DNA of 58,859 bases from an uncultured Candidatus Saccharibacteria bacterium. Its GTDB lineage: Bacteria > Patescibacteriota > Minisyncoccia > Phycocordibacterales > PALSA-1337. Below are positions 1 through 58,859 of this stretch, in pieces. The DNA is taken from positions 1 to 58,859 of the forward strand of contig CAZLCD010000002.1 of assembly GCA_964558375.1 (NCBI GenBank), read 5' to 3'. Both the position numbers and the translations under genes were made by a program. Position 1 is the first letter of the stretch; every line of letters begins with the position of its first letter. The notes under the pieces were generated by a model, which was not told where the DNA came from, made no database searches, and was given only the letters and a program-made list of their open reading frames with translations.

Positions 1-6689: not shown

Positions 6690-7202
6690 ATGAATAAATA
6701 TAGAGACCGAAAATATACAATTGAAAAATATAATCCTGATTGGAAAAATCAGTTTAAAAAAGAAGCTGAAGCTCTTCAGGGTATTTTTGATAAAGTAGCT
6801 TTGTCTATTGAGCACATTGGTAGCACAGCCGTGCCTAATCTTTCGGGGAAACCCACGATTGATGTACTTGTAGTAGTAAATCAACTAACGGATATAGATA
6901 AAATCGCTCCACTCATGATGAAGAGCGGATATGAGGATAAGGGAGAGTGTGTGACAAAAAATTCCCGCCTTTTTGTGCAAGAGGAAAACAATGAGCGTCT
7001 TGTAAACGTCCACATATTCCCAAAGGATCATCTACATGTAACAGAAATGCTTAAGGTGCGAGATTATCTACGAACACACCCAGAAAAAGTAGGGGAGTAC
7101 AATAATCTCAAGTTGGACTTGTATAAGAAATATCCTGATGACTATGGAATGTATAGAAAGTACAAGGATGAGTGGATGAAGGATTTAGTCAGCATAATTT
7201 GA
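6690..7202 (+). CDS. GrpB-family protein (nucleotidyltransferase-like fold)
   Basis: IEHIGSTAVPNLSGKPTIDVLVVV and VNVHIFP...H...MLKVRDYLR follow the GrpB pattern. Confidence 0.75.
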   Translation: MNKYRDRKYTIEKYNPDWKNQFKKEAEALQGIFDKVALSIEHIGSTAVPNLSGKPTIDVLVVVNQLTDIDKIAPLMMKSGYEDKGECVTKNSRLFVQEENNERLVNVHIFPKDHLHVTEMLKVRDYLRTHPEKVGEYNNLKLDLYKKYPDDYGMYRKYKDEWMKDLVSII

Positions 7203-7297
7203 CATGTATTAAATAACATGATAAAGTAGTTTTCGAGCTCTTGAAAACAAGGGCAGATTGAATTAAATAACTGTATAAAGTAAGAGCTCAACTAATT

Positions 7298-7320
7298 CTT
7301 TCTGCCCATAAAGCAGAAAG
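7298..7320 (+). promoter_or_regulatory. Leader hairpin overlapping the ribosome-binding site of the 7328 gene; a related copy lies at 25411-25430
   Basis: CTTTCTGC-ccataaa-GCAGAAAG forms an 8-bp stem. Its 3' arm runs into AGAAAGGAAAAGT-ATG, so part of the Shine-Dalgarno-like AAAGGA is paired. Confidence 0.5.
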
Positions 7321-7327
7321 GAAAAGT

Positions 7328-7636
7328 ATGAGCCATATTCCGCCACGCGGATATGAAGAAGCGGTCTTCTTCGGTCACCGTTCCCACTCCTGTATTCGTC
7401 CAGAGGATGGATCTACTCCTTACGAAGCGGCACAGAAGCATCTAGAGCTGATAAAAGCTCGCGGTACAGACGCGTATCTTATTGAGGAGGATGGAGGTTG
7501 GATGATCTATGCTAGATTTGAGCATGATCTTCCACCAAAAATAGAGCGTGTCTTGTTGGAATGGCTAGCTGAGCCTATCCACTTGAAGATTGCTCGATGG
7601 AGAGCTAGAGGAAAGTGGCGAGGAGACAAAGGTTAA
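7328..7636 (+). CDS. Hypothetical small protein, visibly GC-richer than its neighbours
   Basis: A 102-aa ORF with a Shine-Dalgarno-like AAAGGA upstream and its own terminator downstream. No recognised motif. Confidence 0.55.
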   Translation: MSHIPPRGYEEAVFFGHRSHSCIRPEDGSTPYEAAQKHLELIKARGTDAYLIEEDGGWMIYARFEHDLPPKIERVLLEWLAEPIHLKIARWRARGKWRGDKG

Positions 7637-7665
7637 TCGGAATAACCAAAAAAGATTTCCGTTAA

Positions 7666-7698
7666 CCCTACACAGATGGAAGTTTGTGTAGGGTTTTT
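7666..7698 (+). terminator. Rho-independent terminator of the 7328 gene
   Basis: CCCTACACA-gatggaagtt-TGTGTAGGG followed by TTTTT. Confidence 0.8.
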
Positions 7699-7751
7699 GT
7701 ATTCAAGATCACAAGTGAATATTGTAAATATAGGTGATATAATTAAGCCTA

Positions 7752-8144
7752 ATGGAAAAACTACCCATTCCACCTAAGGAAGCAATTATTTATGAAGACG
7801 AAAAACTTTATATTTGCCTTGCTTCATTTCCAATAACAAAAGGACATACTGTTATAGTATGGAAGGACAAAGTAGAAGACCTGCACTCACTTTCCAGAAA
7901 AGACTATGAATACCTCATGGATACTGTAGATATTACTCGAAATATACTACTAGAAAAGCTCAAGGTTGAAAAAGTATATCTGATGTATATGGATGAAGTT
8001 AAGCAAGTCCACTGGCACCTCATTCCTCGTTATGAAGAATCGGGAACTAATATTTTCTCGCATTCTCCAGTTGAAATCCACGATTTTTCTCTTGCACAAA
8101 TACTAAAAACAGATTTTATAGAAAAATTTAATAAATTTATATAA
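7752..8144 (+). CDS. HIT-family (histidine triad) protein
   Basis: ITKGHTVIVWKD near the N-terminus and a triad region QVHWHLIPR, where the first His of HxHxH is replaced by Q. An extended -10 TGATATAAT (7735-7743) sits 8 nt before the ATG. Confidence 0.7.
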   Translation: MEKLPIPPKEAIIYEDEKLYICLASFPITKGHTVIVWKDKVEDLHSLSRKDYEYLMDTVDITRNILLEKLKVEKVYLMYMDEVKQVHWHLIPRYEESGTNIFSHSPVEIHDFSLAQILKTDFIEKFNKFI

Positions 8145-8171
8145 TAATATTATTTTATAATATCCCCCCCA

Positions 8172-8534
8172 ATGAAACCAAAAACAGTTAATGAATATAT
8201 AGGCCAAGCCCCACAAGATGTAAAAGAAAAGTTACAGGAGATGCGCGAATACCTTAAGAAATCAGCCCCCAAAGCAACTGAAGATTTGAAGTGGAGTATC
8301 CCAACCTTTTCTTACGATCGGATACTTTTTGCCTATGCAGGCTTCAAAAAACATATTGGGTTTTATCCAACACCCTCTGCTATTTTGGCATTCAAGAAAG
8401 AATTAAAAGAATACAAGACTGCAAAAGGATCTATTCAATTTCCATTAGATAAGCCACTACCCCTTACACTCATCAAAAAGATTGCTAAGTTTCGTATAAA
8501 GGAACTTAAAGATAAGGATGTAAAGTGGATGTAG
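8172..8534 (+). CDS. DUF1801 / YdhG-like domain protein
   Basis: 120 aa. V.EYI.....V.EKL.E.R..L...AP.A.E...W..P.F......LF.YA.FK.H.GFYP matches the YdhG-like pattern. Confidence 0.65.
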   Translation: MKPKTVNEYIGQAPQDVKEKLQEMREYLKKSAPKATEDLKWSIPTFSYDRILFAYAGFKKHIGFYPTPSAILAFKKELKEYKTAKGSIQFPLDKPLPLTLIKKIAKFRIKELKDKDVKWM

Positions 8535-8636
8535 TTTGGTTATAAAATCTTTTAAACTATAGACACTCATTGCTTAACGTAGTCTAATATGATAGTTTTT
8601 ATTCAGCGGGAACTTTAACAATCAACCCCTGAAAAT

Positions 8637-9152
8637 ATGAACAAAAAGACTCACCAACTTATCAATAGAGCATTTAAACTGCTCTCTGTTAGTGAACTTA
8701 ACTTCAAAGAGTTACATGACGCCTATGTAAGGTGTGATCAGAAGCTCATGAAAAGTGGTAGGTGGAATGCCACAAATCCTAAGCTCGTCATCAATAAGGT
8801 TAGGGAAACTCTTGAAGAGATAGATCTATGCGAGCTGGAAGAATCAGATCGCTCGTGGTGCGCAGAGATTTTGTGGTTCTGGTATCATCATGCGACAAGT
8901 TGCACAGATTGGGAAGTACATCCACGGCTTGTGCAAGATTATTCCCAAAAAGCTTTGGATTATCAGCAAATTAGTCAGCCAGAAGACAAAGGTCAGCCGA
9001 ATCGCATCACTAAACTTCTCAATCTTCTCGCTTACGGCAAACTCGAGGAAGCAAAAGAATGGATGAAGGTACGACCTGATAGTGCAGATAAGGTTGAACA
9101 TCAAACAGGTCTTGATTTGATCAAAACATACGAGAAATATGGATTCATCTGA
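8637..9152 (+). CDS. Hypothetical protein
   Basis: A 171-aa ORF with no recognised motif. Confidence 0.45.
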   Translation: MNKKTHQLINRAFKLLSVSELNFKELHDAYVRCDQKLMKSGRWNATNPKLVINKVRETLEEIDLCELEESDRSWCAEILWFWYHHATSCTDWEVHPRLVQDYSQKALDYQQISQPEDKGQPNRITKLLNLLAYGKLEEAKEWMKVRPDSADKVEHQTGLDLIKTYEKYGFI

Positions 9153-9155
9153 AAA

Positions 9156-9491
9156 ATGAAAACCCCTAAATTTCATAGAGCAATTAATAAAATCACCATC
9201 CATAGTCTAACTTGCCTTGCTGATTATAACCCTCCACCAAGTTTTGACTCAGTGCCTATCAAAAGTATTGGACTGAGTAAAAAGGTTGCAAATCGCCTTT
9301 GTCGAGCGGGTCTGACTACGGTAGGTCATGTAAGGCATAAAAGCCTTGCGGATATGATGGGGCTCGATTCTTTGGGGATAGTAACAATTTGGGAGTTATA
9401 TCGCAAACTTCGGGAGTTAGGAATTCCTATTATCTGGACTTTCAGAGGTCTTTACAGGCTCCCTTCACCCCGAAAACGAAAGAAAAAGTAG
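9156..9491 (+). CDS. Small protein with an RNA polymerase alpha C-terminal-domain-like helix-hairpin-helix
   Basis: IGLSKKVANRLCRAGLTTVGHV...LADMMGLDSLGIVTIWELYRKLRELG resembles the alpha-CTD pattern L.LS.R..N.L...GI.T.G.L......L....N.G..S..E....L. The C-terminal tail is basic. Confidence 0.5.
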   Translation: MKTPKFHRAINKITIHSLTCLADYNPPPSFDSVPIKSIGLSKKVANRLCRAGLTTVGHVRHKSLADMMGLDSLGIVTIWELYRKLRELGIPIIWTFRGLYRLPSPRKRKKK

Positions 9492-9660
9492 CCTGGTCAC
9501 CCCGACCAACAAGCGCGTCAGCAATGGCGCGCCTTTTCTATATAAAAATACACATCATTTTTAAGTCTTTATCAAATCTTTATTTTTTCTTTATCTTTTC
9601 TTAATGTCGGTTTGATATGATTATAGGATGCCAAAAGATTCGTATTTTAACCAAAGGTCG

Positions 9661-9689
9661 AAAACACAAAAGCCCCCGAAGGAGCCTTT
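9661..9689 (-). terminator. Orphan minus-strand terminator with UUCG tetraloop
   Basis: The minus strand reads AAAGGCTCC-TTCG-GGGGCTTTT followed by GTGTTTT. No minus-strand CDS lies upstream of it. Confidence 0.55.
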
Positions 9690-9772
9690 GTAGAACTTGC
9701 CCCCAGCTATAATGCCGATGAGAGGAATTTATACCTCGCAAGTTCAATACATAAATACTATCAAATCCCTCC

Positions 9773-10300
9773 ATGAAGTCAAACCAAATAAAACTCACTC
9801 TAATCTTAATAATCATCTCCATATGTGTCTATCTGGCCTATCTAGGAAGCCCTGCATATTTAAATAGGGTACCTAAAATAAATGAAAAAGAAAGGTATAT
9901 GGTGACGAAAACCCTAGACGGAGATACCTTTGAAATTAAAATAGGGAAGAGAATAATGAAAGTTAGGATGATGGGAATAGATACGCCAGAGACTCTAGAT
10001 CCTAGAAAGCCGGTTCAATGTTATGGATATGAATCTTCAGAGAAAACCAAGGAATTGTTAAGTGGAAGATCGGTTTCTTTGAGACTCGACAAGACTCAAT
10101 CCGCTCTAGATAAATTTAAGCGACTTTTAGCTTATGTATATAGAGATGATGGAATATTTATAAATCAATACCTTTTAGAAAATGGTTATGCTAGAGAATA
10201 TACTTACAATAAAAAATACCAGAATCAAAAAGAATTTAAAGAAATAGAGAAAAAGGCTAGGGAAGAGAAGCGAGGGCTTTGGGGATCACTTTGTCTTTAG
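9773..10300 (+). CDS. Thermonuclease (staphylococcal nuclease-like) with N-terminal membrane anchor
   Basis: DGDTFEI...KVRMMGIDTPET and LLAYVY...N..L...GYA are SNase-fold motifs. The N-terminus is hydrophobic. Confidence 0.8.
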   Translation: MKSNQIKLTLILIIISICVYLAYLGSPAYLNRVPKINEKERYMVTKTLDGDTFEIKIGKRIMKVRMMGIDTPETLDPRKPVQCYGYESSEKTKELLSGRSVSLRLDKTQSALDKFKRLLAYVYRDDGIFINQYLLENGYAREYTYNKKYQNQKEFKEIEKKAREEKRGLWGSLCL

Positions 10301-11220
10301 CTTGCCTTCAAAAATAGATAAATGTCCTCAAGAGCCTTCACAGCATCTCCAGCGGCAATGTTGTTTTGATGATAAAGACCATCTGTACAATCTCCAGCAG
10401 CCCAGATACCGTCTACAGAAGCACGCTGATTTCTCGGATCCACTATCACTTGATTGTAAGGAGTAAGTTTTACCAAATCTTTTATAAAATATGTAGTAGG
10501 AATAGAACCTATTTCAACAAAAATCCCTCCAACAGCAAGCTCTATATCTGTATTAGTTTTTGAATCAGTATAAACAAAAGCATTTACAAATTTGTCGCCC
10601 TTTACCTCTTTAGAAATAGCATTAGTAATTATTTTAAAATTTGGATTTTTTGAGACAGCCGCAACTGTTACAGGATCTGCACGAAATTCGGCGCTTCTAT
10701 TTATAAGGGTAACGCTTTTGCAATATGCCAAAAGTTGTGCAGCGCTTTCGAAGGCAGCATTGCCACCACCGATAACAACAACATCTTGACCCGCAAAGAT
10801 AGGTCCATCACATGAAGCACAATAAGTAAGACCTTTATGTTCAAATGTTTCAGCACCTTTCGCTTCAAGTTTTTTTCTAAAACTTCCAGCAGTTACTAAT
10901 ACAGTTTTTGATTCATAACTTCCTTTTGAAGTTGAAATCTTGAAGCCATTGTCGATCTTCTCTACTTTTTCAACACTTTCACCGACATGAATGTCTACAG
11001 AGTCTTTGGCGTAAGCTCTCAGGTGATTCTCCAAACTTTTGGCAAATTCGACTCCAGGAATTTTGACTGTACCTATCCAATTTTCAATACCTTCAGAAAC
11101 TGTACTCTGACTGTTCCAGTCTTTGGTTATAAAAAGAGTTTTGAGTTCTTTGCGAGCAGCATAAACTCCAGCAGCAACGCCAGCAGGTCCACCACCTATG
11201 ATTGTTAAGTCGTATATCAT
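10297..11220 (-). CDS. trxB: Thioredoxin-disulfide reductase
   Basis: FAD motif IIGGGPAGVAAGVYAAR, redox-active CASCDG, NADPH motif VVVIGGGNAAFESA and the C-terminal GIWAAGDC motif. Confidence 0.85.
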   Translation of the reverse strand: MIYDLTIIGGGPAGVAAGVYAARKELKTLFITKDWNSQSTVSEGIENWIGTVKIPGVEFAKSLENHLRAYAKDSVDIHVGESVEKVEKIDNGFKISTSKGSYESKTVLVTAGSFRKKLEAKGAETFEHKGLTYCASCDGPIFAGQDVVVIGGGNAAFESAAQLLAYCKSVTLINRSAEFRADPVTVAAVSKNPNFKIITNAISKEVKGDKFVNAFVYTDSKTNTDIELAVGGIFVEIGSIPTTYFIKDLVKLTPYNQVIVDPRNQRASVDGIWAAGDCTDGLYHQNNIAAGDAVKALEDIYLFLKAS

Positions 11221-11338
11221 TACTATTTATAATATCATAAAATCTGATAAAATCCTTGCTGTCGCAGAAGATTTTTTTTCTTCAACATGTTTCAGAAAAA
11301 AAGCTTCCGCGCCACGGATTTCATCTAGATTTTATAGC

Positions 11339-12535
11339 TTACTTCAACTTAGACCTCCTTAAAAAAGCTGGCACAGCACCCCAATCATCGTCATCATTAT
11401 TGTCGTTCTTCGATTCTTTCTTTTCTTCACGAATTGGAACAGGAATATCCTTTACAGATAAAGGTATAGATGTATTGACTGGCTTTGGCTTGGTTTCGTT
11501 GACTTGATTGAAGCTTTGTTTATTCTCAGGATTATTATTGGATGCGATCTTATTTTCTCCAGTTGGGATAATGCCCTCAGGGAAGCCTGCAGCGATAACA
11601 GTGATCTTTACTTCATTTTTCTTAAGCTTATCATCACGAACAGTACCAAAAATAACTTTTGCATTTGGATCTACAGACTCAGTAATAACCTTTGCAGCGT
11701 CTTGGATTTCGAACATTGTTAGGTCTTCACCTCCAGCGATAGAGAAGAGAACACCCCTTGCTCCATTTATAGAAACATCAAGAAGAGGAGAGTTGATAGC
11801 GAGCTTTGCGGCCTCTATGGCTCTATTTTCGCCAGAAGCAGAACCGATACCCATGAGAGCAGAGCCAGCACTTTCCATAACAGTTCTTATGTCTGCAAAG
11901 TCTATGTTGATGATACCGGGGGTAGTGATGAGGTCTGAAATACCTTCTACTGCTTGGCGAAGTATCTCATCACAGATAGAGAAAGCATTTCTTACTGTGG
12001 TGTTTTTGTCTATAGTTGTAAGAAGGCGATCATTAGGAATAACGATAATAGCATCTACTTCTTTCCTAAGTTCTTCGAGGCCTATATCGGCGATCTTTGA
12101 CCTTTGTTTACCTTCAAAAAAGAAAGGTTTGGTGACTACAGCGACTGTCAGGGCTCCTAGTTCCTTTGCAGTACGAGCTACTATAGGGCTAGCACCGCTT
12201 CCTGTACCTCCACCGAGTCCACAGGCCACAAAGACCATATCAGCACCCTTTAAGGCCTCCTGAACTTCTTCTTTGGTTTCTTCTACGGCTCTCTTACCCA
12301 TCTCAGGGTTCATGCCAGTACCGAGACCTCTAGTTAGGTTTTTACCGATATGTATTCTTTTTTTAGCAAGAGAGTGATGCAAATCTTGAGCATCTGTGTT
12401 TATGGAAATAAAATCAACACCTTTGACCTTGGAGGTAATCATATGGTTGATGGCATTCTTTCCGGAACCTCCCACTCCGATAACTTTTATTCGCGCGAAG
12501 GCTTCAATGTCAGGTGTAATGTTGGGCATGGTCAA
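11339..12535 (-). CDS. ftsZ: Cell division protein FtsZ
   Basis: IKVIGVGGSGKNAINHM, the tubulin signature GLGGGTGSGASP, and the C-terminal conserved peptide DDWGAVPAFLRR. Confidence 0.95.
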   Translation of the reverse strand: MTMPNITPDIEAFARIKVIGVGGSGKNAINHMITSKVKGVDFISINTDAQDLHHSLAKKRIHIGKNLTRGLGTGMNPEMGKRAVEETKEEVQEALKGADMVFVACGLGGGTGSGASPIVARTAKELGALTVAVVTKPFFFEGKQRSKIADIGLEELRKEVDAIIVIPNDRLLTTIDKNTTVRNAFSICDEILRQAVEGISDLITTPGIINIDFADIRTVMESAGSALMGIGSASGENRAIEAAKLAINSPLLDVSINGARGVLFSIAGGEDLTMFEIQDAAKVITESVDPNAKVIFGTVRDDKLKKNEVKITVIAAGFPEGIIPTGENKIASNNNPENKQSFNQVNETKPKPVNTSIPLSVKDIPVPIREEKKESKNDNNDDDDWGAVPAFLRRSKLK

Positions 12536-12604
12536 ATCTTATCAGATAACAAGAATTAGTCAAAAAAGGAAATAAAATAGAAATAAGAGGGAATTATCGC
12601 AAAT

Positions 12605-13810
12605 CTACGGTAGAAATTGTTTGAGCCATAAGAGTATTTTTTTCCATACTGTACCCAAAATCACCCCGCTGTTATTGATGGGCATGTCTTGATCTGCATG
12701 TGTGCCGAAGACACAAAGGCCATAGGCCACTGCCCATACAGAATCTCTATAACTTTGTTTTTCTTGAAGGCCAAGATTGACCATACCTATCCTTGAAGGT
12801 AGTCTGAGAGACTGCTTCGCTGCCTCTTCGATATTGGAAAGTCCTGCTCCACCACCTGTTATCACAATACCAGCAGGTAAAAGTCCATCTCTGCCGATTT
12901 TCTTTAAATGAGTCTCTATTAATTCAAAAATATCCGAAAGACGCGCAGAAATAACTTCCTCCAACTTTTTTCTAGGATATGAACTTCCTGTGATGGCACC
13001 GATCTTGATCTGCTCAGCTTCTTCAAGATTAACCTTCAATCCCAAAGCAATGTCATTTGTAATGTCTGTAGAGCCTATAGGGAAGATTTCTATAGACACA
13101 GGAATATTGTTTTCAAAAACAGAAGCGGAGACAGTTTCGGCACCGATATTTACAAGAACGCAACCAGCAATCTTTTGGCTTTTGGTTAAAGTTACCAAAC
13201 TTCCGGCTATAGGTGAGGCCATAACATCTTGGACACTAATACCAGCTTCTTCGACAGACTGGATAATGTCATTGAGGTGATGTTCTAGACAAGTAATGTA
13301 TAGAGTTTTTATTTCAAGCTTACTACCCTTCATCCCTTCAGGCTTTCCGAGGGCTAGCTTGCCGTCAATTTTATAATGAACAGGGATAGAGTGAATGATT
13401 TTTCTATTTAGCGAGGCACTATTTGGAATATCTTTCTCACATTGTTCTTGAAGCTTTTTTATGTCTAGTGAAGTGATCTCTAGATCTGCTTTGGAAATAA
13501 TAATAGAGCTTGTAGAATGTATACCACTAAGTCCAATACCTCCTATAGATACGAAAGCCCTTTTAACCTTTACTCCCGCACGTTCCTCGGCTTCCTTAAC
13601 CGCACGTTTGATACTTTCTGTTACATCACTGACATTGACTATATAACCATGACGCAAGCCTTTGGATTCTGACATGCCGATACCAATGATCTTTGGGTGA
13701 TTTCTGAATTCATTTTTCAAATTGTCCTTATTTCTTTCTTGAGAATCAGCAATAACCACTTTAATATGGTTAGTGCCTATGTCTATACCAGTGATAATTG
13801 TTCGTGACAT
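12605..13810 (-). CDS. ftsA: Cell division protein FtsA
   Basis: Actin-like ATPase motifs GIDIGTNHIKVV, VNIGAETVS and GIVITGGGAGL. It lies immediately upstream of ftsZ. Confidence 0.9.
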   Translation of the reverse strand: MSRTIITGIDIGTNHIKVVIADSQERNKDNLKNEFRNHPKIIGIGMSESKGLRHGYIVNVSDVTESIKRAVKEAEERAGVKVKRAFVSIGGIGLSGIHSTSSIIISKADLEITSLDIKKLQEQCEKDIPNSASLNRKIIHSIPVHYKIDGKLALGKPEGMKGSKLEIKTLYITCLEHHLNDIIQSVEEAGISVQDVMASPIAGSLVTLTKSQKIAGCVLVNIGAETVSASVFENNIPVSIEIFPIGSTDITNDIALGLKVNLEEAEQIKIGAITGSSYPRKKLEEVISARLSDIFELIETHLKKIGRDGLLPAGIVITGGGAGLSNIEEAAKQSLRLPSRIGMVNLGLQEKQSYRDSVWAVAYGLCVFGTHADQDMPINNSGVILGTVWKKILLWLKQFLP

Positions 13811-13826
13811 TATTTAAATCAAAAAG

Positions 13827-14213
13827 CTAAATCCCGAACTTTTTTCTAAATCGAGCCTCTGTAGCTTCCATTGTACTACCATGATCGAATCCTTTCAAAT
13901 GCACTAAACCGTGGATAAATAAAAAAGCAAAAAAGTTTTCATAATCTCTATCAAATTTCTTAGCTTCAAGCTTGGTCATTTCTGGATTTATGTAAATTTC
14001 TCCAAAGTCATCACTCAATCCAAAGCTCAAAATATCCGTAGGCTTATCTATATCGCGATATTCTTTATTGAGTTTTTTAATCTGTGCTTTGCTTACTATA
14101 ACCAAAGAAAGTTCGTAGTTTTTACCCAGCACAGCATCTTTCATTATAGCAAAAGCCAAACGGGGGAGTTTGGCTTTTGTGGTATTTGTAAGCTGAAAGG
14201 TGATATCTTGCAT
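13827..14213 (-). CDS. ybeY: rRNA maturation endoribonuclease YbeY
   Basis: Zinc motif HGLVHLKGFDH. TDILSF is also typical of YbeY. Confidence 0.85.
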   Translation of the reverse strand: MQDITFQLTNTTKAKLPRLAFAIMKDAVLGKNYELSLVIVSKAQIKKLNKEYRDIDKPTDILSFGLSDDFGEIYINPEMTKLEAKKFDRDYENFFAFLFIHGLVHLKGFDHGSTMEATEARFRKKFGI

Positions 14214-14231
14214 AATTAACCAACCAACGAA

Positions 14232-14480
14232 TTATTTTGAGTAACGAGATGTTTTTTCTTGCATTTTGCCGAGCTTGATGAGTTCTTGTATTTCACCTTT
14301 TCTTTTTATAGATTTCAAAGTTTTCATCTTGGTCTTGTAAGAAGAGAGAATTCTTTGATTGTAACGAAGAGATCTAACGCGAGGAAGTATACCAGCGCCC
14401 TGAACTCTTTTTGTAAAACGTCGAAGGACACCCATACTGTTTTCGGTGCCGTTTCTTGATACTTCTACATTTGTTGCCAT
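14232..14480 (-). CDS. rpsU: 30S ribosomal protein S21
   Basis: An 82-aa basic protein. The pattern V.V..N......LRRF.K.....G.L...R....Y is typical of S21. Confidence 0.75.
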   Translation of the reverse strand: MATNVEVSRNGTENSMGVLRRFTKRVQGAGILPRVRSLRYNQRILSSYKTKMKTLKSIKRKGEIQELIKLGKMQEKTSRYSK

Positions 14481-14507
14481 AGTCTGCCAATATTAGCACA
14501 GGCGTTT

Positions 14508-15740
14508 TTATTTATCAAGCTTCTTTATATATGATTGCAGTTCAGCTAAAGGCACCACCTCTTGCGAATGAGTATCGGTATTCCTTACGATAGCTGTCTG
14601 TTCCACTGCTTCCTTTTTACCCATGATAATAGAGTAGGGTATATAATTTTTCTGCACCACAGTGACCTGCGCTCCGAGGCGATCGCGAGTTAAAGAGAGA
14701 CATAAGGAGATTTTGACCTCGCGAAGGCTTTCTATTATAGAGAGACTCAAGAGCTTGGACTCAAAACCAAGTTGTACGAAAGAAGCTACAGGCTTTTTGA
14801 ATTTTTTGATTTCTTTTCTTAGAGCTGGATCATTGCCTTTGATAAGTACAGATATGCCGACCCCTTGCAATTCTTTTTTGAAACCAATCTTTTTGGTCAA
14901 TCCATCATAACGAACGCCAGTTGCTAAGATGCGCGAAGGCTTATCCTTTTTGTCATGATCCATATTGATAATGGTGAATATGGTTTCGGTGCAGTATTTG
15001 CGATTACCGATCAAATGATTGTTGATCTTATAAGGGATTTTCAAGGCCTCTAGATACTCCAAAACTTCTTGAAAATGTGTTCTACTCGACTCTGAAAGGA
15101 AATCCATAGATTTTGGCGCTTCAGAATTTATCTTTTTGCACTTTTCATTTTGACAACTCAAAAGGTCAAAAGGATCCTTTTTTAATAGTTGCCTACATTC
15201 AGTATGCATATTATTTACATGCTTTCTATAATAATTCGTAAGTTCTTTGTTAAAGCGATGCAAAGAATCTTTATCGCCTATGCTATTTATCTCCACACAG
15301 ATATTCTTGTAACCTTCTTGTTTTAAAATAGCTCGAGCGGTTTGGATAAGTATAGCTTCGGCAATGCTTTTTGAAACTCCTATTATCTCAAGATCACAAT
15401 ATCTATTGAAAGCCGTAGCACCTTTCTTGATAGATCCTTTGAAAGGTTCTTTGAAGTAGAGCATGACAGGCTGAGGAAGGGTATGCATATTTTCTTCATG
15501 GAACATGCGAAGTAGAGCGATCTTTTCTTCTACATGCAAAGGAAGCTTGAGTAAGGCTTCTTCATCGCCATCTATAGAGTCACCATCAAGAAGACTTTTA
15601 GCAAGGTCAAGATCAGCTTTTTTGATTTCTGGGCTTTGATGTGGAGTGAAGCCATAATAAATAGAAGTTTCTCCAATCTTATCAAGATGATTGTATTCTA
15701 CATATTTATTTTCAGAAACCTTTTTGATATTTTTTGACAT
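14508..15740 (-). CDS. Histidyl-tRNA synthetase-like protein with degenerate class-II catalytic motifs
   Basis: The overall HisRS layout is present, including a C-terminal anticodon-binding-domain-like region. The motif-2 region reads YFKEPFKGSIKKGATAFNRYCDLEIIG, where FRHERPQ.GRYRQF is expected. The motif-3 region reads TGVRYDGL, where GGGRYDGL is expected. I moved the start to MSKNIKK (15740) to avoid overlapping lepB. Confidence 0.65.
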   Translation of the reverse strand: MSKNIKKVSENKYVEYNHLDKIGETSIYYGFTPHQSPEIKKADLDLAKSLLDGDSIDGDEEALLKLPLHVEEKIALLRMFHEENMHTLPQPVMLYFKEPFKGSIKKGATAFNRYCDLEIIGVSKSIAEAILIQTARAILKQEGYKNICVEINSIGDKDSLHRFNKELTNYYRKHVNNMHTECRQLLKKDPFDLLSCQNEKCKKINSEAPKSMDFLSESSRTHFQEVLEYLEALKIPYKINNHLIGNRKYCTETIFTIINMDHDKKDKPSRILATGVRYDGLTKKIGFKKELQGVGISVLIKGNDPALRKEIKKFKKPVASFVQLGFESKLLSLSIIESLREVKISLCLSLTRDRLGAQVTVVQKNYIPYSIIMGKKEAVEQTAIVRNTDTHSQEVVPLAELQSYIKKLDK

Positions 15741-15744
15741 AAAT

Positions 15745-16338
15745 TTAATTGCCAGGGAATACGGAAATTTTTGTAACCGGAAGAAGTCTAAGGAATGCTC
15801 GTCCAACAACATATCTCTTTTCCAATGGACCCCATAGTCTGGAGTCTGAGCTCTCCACACGGTTGTCTCCCATCACGAAATATTCATCGTCACCGAGTTT
15901 CTTTATAAATGAATCAGAAGCTCTATGATTGTTGCCTATATAATTTTCTGTGAGCAGAAAGCCTTCCGGATTTTCTTTGTTTATAATTTTTACCTTACCA
16001 GTCTCAATAGAAACTGTTTCTCCAGGTAAGCCGATAATTCTTTTTATAAAAAATACCTTAGGATTGTTGGGATATCGAAAGACGATTACATCTTGTCTCT
16101 CTGGGTCCGAAAAATGATAGGTCAATTGATCGACTATCAAATATTGACCGGTATTGAAGGTTGGATCCATAGATGGTCCATCCACAATAAATGGCTGAGC
16201 AATGTAAGTTCGTATCGGAATCACTATAATCAAAGCAATTACAGTGAACTTAATTATTTCCTTGAAAAAATTTTCTTTTTTCTGTGGAATTTCAGGGTTC
16301 ATTGCATCAATTGTATTATGAATGTTCGTTTGACACAA
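15745..16338 (-). CDS. lepB: Signal peptidase I
   Basis: GPSMDPTF contains the catalytic Ser box. IKRIIGLPGE and GDNRVESSDSR are also present. An alternative start is MNPEIPQ at 16302. Confidence 0.85.
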   Translation of the reverse strand: MCQTNIHNTIDAMNPEIPQKKENFFKEIIKFTVIALIIVIPIRTYIAQPFIVDGPSMDPTFNTGQYLIVDQLTYHFSDPERQDVIVFRYPNNPKVFFIKRIIGLPGETVSIETGKVKIINKENPEGFLLTENYIGNNHRASDSFIKKLGDDEYFVMGDNRVESSDSRLWGPLEKRYVVGRAFLRLLPVTKISVFPGN

Positions 16339-16365
16339 GATTTGTGATCATGTCATACTTATGTT

Positions 16366-16944
16366 ATGTCATATATTATCGTTGGTTTAGGAAATCCAGG
16401 TCAAGAATATGAAAACACACGTCACAATACTGGACGTATCGTGCTTATGTCTCTTACCGATGACGAATTCTCATTCAATAAAAAAATAAATGCTCTAGTT
16501 TCAGAAATAAAAATCGGCAAGGAGAAAGTAAAGCTCATCGCTCCAGAAACCTTTATGAATAATTCTGGCAAATCTGTCGCTAATCTTGTTAAAAGTGTAA
16601 AAGCTGCAGAAAAGCTTGTAGTGATCTATGATGATTTCAATTTGCCTATTGGTAAAATCCGAATTTCATTCAACAGAAGCTCTGGTGGACACAATGGAAT
16701 AGAGTCTATTATAAAATCTGTGAAAACCGAAGCCTTCGTACGTATAAGAATCGGCGTTGCACCAGAAACTGCAAAAGGTCTAGCCAAAGTTCCTCATGGA
16801 GAAGAAAAAATAGAGAAATTTATCCTAGGTAAATTTAAAGAAGATGAAATGAAAGTTATAAAGAAAATTTCAAAGACCGTCGCAGAAGCTTTGGAGGTTT
16901 TGGTCAAAGAGGGGAGAGATAAGGCGATGAGTTTGTTTAATTAG
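16366..16944 (+). CDS. pth: Peptidyl-tRNA hydrolase
   Basis: IIVGLGNPGQEYENTRHNTG and GGHNGIESI are canonical Pth motifs. Confidence 0.9.
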   Translation: MSYIIVGLGNPGQEYENTRHNTGRIVLMSLTDDEFSFNKKINALVSEIKIGKEKVKLIAPETFMNNSGKSVANLVKSVKAAEKLVVIYDDFNLPIGKIRISFNRSSGGHNGIESIIKSVKTEAFVRIRIGVAPETAKGLAKVPHGEEKIEKFILGKFKEDEMKVIKKISKTVAEALEVLVKEGRDKAMSLFN

Positions 16945-17063
16945 GTCAAAATTAGACAATTAAGCTTTTTTATACTATAGTACTCTTGTTATCAAAATAC
17001 ATGTGTTAAACCCGCAAGTTTCAACTTTATTAATTAAAAAGCGGATCACATGTCAATTAAAAT

Positions 17064-18182
17064 ATGATTAAAAAAACCGAGAAGGTTAAGAAGGAGAAAG
17101 TAGTTGTAAGTCCTAAACTAGACACCTTAATGGATCGTATTATAAACGATTCAGCAAACCCTCCAATCTCCGGAGATCTTGTAGAAGGTCCAGTTATAAA
17201 TATAGAAAAATCAGCAGTATATATAGATCTAGCACCATTTGGTACCGGTATCATTTTTGGACGTGAATATATCACAGCTCGAGATATCATTAAGAAAATC
17301 AATATCGGAGACGTCGTAGCTGCCAAGGTTGTAGAGACAGATAACAAAGATGGCTACATAGAACTTTCTCTAAAGGAAGCTAGACAAGCCCTTATCTGGA
17401 GTGAGGCAGAGATAGCTATCAACAACAAGACCACATTAGAGCTTCCTATTATAGAGGCTAATAAGGGTGGACTCATTATACAATGGCAAGGTATTTCTGG
17501 TTTCCTTCCAGCTTCACAATTAAAGACAGAACATTATCCTCGTGTAGCTGATGGAGACAAAGACAAGATTCTTGAAGAATTAAAAAAGCTTGTTGGTACA
17601 AAGATCTCCGTATGCATTATCTCTGCAATTCCAAAGGAAGGTAAGCTTATCTTCTCTGAGAAAAATCCAGAATTGAAAGATAAGGGAGAAATTATCGGCA
17701 AATATAAAGTCGATGATGTTCTAGAAGGTACAGTAACAGGCATCGTAGACTTTGGAGTTTTTGTAAAGCTTGAAGATGGGCTCGAAGGTCTTGTGCATAT
17801 CTCTGAGATAGACTGGTCACTTGTAGAAGATCCTCGAACACTATTTAGAACTGGTCAGAAAATCCGCGTAAAGGTAATTGAAATTAAAGAAGGTAAAGTC
17901 TCTCTATCTATCAAGGCTCTTAAGGAAAATCCTTGGGTAGAAGCTGGAAAGAAATACAAGAAAGATCAACAAGTTCAAGGTGTTATCATCAAGTTCAACA
18001 AGCATGGAGCTCTAGCTTCTATAGAAGAAGGAGTAGCTGGACTTGTGCATGTATCTGAATTCGGCTCAGAAGAAAAGTTGAGAAAAACTTTGGAGCTTGG
18101 TAAAACTTACGATTTCAAGATCACATTGTTTGATATCAAAGAACAAAAGATGGCTCTATCTTTCGGAGGGGAGAAGAAGTAG
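17064..18182 (+). CDS. rpsA: S1 RNA-binding repeat protein (ribosomal protein S1-like, four S1 domains)
   Basis: Repeated S1 motifs are present: G.V..I......Y.DL, GTVTGIVDFGVFVKL, GLVHISE and GVIIKFNKHGALASI...GLVHVSE. Confidence 0.7.
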   Translation: MIKKTEKVKKEKVVVSPKLDTLMDRIINDSANPPISGDLVEGPVINIEKSAVYIDLAPFGTGIIFGREYITARDIIKKINIGDVVAAKVVETDNKDGYIELSLKEARQALIWSEAEIAINNKTTLELPIIEANKGGLIIQWQGISGFLPASQLKTEHYPRVADGDKDKILEELKKLVGTKISVCIISAIPKEGKLIFSEKNPELKDKGEIIGKYKVDDVLEGTVTGIVDFGVFVKLEDGLEGLVHISEIDWSLVEDPRTLFRTGQKIRVKVIEIKEGKVSLSIKALKENPWVEAGKKYKKDQQVQGVIIKFNKHGALASIEEGVAGLVHVSEFGSEEKLRKTLELGKTYDFKITLFDIKEQKMALSFGGEKK

Positions 18183-18183
18183 G

Positions 18184-18867
18184 TTAATTCCCCCATACTC
18201 CTACCCAAAAATTCCTTTTATAGGACTTGCCATTGAACTTGGTATAATGCGTCTCTTTGTCTAGGTATCTAGGTTCGCCCAAATGCGAATAACTTGCAAT
18301 AAGATCTTCTCTAGAAAAAACTCTTTCGGTTAGCCCGATGTCTGGCATTATATAAGTGTCTTTATCGGGGCCTGGATGAGTGGAAAGAAGAGTCTGAGCA
18401 TTTTTGTCTCCATCTTTACAAAGAGTTCTCAAGAAAAAATATCCATTGGTTTTTAACACACGCTCGATCTCCTTTAAATAAACTCCGCGCTCTTTCTCTG
18501 AAAGGGAATTTGAAGATGTAATATCTAGAATAATATCGAAAGAATGATCCGGAAAGGGAAGCGTATCGCCAATATTTCCTTTAATAAAGTTTCCATGAGG
18601 AGCAAGTTCTTTTGCGTATTTTAAAGCCGTCTCTGAAATATCTACACCAGTTACCTTGTTATCAAACCCTTGTTCAGAAATGTAAAAGCTATTTTTTGCA
18701 TTACCACATCCAAGGTCCAAGATATTTAAGTTCGACATTTCCAAGCCAACTTCTTTACGTGCTTTACGCAAAAAACGCACAAAGTCCTTAACACTTGAAA
18801 GTGGCTCTAGACTTAGGCTTACAAGCTTCGGGTCTCTATATTCCTTTTCCCAGATATGTTCTTGCAT
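18184..18867 (-). CDS. Class I SAM-dependent methyltransferase
   Basis: Motif I ILDLGCGNAKNS and a post-I acidic residue in VTGVDIS. Confidence 0.7.
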   Translation of the reverse strand: MQEHIWEKEYRDPKLVSLSLEPLSSVKDFVRFLRKARKEVGLEMSNLNILDLGCGNAKNSFYISEQGFDNKVTGVDISETALKYAKELAPHGNFIKGNIGDTLPFPDHSFDIILDITSSNSLSEKERGVYLKEIERVLKTNGYFFLRTLCKDGDKNAQTLLSTHPGPDKDTYIMPDIGLTERVFSREDLIASYSHLGEPRYLDKETHYTKFNGKSYKRNFWVGVWGN

Positions 18868-18895
18868 AATTATTATGATATACTAACATTACATT

Positions 18896-19534
18896 ATGAT
18901 AATTACATACTTTGGTGGGGAATTTTTCAAAGTTCAATTTGGGGATACGACCCTAGCTTTTAACCCTATTTCCAAGGATTCAAAGCTAAAGTCTAGTCGT
19001 TTCGGAGCAGATATCGTCCTTTCTTCCGCAAATCACATGGATTTCAATGGCTTCGAGCAAGTCACTCATGGTGAAAAAAAGCCATTTATAATCTCTGGTC
19101 CTGGAGAATACGAAGTCAACAGCGTGTTTATAAAGGGACTACCTTCAGAGTCAAAGTATGATGGCAAGGATCTTATAAATACTATATACACTGTATCTCT
19201 TGAAAATATGAATATCTGTTTCCTTGGAGCTATCAACAATGCCGAATTAAAAACAGAAACTATCGAAGCTCTCGATGAAATAGATATACTCTTTGTACCT
19301 ATAGGTGGAGAGGGAGTGCTTGATCCTGTGAAGGCTTACAAATTTGCTGTATCTCTAGAGCCCAAAATCATTATCCCGATGCACTACGGAGATGTGGGTA
19401 TCGCAGACTCCCTAAAGACTTTCTTAAAAGAAGCAGGAGAAAATCCAAAATCAGAATCCAAGCTTACCTTAAAAAAGAAAGATCTTGAAGGTAAAGAGGG
19501 TAATATTATAGTTATCGATTCATCAAAAGAATAA
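18896..19534 (+). CDS. Metallo-beta-lactamase-fold hydrolase (UPF0173-like)
   Basis: The N-terminus IITYFGGEFFKVQFGDTTLAFNP and VLSSANHMDF resemble the UPF0173 family. The metal motif is only partly recognisable. Confidence 0.5.
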   Translation: MIITYFGGEFFKVQFGDTTLAFNPISKDSKLKSSRFGADIVLSSANHMDFNGFEQVTHGEKKPFIISGPGEYEVNSVFIKGLPSESKYDGKDLINTIYTVSLENMNICFLGAINNAELKTETIEALDEIDILFVPIGGEGVLDPVKAYKFAVSLEPKIIIPMHYGDVGIADSLKTFLKEAGENPKSESKLTLKKKDLEGKEGNIIVIDSSKE

Positions 19535-19546
19535 TTAAAATAATCC

Positions 19547-19819
19547 ATGAATAATTATTTAGAAAATTTAAAAAATAAACCAGATCATATTAAAAAACGT
19601 TTTGCTTTCGTTACATCTCTATCCGTCACCCTTATTATCTTTATGGGCTGGATGGTTTCGTATAGTCTAAAGTCTCAGACTGCAGTTTTGGCAGATGCCC
19701 CAGCCTCTTCTTTGACCGCCAATGTTTCAAATATTTTTAAAGATATAAAGAATATTTTTAGTTCAAATAAAGTTGAATTTGATGCAAATGACATAGAGGT
19801 AACAGGTGGAACAAGATGA
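19547..19819 (+). CDS. Small membrane-anchored hypothetical protein
   Basis: 90 aa with one TM segment. Its stop overlaps the valS start by 4 nt. Confidence 0.45.
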   Translation: MNNYLENLKNKPDHIKKRFAFVTSLSVTLIIFMGWMVSYSLKSQTAVLADAPASSLTANVSNIFKDIKNIFSSNKVEFDANDIEVTGGTR

Positions 19820-21942
19820 ACGAAAAGTTTTTAAAACCCTATAATCCTCTCGAAACAGAAGATAGTATATATAACGCTTGGATTAAAAGCGGATATTTTA
19901 ATCCTGACAACCTACCGCCTCGCCATAAGGAGCCATACACTATTGTTCTTCCTCCTCCAAATGTAACTGGTAACCTTCATATGGGACATGCAGCTATGAT
20001 TGCTATAGAGGATATTTTGATACGTTACAAAAGAATGAAGGGTTACAAGACCCTATGGATACCAGGTACAGATCATGCAGCTATCGCCACTCAGTCAAAA
20101 GTAGAAAAAGAGCTTGAAAAAAAAGAAGGTAAGAAGAGGCGAGACATAGGTAGGGAGGAATTTTTGAAGCATGTCGATGCTTTTGCAAATGCTAGTCATG
20201 ACACTATCGTAGGTCAGATAAAAAAGATGGGGGCTTCTGTAGACTGGTCTCGAGAAGCTTTTACTTTGGATTCCAAGCGAACATTGGCTGTGCGCACCGC
20301 TTTCAAAACAATGCACGATATGGGACTTATATACCGTGGCAATAGAATTATAAATTGGGATCCCAAAGGCCAGACAACAATATCTGATGATGAGATAGTT
20401 TATGAAGAAAGAAAAACTAAGATATATACCCTTAAGTATTCCAAAGACTTCCCAATATCAATAGCTACTACAAGACCAGAGACAAAGGTAGGAGACACAG
20501 CTGTTGCTGTGCATCCAGATGATGTTCGTTATAAAGATTTTATCGGCAAAACTTATCCGATAGACTTTGCAGGAGTAAAGCTTTCCATAAAAGTAGTAGG
20601 AGATACAGCTGTAGATCCAGAATATGGCACGGGTGCTGTGGGGGTGACTCCAGCGCATAGTTCTATAGATGCAGATATCGCTTCTCGACACTCACTACCA
20701 TCTATCCAAATCATCAATGAATTTGCAAAGATGATGCCTAATACTGGTATCGTCGAAGGTTTGAAAGTAAATGAAGCACGAGAGAAGATAGTCTCTTGGC
20801 TTAAAGAGAATGCCCTTTTGGAAAAAGAAGAAGAGATGGTTCAAAATATTTCTACAGCCGAAAGAACAGGTGCAGTTATCGAACCTCTACCTAAGCTTCA
20901 ATGGTTTATCGCTGTGAATAAAACTTTCAACAATTCTGGCAAAGAAACTACCTTGAAAGAGATGATGAAAAGTAAAGTCGAAAGTGGGGAGATAAAGATT
21001 CTTCCAGATCGATTTGAAAAAGTTTATTTTAATTGGATCAACAATCTTCGTGACTGGTGTATCTCGAGACAGATCTGGTATGGACACCGGATACCTGCTT
21101 GGTATAGAGGAGAGGAAGTGTATATAGGTATCACTGCTCCCGAAGGTGATGGATGGATTCAGGATGAAGATACTTTAGACACATGGTTTTCTTCTGGACT
21201 GTGGACATTCTCAACCCTTGGTTGGCCAGAGAAGACAATAGACCTAGAAACTTTCCACCCGACCGATGTTCTAGAAACCGGCTACGATATTATTTTCTTC
21301 TGGGTTGCACGTATGATACTTATGACTGGATGTCTGCTAAATACTATTCCTTTCAAAACTGTTTATCTACATGGACTTGTACGTACATCGAAAGGGGAGA
21401 AGATGTCCAAATCAAAACCAGAAACTAGCATAGATCCGTTAGATATGATTGCCAAATATGGTGCAGACGCCACTCGTCTTTCTCTGATTATCGGCAATGG
21501 TCCAGGCAATGATCTCAAACTTTCAGAGGATAAGATAAAAGGTTACAAAAACTTTTCAAATAAACTTTGGAATATTACCAGATTCGTTCTTTCTTCTACT
21601 GAGGGAGAGAAGTTGGAAGGAAAAGTTCCAAACAAAGAGCTTGAAGAGATTTTAAAAGATGTAACTCTAGATATTGAAAATTATCGTCTATATCTTGCTG
21701 CAGAAAAACTCTATCATTATGTCTGGCATCGTTTTGCGGATGAGATAATAGAAGAAAGTAAAAAGATTTTTAAAGAGGGAAGTGAAGAAGAAAAGAAAAA
21801 TCGCAGACAACTTCTTCTTCACATCTTATCTCAAGTTTTGATTGCCCTACATCCTTTTATTCCTTATGTTACAGAAGAGATCTGGAAGGATATGCCTATC
21901 GATAATAAAAAAATGTTGCTGATTGAAGAATGGGTGGGGTAA
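19816..21942 (+). CDS. valS: Valyl-tRNA synthetase, short form lacking the C-terminal coiled-coil
   Basis: PPPNVTGNLHMGHA (HIGH region) and KMSKSK are present. At 708 aa it is shorter than typical bacterial ValRS. Confidence 0.9.
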   Translation: MNEKFLKPYNPLETEDSIYNAWIKSGYFNPDNLPPRHKEPYTIVLPPPNVTGNLHMGHAAMIAIEDILIRYKRMKGYKTLWIPGTDHAAIATQSKVEKELEKKEGKKRRDIGREEFLKHVDAFANASHDTIVGQIKKMGASVDWSREAFTLDSKRTLAVRTAFKTMHDMGLIYRGNRIINWDPKGQTTISDDEIVYEERKTKIYTLKYSKDFPISIATTRPETKVGDTAVAVHPDDVRYKDFIGKTYPIDFAGVKLSIKVVGDTAVDPEYGTGAVGVTPAHSSIDADIASRHSLPSIQIINEFAKMMPNTGIVEGLKVNEAREKIVSWLKENALLEKEEEMVQNISTAERTGAVIEPLPKLQWFIAVNKTFNNSGKETTLKEMMKSKVESGEIKILPDRFEKVYFNWINNLRDWCISRQIWYGHRIPAWYRGEEVYIGITAPEGDGWIQDEDTLDTWFSSGLWTFSTLGWPEKTIDLETFHPTDVLETGYDIIFFWVARMILMTGCLLNTIPFKTVYLHGLVRTSKGEKMSKSKPETSIDPLDMIAKYGADATRLSLIIGNGPGNDLKLSEDKIKGYKNFSNKLWNITRFVLSSTEGEKLEGKVPNKELEEILKDVTLDIENYRLYLAAEKLYHYVWHRFADEIIEESKKIFKEGSEEEKKNRRQLLLHILSQVLIALHPFIPYVTEEIWKDMPIDNKKMLLIEEWVG

Positions 21943-22015
21943 AAGATTATTTAAATAAAAAAGAACCGGTAGTCATCACTGATAACCGGGTCTTGATTCT
22001 GAACACTATCTGATT

Positions 22016-22447
22016 TCACTTCTCCACCTTGATCTTGGTGGCGATAAAGGAGGAACTCTCAGTGGTGTGGACAGTTCTTGATGAAAGGTTGTGAATAATT
22101 ACTTTGTCACCTTCCACAAGGTTTTCAGAAGCAACCGCAAAGGCCACTTCCTCTCGAGTTTTTTCATTGTCTATTATCAAGACTTTTAGAACTAAAACTC
22201 CAAAATTTCCCCCACGGAATAACTCTTTCCCAGTCACTATCCCTTTGAGCTCACCCTTTAGGGTAAGTGTATTGACCACTCCATGTGCGGTACTCATCAC
22301 AATTTTTGAAATTTCAACATCAGATTTCTTTGGTGATGTGGATATGGCAAGGAGAAACATTAAAACAAAGGCAAGTGGTAAAATTAGAAACCGGACTATT
22401 TCCTTCAATGACTCAGTGGACTTTGACTCAGAAGACTTTTCTCTCAT
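22016..22447 (-). CDS. Hypothetical membrane-anchored protein
   Basis: 143 aa with one TM segment. No recognised motif. Confidence 0.45.
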   Translation of the reverse strand: MREKSSESKSTESLKEIVRFLILPLAFVLMFLLAISTSPKKSDVEISKIVMSTAHGVVNTLTLKGELKGIVTGKELFRGGNFGVLVLKVLIIDNEKTREEVAFAVASENLVEGDKVIIHNLSSRTVHTTESSSFIATKIKVEK

Positions 22448-22620
22448 AATTTTTATCTAAGTTTTTATTTCTCTAAATGATTTTCTGAAAAATAAGGAGT
22501 CCTTAGCTCTGAAAAGAGCCAATCTATCCGGAATATTTATATATCAAATTGTCATAAATATCAACTTTATAAAAAAGGACACCGAGCTACCTTGTGGGTG
22601 GCCCGGCGTGTGTAAAAATT

Positions 22621-22872
22621 TCAGCTGGCTTCAAGGAACTGATCAATGGTTTCCACGATAGACATATTGTGTGGAATTTGTGTACCTTTGGCGACACAAG
22701 TTATGACAACTACTAGTGTCCGTGGAAAATCGTTGTTACGTACCAGACCTTCCACTAGGTCTGTGCAGATAATTAAATCTGCATTTCGGGGATCTGTAAT
22801 TAGCAGATCTCCATGATCAATCAGAAGATTTTTTAAGAGATCTTCGTACTCTGTCGACAGGAAAATTTTCAT
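22621..22872 (-). CDS. Hypothetical small protein (second gene of a two-gene cassette)
   Basis: An 83-aa ORF 5 nt downstream of the 66-aa ORF, followed by a GC-rich hairpin and T run on the minus strand. Confidence 0.5.
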   Translation of the reverse strand: MKIFLSTEYEDLLKNLLIDHGDLLITDPRNADLIICTDLVEGLVRNNDFPRTLVVVITCVAKGTQIPHNMSIVETIDQFLEAS

Positions 22873-22877
22873 AAAAT

Positions 22878-23078
22878 CTAATCTCTGTCACATTCTGGAA
22901 GACAACTTCTTCCTATCCTGACTCTCTCGGCCAACCTCATTGACCCGATATTTACAGGCCAATAATTAACAACAAACTCACCTATAACGATGTAAGTTCG
23001 TTGACGTTCTTTTTTCTCGTCCCTATCGACAGCTGCCTCCATTTTACGGAAGGCAAACTGGATTTGTGATTCAGTCAT
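22878..23078 (-). CDS. Hypothetical small protein (first gene of a two-gene cassette)
   Basis: A 66-aa ORF preceded by AAAGGAAAGG and a near-consensus promoter. Confidence 0.5.
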   Translation of the reverse strand: MTESQIQFAFRKMEAAVDRDEKKERQRTYIVIGEFVVNYWPVNIGSMRLAERVRIGRSCLPECDRD

Positions 23079-23120
23079 TTTCTAGCCTTTCCTTTTCAAG
23101 TTGCGGTTGTACTAGCCAAA

Positions 23121-23149
23121 ATCATACACCCGTTGGGGAGACTTGTCAA
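23121..23149 (-). promoter_or_regulatory. Near-consensus sigma70-type promoter for the 22621-23078 cassette
   Basis: The minus strand has TTGACA (23144-23149), a 17-nt spacer, then TATGAT (23121-23126). Confidence 0.65.
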
Positions 23150-23190
23150 GTGTGTATTTATGTGGTTTTATTTGACCCTTATAGCATTAG

Positions 23191-23643
23191 CTATTTTACC
23201 ATCTCCTCAACCACTGCCTTTACATCTGCGCCATCAGCTTTACCTTTAAGCTCCTTCATAAGAGTGCCTATGAACTGACCCATTTTAGTTTTATCAATAG
23301 CACCACCAGACGCTAGTTTGGCATCAACAACCTTTCGTATCTCATCTCTACTCATAGTAACAGGCAAGAAAACTTCAAGTATAACAAGCTCGGCTTTTTC
23401 TTTATCAACAAGATCCTTTCGACCACCTTTTTCAAACTGCTCTATGGAATCCCGATGTTGTTTTACGCTTCTTTTAATTAGAGTTAATGCGCCTTCATCA
23501 TCGATAAAGGTCTCCGCACTGCCTTTGGCTATAAGCTCATTGGAAAAGAGAGCGGTTAAGCTTCTTAAGGTATCAAGCTTAATAGAATCCTTGGCTCGCA
23601 TAGCGTCTACTATTTGTTTTTTGATATTTTCATGTATTGTCAT
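23191..23643 (-). CDS. GatB/YqeY domain protein
   Basis: I...I.DAMRAKD...L.TLR.L is the typical YqeY N-terminus. 150 aa. Confidence 0.75.
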   Translation of the reverse strand: MTIHENIKKQIVDAMRAKDSIKLDTLRSLTALFSNELIAKGSAETFIDDEGALTLIKRSVKQHRDSIEQFEKGGRKDLVDKEKAELVILEVFLPVTMSRDEIRKVVDAKLASGGAIDKTKMGQFIGTLMKELKGKADGADVKAVVEEMVK

Positions 23644-23663
23644 ATGCTGTTATAATAGCATAT

Positions 23664-24722
23664 ATGAATACACTTATCATTATCCTTATTATTCTTGTCT
23701 TGATTGCAATTATCATTATGGTTTTTGCTTTCCTATATCGTCCACAGGCAAGTCAGTCTAAAGACAGTGATGTCGGATTAAAATTAATCTTAGAGCAGAT
23801 AAATGAGCTCAACCGCACAGTAGACACCAAGATAGGTGAGAGTGCAAAACATCTCAGAGAATCAATGCACAACCAGCTATCAGAATCTTCGAAGATGATA
23901 AGAGATGTGACGGAGGGTCTAACTAAGCTCGATGAGACGAACAGGCAAGTGATCTCCTTTGCTGATCAGCTACAATCTCTGAGTGATATTCTGAAGAATC
24001 CAAAACATAGAGGGATACTCGGTGAATACTATCTAGAAACTCTTCTTCAAAATGTATTGGCACCAACACAATATAAGATGCAATATACTTTCAACAACGG
24101 CGAGATTGTCGATGCTGTAGTTTTTGTGAAAGACAAGATCATTCCTATAGATTCCAAGTTCTCTCTTGAGAACTACAATAAGCTTGTCGAAGAAAGAAAT
24201 CCTATAGAGAAAGAGAAATTAGAAAAATCTTTTGTAAATGATCTCAAGCTTCGCATACAAGAGACCGCAAAATATATTCGTGCAGGAGAAAATACTATGG
24301 ATTTTGCTTTTATGTTCATACCCCATGAAGCTATTTACTATGATCTATTGGTCAATAAAATAGGCGCTGTAACAGAAGAGACAGACAACCTCATACAGCG
24401 CGCGGCAAACAAATACAAAGTGATTATCGTTTCTCCCACCTCTTTCTTAGCTTACCTACAAACTGTTCTACAAGGTCTCAAGGCTATGCAGATAGAAGAG
24501 ACTGCAAAAGACGTTATAAAGAGAGTAAGCGATCTCGGAAATCATCTAAAAAAGTATGAAGAATATCATGAAAAACTAGGCTCATCTCTTTCGACAGTAG
24601 TGAACCATTACAATAATTCTGGAAAGGAACTGAAGAAGATAGACAAAGACGTTTTGAAGATTACAGGCTCGAGTCCGGCTATAGAAGTGAATGTTATTGA
24701 CCAGCCAGAAGAGATAGTGTAG
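23664..24722 (+). CDS. rmuC: DNA recombination protein RmuC
   Basis: An N-terminal TM segment, a long coiled-coil region, then the RmuC nuclease-like core (GEIVDAVVFV.DKIIPIDSKF, FAFMFIPHEAIY). I chose the start at MNTLII to avoid overlapping the divergent gene. Confidence 0.8.
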   Translation: MNTLIIILIILVLIAIIIMVFAFLYRPQASQSKDSDVGLKLILEQINELNRTVDTKIGESAKHLRESMHNQLSESSKMIRDVTEGLTKLDETNRQVISFADQLQSLSDILKNPKHRGILGEYYLETLLQNVLAPTQYKMQYTFNNGEIVDAVVFVKDKIIPIDSKFSLENYNKLVEERNPIEKEKLEKSFVNDLKLRIQETAKYIRAGENTMDFAFMFIPHEAIYYDLLVNKIGAVTEETDNLIQRAANKYKVIIVSPTSFLAYLQTVLQGLKAMQIEETAKDVIKRVSDLGNHLKKYEEYHEKLGSSLSTVVNHYNNSGKELKKIDKDVLKITGSSPAIEVNVIDQPEEIV

Positions 24723-24734
24723 TATAGAACGACT

Positions 24735-25052
24735 ATGGAATTTGCAGTAATACAAACAGGCGGAAAGCAATACAAGGTCAAGACTGGCGATGAAATCAAA
24801 ATCGAGAAGATTCTTGGCGAATACAAAGAAGGCGATAAGGTCGTTTTTGATAAGGTATTACTTGTAGATAACGGTTCAGATACTACTATCGGAACTCCTT
24901 TTATAGAAAAAGCAAAGGTAACAGGCACTATCACTAAGGTAGGGCGTCTAGCTAAGGTTGATGTTATAAAGTACAAACAGAAGAGTAAATACTTCAAAAA
25001 GAACGGTCACAAACAGCCATATTTTCAAGTAAAGATTGAGGGGTTTAAGTAG
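24735..25052 (+). CDS. rplU: 50S ribosomal protein L21
   Basis: MEFAVIQTGGKQYKV..GD and K.K.K..Y.KK.GH.Q.Y are canonical L21 motifs. Confidence 0.9.
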   Translation: MEFAVIQTGGKQYKVKTGDEIKIEKILGEYKEGDKVVFDKVLLVDNGSDTTIGTPFIEKAKVTGTITKVGRLAKVDVIKYKQKSKYFKKNGHKQPYFQVKIEGFK

Positions 25053-25083
25053 AAGATAGTTTTGTATTTTACTGCATGATATA

Positions 25084-25284
25084 ATGCAGTCTATGGAACC
25101 GATTTTAATACAAATTGACTGGATATATTTCCTAGGAATAGTAGGCGTACTTGTAGGTATTGCCTGGTATTCTAGAAAAAAAATTTCAGCATTAGAAACT
25201 TCGATAACTCGTTTAGGTAAAGTTGTAAATAAAATTGAAGAAAGAGTCACTAGACTTGAAGTAAGGATGGATAGAAACATTTAA
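25084..25284 (+). CDS. Small membrane protein with C-terminal coiled-coil
   Basis: 66 aa with one TM segment followed by a heptad-like stretch. Confidence 0.4.
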   Translation: MQSMEPILIQIDWIYFLGIVGVLVGIAWYSRKKISALETSITRLGKVVNKIEERVTRLEVRMDRNI

Positions 25285-25410
25285 TATATAAAAAGAAACC
25301 GCCACAATAGATATTGACGTATAACACAACCTATGGTACTTTAATTCTGAGCTCGGATTAAAAACTCGAGCAGAAGAATCAATATAAAATATATACAAAG
25401 CTCATGATTC

Positions 25411-25430
25411 CTTCTGCTCAAAGCAGAAAG
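25411..25430 (+). promoter_or_regulatory. Leader hairpin overlapping the ribosome-binding site; related to 7298-7320
   Basis: CTTCTGC-tcaaa-GCAGAAAG is followed by GATAAAGTC-ATG. The loop-proximal stem and the GCAGAAAGGA(A/T)AAGT block match the leader of the 7328 gene. Confidence 0.5.
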
Positions 25431-25439
25431 GATAAAGTC

Positions 25440-25676
25440 ATGGACCAATGCCACTACTGTGGACGACGACTCGTTTCGGGACAAAAACACATAATTCACC
25501 TAACTGGCTGTCCGCAGGTAATCGCTGCGCACAAGCCTATCTGGCTTAAGGGATGGGAGGAAGGCCGGGTTGGAAAGGTATGTGAACCATCATCCCAAAA
25601 TCCTACTTATGTGATGGGTTTCGGGAAAGGAGTTGTTGCTCTGGAGGAAATGGAAAATGGAGAGAGACCTTACTAG
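25440..25676 (+). CDS. Hypothetical small Cys/His-containing protein, visibly GC-richer than its neighbours
   Basis: I chose the start at ATG 25440 (MDQCHYCGRRL...) by analogy with the shared leader, in place of the ORF-track start at 25404. CHYC...H..GC could be a small zinc-binding motif. A terminator lies at 25724-25752. Confidence 0.5.
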   Translation: MDQCHYCGRRLVSGQKHIIHLTGCPQVIAAHKPIWLKGWEEGRVGKVCEPSSQNPTYVMGFGKGVVALEEMENGERPY

Positions 25677-25723
25677 GCAATCTCAAAAAGAGAAAGGTAA
25701 GAAATGAAATAAAATCAATGATA

Positions 25724-25752
25724 GGGGTGTCCGGACGGATACCCCTTTTTTT
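25724..25752 (+). terminator. Rho-independent terminator
   Basis: GGGGTGTCCGGACGGATACCCC followed by TTTTTTT. Confidence 0.7.
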
Positions 25753-25757
25753 CTATC

Positions 25758-26366
25758 CTAAACCCTCTCCCTATTTTTCAATGCATTCTTAATGGTATCT
25801 GTATCAGAATATTCAAGCTCTGTTCCTGTAGAAAGTCCACGACCTAGTACAGAAATTGTGAGATTCTGGCTTGGAAATTTCTCTTTAAGGTAGTTTGAGA
25901 TAAAGTCAGCAGTATGCTCTCCCTCAGCATTGGCATTTAGAGATAGGATTATTTCTTTAAATACTCCACTCTTTATTTTTTCAAAAAGTTCGTACAAACG
26001 CACCTTTTTTTCAGGTTCCTTATCAAGGATGGGGATAGTACCACCGAGGATGAAGTAATGCCCATTATAAAATTTACTTTTTTCTATTGCTTCAAAATCT
26101 ACATCACGAGAAACTATCATTAATTTTTCTGTATCTCTGTTTTTATCAGAACAGATATAACATTTGCTACTATTGCCATCTTGATAAAATCGAAAACAAC
26201 TTGTGCAAATCTTTATACTTTTTTTGATATCCAAGATTAGTCTAGCGATTTCTTCTAGGTAACTAGCATTGCGGGTCAATAAGAAATAAACGAACCTACG
26301 TGCTTGCCTAGGGCCGATACCAGGGAATTCTCTGAAATATTCTGTTAGTTTAGAAATCGGATCCAT
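25758..26366 (-). CDS. recR: Recombination protein RecR
   Basis: LPGIGPRQARR-type HhH (FPGIGPRQARRF), a C4 zinc finger CTSC...CYIC and a Toprim region. Starting at MDPISKL leaves a 17-nt overlap with dnaB. Confidence 0.9.
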   Translation of the reverse strand: MDPISKLTEYFREFPGIGPRQARRFVYFLLTRNASYLEEIARLILDIKKSIKICTSCFRFYQDGNSSKCYICSDKNRDTEKLMIVSRDVDFEAIEKSKFYNGHYFILGGTIPILDKEPEKKVRLYELFEKIKSGVFKEIILSLNANAEGEHTADFISNYLKEKFPSQNLTISVLGRGLSTGTELEYSDTDTIKNALKNRERV

Positions 26367-27762
26367 TGCCTCCTGTATTATCGGTAGTAAAATCTCCAAA
26401 ATCACTTTTTTCAATACTTACGAATGTTGTCTTTTTGTCATCGAAATAAAGTTCAGCTACTCCAGTAGGACCATTTCTGTGTTTTTCGATCATAATCTTT
26501 GCGATATTCGGACGAGCACTTTCTTTGTTGTACTTATCTTCGCGGTGGATGAACATCACCACATCTGCATCTTGTTCAATAGATCCTGAATCTCGAAGAT
26601 CGGATAGACGGGGCTCACCACCACGCTGTTCCACAGCTCGACTTAATTGAGAAAGGGCAAGAACAGGAACTTCTAGCTCTCGAGCAAGCTGTTTGAGAGA
26701 TCTTGAAATTTCTGTGACTTGCTGAACTATATTGTCCGAATTTCGATTTTGTGTAGGGACCATAAGTTGTAAGTAGTCTACTACGATAAGTCCCAATCCC
26801 TTTTCACTCTTTAGTCTGCGAGCTACAGCGCGCATCTTTAGAATATTGTTTGCTGGTTGATCATCTATATATATAGGCGCTTCGGAAAGTCTATCCATAG
26901 CGTCTCTGATCGATTTGAAGTCATGATCAACGGATAGGTTGTGTCCAGTGCGTATCTTCCAAGCATCCACTTGGGATTCTGCTGAGAGCATACGATCGAC
27001 AAGCTGCTGAGAACTCATTTCAAGAGAAAATATACCAACCGGCACTTTATGATTGATAGCTGCCATACGAGCAATGTCCAAAGCAAAAGCAGTTTTACCC
27101 ATAGAAGGTCTAGCTGCAAGGATAATGAGGTCGGACTTTTGTAGTCCGGCGAGTTTATTGTCTAGAGCTTTGAAGCCAGTAGGGATACCGCGCAATTCAT
27201 CTTTTGTATTGTGAAGTTTATCGATTCTTTCCCAGGCTTCAACCAAAGTATCCTTTAGGGCGATGAACTTGTGTGTGCCAGTAAAATTTGTAACTTCAAA
27301 GATTTTTTTCTCGGCTTTATCTAGAGTTTCTTCTATATCCATCTCTTCATCGAAACCGAGATTGCCTACATACTCGGAGGCATTGATGAGATCTCGCATG
27401 ATATGCTTCTTTTGTACTATCTCAGCATAATGCTTGGCATTTGTAGAAGAGGGGACGCCATGCACAAGCTCGGTAAGATAACCCATAGCTCCTGCCTGTT
27501 CCAAAACCTCCTTCTCTTTTAATCTCGAAGAAAGGGAGAGTAGATCTATAGGTGTTCCTCTTCCATGAAGTTCAAGCATGGTGGACCAGAGAAGCTTGTG
27601 ACGATCGGAATAAAAGGATCTCTCGGTCACTATGTCATTTACATCGTGCATTACTTCTGGACGTATCATGATGGAACCCAAAAGAGCCTTCTCAGCTTCT
27701 AAGCTTTGAGGAGGTATACGTAAATCTTTGGTTTTAAAATATGGTGATGCAATATTGGACAT
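26350..27762 (-). CDS. dnaB: Replicative DNA helicase DnaB
   Basis: PPQSLEAEKALLGSIM, Walker A ARPSMGKTAF, VVDYLQLM and LSQLSRAVE. Confidence 0.95.
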   Translation of the reverse strand: MSNIASPYFKTKDLRIPPQSLEAEKALLGSIMIRPEVMHDVNDIVTERSFYSDRHKLLWSTMLELHGRGTPIDLLSLSSRLKEKEVLEQAGAMGYLTELVHGVPSSTNAKHYAEIVQKKHIMRDLINASEYVGNLGFDEEMDIEETLDKAEKKIFEVTNFTGTHKFIALKDTLVEAWERIDKLHNTKDELRGIPTGFKALDNKLAGLQKSDLIILAARPSMGKTAFALDIARMAAINHKVPVGIFSLEMSSQQLVDRMLSAESQVDAWKIRTGHNLSVDHDFKSIRDAMDRLSEAPIYIDDQPANNILKMRAVARRLKSEKGLGLIVVDYLQLMVPTQNRNSDNIVQQVTEISRSLKQLARELEVPVLALSQLSRAVEQRGGEPRLSDLRDSGSIEQDADVVMFIHREDKYNKESARPNIAKIMIEKHRNGPTGVAELYFDDKKTTFVSIEKSDFGDFTTDNTGGNGSDF

Positions 27763-27855
27763 AGATATTTGTCATCACATTGTATCATGCCTCTTATATA
27801 TTTTTGCAAACAGAAAATAGCATAAACAGTTTATAAGCTGTGGATTGCTTTTTGA

Positions 27856-29214
27856 CTATTTTGTATCCTTTATTTTAAACCCGCGGCTCTCGATTTCTTT
27901 TCTTAAAGCATCTGCCTTATCCCACTCTTTATTTTTCCGAGCCTCTTCGCGAGTTTCTATAAGTAACTTGACCTCCATTGGCATCTCTTCTTTTTCATCT
28001 AGCTTTGTATCTAGCACGGCTTGCAATCCAAACCCGAAAACTTTATCAAAATCCAGCATCAATTTTATTTTTTCTTTAGCCTCTACAGAATGGTCTTTGA
28101 TAAGTTCCCAGGTGAGGGCGATAGCTTCAGGCATATTGAGATCATCATTAATCTTATCTATAAATTCACCTCGATAATCTCTAGGGGTAGGGGAAGGGTG
28201 TATATGCTCGTTTTGGACTTCACCAAGACGAATAAAGGTCTCTATAAGCCTTATAAAGGCGGTTTGAGCGGCATTTACAGCCTCTACTGTGAAATTTACT
28301 TGAGATCTATAGTGTGATGTAAAAAGCCAATATCGAAAGGCAAGAGGGGATATGCCAGCATCTTCGAGATCTTTAAGTTTAAGAAAGTTACCTTTGGACT
28401 TGGCCATCTTGTCATCGTTTACATTCATGAAGGCTCCATGTAACCAATAGTTTACAAAGGGTTTGCCTGTAGCACATTCACTTTGCGCGATTTCATTTGT
28501 ATGATGAGGGAAAATGAGATCTGTTCCACCCGTATGAATGTCTATTGTAGATCCCAAAGCTAAAGTAGCCATAGCTGAACATTCTATACTCCACCCAGGA
28601 CGACCCTTACCGAAAGGTGCTTCCCATTCAACATTGGCATCTTCAGGAGAGTAAAATTTCCATAAGGCAAAATCACGCGGATTTTCTTTCTCATATTCAT
28701 CATTGGCGATTCGCGCTTGAGCTTCATCTGTCAATTTTATTTTGGCTAGGCGACCGTATTCTTTGAAGAGACCGATACTAAAGTAGATACCGTCTTTTGT
28801 TTTATAAGCTATACCTTTTTCAAGAAGGGTGGAGATCATCTCGATCATCTCTTTTATATGATCTCTGGCTCGTAGAAGTTTGTGCGGGGTTAGTATATTT
28901 AATGCATGTATATCTGCAATAAAAAGAGTTTCATAATGGCGAGTAAGTTCTTCAAGTGTAATGTTTTTTTCTATACTTCTTCGAATTGTTTTGTCATCGA
29001 CATCGGTAACATTCATGACTTGGGTGACAGAATACCCGTTATATTCAAAAATTCTTCGAACAATGTCATACATCACGAAGGTTCTCAAATTCCCGATATG
29101 AACGGTGTCATATACAGTTGGTCCGCAATTGTAGATCCCGACTCTACTTTGTTCTAAAGGTTTAAATTCTTCCTTCTTTCCAGTTAGAGTATTGTGAAGA
29201 TATATCGGCTTCAT
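27856..29214 (-). CDS. cysS: Cysteinyl-tRNA synthetase
   Basis: YNCGPTVYDTVHIGN (HIGH) and KMAKSKGN (KMSKS). 452 aa. Confidence 0.9.
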   Translation of the reverse strand: MKPIYLHNTLTGKKEEFKPLEQSRVGIYNCGPTVYDTVHIGNLRTFVMYDIVRRIFEYNGYSVTQVMNVTDVDDKTIRRSIEKNITLEELTRHYETLFIADIHALNILTPHKLLRARDHIKEMIEMISTLLEKGIAYKTKDGIYFSIGLFKEYGRLAKIKLTDEAQARIANDEYEKENPRDFALWKFYSPEDANVEWEAPFGKGRPGWSIECSAMATLALGSTIDIHTGGTDLIFPHHTNEIAQSECATGKPFVNYWLHGAFMNVNDDKMAKSKGNFLKLKDLEDAGISPLAFRYWLFTSHYRSQVNFTVEAVNAAQTAFIRLIETFIRLGEVQNEHIHPSPTPRDYRGEFIDKINDDLNMPEAIALTWELIKDHSVEAKEKIKLMLDFDKVFGFGLQAVLDTKLDEKEEMPMEVKLLIETREEARKNKEWDKADALRKEIESRGFKIKDTK

Positions 29215-29278
29215 ATGGTTTAGTATAGCTTAGTATATTGTTTTAAATCAAATTATTTGTAATAATAGCGTATATCAT

Positions 29279-30499
29279 ATGAACAAAGAACAAAATCCTA
29301 AAGTAGTTTTAGGTACAATTATAATTTTGATTTTAGCGCTGACTTTTTACATCGGATCACTTTTTGGAGAAAAGAGTGGTAGAGAGACTGCACTAAAGAG
29401 TATTGCTCCGGATGGCATTTCCATTACCAATGAACAATTAGAACCACTTTGGAAGGTTTGGAGTATTCTAGACAAAAAGTATGTAGAAGCCACAACTACA
29501 GATTCTCAGAAAAGAATTTGGGGAGCAATACAAGGTCTGGCTAGCTCACAAGGAGATCCATATACAGTATTTTTTCCACCAGAAGAAAGCAAGAATTTCA
29601 AAAGTGATATTTCTGGAAATTTCGAAGGGGTAGGGATGGAGATCGGTGTAAAAGACAAAACATTAACCGTAGTAGCTCCTGTGAAGAATAGCCCGGCATA
29701 CAAGGCTGGAGTAAAGGCTGGAGATCGCATAATCAAAATTAATGACAAAAACGCAGGAGATATACCAGTTGATCAAGCAGTAAAGCTCATACGAGGACCT
29801 CGTGGGACAACCGTTAAGATAGTCTTTATTCGTGAGGGGGTAAGTACACCTATAGAAAAGTCCATAGTTAGAGATATTATCGATATACCTACCCTTGAAA
29901 CTGAAGTGAAGTCTGATGTGTTTGTGATCAAGTTATTTAGCTTTACATCCCAGTCTCCAAACCTATTCCGATCAGCCCTCAGAACCTTTTTGGAGTCCGG
30001 TAAAAACAAATTAGTCTTGGATCTACGAGGAAATCCTGGAGGATATCTCGATGCGGCTTGGGATATAGCTAGTTGGTTCCTTCCTGCAGGGAAGACTATA
30101 GTGACGGAAGACTTTGGCGGTAGAGGTGAAAACAAGGTCTATAGAAGTAAAGGTTACGATGTCCTGAACAAGTTCTTCGGCAAAAATTACAAAATGATAA
30201 TCTTGGTAAATGAAGGATCGGCCTCAGCTTCAGAGATTTTGGCTGGAGCCTTGCAAGAACATGGAGTAGCAACTCTTGTAGGAGCAAAGACTTTCGGCAA
30301 AGGTTCAGTTCAAGAACTAGTACAGATCACTCCAGAGACATCGCTCAAGGTCACTATCGCAAGATGGCTAACCCCACTTGGTCACAATCTTTCTCATGAT
30401 GGCCTCAATCCAAATGTAGAGATAAAGCCAACAGCCAAAGACGTAGAAGCCAAAAAAGATGTACAGCTAGACAAGGCTATTGAAATTTTAAACAAATAA
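29279..30499 (+). CDS. Carboxy-terminal processing (S41) peptidase with PDZ domain
   Basis: GVGMEIG, the PDZ motif SPAYKAGVKAGDRIIKIN, catalytic NEGSASASEILAGAL and GKGSVQ. Confidence 0.85.
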   Translation: MNKEQNPKVVLGTIIILILALTFYIGSLFGEKSGRETALKSIAPDGISITNEQLEPLWKVWSILDKKYVEATTTDSQKRIWGAIQGLASSQGDPYTVFFPPEESKNFKSDISGNFEGVGMEIGVKDKTLTVVAPVKNSPAYKAGVKAGDRIIKINDKNAGDIPVDQAVKLIRGPRGTTVKIVFIREGVSTPIEKSIVRDIIDIPTLETEVKSDVFVIKLFSFTSQSPNLFRSALRTFLESGKNKLVLDLRGNPGGYLDAAWDIASWFLPAGKTIVTEDFGGRGENKVYRSKGYDVLNKFFGKNYKMIILVNEGSASASEILAGALQEHGVATLVGAKTFGKGSVQELVQITPETSLKVTIARWLTPLGHNLSHDGLNPNVEIKPTAKDVEAKKDVQLDKAIEILNK

Positions 30500-30514
30500 A
30501 CGTAATATACGAGT

Positions 30515-30961
30515 ATGAAAATAATATTATTGAAAGACATAGCAAAGGTTGGAAGAAAGTACGATGTGAAGAACATTAGCGATGGATACGCTTTGAACAT
30601 GCTTATCCCAAAAGGCTTGGCGGTGATCGCTACGGCAGATGTGATGAAACGTATTGATCTAGAGAAGTCTCGTGATGAAGGAGAGAAGAAAGTCCGTCAG
30701 GATTTACTTCTGAAAAACTTAAGCGAGCTTGATGGTGTCACTATTACCCTAGAAGAAAAAGCAAATGAAAAGGGTCATCTTTTCGCCGGAGTTCATAAGC
30801 TTGAGATCATCCCCGCGATTTTTAAACAGACAAGATTGCAGATCAATGAAGAAAATATAATACTCGATAAACCCATCAAAGAAATAGGTTCTCATGAGAT
30901 CGAAGTTAGAGCAGGGAATAAGAGCGCGAAGTTTACCTTAGATATCAAAGTTAAAATATAA
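30515..30961 (+). CDS. rplI: 50S ribosomal protein L9
   Basis: MKIILLKDIAKVGRKYDVKNISDGYALNMLIPKGLA is the canonical L9 N-domain. Confidence 0.9.
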   Translation: MKIILLKDIAKVGRKYDVKNISDGYALNMLIPKGLAVIATADVMKRIDLEKSRDEGEKKVRQDLLLKNLSELDGVTITLEEKANEKGHLFAGVHKLEIIPAIFKQTRLQINEENIILDKPIKEIGSHEIEVRAGNKSAKFTLDIKVKI

Positions 30962-30965
30962 AAAT

Positions 30966-30992
30966 AAAAAACCGGATAAATTCCGGTTTTTT
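30966..30992. terminator. Bidirectional terminator between convergent genes
   Basis: AAAAAACCGGA-taaat-TCCGGTTTTTT has A and T runs on both sides. Confidence 0.8.
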
Positions 30993-31012
30993 ATTTGATA
31001 GTCCTTTGAATT

Positions 31013-31501
31013 TTACTTCATTGCTATCACCTTACTCCAACAAGGCTTCGATGCACTCCAAGGCTGTGCTCCAGACTTTTCATAAAGATACTTGGCATAT
31101 GCCATGTTTCCATCTATTGTATGAATGTCGTAACCAAGCTTTGTAGCTGTTTCAAGGTGATATCTTTCATTGATCTGCATCACCCCAACATCTGCATTGT
31201 CTACTCTACCTCTAACCACTTTACCATCTTTATAGTGAGTAAATGTTGATTCACATCTAGCGATTTCTATAAGAATAGGAGTATCAGCATAGTGTTCACG
31301 TAGATAGTTTTCTACAGCTTTTCTATCTGACTCAGCTGTAATCTGTACTTCTTCTGAGCTAGCTATTAATGGCTGAACATTTATAGCATCGGTTGTTGTA
31401 TTACCTGCTCCATACATTGAGGACAAAAGAAACACGATACCAGTTGTAAGTTCAATCATAAATTCAAAACGAGGTATATATGTAAAGTATGAACTAAACA
31501 C
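31013..31501 (-). CDS. Lytic transglycosylase-like (SLT/lysozyme-like) protein with N-terminal anchor
   Basis: IARCESTF contains the catalytic Glu-Ser, and DVGVMQIN is present. The true start may be the internal MIELTTG. Confidence 0.6.
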   Translation of the reverse strand: MFSSYFTYIPRFEFMIELTTGIVFLLSSMYGAGNTTTDAINVQPLIASSEEVQITAESDRKAVENYLREHYADTPILIEIARCESTFTHYKDGKVVRGRVDNADVGVMQINERYHLETATKLGYDIHTIDGNMAYAKYLYEKSGAQPWSASKPCWSKVIAMK

Positions 31502-31611
31502 ATATCCTCGTATTGCTTATAATACTAGCATGTCTAGTGCTATTTGTCAATAGCTAAAATAGCTGTAAAAGCTTGCATTCTGAGCCTGCTTTGGTATATA
31601 CTGTTTTCACT

Positions 31612-31884
31612 ATGGCAACCAAAAAATCAGGAGGATCTACCCAGAACGGTAGAGATTCGAACCCAAAATACCTAGGAGTTAAGCTAAATCACGGAGAATC
31701 TGTGACTGTAGGCTCTATTATCGTGCGCCAGAGAGGCACAGATGTAATACCTGGCAAGAATGTAGGTATAGGGAAGGATCACACTCTATTTGCATTAAAA
31801 GACGGAAAGGTTCAGTTTGGAACAAAGAGAAAAGTACATTTCGACAATACAATGAAGAGAAAGAAGATTGCGCATGTTATATAG
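31612..31884 (+). CDS. rpmA: 50S ribosomal protein L27
   Basis: [24 protein letters not shown]...G.IIVRQRGT is canonical L27. I moved the start to ATG 31612. The upstream promoter-like sequence is TTGCAT-16/17-TATATA. Confidence 0.9.
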
Positions 31885-32069
31885 AGGGTAGAGGAGACAG
31901 ATATAACAAACAGATAACCAGATAAAATCTGGTTTTTGTTTACTGTAATAATTATCATATCTCCGAGAGGGAACCCCTCTTTCGCCCTAGACACCACGTC
32001 GCACAATATACCTTTTACACCATTATACTATAAGAAAAAAGAGCGACTTTTTGATTCGCTCTTCTCTTT

Positions 32070-32336
32070 CTAAATCCTCACTTTCTCATCATCTTTATTC
32101 TTCACCGCATTATTCAAGTTCTCTATTGCTGGCTTCCAAATGTATTTTATAAAAATTTCATTGAAAACATATTTTACAGGTTTAGCCAGATACTTTGTCC
32201 AAACATACGAAACAGCTTCTTTAGCGTATTCGAGATTGGTCTGAGCCACTGGAGACTCTACCGCCTTTCTTATATCAAAACCAAGATAACCTAGAACGAT
32301 AAGGCCGATCACAAATATTATTATCCATTTAATCAT
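32070..32336 (-). CDS. Small membrane-anchored hypothetical protein
   Basis: 88 aa with an N-terminal TM segment. A minus-strand terminator AGAGCGA...TCGCTCT + T run lies just downstream. Confidence 0.45.
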   Translation of the reverse strand: MIKWIIIFVIGLIVLGYLGFDIRKAVESPVAQTNLEYAKEAVSYVWTKYLAKPVKYVFNEIFIKYIWKPAIENLNNAVKNKDDEKVRI

Positions 32337-32366
32337 GGCTAAATAATAACATTAAAAATAAAAAAT

Positions 32367-33641
32367 CTAAAGATAGGACAGTGGATTAAGATAAGCATCA
32401 CGCTTTATAAGCAGAGGCATTTTGATGGAAGCTCCCGCGCAGGATTTGAAGTTGTAGGTACCCACCGTCACCCCGTCTGATGCATAGACGGTAAAATGAA
32501 GATGAGGGCCTGTAGACATACCTGTATTGCCAGAATATGCGATAATCTCGCCTCTCTCTACTGTTTGTCCAACCACAGCAGACACTAATGATAGGTGAGC
32601 ATAGACTGTTGTAAGACCATTATTATGTCTTACCAGTATCCACTTACCATAAGACACTCTTGGGCAGACCAGATCCGTATTTCCTGCGCCTATCACCACA
32701 CCACTGGCAGCAGATTTTACTGGTGTACCTATCGGTGCACCGAGGTCTATACCATTGTGACCTCCCCCACTATATATTTGAGGATTTTTGGTGGCAAATT
32801 CTGTATTGCCGAAGTACTGAGTAATTCTTACTACATCGAAAGGATATGCCAATATTCCTTTACCAGAATTTGGTATGCTATTTGGATCTACGGCAAGCTT
32901 CAATGCATTTTCCAAATCAAAAATCTCTTTTTCAAAGGCCTCTTTTTGAGCTTTGCGACTAGCTAGAAGTTTTTTGTAGCTTGCTTCGGTATTGTTGGTT
33001 TCTTTTAAAATAGAATCTTTTTCTCTAGCAGTTTCTGCTATTATTTTTGTCTGATTTTTCAGATCTACATTGAGGGTGACTAACTCGGCTTTTTTCCTCT
33101 CTGTTAACTTTTTATTTTCTTCGAGATTCAATTTTAAATTCTTCAGGTCTTTTATCTTCCCCTGCAAACTTCCCTGCAATGTCGAAAGTTCGTCGGCATT
33201 ATTCCAAAAGCCTGAAAGAGATTTCTGGCTGAGCAAGGTTTCAATGGCCGAAGCTGAGCTCATCCTAGAGATATTATATAAGGACTGCGAAATAACCCTT
33301 CTACTATCGATTATTCTCTCGCTTTTGTCACCGATCTGAAGGGAAAGTTCTTGAATTTCTAGATTCTTATTGGCAATTTTATTTTCGGTAATCTTGGTAT
33401 CCGCCTGTAGCTTTTTCTTTGAAATGTCCAAATTCTTCAAGGCATTTTTCAAGGAATCGGCCTCTTTGGCCACAGCATCAATTTCAATCTGATATTTTTT
33501 TATTTCTTCTTCAAGTTTCTTTATATCTTCATTTCGGGTGTTGATTTTATTTTTTAATTCATCAATATTCTGTGCATGGACATTTGCAAAGATAAATAGA
33601 CTAAATATTGTTACAAATATGACATGTTTATATAGACTCAT
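32367..33641 (-). CDS. M23-family metallopeptidase with long N-terminal coiled-coil
   Basis: HNGIDLGAPIGTPV and GPHLHF are M23 zinc motifs. Starting at MSLYKHV gives a signal-like N-terminus. Confidence 0.85.
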   Translation of the reverse strand: MSLYKHVIFVTIFSLFIFANVHAQNIDELKNKINTRNEDIKKLEEEIKKYQIEIDAVAKEADSLKNALKNLDISKKKLQADTKITENKIANKNLEIQELSLQIGDKSERIIDSRRVISQSLYNISRMSSASAIETLLSQKSLSGFWNNADELSTLQGSLQGKIKDLKNLKLNLEENKKLTERKKAELVTLNVDLKNQTKIIAETAREKDSILKETNNTEASYKKLLASRKAQKEAFEKEIFDLENALKLAVDPNSIPNSGKGILAYPFDVVRITQYFGNTEFATKNPQIYSGGGHNGIDLGAPIGTPVKSAASGVVIGAGNTDLVCPRVSYGKWILVRHNNGLTTVYAHLSLVSAVVGQTVERGEIIAYSGNTGMSTGPHLHFTVYASDGVTVGTYNFKSCAGASIKMPLLIKRDAYLNPLSYL

Positions 33642-34932
33642 ATGCAAAAGTAAGCCGCTTGACGGTCTCTTCCTTACCCAGAATTTCTGAGATGATAAAT
33701 GGGTCTGGAGACTTGTCTTTGCCTGACAGGGCATATCTCATAGGCCAGAGAACATACCCCTTCCCTTTCGCTTCGGCTAGTGGCCACACAGAAGCCTTGA
33801 CTGACTCTTTTGAAAAATCCGAAATTTTAGAAACGATATCAATTATTAACTTTAAATTTTCTTTTGTGGCACTTAGATCTTTTTCTTGTTTCCATTTTAA
33901 TGATTCCTTGTCATATATGGGAAGAGGTTTGATGAAAGAGAGTTCCCCATCAAGAAGAGAGGAGATCTCTTTGAAGAAACTAATCTTCTCTCTGACTAGG
34001 GGAAGAATTTTAATTAAAATTTCTTCTTGTATAAAGTTTTTGGCATGGAGGATAAAGTCCGCATCATTTAACTTCTCAAGATACTGCCTGTTTATCCAAT
34101 TTAATTTTTCAATATTAAAAACTGCTCCAGACTTTTGGATTTTGGAAATATCAAAAAGCTCTATGAGTTCGTCCATACTAAAGATCTCCTGCTCAGTGCC
34201 AGGGTTCCAACCCAGTAAAGCCAGGTAGTTCACTAGAGCCTCAGGTAAATATCCCATTTCTCTATAGGCTGTAACGCTGATAGCGCCGTGTCGCCCTGAA
34301 AGCTTACTCTTGTCTGGAGCCAAGATAAGTGGCACATGGGCGTATACAGGCTGCGGGGCACCTATGGCTTGCTGTATAAGTAGCTGTCTTGGGGTATTGG
34401 AAATACCATCTTCACCCCGGATAATGTGGGTAATACCCATTTCAAAATCATCGACCACTACAGCCAGATGGTACACCGGTTCCTCCAGACTTTTGGCTAT
34501 GACAAAGTCTTTTAGGTCAGTAGTATCGAAGGTTATCTCCCCTCTTATAAGATCTTTGAAGGTTAGAGTTTTGTTGGGGTTTTTGAAGCGTATCACCTCT
34601 TCCCTATCCCCTTCTTCTTTTGGTGTTTCTTTTGAAATATAAGCGAAGCCATCATCGATTAATTTCTTTAGATATTTTTGATAGACCACGGTTCTTTCAC
34701 TTTGTCTGTATGGCCCACTATCATGCTTTATACCAAGCCAAGTCAAACTTTCTACAATGTTATCCTCGAATTCTCTTTTGGAACGCTCCTTATCTGTATC
34801 CTCAATTCTAAAGACCATTTTGCCCTCATTTTGACGAGCAAAGAGAAAATTAAATAGAGCCGTTCTTGCACGTCCTATATGAAGAAAGCCTGTTGGACTT
34901 GGGGGGAATCTTGTGATGATTTTCTTATCCAT
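33628..34932 (-). CDS. gltX: Glutamyl-tRNA synthetase
   Basis: RFPPSPTGFLHIGRARTALFN (HIGH) and KLSGRHG (KMSKS-like). Start taken at MDKKIITRF. Confidence 0.9.
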   Translation of the reverse strand: MDKKIITRFPPSPTGFLHIGRARTALFNFLFARQNEGKMVFRIEDTDKERSKREFEDNIVESLTWLGIKHDSGPYRQSERTVVYQKYLKKLIDDGFAYISKETPKEEGDREEVIRFKNPNKTLTFKDLIRGEITFDTTDLKDFVIAKSLEEPVYHLAVVVDDFEMGITHIIRGEDGISNTPRQLLIQQAIGAPQPVYAHVPLILAPDKSKLSGRHGAISVTAYREMGYLPEALVNYLALLGWNPGTEQEIFSMDELIELFDISKIQKSGAVFNIEKLNWINRQYLEKLNDADFILHAKNFIQEEILIKILPLVREKISFFKEISSLLDGELSFIKPLPIYDKESLKWKQEKDLSATKENLKLIIDIVSKISDFSKESVKASVWPLAEAKGKGYVLWPMRYALSGKDKSPDPFIISEILGKEETVKRLTFAYESI

Positions 34933-35004
34933 ATTATTATTTCTGATTGGACTATTATAACACAAAAACGCCTTTCGGCGTCTTGTGAAGGAAGTATTTT
35001 TTAA

Positions 35005-35514
35005 TTATCCCTTAACTTCAGTAATAGTTGAACTAGCTCTGAAAAGCTTCATGATTGTCTGACCTACAGAATCCTTGATAGGAAGATCCTTTGTGATATC
35101 GAAGATCTTATCTCCATCATCAGAATGTAGTGCTGCGTAGTAGATACCTCCTTCCATAGTAGGAGTCTTCAATGTTACTTTGCCATTACTTATACCTTTG
35201 TCAAAATACATTGAACCGATGATATCTCCTGGCTTGCCGTCCTTGTCTTTGTGTATAACCACAAATCCTGGATTTGCTAGCTGAACTGTAGAAACGTAAA
35301 CGATATTTCCTGGGAACTGGTCAGTGATAACAACTCTGTTAACCTCCTTTGAGTCTGTCGCTGTTGTACCATCTGTGTTCATGGTTCCGTCTGTGTTTGG
35401 AGTCATTGCATCATTGCCCTTGAACATATAGTAACCAAGTACTATGAGCACGATAATAACAATAACGGTCACTGCCCACTGCCATGTCTTTACCCCACCT
35501 TGTTCGTCGTTCAT
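35005..35514 (-). CDS. Hypothetical membrane-anchored protein
   Basis: 169 aa with one TM segment. No recognised motif. Confidence 0.45.
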   Translation of the reverse strand: MNDEQGGVKTWQWAVTVIVIIVLIVLGYYMFKGNDAMTPNTDGTMNTDGTTATDSKEVNRVVITDQFPGNIVYVSTVQLANPGFVVIHKDKDGKPGDIIGSMYFDKGISNGKVTLKTPTMEGGIYYAALHSDDGDKIFDITKDLPIKDSVGQTIMKLFRASSTITEVKG

Positions 35515-35566
35515 ATTTTTTATAATTTATCTAATAAATGTTAATGCTGAGATTATACCATAGGAG

Positions 35567-36706
35567 CTATTCATGTTTCAAGGCAATTTCAAGTATAACA
35601 TTGGCAATTTTCTTGGCAGCGTCAATATGGCTAAATTCCTTGGCTCCTGTGATCATACGTTCACGAATATGCTGATTATTTATAACTCTGTCAATCTCGG
35701 AGATTAATATGTGAGAACTAAGATTATGTTCTTCTATCACTATGCAAGCCCCGTTTCTAGAGTATGAAAAAGCGTTTTTTGTCTGATCATGACTCACATT
35801 TTTCGACAAAGGAATGATTATTGAAGGTATACCCCATGCAGATATTTCAAAAATAGTTGATCCTGCTCTAGATACGACAATACTAGAAACTCCAGCAGAC
35901 ATTCTGATCGCCAAATCATTTAAATAATCAAAAGGATGGTATCGATAAGCATTTGCATTTCCTTTTAGAACAATGCCCGCAGTATCTTTTATCAAATTGA
36001 AATTGGCACGACCGGTCTGATGAATAACCTGATACTTATTGACCAATTCTCCTATACTATCTAGCACTACATCATTTATAAACTGCGAACCCTGAGAACC
36101 ACCCATGATAAGTATCACTGGAGTTTTCTCTTCAAGGTTAAGGAATTCATTGGCGCCATTGCTAAGTGGTTGAATAATTTCTTTTCGAATGGGATTGCCG
36201 GTAAAAGCCACACTGTTTGGATCTTTGTTGATCTTTCTAAAGTATTCGCCAGATTCTGGATATGAAACTGCGATTTTCTTTGCAAACTTACCTGCCCAAG
36301 CGTTAACCCTTCCCGGAGCGCTATCTGATTCATGGATGATTACAGGTATTCGAAAGATCTTTGCTGCCAAAACTACTGGAAAACTAGCATATCCTCCTTT
36401 GGAAAAAACAACATCCGGATAAAGGCTATAGACTTTAACAAGAGCATAGATCACTCCTGTAAGAGTTTTAAATAAATCTGTGAAGTTTAAAATCGAAAAG
36501 TATCGGCGTATCTTCCCAGCTGGTACATGGATAAATTCTATTTCACTATCGAAGAGCGCGCGAGGGTTGTACTTTGAAGGAGCCATGTAATAGAGCTTGG
36601 GTGGTAAAATTTTATTTTCTCTGGCATTGTCATATAGAGCCTGAGCAACGGCAATGATTGGATAAAAGTGTCCCCCTGTACCTCCTCCTGTAAAAAGTAT
36701 TTTCAT
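35567..36706 (-). CDS. murG: Undecaprenyldiphospho-muramoylpentapeptide beta-N-acetylglucosaminyltransferase MurG
   Basis: MKILFTGGGTGGHFYPIIAVA and the C-terminal VSRAGSTIFEISAWGIPSIIIP. Confidence 0.9.
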   Translation of the reverse strand: MKILFTGGGTGGHFYPIIAVAQALYDNARENKILPPKLYYMAPSKYNPRALFDSEIEFIHVPAGKIRRYFSILNFTDLFKTLTGVIYALVKVYSLYPDVVFSKGGYASFPVVLAAKIFRIPVIIHESDSAPGRVNAWAGKFAKKIAVSYPESGEYFRKINKDPNSVAFTGNPIRKEIIQPLSNGANEFLNLEEKTPVILIMGGSQGSQFINDVVLDSIGELVNKYQVIHQTGRANFNLIKDTAGIVLKGNANAYRYHPFDYLNDLAIRMSAGVSSIVVSRAGSTIFEISAWGIPSIIIPLSKNVSHDQTKNAFSYSRNGACIVIEEHNLSSHILISEIDRVINNQHIRERMITGAKEFSHIDAAKKIANVILEIALKHE

Positions 36707-36739
36707 CTGTTTTGTTTTATGATTATTTTATATTTTATG

Positions 36740-37831
36740 CTATTTTTGATATTTGGAAATATTTGCAATGATTCCTGTGGCAGCCAAGGTAATAATAAGT
36801 GCTGTGCCTCCATGACTCACAAAAAGCAAAGGCATACCGGACAATGGTATGAGACCTAGCATTGAAGATATGTTCATAAACGATTCTACAATGATAAGTA
36901 TAGCAATTCCTATTGCTACAAGTCCACCAAAGCTATCGACAGACATGGAAGCGATTTTAATTGACCTAATAAAAAATAATAGGAATAATATAATCAAAAC
37001 AACACTCCCTATAAAACCGAACTCCTCTGCAGTCACAGCAAAAATCGAATCTCCTATCGGTTCTGGTAAATAATTAAATTTCTGAACACTTTGACCAAAT
37101 CCTCTACCAGTTATCTGTCCTGAACCTATGGCAATAAGCGATTGTTGTATCTGGTAACTTGAACCTTGAGAATTGCCGCTGCTATTTATAAATGTCATTA
37201 TTCTCTGCTTTGCATAAGGTCGTACAGAGATCACAATACCGAGAGCAAGAATCATAAGTAAACATAAACCGGCAATATGCTTTACCTTTGCTCCAGCGAT
37301 CATAAGCATGATCAGTCCCGTACCTGCTATCACAACCAAAGTATCCGTATCAGATTGAAACAAAAGTAAAGTACCTAGAATACCGATAATTACTATATAA
37401 GGAACAATGCCGTATTTTAATGTACCAACCTTGTCTTTAATACCAGATAACCACGCGCCGAAATATATAATAAAAGCGATTTTGAGAAATTCGGAAGGTT
37501 GAAATGTTATAAATTTTAAATCAATCCACCTCGACGCGCCTCCATGATCCAGAGAAAGAAACGGTATAAATAATAGGAGATTAATAAAAATAGATCCTAG
37601 TAAAATATATAAAGCGTTTTTTCTTAAAATTTTGTAGTGAACTTTGGACATTACAATAAAAGCAATGATACCGAGAACAAGCCCGATACTTTGCTTTGAG
37701 GCCACGGACTGAAAACTCGCTCCATCTCGAGCAAGTAAACCCAAAGAAGCCGATGAAAAAACGAAAAAACCAGTAAAGGCCAGTAAAATTACACATATTA
37801 AAAACAATTTGTCAGTTTTGCGATCCTTCAT
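36740..37831 (-). CDS. ftsW: SEDS-family peptidoglycan polymerase FtsW/RodA
   Basis: Ten-TM profile, FQPSEFLKIA and LPLSGMPLLFVSHGGTALI. It lies adjacent to murG. Confidence 0.8.
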   Translation of the reverse strand: MKDRKTDKLFLICVILLAFTGFFVFSSASLGLLARDGASFQSVASKQSIGLVLGIIAFIVMSKVHYKILRKNALYILLGSIFINLLLFIPFLSLDHGGASRWIDLKFITFQPSEFLKIAFIIYFGAWLSGIKDKVGTLKYGIVPYIVIIGILGTLLLFQSDTDTLVVIAGTGLIMLMIAGAKVKHIAGLCLLMILALGIVISVRPYAKQRIMTFINSSGNSQGSSYQIQQSLIAIGSGQITGRGFGQSVQKFNYLPEPIGDSIFAVTAEEFGFIGSVVLIILFLLFFIRSIKIASMSVDSFGGLVAIGIAILIIVESFMNISSMLGLIPLSGMPLLFVSHGGTALIITLAATGIIANISKYQK

Positions 37832-38354
37832 TTTTAAAATTTTCTATATCTTTCCTTACAGACTCGTATTCTGGTATATCGGATACTTTGGACAAGCCCA
37901 GATGAGAAACAAAATCCATCGATACTTGATAAAGGAAACCTCTTTGATCATTTTGATTCTCTGTCCTTTCGATAAGGCCTCGCACCAGCAAATTGCGAAG
38001 TATGGATTGAGAATTGACACCTCTTATATAGTCTATCTCCGCCCTACTTAAAGGACCTTTATAGAGAATGATCGACAGGGTTTCGAGTCCAGCTTTACCC
38101 AAATCTCGATCGAGTTCTTCTTTCGTAAGAGACTCGATAATCGCGGAACATTCTTTGTTTGTAGCAAGCGATACTTCTTCATTTACTTCTATTAGTGAGA
38201 GCCCTCGGCCTTCTAGTGACTTTTCTAAATCCTTCAAAGCTAGTTTGATTTCTGCTTGATCTTTATTCAAAATATTTGCCAATTTCTTAATAGCCACCGC
38301 TTCGGCTTTATAGAAAAGTATAGCTTCGATCTGCGCTTCTAGTTTTATTGTCAT
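37812..38354 (-). CDS. scpB: Segregation and condensation protein B
   Basis: IEAILFYKAEAVAIKKLA and the winged-helix repeat pattern. It lies downstream of scpA. Confidence 0.8.
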   Translation of the reverse strand: MTIKLEAQIEAILFYKAEAVAIKKLANILNKDQAEIKLALKDLEKSLEGRGLSLIEVNEEVSLATNKECSAIIESLTKEELDRDLGKAGLETLSIILYKGPLSRAEIDYIRGVNSQSILRNLLVRGLIERTENQNDQRGFLYQVSMDFVSHLGLSKVSDIPEYESVRKDIENFKNEGSQN

Positions 38355-38366
38355 AATATAATTTTA

Positions 38367-39104
38367 TTATAACATGTCATACCTCGGTACCCCGATATTT
38401 TTGGTTTCCATATCGATTTCTCCGAAATTTTCTCCTTGAGACACATGTATACTTCCCTGCTTCACAAGCTCAAGCATAGCCAAGAAACTTACAATAATAT
38501 TTATTCTGTCGTTTTTGTGTGCCTCTGAGAATTCACTGAACTTCATACGCAATCCCTGAGTAACTCTTTTGGTCAAAGAATCTATCATCTCCTCAAGACT
38601 TATAACTTTTTTTATAACAGCTTTTGGGACCGCATCTTTTTTTGGTAAAGACTTGATCACATCTTTAATGGCTTGAGCCAAAGAGACTATATTCATCGAT
38701 TTTTGTGGTGCAAAGACAGGAGCGATCGCTCGTGATTGGCTTTGAGCAAACATTATCTTGTCCCCAAATAAATTTTTTATATTTCCGCTTGAATCCTTCA
38801 GTCTCTGATAAATTTTCAGACGAGTTTGCAGATCGCTTATACCACCCTCCTCTTCTTCGGTCAGATTTAGATTTGGTAAAAGTGACTTTGACTTTATAAG
38901 AAGCAAGGTAGAGGCTATGAGTATGAATTGCGCAGAATCAGCTATCGGTATATTCTCAAAACTTTTTAAATGTAAAATAAAATCATCGGTCACCTTGGAA
39001 AGACTAATATCATTTATAAAAAGTTTTCTTTTTTCTATAAGGGACAACAATAGGTCTAGTGGACCTTCAAAAACTGGGGTTTTGATGGAGAATGCAGAGG
39101 GCAT
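38367..39104 (-). CDS. scpA: Segregation and condensation protein A
   Basis: FEGPLDLLLSLIEKRKLFINDISL is the canonical ScpA N-terminus. Confidence 0.85.
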   Translation of the reverse strand: MPSAFSIKTPVFEGPLDLLLSLIEKRKLFINDISLSKVTDDFILHLKSFENIPIADSAQFILIASTLLLIKSKSLLPNLNLTEEEEGGISDLQTRLKIYQRLKDSSGNIKNLFGDKIMFAQSQSRAIAPVFAPQKSMNIVSLAQAIKDVIKSLPKKDAVPKAVIKKVISLEEMIDSLTKRVTQGLRMKFSEFSEAHKNDRINIIVSFLAMLELVKQGSIHVSQGENFGEIDMETKNIGVPRYDML

Positions 39105-39157
39105 TTACATATTGTATCAGAGATTAAACAAAAAAAGCACCGAAGTGCTCTTTAAAT

Positions 39158-40558
39158 TTACTTCTTCACAGTAACCTCTATCCCCAACTCCTTAAGTTGC
39201 TTGTCTGTAACCTTCCCTGGAGCGCCCATCATTGGATCTTTTCCTTCACCTGTTTTTGCAAAAGCGATCACTTCACGGATGTTAGGTTCATTTTGTAATA
39301 TCATAATTAGACGATCAAAACCCCATGCCATACCTCCATGTGGTGGTGTGCCAGAACCTAGAGCCTTGATAATGTGTCCAAAATTATTTTCTATTCTCTC
39401 GTCAGAATAACCCATGATTTTGAAAACAGATTTTAATGCTTCTGGATTGTGATTTCTAATACTTCCCCCTCCTATTTCTGATCCATTTAATACTAGATCG
39501 TATTGAGTTGTTATAATATTTTCAATATTTTTCTGTTCCATGAGATCATTCATGAATTCTGGTTTTGGAGAGGAGAAAGGATTGTGACTAAATGTCCAGC
39601 CTTTTGTTTCTTCATCTTTTTCAAAAAATGGGAAGTCGACTACCCAGAGGAAAGCAAGTTCATTTGGATTATTTTTGTCTTTTCTTAGATCTGGCTTATC
39701 TACTCCGTACTTTTCCATAGCCTCTTTGTAGGTCATCACAGGTATAGGTGTTGTCTGAATTTCTTTTTCTGGATATAGAGTTTTTACAATATCTAGAATG
39801 ATATTCTCATTCATAGCCATAACATCTTTTTGTTTTACAAAACTCATTTCCATGTCGAGCTGAGTAAACTCTGGTTGTCGATCCCCTCTTGTATCTTCAT
39901 CTCTCATACATCTAGCGAACTGAAAGTATTTTTCGAAACCAGAAGACATGAGGAGTTGTTTGTATTGTTGTGGTGACTGGGGTAATGAATAGAAACTTCC
40001 TCTTTCAAGACGAGAAGGTACTATAAAGTCTCTTGATCCTTCTGGAGTTGTAGCTGAGAGCAAAGGAGTTTCAACCTCAATAAAGCCTTCTTTTGAAAAG
40101 AAATTTCTTACATGCTGCAAAACTTTATGTCTATTGATAATATTTTTCTGCAATCGTGGTCTTCGAAGATCTTGATAACGGTATTTGAGTCTAACTTCTT
40201 CATTTATTTCAAGTCCACTATCATGTATGTCTATAGCTGGAGTTTCTGCTTGGTTGAGAACCTCTATCCCCAATATCTCGAGCTCTATATCTCCATTAAC
40301 CTTATCCTTCTGAATATTTTTCTCTGGTCTTGTATTCACTTTACCTTTAACCTTGACTACCCATTCTGAGCGCAGGGTAGAGCCCACAGCATGAGCCTCT
40401 TTGGCATTTGGTAAAATCACTCCCTGCACCTTGCCGGTTACATCTCTGAAGTCAAAGAAAATAAGCTTACCCTGATCACGGCGAGTATCCACCCAACCTG
40501 AAATACTTACTTCTTGACCTGAATGCTCCTTCAGATCTTTTATATATGTTCTTTCCAT
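39158..40558 (-). CDS. aspS: Aspartyl-tRNA synthetase, short form without the large bacterial insertion domain
   Basis: OB-fold N-domain, motif 2 CMRDEDTRGDRQPEFTQLDME and motif 3 GGMAWGFDRL. 466 aa. Confidence 0.9.
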   Translation of the reverse strand: MERTYIKDLKEHSGQEVSISGWVDTRRDQGKLIFFDFRDVTGKVQGVILPNAKEAHAVGSTLRSEWVVKVKGKVNTRPEKNIQKDKVNGDIELEILGIEVLNQAETPAIDIHDSGLEINEEVRLKYRYQDLRRPRLQKNIINRHKVLQHVRNFFSKEGFIEVETPLLSATTPEGSRDFIVPSRLERGSFYSLPQSPQQYKQLLMSSGFEKYFQFARCMRDEDTRGDRQPEFTQLDMEMSFVKQKDVMAMNENIILDIVKTLYPEKEIQTTPIPVMTYKEAMEKYGVDKPDLRKDKNNPNELAFLWVVDFPFFEKDEETKGWTFSHNPFSSPKPEFMNDLMEQKNIENIITTQYDLVLNGSEIGGGSIRNHNPEALKSVFKIMGYSDERIENNFGHIIKALGSGTPPHGGMAWGFDRLIMILQNEPNIREVIAFAKTGEGKDPMMGAPGKVTDKQLKELGIEVTVKK

Positions 40559-40570
40559 GGGAACATCATA

Positions 40571-40798
40571 CTATATTTCGAACTCCTCTTCAAATTCGCA
40601 GCAATGTTCACGACTAACCTTGATAGGCACTGGATGATATGACTTCAGCTCAGAAATATCTGCTCTTGTTTCATCTATATCTTCTTGCATATGTATAAGG
40701 TCGATCTTCACCTCTTGAAAACTAGAGTTGGTAATGTCTACCTTTTTATCAATTCTTGCCAAAGCACCTAATACAAAATTATATTGTTCATTACTCAT
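40571..40798 (-). CDS. Hypothetical small protein
   Basis: A 75-aa ORF with no recognised motif. Confidence 0.4.
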   Translation of the reverse strand: MSNEQYNFVLGALARIDKKVDITNSSFQEVKIDLIHMQEDIDETRADISELKSYHPVPIKVSREHCCEFEEEFEI

Positions 40799-40885
40799 AT
40801 TTTTTAATTATTAAATAATAATAAAAAAATTATACGGTAACGGTATTAAGAAAAGATAAAGGAAAAATAAAGATTTGATAAAGAT

Positions 40886-41830
40886 TTAGAGCACACCGAT
40901 ATTTCGCTTCACCGTCAATAGTTTACTCTCGGCAATTTCTCGAGCTTTTGCAGCGCCATCATTTAGAATTTTATTGACATGGTCTATATTCTTAGCAATC
41001 TCCTCTCTTTTTTCTCGTAAAGGCTTTATGAAAGCGTCCAAATCTTCTATTAAAAGCTCCTTGAGAACTTTATACTTGCCTTTATTTGTTTCGTAAATCT
41101 CAGCTATTTCTTTCTCTGATCTTAGAAGTTTGTGAATATTATAAACATTTGTAGGTACATCTCCACTAGAATCTGTCACTATACTCATTACAGACTTGAT
41201 TATCTCTTCTCTTGTCGAGAAAAGTCCTATGGTATTGCCATAACTTTTGGACATTTTGCGACCATCAACCCCAGGAACTACAGCTACCTCTTTCATAATA
41301 AGCACATCTGGAAGCTTGAAGGTTTCTGCGAAGGTATTGTTGAACTTCTGAGCGGTGTCTCTTGTATACTCTACATGCTGTTTTTGGTCTTGCCCTACTG
41401 GTACTATGTCGGTATCGTAAAGCAAAATATCTGCCGCCATAAGCATAGGATAATTGAAGGTTCCTACCGTGATCTCTTTATCCCGAGCTTCTGCATCCTT
41501 GAAGGCATGAGCGCGCATAAGGTATGGCATGGTGGTGATGGTGTCAAAAATCCAAGTAAGCTCGGTATGAGCTGGGACATCGCTTTGTTTAAAAATAATC
41601 GCTTTTTCTGGATCAAGACCGATGGCTATATAGTCTATAGCTAGGTTTAAAATATTATTTCGCATCTCTTCGGCATTCTGGATAAAATTTAAAGCATGAT
41701 AGTCAGCCAACATGAATCTACAATCGTATTGTGACTGTAGATCTGTCCACTGCTTCATCGCCCCAAAATAATTGCCGATATGAGGTATACCTGTAGGCTT
41801 AACTCCTGAAAGCAAAATTTTCTTGTTCAT
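40886..41830 (-). CDS. trpS: Tryptophanyl-tRNA synthetase
   Basis: GVKPTGIPHIGNYFGA (HIGH), GQDQKQH and KMSKS. Confidence 0.9.
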   Translation of the reverse strand: MNKKILLSGVKPTGIPHIGNYFGAMKQWTDLQSQYDCRFMLADYHALNFIQNAEEMRNNILNLAIDYIAIGLDPEKAIIFKQSDVPAHTELTWIFDTITTMPYLMRAHAFKDAEARDKEITVGTFNYPMLMAADILLYDTDIVPVGQDQKQHVEYTRDTAQKFNNTFAETFKLPDVLIMKEVAVVPGVDGRKMSKSYGNTIGLFSTREEIIKSVMSIVTDSSGDVPTNVYNIHKLLRSEKEIAEIYETNKGKYKVLKELLIEDLDAFIKPLREKREEIAKNIDHVNKILNDGAAKAREIAESKLLTVKRNIGVL

Positions 41831-41846
41831 AAATATAATACTACCA

Positions 41847-42722
41847 CTAAATCCCCTCTTTTTTAAGTTCTTCTATTAGTTTCTGTGCAGATTTGGAAAT
41901 CTTTTTTGGAATATTGACCTTGGTGACTATAAGTAGATCTCCCCTTCTTCCTCTTTCATCTGGAACACCTTTCTGTCTTACTCGTAGTATTTCATTGTGA
42001 GTGGTGCCAGCTGGGATCTTTAATTCTATTTTGCCATCCAAGGTTTCAAGATCTATACTCGCACCCAAAATCGCTGTGGTTAATTTTAAATCGAGCTCCA
42101 TAATGAGATTGTATCCTTCTTTTCGAAAAACTGGATCTTCTTTTACCCATACACGGACTATAAGATCACCTCTGCCACCAGGCCCTTCCTCTCCCTTTCC
42201 ACTTACTCTTAAGCCTTGGCCATTTTCGATTCCTGATGGAATAGTGACTACGATCTTTTCTTTATTTATATGTAATTCTTTTTCAATTCCAAAAACTGAT
42301 TCTTTGAAACTAAGTTCTATATCTGCTGTGATATTTTTACCCTTACGTGGTCTGCGTCCTTGTGCACCACCGAAAAATTCTCCAAATATATCTCCAAGGT
42401 CGAATTCGAAACTCTGTCCACCTTGTCCCTGTGCTTGTCTCGCGAATCCAGAAAAATCAAAACCTCCGAAACCTTGTTGGGCATTAAACCCTCCTTGATT
42501 TGGATTGAAACCACTTGGTCCTGCAGATCCAAATGTATCGTATTGTTGCCTTTTTTGATCATCTGACAGAGTAGTATAGGCTTCGTTTATCTCTTTAAAC
42601 TTAGTATCCTCGCCTTTATTCTTGTCTGGATGATGTTCATGAGCGAGCTTCCTAAAAGCCTTTTTTATATCATCTTTCGAAGCGTTCTTGTCTACACCTA
42701 ATGTCTTGTAATAGTCTTTCAT
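41847..42722 (-). CDS. DnaJ-class chaperone without zinc-finger domain (CbpA-like)
   Basis: J domain DYYKTLGV...HPDKN, a G/F-rich linker and a C-terminal substrate-binding domain. No CxxCxGxG repeats are present. Confidence 0.8.
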   Translation of the reverse strand: MKDYYKTLGVDKNASKDDIKKAFRKLAHEHHPDKNKGEDTKFKEINEAYTTLSDDQKRQQYDTFGSAGPSGFNPNQGGFNAQQGFGGFDFSGFARQAQGQGGQSFEFDLGDIFGEFFGGAQGRRPRKGKNITADIELSFKESVFGIEKELHINKEKIVVTIPSGIENGQGLRVSGKGEEGPGGRGDLIVRVWVKEDPVFRKEGYNLIMELDLKLTTAILGASIDLETLDGKIELKIPAGTTHNEILRVRQKGVPDERGRRGDLLIVTKVNIPKKISKSAQKLIEELKKEGI

Positions 42723-42805
42723 ATTGAGTTATACAATCTTAACTAATCTTATATAAATAGACAAGGTAGGTTGCATTTATGTTGGAGTTGGGGTAGATTA
42801 ATAGT

Positions 42806-42965
42806 GGTATCAGTTCGTTTTCTTCAGCGGCGTTCTCCACGTCCATTCCTTGGCGTCTGGTACCTATTGTTGAGTTAGTAAACTAGGTATTAATTTCTGG
42901 CATTCCTCGGTCATTAGTACCCTAGTTTCCCTGTCGTTTGTGCCCATGACGACAGGGTTTTTTTA
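42806..42965 (+). ncRNA. Candidate small RNA or short transcript of unknown identity
   Basis: A promoter-like TTGCAT-17-TAGATT lies at 42771-42799. Stem GGTATCAG/CTGGTACC is at 42806-42813 and 42857-42864. Stem AACTAGGTA/TACCCTAGTT follows. A strong + strand terminator CCCTGTCGT...ACGACAGGG + T7 lies at about 42929-42966. The interval has no credible ORF. Confidence 0.3.
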
Positions 42966-43003
42966 TATAAAAATCGACCCCTCGTATTTGAGAGGCCTTC
43001 GAT

Positions 43004-43246
43004 TTACTGGGAGGAGGGTTTTTCGATTATAGTTACCTTATGTCTGGTTGCATCAATAATTTTACCCTTTATTTTAAAATAAGCAGTCACGTTATGGGTT
43101 ATCTTACTGGGTTTATTATCTATTCCAGGAAGAAGAATTCGAACAATCTTTCTGTTTGGAATTTTCCGGATCCGTATTTTTCCTGATTTTTTCTTGGATG
43201 CCATAGGTTTTTTACAAGAGCGGGTTGATTTGACTGGTAAAACCAT
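43004..43246 (-). CDS. Hypothetical small basic protein
   Basis: An 80-aa Lys/Arg-rich ORF with a minus-strand hairpin downstream. Confidence 0.4.
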   Translation of the reverse strand: MVLPVKSTRSCKKPMASKKKSGKIRIRKIPNRKIVRILLPGIDNKPSKITHNVTAYFKIKGKIIDATRHKVTIIEKPSSQ

Positions 43247-43279
43247 ACCATAATAGATTATCTGTGTCCATTTTATTTA

Positions 43280-43300
43280 TGGCACTCGAGGAGATTCGAA
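43280..43300 (-). repeat. Displaced copy of the tRNA-Ala 3' end, marking the far boundary of the tRNA-Ala island
   Basis: The minus strand reads TTCGAATCTCCTCGAGTGCCA, against TTCGAATCTCCTCGAGTCCA in the tRNA-Ala T-loop and acceptor strand. The difference is one extra G. Confidence 0.75.
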
Positions 43301-43352
43301 TAAATTAAGATCTATGAGGGTATTATATACTGAATCAAAGATCTTGGTCTTG

Positions 43353-43799
43353 TCAGAAGATAAACTTGAAATACTTATCGAACCAAGCGACAAATGACCC
43401 AGTTGTAGAATTATCAGCATTGCCACTTTGTATGGATACTAAATATTTCCCTTTTGTGTAAATATATTGGTTGGAATCCTGAAGGTAACTAACGTATTTT
43501 TTATTGATAACTATCTTTCCTGGATTATGGTCATTAATCCAATCTTCCTCAGCTTTTTGTGCTTCAATCTCATTTTCAAATGTAGCAATGTCGGCAAAAA
43601 AAGAGAAATCATTTTTAGTGTACCTCTGCGATCTTTCCGCTACTGGCTGGTTTACATTGTTTTTCCAATGCCAATCCGGTGGACTTAAACGACTATCTAA
43701 TGTCATTGTGTAAAGTTTGGATCCAGAAAAGCTTTCGTAAGCAAAATACCCTCCAACAACCAAAAGAATAACGACTACTAAGATTAATATTTTTTTCAT
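43353..43799 (-). CDS. Hypothetical exported or membrane-anchored protein
   Basis: 148 aa with an N-terminal hydrophobic segment. Confidence 0.45.
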   Translation of the reverse strand: MKKILILVVVILLVVGGYFAYESFSGSKLYTMTLDSRLSPPDWHWKNNVNQPVAERSQRYTKNDFSFFADIATFENEIEAQKAEEDWINDHNPGKIVINKKYVSYLQDSNQYIYTKGKYLVSIQSGNADNSTTGSFVAWFDKYFKFIF

Positions 43800-43892
43800 A
43801 CAAAAATTATAGCATTGATTTTATTTATATAAAAACGAAACCCCTCCAACATTCGTTGAGGGGTCATGCTCTTTTTGTGTAAGAAGAGTTAC

Positions 43893-44708
43893 TTAAAGTT
43901 TGGCGAACGGGGTGTTCAGAGGAACTTGGTTTTCCACTTTTCCTCCCACCCTTTGCTCGATTATTGGCCTGGGAGCTGGTTCGCGAATGTACTCAGAATA
44001 TTTGAGAGCTGGATCGAGATTTTGCGCGCGAGCTCTTTCCTCATATTCTTTCCATAGTTCGTAATCGAACGTCTCGCAAAGTTCGAAGACTTGACCATCA
44101 ACGCAGCCTCCGCCGTGACGCATGCGCGTATCGAGGAAGTAATTGAGATCACGAGCAAGTAGTAGCATTGCCATATTACATAGGCGATTACTACTTTCAC
44201 CTTGCGAAATGTGACGACTGATACAGAGTCTTCGCCTGTCCTCGCTCGAGAAGTTTTTCTTCCCCGACAATACGAACTCTGCAAAAAGTTTCTCTGACTC
44301 AGTACAACGTGCCCACTGCCGGAAATGCTGTCCCTTTTTACCAGGTTCGGTAATCCCAACAATCCAGGTGCCACGAGTAGGCGGATTCATTGCAAACTGT
44401 TTAGTCATAATACCGAGACCAGTGTAGCATTCCAGTTGATGATGGTGACCCTTGGAATCAAAATGAATATCACCTGTGGTCGTGTGAGCGAAACCAAAAT
44501 AAAAGTGGTACGATTTTTCCACCCTATGCCATTGTTCAGATGACATTTCATAACGGCATTCTATGAAGTCAGGTTCATCATCCCAGTGCGAGATGCCTCG
44601 GGCGTCTGTGAAATGGAAGAGTTTTTCATCTTTGACGACTGGGTTTGTGACCCGCGCAAAGGTGAGTACTTCGAGGGAACTAACCAGGTTCATCATTTTT
44701 TCATTCAT
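43893..44708 (-). CDS. Hypothetical protein, visibly GC-richer than the backbone, in a stand-alone transcription unit
   Basis: A 271-aa ORF that is Cys/His/Trp-rich with no recognised motif. It has a consensus promoter upstream and the terminator CCCCTC...GAGGGG + T run (about 43838-43866) downstream. Confidence 0.55.
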   Translation of the reverse strand: MNEKMMNLVSSLEVLTFARVTNPVVKDEKLFHFTDARGISHWDDEPDFIECRYEMSSEQWHRVEKSYHFYFGFAHTTTGDIHFDSKGHHHQLECYTGLGIMTKQFAMNPPTRGTWIVGITEPGKKGQHFRQWARCTESEKLFAEFVLSGKKNFSSEDRRRLCISRHISQGESSNRLCNMAMLLLARDLNYFLDTRMRHGGGCVDGQVFELCETFDYELWKEYEERARAQNLDPALKYSEYIREPAPRPIIEQRVGGKVENQVPLNTPFAKL

Positions 44709-44750
44709 AACATAACTTTCTCATTGCCAATGTGCTTTTCAGTCTTGAAT

Positions 44751-44764
44751 TCTTGCACATGCAA
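44751..44764. promoter_or_regulatory. Perfect inverted repeat CTTGCA-ca-TGCAAG in the leader or divergent control region
   Basis: A palindrome with 6-bp arms lies between the minus-strand promoter (44785-44813) and the start codon at 44708. Confidence 0.4.
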
Positions 44765-44784
44765 GTTCTTGACTGATACGTATA

Positions 44785-44813
44785 AATTATATCATGTATA
44801 ATATAATAAGTCA
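44785..44813 (-). promoter_or_regulatory. Consensus sigma70-type promoter for the 43893-44708 gene
   Basis: The minus strand has TTGACT (44808-44813), a 17-nt spacer, then TATAAT (44785-44790). Confidence 0.65.
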
Positions 44814-44933
44814 ATTAAGACAATATATCTAATTAGACTTAAATCTCAATCTATGTAAATATTGCCTTTGAACTGATTTTTAAGAATCACCGTGCCCCGA
44901 CGGAATCGGGTATTTGGTCTTCGATATAATGTT

Positions 44934-45782
44934 ATGAATAGATTATTGGTAATTGTACTAACTTTCCTATTTGTTACTATTACTTATTCGCAAAACCTAT
45001 TTATCGCTAGTGGCGAAGATGGTTTGATCTACAAGTATACCCCGGACGGAGATAGGAGCATCTTCGCATCGGGACTATACTCTCCACAAGGGTTAGCTTT
45101 TGATAGCGCCGGTAATTTAATTGTGGCTGATGGTCATGGCACCATCTTTAAATACACATCGAACGGAGAAAGAAGCACTTTCGCCCAGGGACTGGACTCT
45201 CCAGCAGGGTTGGTCTATAACAGTTTGGGTAACATAATCATGGGACAGTGGTATGGTGGTATTTATGAATACAGTCTCGATGGAACACAGAGGATGCCTG
45301 TTTCTGAACAGATCAATCCTTACGGACTTGCACTTGGTATTACTGGTAACCTATTTGTAGCAAGTCGTTATGAAGGTATTGTGTATGAGTATTCAAAAGA
45401 CTGGGCAAGAAGCGTTTATGTCATTGGACTGAGTAACCCCACAGGACTAACTTTTGATAGCACGGGTAATATGTATGTTGGTGATTACTCTGGCTCACAA
45501 ATAGCCAAGATTACACCCGAGGGAGTGAAGAGTACCTTTGCATCAGGTTTGCATGATGTCATCGGACTAGCTTTCAATGGCACAGGCAATTTGTTTGCAG
45601 TGAGTAGAGGAGATAATAGCGTGTTTGAGTATACGCCGGACGGAGTAAGGAGTACGTTCGCATCGGGTCTATTGCAACCAAGCTATTTAGTTTTTGAACC
45701 AGTATCAGTGCCTGAACCAATCTCAATCACTACCTGTGGTTTAGCTTTGACCCTCTTCGCCTTATGGAGGAAACGAGAATAA
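44934..45782 (+). CDS. Beta-propeller (NHL/SMP-30-like) repeat protein with signal peptide and C-terminal PEP-CTERM-like sorting motif
   Basis: About six to seven repeats of roughly 40 aa (..Y.PDG.RS.FASGL..P.GLAFDS.GNL.VA). Starting at ATG 44934 gives the signal-like MNRLLVIVLTFLFVTITYSQ. The C-terminus is VPEP + hydrophobic stretch + WRKRE. Confidence 0.7.
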   Translation: MNRLLVIVLTFLFVTITYSQNLFIASGEDGLIYKYTPDGDRSIFASGLYSPQGLAFDSAGNLIVADGHGTIFKYTSNGERSTFAQGLDSPAGLVYNSLGNIIMGQWYGGIYEYSLDGTQRMPVSEQINPYGLALGITGNLFVASRYEGIVYEYSKDWARSVYVIGLSNPTGLTFDSTGNMYVGDYSGSQIAKITPEGVKSTFASGLHDVIGLAFNGTGNLFAVSRGDNSVFEYTPDGVRSTFASGLLQPSYLVFEPVSVPEPISITTCGLALTLFALWRKRE

Positions 45783-45858
45783 TTTAATTCCACAAAAAAC
45801 AGTCAGTACAACAGCCCTGCGAAAGCTGGGTTGCTTTTTATTACTAACTTAATTTTTA

Positions 45859-46009
45859 TGGACTCGAAGAGATTCGGTCACTAGTCCTCGCCTACTGGCT
45901 CGGCTATCGACCCCGCCTCCTTCGCCTTCGCTCAGTCCGGCTTTCTCATCTATTCTCAAGATCCAGCCATAGAAAAAAGACCAGAATTGTCTGGTCTTTT
46001 TTCATGATG
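45859..46009 (-). repeat. Mini-element downstream of tRNA-Ala: terminator hairpin + GC-rich box + GACCGA + tRNA-Ala 3'-end copy
   Basis: In tRNA orientation the order is: tRNA, then terminator AAAAAAGACCAGA-caat-TCTGGTCTTTTTT (45973-46002). Next comes the GC box GAGAAAGCCGGACTGAGCGAAGGCGAAGGAGGCGGGGTCG (45908-45947), which has 3 mismatches to the tRNA-Glu copies. It ends with GACCGAATCTCTTCGAGTCCA (45859-45879). Confidence 0.8.
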
Positions 46010-46082
46010 TGGACTCGAGGAGATTCGAACTCCTGACCTTTCGCTTGCAAAGCGATTGCTCTACCAACTGAGCTACGAGCCC
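46010..46082 (-). tRNA. tRNA-Ala (anticodon UGC), no encoded CCA
   Basis: The reverse complement folds as GGGCTCG-TA-GCTC-AGTTGGTA-GAGC-A-ATCGC-TTTGCAA-GCGAA-AGGTC-AGGAG-TTCGAAT-CTCCT-CGAGTCC-A. The G3:U70 Ala identity pair is present. Confidence 0.9.
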
Positions 46083-46137
46083 GATTATTACTTGAGATTT
46101 TATCAAGTTTTGTCTAAAACTGAATAAAACTATAGCG

Positions 46138-47055
46138 TTATTTCCTACTTAATGCAAGCTGTATTATATGGTCAAGAAAATGTGACATCGAGCTACCCAC
46201 AGCGTGCAAGGACTTCGGTATCAAAGATTCTTCTGTAAGACTAGGTAAGGTATTGGTTTCCAGAATAAAAATTCCTCGGACAGGATGGATAATAAAATCT
46301 GAATTGGAATAGTGCCTTAAGCCCAAAATTTTATGAGCTTCTATTGAAAGCCTTTCCAACTCTTTTTTCTCATGATCGGAAAAATTTCCAGGGACTAAAT
46401 GTGTAAGTGTTTCTATGGCTGGCAAAGCATAATGCCTATGTGTTCTGAAATCATCTATCACCCCACAGCTTGCCTCTTTACCTTTAATAAATTCTTCAAC
46501 CAAAAGATCATTATCTTTATCGAACATCGTCTCCAGAACTTTCGATAGAGAATTCCAATCTTTAACCAAATGCAAACCAATAGATGAACCGCCCATCAAA
46601 GGCTTAATAATGATAGGCAAAGAAAAAGATTGGAATATCTGTTCATGGATTTTATTGAGATCCTTATCCTTTTTAATAACTTTTGATAGAGGAGTTTTGA
46701 GCTTGTGATCTCGATAAATTTTCTTGGACATTTCTTTATTCATACCCACCGCCGAAGCGAAAGATGTAGAACCGGTAAATGGAATGCCATGAGATTCTAA
46801 AATATGCTGAACCTTGCCATCTTCACCAAAATGTCCGTGAAGTGCATTAAAAACCACATCAACATGAGTCAAAACATCGTGAGGCAATGTAGCCACGCCA
46901 TTCATATGCCATATTCCCCGTCGATCGATAAGTACATCTCTTGCATGATATTTATCATGAGAAAGATTATTAAGAACATAAGTTCCAGTTTTTAATGAAA
47001 CCTCATATTCACTACTTGGACCACCGCGAAGAACGGCTACTCTAGTTCTGTGCAT
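46138..47055 (-). CDS. ddl: D-alanine--D-alanine ligase
   Basis: VAVLRGGPSSEYEVSL..G, ALHGHFGEDG..Q and the ATP-grasp core. Confidence 0.85.
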   Translation of the reverse strand: MHRTRVAVLRGGPSSEYEVSLKTGTYVLNNLSHDKYHARDVLIDRRGIWHMNGVATLPHDVLTHVDVVFNALHGHFGEDGKVQHILESHGIPFTGSTSFASAVGMNKEMSKKIYRDHKLKTPLSKVIKKDKDLNKIHEQIFQSFSLPIIIKPLMGGSSIGLHLVKDWNSLSKVLETMFDKDNDLLVEEFIKGKEASCGVIDDFRTHRHYALPAIETLTHLVPGNFSDHEKKELERLSIEAHKILGLRHYSNSDFIIHPVRGIFILETNTLPSLTEESLIPKSLHAVGSSMSHFLDHIIQLALSRK

Positions 47056-47076
47056 GAACTCAATTATACAATAGAA

Positions 47077-48276
47077 TTATTTAGATAAGAAACTTCGAGA
47101 GCGAACCTTCTTGTGATACGCAATAGCAAACCTATGAGCTTCACTATTTGCTAGCAAAATAGCTTTAGCATGATCATTCACCATCTTTTCATCTCCAAGA
47201 AAATGATCTGGCTTATGTGCATCATTCTTCACCACCGAGACTATAGGAATATCTTTTACTATCTCTCTCGCAGCATTTATTTGTCCAAGACCTCCATCTA
47301 TTACAATAAGATTTGGCAATTTCCATTCAGAATGAGAGAGTCTTCTGGTTAAAATTTCTTGCAGACCAGCAGTGTCGTTGTTCGCATCTTTGGAGATTTT
47401 GAACTTTCTATACTGAGATTTTTCTGGCTCACCATCAAGAAGGACAACCATCACCCCGACGGTAGCTTTCCCTGACATATGAGCTATATCATAAGCCTCT
47501 ATTCTAAAGGAGTTTTGATTGTTAATTTCATTCTTTTCTTTTATCAAAGAGATATCTTGAATATGATCTAGTGCATAGAGAGTATTGCGAACCATCTTGG
47601 CTTTTTCAAATTCCAAAGCCTCGGCGTATTCATCCATCTCCTTCTCAAGAGTTTTTATCAATTGTTTTTTCTTGCCTTCGAAAAATAGAACGAGATTGCG
47701 AATGGTTTTCTGATATTCTTTTTTTGAATCTTGTGAATCTGTATCTGGTGAAAGACCTAGAGATCTGTAGAAACTTTCTTGATGCTTAAGGTTTGCTTTC
47801 TCGTCGCGAAAAGGAAATATTTTTCTTATAATCTTCAAAGCATCCTTAAGTAGAGTGCCTTGAGGATATGGACCAAATTGATATTTTATTTTAAATTTCA
47901 AACTATCCAATTCCCTTTCACGAACGACAATCACTCTAGGGAATTCTTCATCACTAATCACTACGAGGTTGTAACTTTTATTATCCTTTTCTTTGGTATT
48001 AAAATAAGGCTGATGCTTTTTAATTTCATTTGATTCTAGGATAATGGCTTCGAGAACAGAGTCGGTTTCTATAAAGTCAATTTTGTAAGCCTTGGTCACC
48101 ATATCCACAAGTAAGGGACCGCGAGTCTGTATAAGGTCATTTGAGAAATAGCTAGATATACGATCGGCTAAGGAAGTAGCGCGACCTATATATAGTATAT
48201 TATCTTCAATATCCTTAAAGATATAAATTCCTGGGTGTTCAGGAAATTTACTTTTTTTAAAATCTTTAAAAATCAT
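47077..48276 (-). CDS. uvrC: Excinuclease UvrC, short form lacking the C-terminal (HhH)2 region
   Basis: GIY-YIG (PGIYIFKD...ILYIGRATSL), a UVR domain (ALEFEKAKMVRN) and the endonuclease domain (DLIVIDGGLGQ). At 399 aa it is well below the usual ~600. Confidence 0.8.
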   Translation of the reverse strand: MIFKDFKKSKFPEHPGIYIFKDIEDNILYIGRATSLADRISSYFSNDLIQTRGPLLVDMVTKAYKIDFIETDSVLEAIILESNEIKKHQPYFNTKEKDNKSYNLVVISDEEFPRVIVVRERELDSLKFKIKYQFGPYPQGTLLKDALKIIRKIFPFRDEKANLKHQESFYRSLGLSPDTDSQDSKKEYQKTIRNLVLFFEGKKKQLIKTLEKEMDEYAEALEFEKAKMVRNTLYALDHIQDISLIKEKNEINNQNSFRIEAYDIAHMSGKATVGVMVVLLDGEPEKSQYRKFKISKDANNDTAGLQEILTRRLSHSEWKLPNLIVIDGGLGQINAAREIVKDIPIVSVVKNDAHKPDHFLGDEKMVNDHAKAILLANSEAHRFAIAYHKKVRSRSFLSK

Positions 48277-48277
48277 T

Positions 48278-50899
48278 TTATTTCTTTAGAATTTTCTTCA
48301 AATACTGCCCCGTGTAGGATTTCTCACTTCGAGCTATATCTTCTGGAGTTCCTCTTGCTACAATCTTTCCACCACGAGACCCTCCATCTGGACCAATATC
48401 TATAACATAGTCCGCTGACTTTATAAGGTCAAGATTGTGTTCTATAACCACTACAGTATTACCCTTTTCTACAAGTCTTTGGAGTATTTCTATAAGCTTC
48501 TTCACATCTTCATAATGAAGTCCGACGGTCGGTTCATCAAGTAAGTAGATAGTTTTCTGTAAATGCGCTCGATAGAGTTCTGAAGAAATCTTCACACGCT
48601 GAGCTTCACCACCAGAAAGTGTCGTAGCACTTTGACCGAGCTTCAAGTAACCAAGACCTACTTCTTCTAGAGTTTTCAATCTATCAAAAACCGTAGGAAT
48701 ATCTTCGAAAAACTTTAAGCCTTCTTCGACAGTCATTTCCAAAACATCATAGACATTTTTGCCACGATATTTTATGTCGAGAGTTTCTTTCATAAATCTT
48801 TTACCATTACAAACCTCGCAGGGAACATAGACTGTAGGCAAGAAATGCATTTCTACAGCTATTTCTCCATTACCCTGACAAGCTTCGCAGCGACCGCCCT
48901 TTACATTAAAAGAAAACCGACTAGGACCCCATCCATGTGCACGAGCTTCAGCAGAATTGGCAAAAAGATCACGGATATGAGTCCATGAGCCTGTATAAGT
49001 TACAGGATTTGATCGAGGGGTACGACCGATAGCACTTTGATCTATAAGAATAGTTCGACCGAGGTATTCGCTACCAGTAAAGCTTGTGCAGTTGAAGATC
49101 TGCGCTGTTCTATGTCGGAATTCAAGCTTAGCCTCGAGGTTTTTGTGAAGGATTTCATACATGAAAGAACTTTTACCTGAACCAGATACTCCAGTTATAA
49201 CATTCAAACAAGAAAGTGAGATCTCCGCATTTAGATCTTTAATATTAAAAACATTTCCACCTTTAATAGAAATTTTGCCCTTAGGTTCTCTGCGAGTCTT
49301 TGGAACTTCGATTTTTTTCTCTCCACGAAGATAGGCCAAGGTAAGTGAACCAGAATCATTGTGCTTAGCAGTCAACAATTCATCCAAATATCCAGAAACC
49401 ACTACCTCACCCCCATGCACTCCAGCCTTTGGTCCGATATCGATAATATAATCTGAAGAGAACATCGTATCTTCATCGTGCTCCACTACTATTATAGTGT
49501 TGCCAAGGTCACGCAGATCTGTAAGGGTTTTTATAAGTCTGTCATTGTCTCTTTGATGAAGTCCGATAGTTGGTTCATCGAGCACATACAAAGCTCCCAC
49601 AAGTCCAGAGCCTAGCTGAGAAGCTAGACGAATACGTTGAGCTTCACCACCAGAAAGTGTGTGCGCACGACGATCGAGGGTCAAGTATTCGATACCCACA
49701 TTGACCATAAACTGCAATCGAGACTCTATCTCTTTCAGAATAACTTTGGCGATTTCTTTTTCAGATTCAGAGAGTTTGATTTCTTCAAAAAATACTTTAG
49801 CTTGCTCTATAGACATGGCTGTTGTCTCGACAATATTTATGCCATCAATTCTTACAAAAAGAGCTTCTTCTCTAAGTCTTGCACCCTTACAAGTCTCGCA
49901 CATTTCGTTGCTAAAAAATTCTTTGGTACCGAGACCATTACAAGTAGCGCAAGCTCCATAAGGTGAGTTGAAGGAGAAGAGTCTCGGCTCGATCTCTGGA
50001 TATGAAAATCCATCATATGGACACATAAACTTTACAGACATCAACTTTTCTTCATCCGGGAATTCTATTTTAATAAGTCCCTGAGCTTCTTCTATGGCTT
50101 TCTCCAAAGATTCTGAGAGTCTCTCGCGAGCATTTTCACTCTGCTTATTATCTTTGCTATCGTTTTTTGTGTTTGTTTTAAATTCACTTAGAAAAATTTC
50201 ATCGACTAGAACATCGATATTGTGTTTTTTGTTTTTATCAAGGATTATCTGTTCACGAAGACGCATGACTTTGCCATCAATCTTGACCCTATCGTACCCT
50301 TTACCTAGAAGGTCATAGAGAAGTTGATAATATTCACCCTTTCTTCCTACTACTATAGGTGCATAGATCCTCACTTTCTGGTCACTAAGCTCTATACCCA
50401 TAACTTTCTTTGAGCTTTTGTTGTATGTCATCACTTGCTTGACTATAGTTTCCAGTATTTCTTCTTTGGAAATGCGGTGAATCTCTCTATTGCAAGTCAG
50501 ACAATGAGGTTTACCTACTCTCGCAAAAAGAATACGTAGATAATCGTATATCTCTGTTATTGTCGCAACGGTGGAGCGAGGGTTGTTTGATCTAGACTTT
50601 TGGTCTATAGAAATGGCTGGAGAGAGACCTATGATCTCATCGACATCGGGCTTTTGCATCTGTTTTAGAAACTGTCTAGCGTAAGAGGAGAGAGATTCTA
50701 CATAACGTCTCTGCCCTTCAGCAAAGATAGTATCGAAAGCCAAAGAGGACTTACCAGAGCCAGAAAGACCAGTTATAGCCACCATTTTATTCCTTGGCAT
50801 TTCAACTGTTATGTTTTTTAAATTGTGAGTGCGAGCACCTTTGACAATGATTTTATCTTCATTATCTCGAGATTTTGGGCTCTGATTCTTCTTAATCAT
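48278..50899 (-). CDS. uvrA: Excinuclease ABC subunit UvrA
   Basis: Two ABC modules: [12 protein letters not shown] and [10 protein letters not shown], with LSGGEAQR present twice. Zinc modules CxxC are also present. Confidence 0.95.
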
Positions 50900-50949
50900 G
50901 GTAGTTGTTAACTATAACAACATATACAAAATAGGCAAATACCCCACCA

Positions 50950-51744
50950 CTAGGATGATTTCAAGAGAAGATCCACTTCTCTAATGATTTCATCTAGAGA
51001 AACAGCTGCTTTAACCAAAAATTTATTGACACCCAGCATCTTGGCTTTGTCCAAGTCGCTCTGTTTGCTCATATTGGAAAGCATGATGGTTGGAATGTTT
51101 TTAAATTTCTCATCCATTTTAACTTTCTGTAATATTTCAAAACCATTTGTCTCTGGCAAGAGCAAGTCCAAAACTATGATATCTGGTGTTTCTGTTTCTA
51201 AAATCTTAAATAGTTCATCGGCTTTATTGGCTTTCAATAATATATGACCGGTACTTTCAAACTTTTTTGATAAAATTGAACTCAAGAGTCTATCGTCTTC
51301 TACCCATAAGACTTTTTTACCACTTCCAACTCCAGTTTTTGTATTTTCCATATTTTCTTGTTTTATTTCTCTTCCAAATACTTTCTCTATTTTAATAATA
51401 ATTTCTTTTACTTCGATATGAGACTTTATAATATAATCTTTTATGATCGGTGTCGATGGAATCTGCTTCATCTGTATAGGGTTGCCAGAATTTGAAACCA
51501 CTATCACAGGAATCTTGGTTATGTCTCGATCGAAACTTTTTTCATTTAAAATATCATAACCACTTTTGTTAGGAAGAACTGTATCTATAACCAAAAGGTC
51601 AGGCTTAAATTCCTTCATGCGCGCAATAACATCCCCTCCAACAGTAACTATGTTGGGTGAATAATCGAGTTTATTGAGCTCTTCTACTAATGAATTTGCA
51701 AGACCAGTGTCGTTAAGAGCAACCAAAATTTTCTCCTTAGACAT
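50950..51744 (-). CDS. Tandem receiver-domain response regulator without output domain
   Basis: The second domain is a canonical REC: VLWVEDD, IIVLDLLLPETNG, MLSN and KFLVK. The first domain is REC-like but more divergent. Confidence 0.7.
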   Translation of the reverse strand: MSKEKILVALNDTGLANSLVEELNKLDYSPNIVTVGGDVIARMKEFKPDLLVIDTVLPNKSGYDILNEKSFDRDITKIPVIVVSNSGNPIQMKQIPSTPIIKDYIIKSHIEVKEIIIKIEKVFGREIKQENMENTKTGVGSGKKVLWVEDDRLLSSILSKKFESTGHILLKANKADELFKILETETPDIIVLDLLLPETNGFEILQKVKMDEKFKNIPTIMLSNMSKQSDLDKAKMLGVNKFLVKAAVSLDEIIREVDLLLKSS

Positions 51745-51752
51745 GCCTTGTA

Positions 51753-53765
51753 TTATACCATCCTTTTTTTCAAAGCAATAATCTCATCTCTGATAATAGC
51801 AGCAGCCTCAAAATCCAGCTCTTTTACAGCATTATTCATCTCTTCTTCTTTCATTTTCATTAGCTTCTTTGGGTTCTGCTTAAACATTTCTTCGTCCATC
51901 TTTAGAAGTTCGGTAACGGTCTTATCGTGCTCAGTTTTTAAGTGATCTGTGATATCTTGAATCTTTTTTATAATAGTCTTCGGAGTGATGCCATGTTTGG
52001 TATTGTAATCTGTTTGGATTTTTCTACGACGCTCAGTTTCTTTTATAGCATATCGTAGCGCATCATTCATAATGTCAGCATAGAGGATGACTCGGCCATT
52101 TATATTTCTTGCCGCACGGCCGATGATCTGTATGAGTGATGTTTCAGATCTTAGGAAACCAGCTTTATCTGCATCCAGAATTCCGATAAGCGAAACTTCT
52201 GGAAGATCCAACCCCTCTCGTAATAGGTTAACCCCCACAAGCACATCAAACTTCCCTCTTCTAAATTCAGTTAGTATGGTTATACGATCGATAGTTTTAA
52301 TATCACTGTGTAGATATTCGGCTTTAATATTCTTTTCTTTTAAAAATTCACTAAGATCTTCAGCCATCTTTTTTGTAAGGGTTGTCGCTATAACCCTATC
52401 TCCTTTCTTGATTACTTTCTCAGCCTCCTCAATAAAATCATAGATCTGTCCTTTATAGTTACCCTTTTCTACTACAGGTCTAACTTCTATTACTGGATCG
52501 ATAAGTCCTGTCGGACGTATTACTTGCTCCACTATCTGCTCACTATGTTCTTTTTCGAACTTACCTGGAGTAGCGGTGGTATAAATAACTTGATGCACAG
52601 CCTCCTCAAATTCTTCAAACTTCATTGGACGATTATCCTTTGCTGAAGGAAGACGAAAGCCGAAGTCTATAAGGGTCTCTTTTCTCGAAGCATCACCAGC
52701 GTACATACCACCGAGTTGTGGAACAGTCACATGGGATTCATCTATGACGGTTAGGAAATCTGGCGTTCCATCCGCCTTGTGCGGAAAATATGCAAGCAAA
52801 GAATCTGGTGCCTCACCAGCTTTCTTACCAGAAAAATGTCTGGAATAATTTTCAATACCATTACAATATCCAACCTCACGTATGAGCGCGAGGTCATATT
52901 TTACTCGACGCTTCAGTCTCTCTGCTTCGAGCATCTTACCTGCTTTCTCTAGTTCTTTTAGTCTAGATTCTAGTTCAGATTTTATGGTATTAAAAGCTTT
53001 TTTGCTTTGCTCATCTGTACTTATAAAGTGCTTGGCTGGAAAAAGAAAAATAGTTTCATGTGTCCCTCTGACTGCCATAGTCACAGGATCAAGTTCTATA
53101 ATATTTGAAATTATACTACTATCGTATTCTATTCTATATACCGTCCTATCACTTACAGGCATGATCTCTATCATATTTCCTAGAGCGCGAAATTGCCCAG
53201 CCTTAAGATCTGCATTGGTTCTTTCGAAGTGAATGTCGATGAGTTTGCGTATAAGCTCTGTTCGAGAGAGATCCATCCCTTTTGAAATTTTTAAATTGAC
53301 CTTTTCATATTCTGCTGGACTACCCAAACCATAGATACAAGAAACAGATGCGACAATTATCACATCTTTGCGAGTCAACAAAGCTTGAGTAGAGGCATGA
53401 CGAAGACGATCTATCTCTTCATTTATCATCGCTTCTTTTTCGATATAGGTATCAGTTACTGGCATATAAGCTTCTGGCTGATAATAGTCATAGTAAGAGA
53501 CGAAATAATGCACAGCATTGTCCGGAAAAAATTCTTTATATTCTTGAGCGAGTTGAGCGGCAAGTGTTTTGTTGTGAGCTATAACAAGGGTTGGTTTGCC
53601 ATGATTGGCGATAACATTGGCGACAGTGAAAGTTTTACCAGATCCTGTCACGCCAAAGAGCGTCTGTTTCTTCATGCCCTTTTTAAGCCCTTTTGTAAGA
53701 GCTTCTATGGCTTTTGGCTGATCCCCGGCTGGAGACATAGATTGTGAGATATTGAAGAGAGACAT
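51753..53765 (-). CDS. uvrB: Excinuclease ABC subunit UvrB
   Basis: GDQPKAI, Walker A GVTGSGKTFT, DESH and the C-terminal UVR domain ELDFEAAAIIRDEI. Confidence 0.95.
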   Translation of the reverse strand: MSLFNISQSMSPAGDQPKAIEALTKGLKKGMKKQTLFGVTGSGKTFTVANVIANHGKPTLVIAHNKTLAAQLAQEYKEFFPDNAVHYFVSYYDYYQPEAYMPVTDTYIEKEAMINEEIDRLRHASTQALLTRKDVIIVASVSCIYGLGSPAEYEKVNLKISKGMDLSRTELIRKLIDIHFERTNADLKAGQFRALGNMIEIMPVSDRTVYRIEYDSSIISNIIELDPVTMAVRGTHETIFLFPAKHFISTDEQSKKAFNTIKSELESRLKELEKAGKMLEAERLKRRVKYDLALIREVGYCNGIENYSRHFSGKKAGEAPDSLLAYFPHKADGTPDFLTVIDESHVTVPQLGGMYAGDASRKETLIDFGFRLPSAKDNRPMKFEEFEEAVHQVIYTTATPGKFEKEHSEQIVEQVIRPTGLIDPVIEVRPVVEKGNYKGQIYDFIEEAEKVIKKGDRVIATTLTKKMAEDLSEFLKEKNIKAEYLHSDIKTIDRITILTEFRRGKFDVLVGVNLLREGLDLPEVSLIGILDADKAGFLRSETSLIQIIGRAARNINGRVILYADIMNDALRYAIKETERRRKIQTDYNTKHGITPKTIIKKIQDITDHLKTEHDKTVTELLKMDEEMFKQNPKKLMKMKEEEMNNAVKELDFEAAAIIRDEIIALKKRMV

Positions 53766-53772
53766 AAATAGA

Positions 53773-54486
53773 CTATATCACATTTTCTATCTGCTCCAAT
53801 ACCCCATCAGTCACCTTTGCTTTAATTGTTGAAGTAGCGTTCTCAAGTAATTGGTCGGAGTATTCGATAAAAATTACACCTTCATTTATAAGAATACTAT
53901 TAATGGTCCTTTTTTCTCCAAGGAAGATCAGATTTGTGCCCATACGACCACTAGTTGTTGCAAGTGCTGTAGATAGATAGTGCAGTACTCCCCTTTCTTC
54001 ATCAGCTCTTTTTATAATAAAAGCTACATCATCTTTACCATCGCTATTCAGATCCCCCAAGGCCTCAGTACCGAAGTATGTTTGTGGAACCTTGGGTGTA
54101 GCTTTTATAAATGAACTAACTTGAGCTACATTCATATCTGGAATAATGATCATTTGTTCTATACCTTTTTTTTGTTGAAGAAATATAATTACTACAAGTG
54201 CAAGAAAAATAAAAATAAAAACTGGAATTATTTTTCTATTATTTTTAATAATAAGACCAATTATTAATCCATATATTGTGTAGATGCAAACAAAGAAAAG
54301 AAATGTTGCGATAAGTAAGCTGCTATCTGGAATAGCTAAAGTATCAAAGATTGGTTTCAAAGAAACCCAATATAAGATATTACCCATGAATCCATCTGTA
54401 CCTATTATAAAGGTCATGTAGGCAGATACGACTACTCCTATTAAAAATCCGATAATTGTTGTCTCAAGAGTACTTAAGTTTTTCAT
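53773..54486 (-). CDS. Hypothetical membrane protein with a C-terminal extracytoplasmic domain
   Basis: Four TM segments, then a soluble part containing an FG-GAP/VCBS-like GDLNSDGKDDVAFI. Confidence 0.45.
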   Translation of the reverse strand: MKNLSTLETTIIGFLIGVVVSAYMTFIIGTDGFMGNILYWVSLKPIFDTLAIPDSSLLIATFLFFVCIYTIYGLIIGLIIKNNRKIIPVFIFIFLALVVIIFLQQKKGIEQMIIIPDMNVAQVSSFIKATPKVPQTYFGTEALGDLNSDGKDDVAFIIKRADEERGVLHYLSTALATTSGRMGTNLIFLGEKRTINSILINEGVIFIEYSDQLLENATSTIKAKVTDGVLEQIENVI

Positions 54487-54487
54487 A

Positions 54488-56218
54488 TCATTTTATTTTC
54501 TTAATTTTTTTCTCAACAAAACTATCGATTGTGTCTATATTGTCACGTAGTTCTCTAAATATCTTCTCTTCTTTCTTATTCAATGAACGATCTTCTTTTG
54601 CACCTTCGAGAATACTGAGTTGTCTACTAAGTTCATCTTTGAATGCCATCATTACCTTATGAACATCATGTATTGTAATATCCAAATCTTTTTTCATTCT
54701 TTTCTTCAAACCAAAGAAACTGTGCCATCCTATGTATGCTAATAGTAATATAAATAGAACCATTATAGAGATAAGTATCACCATGGATAGAGCTAGAGTT
54801 ATATCTTTAGTATTTTTGACAAAATTGGTATCAACAACTCTTAGAAGAATTTTATTAGAGACTGGACTTTTTATATCGTTTTCAAATGAAATCTGTGACC
54901 ATACATTATAGTTACCCGTAGACTTGAATTCTGGAATAGAGAATAGGAAGGAACCATTGGTATCAGAAATTGTTCTGTAGGTTTTTGTGTTGCCGTCTTC
55001 ATTTTCGATATAAATATCGATATTTGATTGTGGATAATTAGATGTACCGATTACTTGAGCGGTGTTATTTTTGAAAATACTTTCTGATTCAAGTTTGATT
55101 TTAGGGCCAATTATTTCAGAACTAGTATAAGTAGTATTGGTCTCGCTATGATTCCCTGCTTTATCATATACAATTGCAGATAAATTATGTTCCCCACTAT
55201 TTTCAATTGGCAATAGATATTCACTATTCTTACCCAAAAGGTCCTTACTTACTCTGAAGGCTGGTTTATTATCTATTTTGAAAGAGAATGAGTCTACACC
55301 AGAACTCGCATCTAAGGCTGAGATATAGACAATGTCCCTAAATTCCTCATTCTTTACATCGATAGAAAAGTTTTCTGGAGGTACCCTATCAACTTGAACT
55401 TTGTAGTGCGCTATCGGTCCAGCACCTGATTCATTTACATATCTTAGATGAAAATATGATACACCTTCAGCTAGATTACTTATTGTTTTTTGAGATACAG
55501 AACTATCATAGTTAATAGTTGGTGTTGAATTGGATATTCTTCCTAATAGAGTCTGTATCGATACTGTCCCTTCTGGAACAACCCAACTAAAAGAGGCGTT
55601 ACTACTAGAATACCAAACGTCCTGTTGTGGGTGTGTAGAGGATACTATCGTAGGTTTAACCGGTACACCCTTCTTTTCTAGTTGATTATTTGGAACTGGT
55701 ACCTGAACTACAGAACCTATGTCTATGGTGGCAGACTGTTTTGATGTGAGGATATTTGTACCAAAGCCATCGTTTTCTCTAACAGCAGAATCACCAAACA
55801 CTATAGATGCGATACCCTGTTTCTTTGCTCGAAATACGATAGAGGCAATTTCTCCATTTTCACCCGCAAATCCAGGGTTTGGTATACCACCATTAAATGT
55901 AATTTTACCTTCTTGATTGGAAAACTTCGGATCTTCTACCCACAAAGAGAATATAGATGAGCTTTTATTTATCGATACAACCTCCAATAGATCTACGGGG
56001 AATTGAATTATTCCATCTGAATTATTTATTGTTTTACCACTCGTACTAACTATAACTTTTGTAGATATAATATTACCACTCGAAACTTTTGAGGTAACTG
56101 GTGTTATCGATAACGTTGCAGCATTTGTTACCTTTAAAAAACAGACAGAGAAAAGTAGTATGATTGCTGTAGAAGCAAATAACCCGATTGTACTTTTTTT
56201 ATTCAACAGTTGAAGCAT
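54488..56218 (-). CDS. Cohesin-like domain surface protein with Ig-like region, C-terminal TM anchor and cytoplasmic coiled-coil tail
   Basis: After the signal anchor comes LSITPVTSKVSSGNIISTKVIVSTSGKTINNSDGIIQFPVDLLEVVSI...FSLW...EGKITFNGGIPNPGF.GENGEIASIVFRAKKQGIASIVF. This is the pattern of cohesin-domain proteins. A TM segment lies near residue 500. Confidence 0.6.
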   Translation of the reverse strand: MLQLLNKKSTIGLFASTAIILLFSVCFLKVTNAATLSITPVTSKVSSGNIISTKVIVSTSGKTINNSDGIIQFPVDLLEVVSINKSSSIFSLWVEDPKFSNQEGKITFNGGIPNPGFAGENGEIASIVFRAKKQGIASIVFGDSAVRENDGFGTNILTSKQSATIDIGSVVQVPVPNNQLEKKGVPVKPTIVSSTHPQQDVWYSSSNASFSWVVPEGTVSIQTLLGRISNSTPTINYDSSVSQKTISNLAEGVSYFHLRYVNESGAGPIAHYKVQVDRVPPENFSIDVKNEEFRDIVYISALDASSGVDSFSFKIDNKPAFRVSKDLLGKNSEYLLPIENSGEHNLSAIVYDKAGNHSETNTTYTSSEIIGPKIKLESESIFKNNTAQVIGTSNYPQSNIDIYIENEDGNTKTYRTISDTNGSFLFSIPEFKSTGNYNVWSQISFENDIKSPVSNKILLRVVDTNFVKNTKDITLALSMVILISIMVLFILLLAYIGWHSFFGLKKRMKKDLDITIHDVHKVMMAFKDELSRQLSILEGAKEDRSLNKKEEKIFRELRDNIDTIDSFVEKKIKKIK

Positions 56219-57116
56219 TTTTTTTACTCCTTCTTATTTTTTTGAAAATGAATCTTAAGATAATGATCACTATAACTACTGTGATTATAGATATCCATGA
56301 TATACCACTATCTGCAGAAGTCGGATACTTAGCTATTTTTTTGTTACCAGCTTTATCATATGCTGTAACATTTAATACGACGTCATCAGTTTGATTCTTT
56401 AAAACATAAGTACTACCACTTCTTATAAAAGGGTTACCGTCTTCTGAAACCTCGTAGTGACTGATACCAGATTGATTGTCTAGTGCACTGAAGAAAGCAA
56501 ATTTCTTATTTTCGAAGAGGTTTTTGTCTTGTCCTAGGACAATGATAAAGTCTTCCGGTGGTAGGACATCCGACACCACTAGCTCTTTCCATTCATCGTT
56601 TATTTGTACATCATTTTTTCTAGGAACAACATTTATAGTCAGATCCCTTACTACTTTTGCAGATATTCTTGTTCCTTTTCCGTCATTAGCAAAAGCAAAA
56701 ACATTTTTTGGAGAAATAACCATACTTCCCTCTTTCTTGGCTTCAATTATTATCTTGAATAAAGTTGCACCTTCTATACTAAAGCCTCCTGGCACACCCG
56801 CTACGAAAGAAATCGTATTATTATCTTTTGATAGTGATGGTGTTCTTGGCCATAGTCCAAAAGAAGAGTTTGCCAGACTAAATTCTTTTACAGCAAAAGC
56901 ACCGTTTGTCGATTTTAGAGCAATCTCTCCATCAATAGTATTTAGAACTGATCCATCAGAATTTACTTTAACAGAAACAATCAGAGTATCCCCTACAGAT
57001 ATAGTGTTCTTAGAAGATTCTATGTATACACCAGCAGCCGAAACACTTGCTGGAATTAACACTAGGGACAAAAGTATTGAAGCTAATAAATAATTTAATT
57101 TTATATATTTTTTCAT
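56199..57116 (-). CDS. Cohesin-like domain surface protein with C-terminal TM anchor
   Basis: A signal peptide is followed by VYIESSKNTISVGDTLIVSVKVNSDGSVLNTIDGEIAL...FGLW...NTISFVAGVPGGFSIEGATLFKIIIEAKKEGSMVI. The C-terminal TM segment is followed by basic residues. Confidence 0.6.
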   Translation of the reverse strand: MKKYIKLNYLLASILLSLVLIPASVSAAGVYIESSKNTISVGDTLIVSVKVNSDGSVLNTIDGEIALKSTNGAFAVKEFSLANSSFGLWPRTPSLSKDNNTISFVAGVPGGFSIEGATLFKIIIEAKKEGSMVISPKNVFAFANDGKGTRISAKVVRDLTINVVPRKNDVQINDEWKELVVSDVLPPEDFIIVLGQDKNLFENKKFAFFSALDNQSGISHYEVSEDGNPFIRSGSTYVLKNQTDDVVLNVTAYDKAGNKKIAKYPTSADSGISWISIITVVIVIIILRFIFKKIRRSKKNASTVE

Positions 57117-57134
57117 ATTATTTTTTAATAATTA

Positions 57135-58859
57135 TTATTTTTTACCCCACTCATACAAAAGTATGGAGAAATCTACAGAGTCTATTTTAGCATCTTTATT
57201 AATATCTACATACTTATTACTAAATGGTGATATGGTTTTCCAGAAATACAATAGTATAGAGAAGTCGATGGAGTTTATTTTGTCGTCACAATTGAAATCT
57301 GCCCTTCTACAATTGTCAGTTGCCGGTGGACTAGATGATCCCCCACCCCCACCACCTCCGCCTCCGCTAGGAGGATCTACTACGACATTACCGGCCGTTG
57401 CAGTAAATGAACGAGAAGCACCCGAACTATCTGTTCCGAAGTAAACTATCATTTTAAAGTAATAGTTACCTGCATCTGGAACTAGTGCAGTAAGCGTTGT
57501 ATTGAAATCTTCACCAGAATTTATATATTTTGCAGCTGTACCATGGAATACATCGTCTCCACCACCACAAGTATTATTAGAACCTGAAACTACACACCAT
57601 TCATACTGATATTCATATCCAGTTAGTCCTTCGTTAGTTATAGTAACGTTTGCTGCTATTTCTGGTGTTACTGTATCTGAAATACTATTTACAATAACTT
57701 GAGCTGGAGCTGTCACAACTGTCCAATAGTCATTACCTGGCAAGGTCTTACCACTCTCTACTGTTGCTGAAAATACAGTCTCCCATGTTCCTGCTGGAGC
57801 ATTTCCTGCTGTTGTATACGAGTAAGTATATGTACCTACATCTGTTCTTGTCATCGCAACACCATTGGCAATGACGTTTCTACTAGGATCATAGATAGTT
57901 ACTGTTGGTGTATTTAGTGAATCTGTGAGTGTTCCGTTATAAACAGTCGTTAGTGTAGCTAGGTAGTTACTTCCTGCTGTTATTGTACCAAAATCAGATG
58001 AGGAGACTGTCCATGGTGATTGAGAGGATAGAGTTAGAGAAGTCAATGTTCTGGTTGTAGCATTCCATATATCAGAGGCTATAGAAGACATTGAAGTTAG
58101 TGTCCTTACACTTGAAGACCATATCGCTGCTGGAAGTGATGCAAATAATGAACTTGAAGCTGTAGTGATAGTTGAAGCTGTACTTGCTGTACCTGCACTG
58201 ATTGCAGCGGCAATTGATGAGCTAGCTGAGTTGGTATTAGCATTAACTGCAGTTGTAATACCTGAAGTCTGGGTATTTGTATTTGCATTGATTACAGCTG
58301 CGAGAGATGAGCTAGCGGTAGTAAGGTCTGAAAGAGTTGCTAGAGAACCTGAAGTTAGAGTGCCGTCAGTTAGATTACGTGTAGCATATGACCAAACATC
58401 TGCAGCTGAAATTCCTCCAGATGAAGTTAGAGTACGTGTACCGTTTGCCCAAATGTCAGAGACTAGAGTACCGAATGTTGTAAGTGATCTAGAAGTACTA
58501 GACCATACAGCTGTAGGGATTGTTGCCGCTAGAGATGAAGAGGCGGTGAGGATGGTGGCGTTTGTATTTGAGTTGATACTTGATATAGCAGATGTGATGT
58601 TTGAAGCATTAGTTGCTGTACCTGCGGCGATCTGTGATCCAATACTTGTAGAAGCTGTAAGGATAGCTGAGTCGGTGTTTGAGTTAACTGTAGAAGCAAT
58701 ACCTGAAATACTTGAACCTAGAGATGTACTTGCAGTCAACACTGTAGAGTTGGTGTTCGAGTTAACTGAAGCTGTACCTGCAGTAATGGCAGAAGCGATA
58801 GAGGTTGAAGCTGTAGTGATAGTTGAAGCTGTACTTGCTGTACCTGCACTGATTGCAGC
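57135..58859 (-). CDS. Repetitive Ser/Thr/Ala-rich surface protein with poly-Gly linker and C-terminal dockerin-like module; the N-terminus lies beyond the window end
   Basis: The reading frame stays open for all 39 codons from 58742 to the window edge. The C-terminus has two Ca-loop repeats, DFNCDDKINSIDFSILL and DINKDAKIDSVDFSILL, matching the dockerin pattern D-x-N-x-D-x-x-I-x-x-x-D-x-x-x-L. Confidence 0.7.
   Translation of the reverse strand, partial: AAISAGTASTASTITTASTSIASAITAGTASVNSNTNSTVLTASTSLGSSISGIASTVNSNTDSAILTASTSIGSQIAAGTATNASNITSAISSINSNTNATILTASSSLAATIPTAVWSSTSRSLTTFGTLVSDIWANGTRTLTSSGGISAADVWSYATRNLTDGTLTSGSLATLSDLTTASSSLAAVINANTNTQTSGITTAVNANTNSASSSIAAAISAGTASTASTITTASSSLFASLPAAIWSSSVRTLTSMSSIASDIWNATTRTLTSLTLSSQSPWTVSSSDFGTITAGSNYLATLTTVYNGTLTDSLNTPTVTIYDPSRNVIANGVAMTRTDVGTYTYSYTTAGNAPAGTWETVFSATVESGKTLPGNDYWTVVTAPAQVIVNSISDTVTPEIAANVTITNEGLTGYEYQYEWCVVSGSNNTCGGGDDVFHGTAAKYINSGEDFNTTLTALVPDAGNYYFKMIVYFGTDSSGASRSFTATAGNVVVDPPSGGGGGGGGGSSSPPATDNCRRADFNCDDKINSIDFSILLYFWKTISPFSNKYVDINKDAKIDSVDFSILLYEWGKK

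Follow-up and report, generated by a model that had tools for sequence, protein, structure and literature searches.

A conserved folded module in recombinase-free islets of tRNA genes from a Saccharibacteria contig and other Patescibacteria

To our knowledge, few mobile elements have been described in CPR bacteria, whose genomes are tiny. Cis-mobilizable elements (CIMEs) of Streptococcus thermophilus measure kilobases and can each be traced to an ICE whose integrase is known. Integron attC sites and the attP(+) site of phage CTX are folded single-strand sites, in which inverted copies pair within one strand and form a target-like duplex. Rickettsia palindromic elements, REP/BIME, BOX and Correia sequences occur in tens to hundreds of copies and have no fixed link to tRNA 3′ ends. 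Genomic islands in tRNA or tmRNA genes, the tDNA islands, have been catalogued by Islander (PMC4383910), and both for these and for tycheposons it has been described that successive arrivals stack at one site and leave partial tRNAs behind (PMC4383910; bioRxiv 10.1101/2020.12.28.424599).

The window analysed here, a stretch of 58,859 nucleotides on a contig of an uncultured Candidatus Saccharibacteria bacterium, contains islets in two tRNA genes, tRNA-Glu and tRNA-Ala. In both, the same conserved folded module of ~85 nt is followed by a displaced tRNA 3′ end. The element is a miniature, integrase-less variant of tDNA islands. It shares with these and with tycheposons a target gene that is split and then regenerated by the element, a displaced 3′ fragment as the far end, tmRNA as one of the targets, and arrays that contain decayed remnants as well as cargo of an accessory or defence type. 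Unlike tDNA islands, the islets have no integrase or other hallmark gene, they can be as short as ~130 nt and also target 5S copies, and their far end is a conserved single-strand fold in which the 3′ part of the target is present as an inverted copy. Like CIMEs, they are att-bounded, lack recombination genes and would be mobilised in trans and grow by accretion, but their att-proximal end is a structured module, and neither a parent element nor a recombinase was found for them. Structured repeats such as REP/BIME, BOX, Correia and the Rickettsia elements are likewise short, relatively GC-rich and hairpin-forming, and are found in RNA genes or copies of these, in places in nested or decayed form; the islets, in contrast, are few per genome, keep one orientation and position, and regenerate their target.

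A first-pass annotation of the sequence had pointed to a GC-rich box of 40 nt downstream of the two tRNA genes. This observation was genuine and could in part be confirmed, yet it understated the extent of the phenomenon. The two quoted boxes were correct and differ at 3 of 40 positions, and shuffled sequences are expected to give 0.00 matches. When up to three mismatches were allowed in a 40-mer search, the box was found three times in the window (expectation in shuffled sequence, again, 0.00), and the third box proved to be an exact copy at 3992–4031 (+). Both reported loci stand, but a third full copy (3978–4080, +) and a truncated fourth one (~1946–1977) had been overlooked. The covariance model R1, which was built from an alignment of the copies, recovered exactly three window copies with 102–108 bits, and its next match in the window was a terminator-like hairpin with 18 bits. 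The G+C content amounts to 37.5% for the window and to 51–55% for the three full module copies. The box is indeed conserved; it is, however, not a free-standing 40-mer but a hairpin, termed P2, inside a larger base-paired fold.

Both tRNA genes named in the first-pass annotation were confirmed by ARAGORN and Rfam. At the tRNA-Glu(UUC) gene (1091–1162, +), the first islet starts on the left with the last 18 nt of the gene, from C56 onwards (X, 1145–1162, +), which pair with the 5′ flank of the module, P1a. An islet-borne, bidirectional terminator-like hairpin follows at 1169–1198 (+; terminator scan, fold z = −5.4), and then module copy 1 at 1201–1286 (+), which reached 108.3 bits with R1 over 1201–1310 and an MFE fold with z = −5.3. 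Copy 1 consists of P1a (1201–1214), the junction GAGAAA (1215–1220), P2 (the GC box hairpin, 1221–1247) and P3 (1249–1286, +), which ends in GTGAC-C. A degenerate displaced tRNA-Glu 3′ fragment with three mismatches, CGACTCTCTTTGGGAACA, occupies 1286–1303 (+). It is followed by a cargo ORF of 202 aa without Pfam match (1351–1959, +), whose 3′ end enters the truncated module at ~1946–1977 (+), a remnant that joins the end of P2 to the distal and 3′ portion of P3. The 3′ half of P3 in this remnant is identical to the variant found at three other loci (L006, L020 and L069; loci are numbered with the prefix L). An exact tRNA-Glu fragment directly follows the truncated module (1978–1995, +). The last part of the array comprises a cargo ORF of 559 aa (2134–3813, +) with a Schlafen AlbA_2 domain (Pfam, E = 1.7e-11), close relatives of which were absent among representative genomes, and a decayed tRNA-Glu remnant made of an anticodon-arm-like piece and ...GGCTCA (3917–3939, +). 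Similar decayed tRNA remnants precede terminator and module in L029 and L034. The remnant is succeeded by the second copy of the terminator hairpin (3946–3975, +; scan), module copy 2 (3978–4063, +; R1 108 bits, fold z = −6.4; P1a 3978–3991, P2 3998–4024, P3 4026–4063) and an exact displaced tRNA-Glu 3′ fragment (4063–4080, +), which is the outermost boundary of the Glu array. The segments 3937–4071 and 1160–1294 form a perfect repeat of 135 nt with 100% identity and diverge thereafter. The hexamer GACCGA fused to the tRNA 3′ end, which had been reported downstream of each box, is present, but the sequence quoted for the Glu locus, CTCTCTGTGGGGTCA, had been assigned to the wrong copy: the proximal site at 1283–1303 reads CTCTCTTTGGGAACA, a degenerate tRNA end with three mismatches, and the exact sequence terminates the distal copy.

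The tRNA-Ala(UGC) gene was called at 46009–46082 (−), with X at 46010–46027. Its islet-borne terminator-like hairpin (45973–46002, −) was not flagged by the consensus terminator scan and was recognised by its fold (−19.7 kcal/mol, z = −7.4), so that the claimed hairpin 3′ of each tRNA, which has a T-tract, holds for both loci. Module copy 3 lies at 45876–45965 (−; R1 102.1 bits, fold z = −2.6) and is composed of P1a (45948–45965), the junction GAGAAA, P2 (45915–45941) and P3 (45876–45913). The displaced tRNA-Ala 3′ fragment (45859–45876, −) has one mismatch to the tRNA (CTCTT in the fragment, CTCCT in the tRNA). Farther downstream, an ORF with NHL repeats (44892–45782) and two unknown ORFs (43893–44708 and 43353–43799) are followed by a second, bare tRNA-Ala fragment, TTCGAATCTCCTCGAGTGCC, at 43281–43300 (−), which has no module before it and is the outer boundary of an islet of ~2.6 kb.

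The orthologous Ddl–tRNA-Ala locus could be compared between lineages. The unit is full in the window, in L189 and in L190, and the L189 copy has the same P3 as the window copy and compensatory changes in the inner stem of P2. Only terminator and P1a are left in L199, an internal deletion is found in L196, and the unit is absent in six further lineages. Gain and decay at this locus are a better fit to a mobile element than to a host RNA gene.

Beyond the window, ~100 further module copies were found in genomes of Patescibacteria (CPR) and in metagenomes, the majority directly 3′ of a tRNA gene. A 20-mer of the box gave 112 matches in the representative-genome collection, ~48 of them in Patescibacteria and the remainder chance matches in high-GC genomes. 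Carriers belong to Saccharibacteria, Paceibacteria, Kaiser-, Vogel- and Taylorbacteria and to WWE3, the latter with one complete genome, and a metagenome scan yielded 56 additional loci. These copies were sampled with the box itself as probe, and most of the genomes are MAGs. In the genome scan, a same-strand tRNA lay 20–250 nt upstream of ~33 of the 51 true copies, and the upstream tRNAs fell into 11 isoacceptor families or more. In most of the tRNA-linked genome copies, the final 16 nt of the same tRNA recur with 16/16 identity ~68 nt into the element, the metagenome loci being alike, and all tRNA-linked copies keep the orientation of the tRNA. The box recurs mostly 3′ of a tRNA together with the end of that tRNA, but tmRNA and 5S sites are used as well. 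L062 has an element 1.4 kb 3′ of the tmRNA gene with cargo in between, followed by the tmRNA 3′ end, and the elements in L003, L149/L159 and L158 reside in decayed extra 5S rRNA copies directly downstream of the true 5S gene. One 5S pseudogene carries an inverted and a direct copy at fixed sites. Nested copies (L064, L016/L017, L037) and tandem units (L054) were also observed, and in some copies an extra 5′ hairpin replaces P1. True copies were absent from IMG/VR viral contigs, INPHARED phages and PLSDB plasmids, and literature searches by topic and by sequence string did not retrieve a description of the element.

Many MAG contigs stop exactly at the Ddl–tRNA-Ala locus, where the repeat appears to break assemblies. 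It was counted in favour of chimeric joins at a repeat, and the first-pass annotation had considered that the two loci might be an assembly chimera of one repeat. The same architecture is, however, present in ~100 independent contigs, including the complete WWE3 genome CP006914.1 (L044) and contigs of more than 500 kb, with locus-specific tRNA matches throughout, and we regard an assembly artefact as practically negligible.

Three helices are common to all copies, namely P1, formed by P1a and the tRNA-like strand, P2 and P3. The consensus of P2 is GCC [GGA] CY [GA] GC-GAAG-GC [GA] RG [GA] GGC, and P3 extends from GGGTCG to YGTGACC with a bulged A and an A-rich tetraloop. In an alignment of 31 copies, 83% of the paired cells were occupied by pairs, versus 69% in shuffles, and 25 of 35 pairs showed changes on both sides. 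The covariation score of 0.41 compares with 0.16 in shuffles, which leave relatedness uncorrected, and with ~0.1 in slid controls, which take it into account. Compensatory changes were found in 12 of the 16 pairs of P3. In diverged copies, the inner stem of P2 is swapped for fully compensated versions (GGACAC/GUGUCC, AGCUGC/GCAGCU, GGCUAC/GUAGCC and GGCGAC/GUCGCC) and the GGA/GA internal loop of P2 is retained. As in structured RNAs, the conserved secondary structure is therefore backed by compensatory changes. Because the box was used as probe, the sequence conservation of the module is overstated; diverged copies came to light with the covariance model.

No known family accounts for this fold. 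With gathering thresholds, Rfam 15 returned nothing but tRNA, rRNA, tmRNA and a group I intron, all located elsewhere in the searched sequences. At E-values up to 10, two module copies gave nothing relevant, including no group II intron match; the models covered tRNA-like RNAs, ribozymes, group II intron domains V–VI, 5S, SRP and Y RNA among others. The Rfam check suggested earlier for the unit thus returned no family for the module. Resemblances noted by eye to the loop C region of 5S rRNA, P4 of RNase P, hammerhead and box C/D motifs, group II domains V–VI and a dif-like arm received no model support, and the features concerned are lost in diverged copies. An alternative, T-stem-like pairing of GGGG with the displaced fragment was not consistently backed by covariation upon inspection of the alignment.

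The pairs of P3 comprise 400 Watson-Crick, 45 G-U and 2 A-C combinations. From the excess of G-U over A-C we conclude that one strand folds, and that it is the tRNA-sense strand. The box had been proposed as a double-stranded recombinase arm-binding site, which does not agree with this strand asymmetry and with the compensatory changes in P2 and P3. The same data bear on the possibility that the islets are decayed remains of classical integrase islands or prophages, in which the box would be a double-stranded attP arm for an integrase and accessory proteins. tDNA islands are defined by the layout of regenerated gene and displaced fragment (PMC4383910), tycheposons show both accretion in tandem and remnants (bioRxiv 10.1101/2020.12.28.424599), and the module-less fragment at 43281–43300 is in line with such an origin. 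Yet the compensated pairs of P3 and of the P2 inner stem and the rarity of A-C relative to G-U are unexpected for a duplex to which proteins bind, an integrase was found beside the module at 0 of ~110 loci, and the viral and phage collections contained no copy. We therefore consider descent from classical islands very unlikely.

Syntenic WWE3 loci provided occupied and unoccupied sites with precise boundaries for two tRNAs: L079 carries the unit at tRNA-Leu(GAG) and has an empty site at tRNA-Lys(CUU), and the reverse holds for L109. The clearest pair is that of tRNA-Leu(GAG), in which the flank after the displaced fragment equals the flank after the tRNA at the empty site, from which it follows that the inserted unit consists of spacer, P1a, P2, P3 and a tRNA copy from ~56 to CCA. 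A target-site duplication by staggered cuts was dismissed, as the duplication in this clean pair stops exactly at the tRNA end. In the window, the spacer is not repeated in the flanks. The live tRNA-Lys of L109 has the T-arm GTGGG/TTCAAAT/CCCAC, and its displaced fragment keeps CGAAT-CCCTC, the allele that the relative without insertion carries. At this locus P1a, GGTGGGAT, is complementary to the live tRNA and not to the displaced fragment. Such an allele swap is the signature of an element that brings its own 3′ part and displaces the original one.

P1a is an inverted copy of X, and its complementarity to the live tRNA outlasts the decay of the fragment, as it still amounts to 19/19 positions in L063 and L156, 16 in L154 and 15 in L074, where the fragment has decayed. 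tRNAs without module showed no P1a-like inverted copy. As in tDNA islands, the target is regenerated by the element, and the displaced 3′ fragment is the direct repeat at the far end. The integrative layout with insertion in the T-loop region, as put forward in the first-pass annotation, is supported by the filled and empty sites and by the allele swap. The label MITE-like was wrong, given that element-borne terminal inverted repeats and a short target duplication are absent: the sole inverted repeat, P1a versus the tRNA 3′ part, depends on the target, and the duplicated segment is a gene end of ~20 nt.

Alternatively, the module might be mainly the gene of a structured non-coding RNA, ~110 nt long and containing a three-way junction, that acts as a regulator, as a protein-binding RNA or as an RNA which tRNA enzymes process via its tRNA-like end helix; the location next to tRNA genes at the ends of islands would then be secondary. 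In favour of this are the strong covariation, the conserved loops, and a conserved G-U pair together with tandem G-A pairs, which RNA shows more typically; the copies are always oriented like the upstream RNA gene, and the three-way fold including the downstream fragment is the MFE structure. A free-standing copy in L035, moreover, begins directly behind a 12/12 sigma-70 promoter (TTGACA-18-TATAAT). This was, however, the only recognisable promoter among ~80 copies examined; the promoter scores upstream of the other copies equalled background. In most copies a terminator stands directly before P1a and parts the tRNA from the module, which leaves no room for a promoter. The terminators and the lack of a general promoter signal speak against RNA. 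Furthermore, P1a follows the live tRNA, whereas the strand that would form the 3′ side of the end helix decays; this also weakens the earlier suggestion of a structured RNA with a tRNA-like minihelix at its 3′ end. Many lineages have an empty or decayed orthologous Ala locus, so the module is dispensable to the host, and about half of the neighbouring tRNAs have no module. Taken on both sides, a function mainly as RNA gene appears rather unlikely to us.

The cargo of the islets ranges from 0 to at least 4 kb, the smallest units measuring ~130 nt, and includes, elsewhere than in the window, SNase nuclease and SocA/Panacea antitoxin domains. Pfam searches of the window ORFs tested and of the examined cargo-bearing islets revealed no integrase, be it a tyrosine or a serine recombinase, no transposase and no reverse transcriptase. 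This agrees with the first-pass statement that the unit carries no recombinase and with the suggestion that it is non-autonomous. Clustering of the ORFs from 50 loci gave no recurrent neighbour family, and an autonomous master element was not seen. Because the tested ORFs and islets contained no recombinase and a master element was not found, mobility in trans is something we purely infer.

We also consider it very unlikely that the islets represent a small insertion element that targets loops of stable-RNA genes and generates the partial gene copies as by-products, either by IS200/IS605-type (PATE) single-strand transposition or via an RNA intermediate and reverse transcription. The nested and tandem copies and the inverted and direct copies in the 5S pseudogene are suggestive of it, as are the hairpins at both ends and the fixed 3′ end GTGAC, and P1a, like a primer-binding site, covers the stretch between the T-loop and the mature 3′ end of the tRNA. 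On the other hand, genes for TnpA (Y1) and TnpB/IscB were not detected near any copy and a reverse transcriptase was not found nearby, a group II intron match was missing in Rfam, tRNA-linked copies all have one orientation, and the allele swap fits recombination with a pre-formed X.

We favour, with moderate confidence, the explanation that Patescibacteria harbour miniature, non-autonomous integrative islets with a conserved end that takes a single-strand fold and is active in cis. Their sites would be the T-loop regions of stable RNAs, namely of tRNA and tmRNA genes and of 5S rRNA copies, and their parts would follow in the order X, which completes the live gene, spacer with usually a terminator and cargo, P1a, P2 and P3 ending in GTGAC. 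The original 3′ part of the gene would be pushed downstream to become the displaced fragment, and later arrivals would stack into arrays. P1a-P2-P3 is the putative cis-acting site: in the folded single strand, P1a may pair with X and thus create a duplex copy of the target beside the crossover point, which presumably lies at GTT|CGA in the gene and at GAC|CGA in the element. Since P1a is an inverted copy of the 3′ part of its own tRNA, a single element strand can rebuild a target-identical duplex by the junction. Such a design would follow the logic of the folded attP of phage CTX and of integron attC sites. In the integrated order, X, terminator and P1a form a single long hairpin ahead of P2 and P3 (z = −8.3, DNA parameters). 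The chemistry would be carried out by a recombinase encoded elsewhere in the genome, which would move the islets in trans. Several observations were counted against this explanation: it does not account for the matching of X and P1a to more than 12 different tRNAs; nested copies and the 5S-pseudogene copies in both orientations look like simple insertions that did not regenerate a gene; and L035 has its sigma-70 promoter, as the module has the RNA-typical G-U and tandem G-A pairs.

A bolder version, which we hold to be doubtful, is that the module, as a folded single strand of DNA or RNA, is a self-contained attachment site or guide in a tRNA-anchored integron-like or RNA-guided cassette system. 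With its inverted copy of the target's 3′ end region it would either restore the target duplex or pair with it, so that integrase-less cassettes could enter the T-loop of any stable-RNA gene; the system would be specific to CPR and served by a putative recombinase.

The islets resemble integron attC and phage CTX attP(+) in inverted copies that would pair within one strand, in a strand-specific fold whose structure is in parts better conserved than its sequence, in promoterless cargo 5′ of the site and in tandem cassette arrays at one anchor. Unlike these, they have the tRNA T-loop as anchor and two extra conserved hairpins in the site; the junction reads GTGAC|CGA and the T-loop GTTCGA, RYYYAAC/GTTRRRY core sites are missing, and IntI or another integrase and a dif/Xer context were not seen at the islets. 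TIGR-Tas tandem-spacer guide RNAs are 36 nt long and have non-complementary 9-nt spacers (PMC12045711), and by this length and these spacers they were rejected as a match to the module.

The conserved fold is a marker by which islets can be found, and it accounts for the breaks in MAG assemblies at carrier loci. The displaced fragments keep older tRNA alleles, which are thereby preserved next to the live genes. If the fold is indeed an active recombination site or guide, it would represent a new way to target tRNA genes. With nuclease, antitoxin and Schlafen-type domains among its cargo, the family would show how accessory genes come and go at the tRNA, tmRNA and 5S loci of CPR bacteria by means of islets that have no recombinase genes of their own.

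The decayed second 5S rRNA copies found in CPR rRNA operons carry insertions of the module, the folded end of about 85 nt of the recombinase-free islets which lie 3' of tRNA genes. At three loci from other Patescibacteria (L003 3240-3790, - strand; L149 478-790; L158 100-420), such an extra copy is located directly behind the true 5S gene and is split at two constant sites, with one module copy in inverted and one in direct orientation. This two-module arrangement is kept between the different lineages represented by these loci. On one CPR contig, Rfam identified a group I intron within the 23S rRNA gene (L159 6947-7145, - strand; 59 bits).

Partial tRNA genes were also found. In L054 (5560-5900), L098 (- strand, around 1650-1900) and L014 (6251-6330), 3'-truncated copies of tRNA 5' parts are followed directly downstream by intact tRNA genes. 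The copies in L054 and L098 contain a module inserted after the D-arm (between GGTAGAG and TGAG...); the copy in L014 is without a module. At the edge of the window, the 5' part of a further tRNA gene was detected (1-55, - strand; Rfam tRNA, 34.7 bits) which is 3'-truncated by this edge, and its 3' side together with any element there falls beyond the window.

The highest match of the covariance model in the window outside the elements reached 18 bits (25681-25768, + strand) and was rejected as a module copy: the sequence, GGGGTGTCCGGACGGATACCCC with a T-run behind it, forms no more than a GC-rich, terminator-like hairpin. A hairpin resembling a hammerhead core (CUGAUGAG...CGAA...GUC) occurs in L061 (- strand, about 7690-7735), in the spacer that separates tRNA-Ser from the first element. 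Stem III is absent from this structure, which is probably a plain hairpin.

The sole promoter-driven, free-standing module copy (L035 100-350) adjoins what may be the replication origin region, as variants of the DnaA-box-like motif TTATCCACA are clustered there. In the window, a weak promoter-like site (1295-1324, + strand) with TTGGGA and, 18 nt downstream, TATGAT precedes the 202-aa cargo ORF; its TTGGGA is the portion that has degenerated in the first Glu fragment, the displaced tRNA-Glu 3' end.

The window further contains RmuC (23637-24722), a thioredoxin-reductase-like ORF and the housekeeping genes for the division and cell-wall proteins FtsZ, FtsA, MurG, FtsW and Ddl (10297-13810, 35567-37831 and 46138-47055). 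The nearest relatives of its Ddl are only about 59% identical, and the neighbourhood of Ddl and tRNA-Ala(UGC) is kept across many Patescibacteria. Several MAG contigs (L184, L185, L191, L193, L195 and L198) end close to this locus, at distances from a few bases up to a few hundred. Such clustering of contig ends suggests that short-read assemblies are broken at the Ddl-tRNA-Ala locus by its repeats, namely the module and the tRNA fragments.

Follow-up and report, generated by a model that had tools for sequence, protein, structure and literature searches.

Gene order and neighbourhood

At the end of the window, by which we mean the whole 58,859-nt stretch of DNA analysed here, four genes follow one another on the minus strand: the 3' part of a fibre gene (57135–58859; 574 codons and a stop, with the 5' end lost at the contig end), the gene of a short membrane-anchored cohesin protein of 305 aa (coh305; 56199–57116), that of a long membrane-anchored cohesin protein of 576 aa (coh576; 54488–56218), and that of a 237-aa protein (mem237; 53773–54486). 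All four had been listed in the initial annotation, and all are present as open reading frames with these boundaries; the domains located below lie on the same strand. Their packing is operon-like: an 18-nt spacer separates the fibre gene from coh305, coh305 and coh576 overlap by 20 nt, and mem237 starts 1 nt after coh576. An AGGAG ribosome-binding site stands 8 nt upstream of coh576, and shuffled sequence gave promoter and terminator matches at least as often as the locus did.

The product of mem237 has three transmembrane (TM) segments and a C-terminal domain of ~130 aa, which carries one FG-GAP-like Ca-loop motif (GDLNSDGKDDVAF). Of the 44 loci retrieved first, 25 have its gene, on one strand or the other, next to the other three (hereafter the trio); of the 80 loci retrieved through the dockerin, only 3 do. 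The gene mem237 is a frequent neighbour, less constant than the trio itself.

The fibre protein and its dockerin

The reading frame of the fibre gene is open up to base 58859, where the contig ends, so that the N-terminal half is absent from the gene in the window. Full-length orthologues measure 517–1387 aa and begin with a signal peptide and an MG2 domain. The last 55 nt of the window (58805–58859) are an exact copy of positions 58154–58208, a repeat that is the likely reason why the assembly breaks here; in six further assemblies made independently, from this organism or one 97% identical to it, the break likewise falls within the fibre gene.

What remains of the protein opens with a Ser/Thr/Ala-rich repeat rod (58020–58859; residues 1–280 of the truncated protein), broken up by W-x4-R-x-LT motifs. 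These three amino acids make up 60% of the 280 residues, in agreement with the repetitive composition first described for the fibre. The hydrophobic period of the region is 3.75 residues (z 12.5 against shuffles; 3.7–3.8 in orthologues), which is consistent with a predicted coiled-coil rod, and species differ widely in the length of the rod and in its repeats. With this 15/4 period and with motifs of the I-x-x-N-T type, the rod resembles the non-heptad coiled-coil stalks of trimeric autotransporter adhesins, such as the pentadecad stalks of the YadA type. Unlike trimeric autotransporter adhesins, however, the fibre has no β-barrel anchor and no outer membrane to sit in, and would be anchored by its dockerin.

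Two β-sandwiches follow the rod. The MG2-like Ig/β-sandwich domain (57711–58019; residues 281–383) scores 18.8 bits on Pfam MG2, below the cut-off, and has a mean identity of 62% across loci. The second (57387–57710; residues 384–491) contains a conserved Cys pair (EWCVV...CGGGDD) and is the best-conserved part of the fibre, with a mean identity of 70% across loci; it is kept even where the remaining passenger has been swapped (locus L034). A flexible linker with a Gly8 run (57315–57386; residues 492–515), of a poly-Gly kind found in nearly all fibre orthologues, leads into the C-terminal dockerin module (57138–57314), which consists of two near-identical segments, each a Ca-loop plus helix (DFNCDDKINSIDFSILLYFW and DINKDAKIDSVDFSILLYEW). 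Both the Gly8 run and the two dockerin repeats had been recognised in the initial annotation, and the module reaches 32 bits on Pfam PF00404 (Dockerin_1), above Pfam's own cut-off of 22.9.

The dockerin has a mean identity of 68% across loci, and the D/N positions of its Ca-loops are invariant in 24 species. Among all open reading frames of at least 60 aa in the window and 44 related loci, its motif is exclusive to the fibre family, where no module ever follows it: loci L034, L011 and L029 have exchanged or gained passenger domains, whilst the dockerin stays last and in the same genomic slot. Pfam and further domain searches found no catalytic domain on the fibre, as expected from the earlier remark that no glycoside hydrolase is attached. 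With no enzyme domain attached, this is not a cellulosome.

The two membrane-anchored cohesin proteins

Both proteins encoded downstream have two hydrophobic segments and no more: a signal peptide at the N-terminus and a C-terminal TM helix with Lys/Arg behind it. The TM anchors proposed for them are thereby borne out. In coh305, the signal peptide (57036–57116; residues 1–27) ends in SVSA, followed by AG, and coincides with a hydrophobic segment at residues 10–28 and a helix at residues 3–19 of the AlphaFold model (pLDDT 83.6). AlphaFold and Foldseek place a cohesin-fold domain next (56622–57035; residues 28–165). Cohesins account for 49 of the 50 best Foldseek matches of the model in the PDB, with 2w1n at E 1e-11 and 2vo8 at a target TM-score of 0.82; the matches are specific to cohesins, as opposed to generic Ig folds, and include the cohesin complexes of OlpA and OlpC (3ul4, 4dh2). 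The best match is a pair of cohesin and FN3 with the same two-domain layout, and in coh305 the second position is taken by an Ig-like stalk domain of the Big_13/OmpL47 type (56322–56561; residues 186–265; mean identity 64% across loci). The TM helix (56244–56303; residues 272–291) is followed by a cytoplasmic KKIRRSKK.

In coh576, the cohesin domain (55715–56119; residues 34–168) is 30% identical to that of coh305 (E 9e-11), and the two families align with an hhalign probability of 99.8%; judged by these alignments, coh305 and coh576 are paralogues. The Pfam cohesin model has no match in coh305 or in any of 38 members of its family and misses coh576 as well, and profiles run against PDB sequences found no cohesin. 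Four orthologues of coh576 (45–49% identical), however, pass Pfam Cohesin at 26–34 bits against a cut-off of 24.1. By this profile, then, the cohesin-like regions noted in the initial annotation go undetected in both window proteins and are recovered in the coh576 family, whilst the Foldseek matches uphold the reading for coh305, and paralogy and the four orthologues uphold it for coh576. The cohesin is also the best-conserved ectodomain of coh576, at 54% identity versus 30–47% for the others.

A stalk of three β-sandwich domains (54833–55651), matching the Ig-like segments seen earlier, carries this cohesin in the AlphaFold model (pLDDT 82.4): an FN3-like domain (190–276), a Big_13 domain (286–366), which is present in 37 of 38 orthologues, and an Ig-like domain (373–462). 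Foldseek returned multi-Ig/FN3 chains for the model, and the coh576 profile matches repeats of the large adhesion protein 6xi3. Beyond the TM helix (54725–54802; about residues 473–498) lies a conserved helical cytoplasmic tail (54491–54724; residues 499–576). Helices span residues 465–543, 548–562 and 564–575 of the model, and the tail has a hydrophobic heptad period of 3.5 residues (z 6.2), both of which agree with the coiled coil suggested for it. Mean identity over the tail is 41%, with H520, E538, L546 and E550 invariant.

Linkage of the trio and proposed mounting of the fibre

About 120 independent loci, on related genome and metagenome fragments, contain the trio. It is present, with the dockerin fibre upstream, in all of the ~40 cohesin-retrieved loci that reach far enough; when the dockerin alone served for retrieval, a cohesin-family gene lay immediately downstream in 78 of 78 assessable loci, and the long, coh576-type paralogue was present as well in 58 of the 61 that extend far enough. 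The conservation of the triad, posed as a check on the initial annotation, thus holds from either side, and the linkage is strictly reciprocal. What the initial annotation described is upheld in nearly all particulars. This is a real, conserved and non-cellulosomal cohesin-dockerin surface module, and we favour, with a probability of roughly 0.62, the reading that it serves to mount the fibre on the cell surface. As the trio recurs in so many fragments, it is probably a widespread and undescribed route by which tiny bacteria like the present one, a Paceibacteria-type member of the candidate phyla radiation, mount a surface fibre; we found no paper describing such a module in these bacteria.

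In the arrangement we envisage, the fibre would be secreted, as the signal peptides of its full-length orthologues suggest, and would run from the outer tip inward through an MG2-type Ig domain, a Ser/Thr/Ala-rich α-helical coiled-coil rod, two β-sandwiches and a poly-Gly hinge to the dockerin. The anchors would be type-I membrane proteins, whose Ig-like stalk, of one domain in the 305-aa protein and three in the 576-aa protein, would lift the cohesin off the membrane. Outside the cell, the Ca-loaded dockerin could then plug non-covalently into one or both cohesins, tethering the base of the fibre to the cytoplasmic membrane with the rod pointing outward. A rod of the coiled-coil type implies oligomerisation, so that each fibre could present several dockerins and occupy both of the paralogous anchors. 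Perhaps the conserved helical tail of coh576 provides an intracellular contact, and may even allow signalling. The whole would most likely serve to attach the cell to other cells or to surfaces, or to bring it into contact with them.

In Clostridium perfringens, cohesin modules are borne by secreted glycoside hydrolases and serve to connect one enzyme with another. No structures match the coh305 model better than these non-cellulosomal cohesins (such as the GH84C cohesin-FN3 pair 2w1n; 2jh2; 2vo8), which share with it both the order of cohesin then FN3/Ig and a setting outside cellulose degradation; here, in contrast, the cohesins belong to membrane anchors, and their sole dockerin partner would be a fibre without an enzyme domain. 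In Clostridium thermocellum, the anchoring scaffoldins are held on the wall by SLH domains. As with SdbA, OlpB, Orf2p, OlpA and OlpC of that species, surface cohesins would receive a dockerin and tether a large extracellular assembly; whereas those scaffoldins tether enzyme complexes, the present anchors have TM helices, one of them with a cytoplasmic tail, and no enzymes. The closest functional analogue is the CttA-ScaE pair of Ruminococcus flavefaciens, in which a non-catalytic adhesin with a dockerin is docked on a cell-bound anchor that has a single cohesin, both proteins being encoded by one gene cluster (PMC5301203). Read from the genes, the trio likewise combines a non-enzymatic protein with a C-terminal dockerin, a surface anchor with a single cohesin, and adjacency; CttA-ScaE acts in attachment (PMC5301203), and the same role may apply here. 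The two systems differ: ScaE is linked to the wall by sortase via LPXTG, whereas here there are two paralogous, single-pass membrane anchors; CttA has carbohydrate-binding modules and an X-module beside its dockerin, in place of a coiled-coil rod, Ig-like domains and a poly-Gly hinge; and the trio is found without an accompanying enzyme cellulosome, in a host of the candidate phyla radiation.

The same tether could also belong to a constitutive envelope structure, for instance a coat resembling an S-layer, a spacer or a strut across the wall, and not to an adhesin directed at a host or partner cell; we regard this as the less probable reading, albeit one to be taken seriously. The family is very widespread with a domain plan that has changed little (930 family clusters among 50%-identity representatives at E<=1e-30, mostly proteins of ~300 aa), its neighbours in close relatives are housekeeping genes (tatC/tatA upstream, uvrB downstream), and the full-length coh576 model also matches S-layer proteins, only via generic Ig-like domains. 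Conserved domains are 59–70% identical across genera, where host-recognition proteins usually diverge faster; the moderate conservation of the trio proteins, about 60% identity versus 84–90% for UvrA and UvrB, would suit an adhesin and a housekeeping component of the envelope equally. Against an envelope part speak the strong species variation of the rod and the swapped passengers, typical of exposed, adaptive tips, and the adhesin function of CttA on ScaE (PMC5301203).

A reading in which the dockerin does not pair with the cohesin-like domains, and the three surface proteins have only co-expression in common, is rather unlikely; in it, the dockerin would be a Ca-stabilised module for another target, such as a glycan or a host surface, and the cohesin folds generic β-sandwich spacers. 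To our knowledge, many non-cellulosomal dockerin-like and cohesin-like modules have no demonstrated partner, and the failure of the Pfam cohesin model on both window proteins fits such a view, as does an essential envelope protein of Saccharibacteria whose dockerin domain has been read as possibly glycan-targeting (PMC10633639). The lack of a specific co-evolution signal fits it too: a partial Mantel test linked the dockerin to the coh576 cohesin (r 0.39, p 0.001), but an unrelated control pair gave a similar value (r 0.44), and the signal weakens once divergent taxa are removed. Yet reciprocal adjacency over so many loci, a dockerin that stays constant while passengers change, the superior conservation of the cohesin within the long anchor's ectodomain and fold matches to cohesins in particular all argue for binding. 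An origin from a phage or mobile element, with for instance a tail-fibre-like protein and its receptors or chaperones, is very improbable. Rod repeats of the W-x4-R-x-LT kind, and KTKTDTI-W-DVT in some orthologues, resemble those of phage fibres, and G+C is slightly lower in the 54–58 kb bins (0.335–0.353 versus 0.36–0.43 in most other 2-kb bins); but none of the proteins matches any PHROG family, a search of 2.9 million viral contigs gave no relative of the coh305 family, a viral fold library yielded generic Ig-like matches only, and synteny with uvrB/uvrA/uvrC and tatC on the chromosome is stable across genera.

Conserved linkage of a dockerin fibre and two membrane anchors

The four minus-strand ORFs of the initial annotation lie exactly where it placed them: a gene for a repetitive fibre protein (57135-58859) is followed, in transcription order, by genes for two membrane proteins with a cohesin-like domain, a short anchor of 305 aa (56199-57116) and a long anchor of 576 aa (54488-56218), and then by a gene for a 237-aa membrane protein (53773-54486). 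Spacing is tight, with 18 nt between the fibre and short anchor genes, a 20-nt overlap between the two anchor genes, and 1 nt between the long anchor gene, itself preceded by an AGGAG site, and that of the 237-aa protein. Co-transcription of these tightly packed genes is plausible; promoter-like and terminator-like matches do not outnumber those in shuffled sequence. The start codon of the short anchor is in frame with the stop codon of the fibre gene, and a model of dockerin-to-cohesin read-through is conceivable.

Conservation of the trio in related genomes had been named at the outset as a check, and the linkage holds from the cohesin side and from the dockerin side alike. A survey of relatives of the 305-aa protein, with one genome per species, gave 38 loci, to which contig look-ups added more, and the order dockerin fibre, short cohesin, long cohesin was found in every locus extending far enough. 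As these loci had been picked via the cohesin, we repeated the survey from the other direction, scanning metagenomes with a dockerin-only alignment. This returned 80 loci: wherever at least 600 nt of downstream sequence was available, a cohesin-family gene directly followed the dockerin gene (78/78), and it was of the short type in 75 cases; the long type was also present in 58 of the 61 loci whose downstream sequence reached 1.8 kb or more.

The family is a large one: a search of 50%-identity representatives gave 930 clusters at E≤1e-30, mostly of ~300 aa. Where its sources are named, they belong to Paceibacteria/Parcubacteria groups (Campbellbacteria, Taylorbacteria, Adlerbacteria and Pacebacteria). 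In two relatives, the short anchor is ~60% identical and the C-terminal part of the fibre 62-69%, with 84-90% for UvrA/UvrB in the same genomes. Many trio-bearing records (loci L007, L008, L010, L011, L014 and others) are titled 'uncultured Candidatus Saccharibacteria bacterium', and show 55-63% identity both with the window and with records labelled Paceibacteria/Parcubacteria; one of them, L010, also shares the downstream uvrB-uvrA-uvrC synteny with both. The Saccharibacteria labels on these records may be placeholders or errors.

The fibre protein and its assembly break

The fibre ORF runs open to base 58859, its 5′ part being absent from the window. The last 55 nt (58805-58859) are an exact copy of 58154-58208, internal to the same gene, and in six further assemblies, from the same or a 97%-identical organism, the contig likewise ends inside the fibre gene; the truncation is therefore an assembly break arising from repeats, and not biology. 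Extension of the contig, suggested earlier, brought no remedy: a look-up of the exact 576-aa and 305-aa proteins led to these six contigs, all of which stop inside the fibre gene. Short-read assemblies probably cut this gene off systematically, a practical warning for work with metagenome-assembled genomes.

The last 59 residues of the fibre (516-574; window 57138-57314) form the dockerin that had been recognised by motif, and they exceed the gathering score of Pfam PF00404 (Dockerin type I), with 32 bits against 22.9 over model positions 2-52 of 57. A dockerin consists of two ~22-residue segments, in each of which a helix comes after a 12-residue EF-hand-like Ca loop (D-x-N/D-x-D/N-x-x-I/V-N/D-x-x-D), and the fibre ends in just such a duplication, with two nearly identical segments, DFNCDDKINSID-FSILLYFW and DINKDAKIDSVD-FSILLYEW. 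Across 24 species, Asp/Asn is invariant at positions 1, 3, 5 and 12 of the second loop and at position 12 of the first, whose positions 1 and 5 are at least 90% conserved. The fibre orthologue of locus L002 scores 27.2 bits on PF00404, and short orthologue fragments also bear this family, one being named 'dockerin type I domain-containing protein' by NCBI. Used alone as a homologue query, the 62-aa dockerin retrieved six short fragments only, which say little on other architectures. No other ORF carries the dockerin motif in the 58.9-kb window or in the first 44 related loci, which were retrieved through the cohesin.

Read from the dockerin towards the N-terminus, the fibre has a Gly8-containing hinge, a β-sandwich whose Cys pair is conserved, and an MG2-like Ig domain that remains below the Pfam cut-off (18.8 bits). 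Residues 1-280 of the partial fibre are 60% Ser+Thr+Ala and have a hydrophobic period of 3.75 residues (z 12.5 against shuffles), and the period is 3.7-3.8 in three full-length orthologues. A 15/4 period is that of non-heptad coiled coils, with which a trimer would be expected, and it is on this period, and not on composition alone, that we call the region a rod. Full-length orthologues (517-1387 aa) start with a signal peptide, share a conserved AAYERYATGDT motif within an MG2 domain that passes Pfam (37.8 bits against 32.8 in L002), and differ mainly in rod length. Pfam, NCBIfam and PHROGs revealed no catalytic domain in the window fibre or the full-length orthologues, in agreement with the early remark that no glycoside hydrolase is attached, and the fibre matched no phage or NCBIfam family.

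The passenger, i.e. the part of the fibre ahead of the dockerin, can be replaced, as by a 327-aa protein with different repeats in L034, or extended, as in L011 and L029, by an extra domain between hinge and dockerin; in all three, the dockerin is still the last module. In some orthologous fibres (L011, ~residues 400-500; L029, ~300-400 and 600-710; also L013 and L031), the Ser/Thr/Ala-rich pentadecad-like repeats and W-x4-R-x-LT motifs are joined by another type of repeat, which recurs every ~11-12 residues (KTKTDTIxWxDVTGI).

Cohesin-like domains and topology of the anchors

For the anchors, the proposed cohesins had to be sought in predicted folds and in orthologues. Pfam PF00963 (Cohesin) has no match at E≤1 in either window protein, and it is absent from all 38 members of the 305-aa family, where only weak BatD matches occur. 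It is, however, matched by 6 of the 38 orthologues of the 576-aa protein, four of them above the cut-off of 24.1, at 26.4-33.8 bits over model positions 5-126 of 139, and NCBI names two 576-aa orthologues 'cohesin domain-containing protein'. An AlphaFold model of the short anchor (38-sequence alignment, pLDDT 83.6, pTM 0.69), compared with the PDB using Foldseek, returned cohesins of types I, II and III as 49 of the top 50 matches, with a probability of 1.00 and target TM-scores of up to 0.82; the best match was the cohesin-FN3 pair of C. perfringens GH84C (2w1n, E 1e-11). As a multi-domain chain, the model of the long anchor matches Ig/FN3 arrays, and also 2w1n. The two anchors align over their N-terminal domain (BLASTP E 9e-11), as do their families (hhalign probability 99.8%, E 2.9e-29), and they are paralogues. 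Together, the fold matches of the short anchor, the 576-aa orthologues that pass Pfam and the NCBI naming establish, at the level of predicted structure and family profiles, a cohesin domain in both anchors, the Pfam miss in the window proteins notwithstanding.

Among PDB sequences, neither the individual window proteins nor the two family profiles recovered a cohesin, only the Ig-repeat adhesin 6xi3, which matches the stalk, and a search with an orthologue that passes Pfam Cohesin likewise found none there. On the anchors, NCBIfam gave only sub-threshold OmpL47-type and Ca-tandemer matches to Ig-like stalk domains. We rejected a CLIPPER (isopeptide) domain for the short anchor: the match, which stems from an isopeptide-bond survey, ranks 33rd among the fold matches and is no better than those to cohesins.

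Each anchor has a single cohesin domain (residues 28-165 in the short anchor) and just two hydrophobic segments, with Lys/Arg after the C-terminal one, which places the cohesin outside the cell and distal to the membrane. Both proteins lack an LPXTG or SLH module; at its C-terminus, each has a hydrophobic TM helix and then a cytoplasmic stretch rich in Lys/Arg. In its AlphaFold model (pLDDT 82.4), the long anchor runs from a signal peptide through the cohesin (residues 34-168), a disordered linker and three β-sandwich domains to the TM helix and a helical tail; it thus exceeds the short anchor by two β-sandwich domains and the tail. The cohesin is the most conserved of its ectodomains (54% mean identity against 30-47%). 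The tail (residues 499-576) had been described as a cytoplasmic coiled coil, which its helical model and heptad period (z 6.2) support, and its mean identity of 41% is above that of the TM segment and two stalk domains. Some relatives have single proteins, 730-900 aa in length, with more than one stretch that matches the 305-aa profile (P0243, of 872 aa, P0318, P0320, P0326 and P0338; L042 1638-4040; L100 1100-3472); these look like fusions of short and long anchor, or frameshifts left unresolved.

Possible roles and neighbouring genes

Bacteria of the candidate phyla radiation are believed to rely on contacts with other cells, and to our knowledge the surface molecules of Paceibacteria are essentially unknown. 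Most of the proteins described here carry the label 'hypothetical', and the module offers concrete, widely conserved surface candidates, namely a fibre and two membrane sockets. The chemistry of cohesin-dockerin pairs is best known from cellulose-degrading clostridia. In cellulosomes and amylosomes, dockerins sit on catalytic subunits and a scaffoldin bears several tandem cohesins; the fibre and its full-length orthologues show no catalytic domain, the window and the first 44 loci contain no other dockerin-bearing ORF, and we found no multi-cohesin scaffoldin. The module is therefore not a cellulosome; it falls among the non-cellulosomal uses of the pair, and would extend this chemistry to the membrane-anchored, enzyme-free mounting of a fibre in a very different lineage.

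The system we compare it with is CttA on ScaE in R. flavefaciens, a non-catalytic dockerin protein held on a cell-anchored single cohesin (PMC5301203). In both, the gene of a cell-bound protein with one cohesin lies beside that of a non-enzymatic protein with a C-terminal dockerin. Known cell-anchoring cases, however, rely on sortase (LPXTG) or SLH attachment to the wall, whereas the trio has single-pass membrane anchors; it further differs in having two paralogous anchors of different height, a conserved cytoplasmic tail on one of them, and a coiled-coil fibre as cargo. In full-text literature on dockerins and cohesins in Patescibacteria, Parcubacteria and the candidate phyla radiation, we found no description of such a module; what comes closest is an envelope protein with a dockerin domain, essential in a cultivated Saccharibacterium and read as possibly glycan-targeting (PMC10633639).

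Beyond the gene linkage, domain identities and topology shown here, we infer docking of the dockerin on the cohesin, and a function for the module. Type I dockerins need Ca2+ to fold and to bind a cognate cohesin, which receives them on its 8-3-6-5 sheet; for such docking here, gene linkage gives indirect support. The fibre would be secreted, and its dockerin would bind Ca2+ outside the cell and dock on one or both anchors, at the cohesin held away from the membrane; the poly-Gly hinge would give freedom of orientation, whilst the rod would hold the MG2-type tip outward. What might such a fibre do? Our best guess, by likeness to CttA on ScaE, is a role in attachment or contact, which also fits the variability of the rod from species to species. 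A structural role in the envelope is a serious alternative, as the module is widespread and moderately conserved (at the ~60% of the short anchor and 62-69% of the fibre C-terminal part). A phage origin is unlikely, considering that there were no PHROG matches and no relatives of the 305-aa family on viral contigs, and that a viral fold library gave generic Ig matches only. We do not count co-evolution as evidence of dockerin-cohesin docking: in a mirror-tree analysis (partial Mantel), dockerin and long-anchor-family cohesin co-vary (r 0.39-0.47, p about 0.001), but the short anchor Ig domain and the long anchor cohesin, a control pair not expected to interact, do so alike (r 0.44), and the signal falls to r about 0.25 without divergent taxa.

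We could speculate further that the trio forms the core of a surface-fibre organelle that spans the membrane and occurs throughout the Paceibacteria lineage, a reading which we consider unlikely, at a little under one in five. Oligomeric coiled-coil fibres could be docked via several dockerins on a base in which short and long anchors are mixed; the long anchor could, with its conserved cytoplasmic coiled-coil tail, couple the fibre to intracellular partners; and assembly could need genes that recur upstream in relatives, for the Tat translocase, a protein with a Tat-like KRFFLK signal, and large proteins with no function assigned. Such an organelle would be a new kind of bacterial appendage, and might correspond to the pilus-like structures on ultra-small bacteria.

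The recurring set lies upstream of the fibre gene in relatives, beyond the end of the window, and encodes a ~210-aa protein, whose N-terminal KRFFLK motif resembles a twin-arginine (Tat) signal, a 720-950-aa protein with no family match, a ~250-aa protein and a 60-aa protein, followed by tatC and tatA (L002 3584-8271; L001 51-5860; L011, L012, L014, L015, L028, L032, L036 and L091). The arrangement varies among the 22 metagenome loci with enough upstream sequence, tatC being upstream in 11. RR or NRF(F/L)K motifs occur in some fibre signal peptides.

On the other side of the trio, the 237-aa protein combines three TM segments with a C-terminal domain, probably extracellular, in which one FG-GAP-like Ca-loop motif occurs (GDLNSDGKDDVAF). 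The family of this protein adjoins the trio, on either strand, in 25 of the first 44 loci and in 3 of the 80 retrieved by dockerin, and the latter count makes its link to the system a loose one. Immediately downstream of the cluster (46138-53765, minus strand) are uvrB, a gene for a 264-aa protein with a response-regulator domain, uvrA, uvrC and a D-Ala-D-Ala ligase gene, all on one strand with very short spacers and in an order kept in close relatives (L004, L009, L010 and L045). Two complete tRNA genes lie at 1091-1162 (plus strand) and 46010-46082 (minus strand), and a partial one (1-55, minus strand) is cut by the window start.
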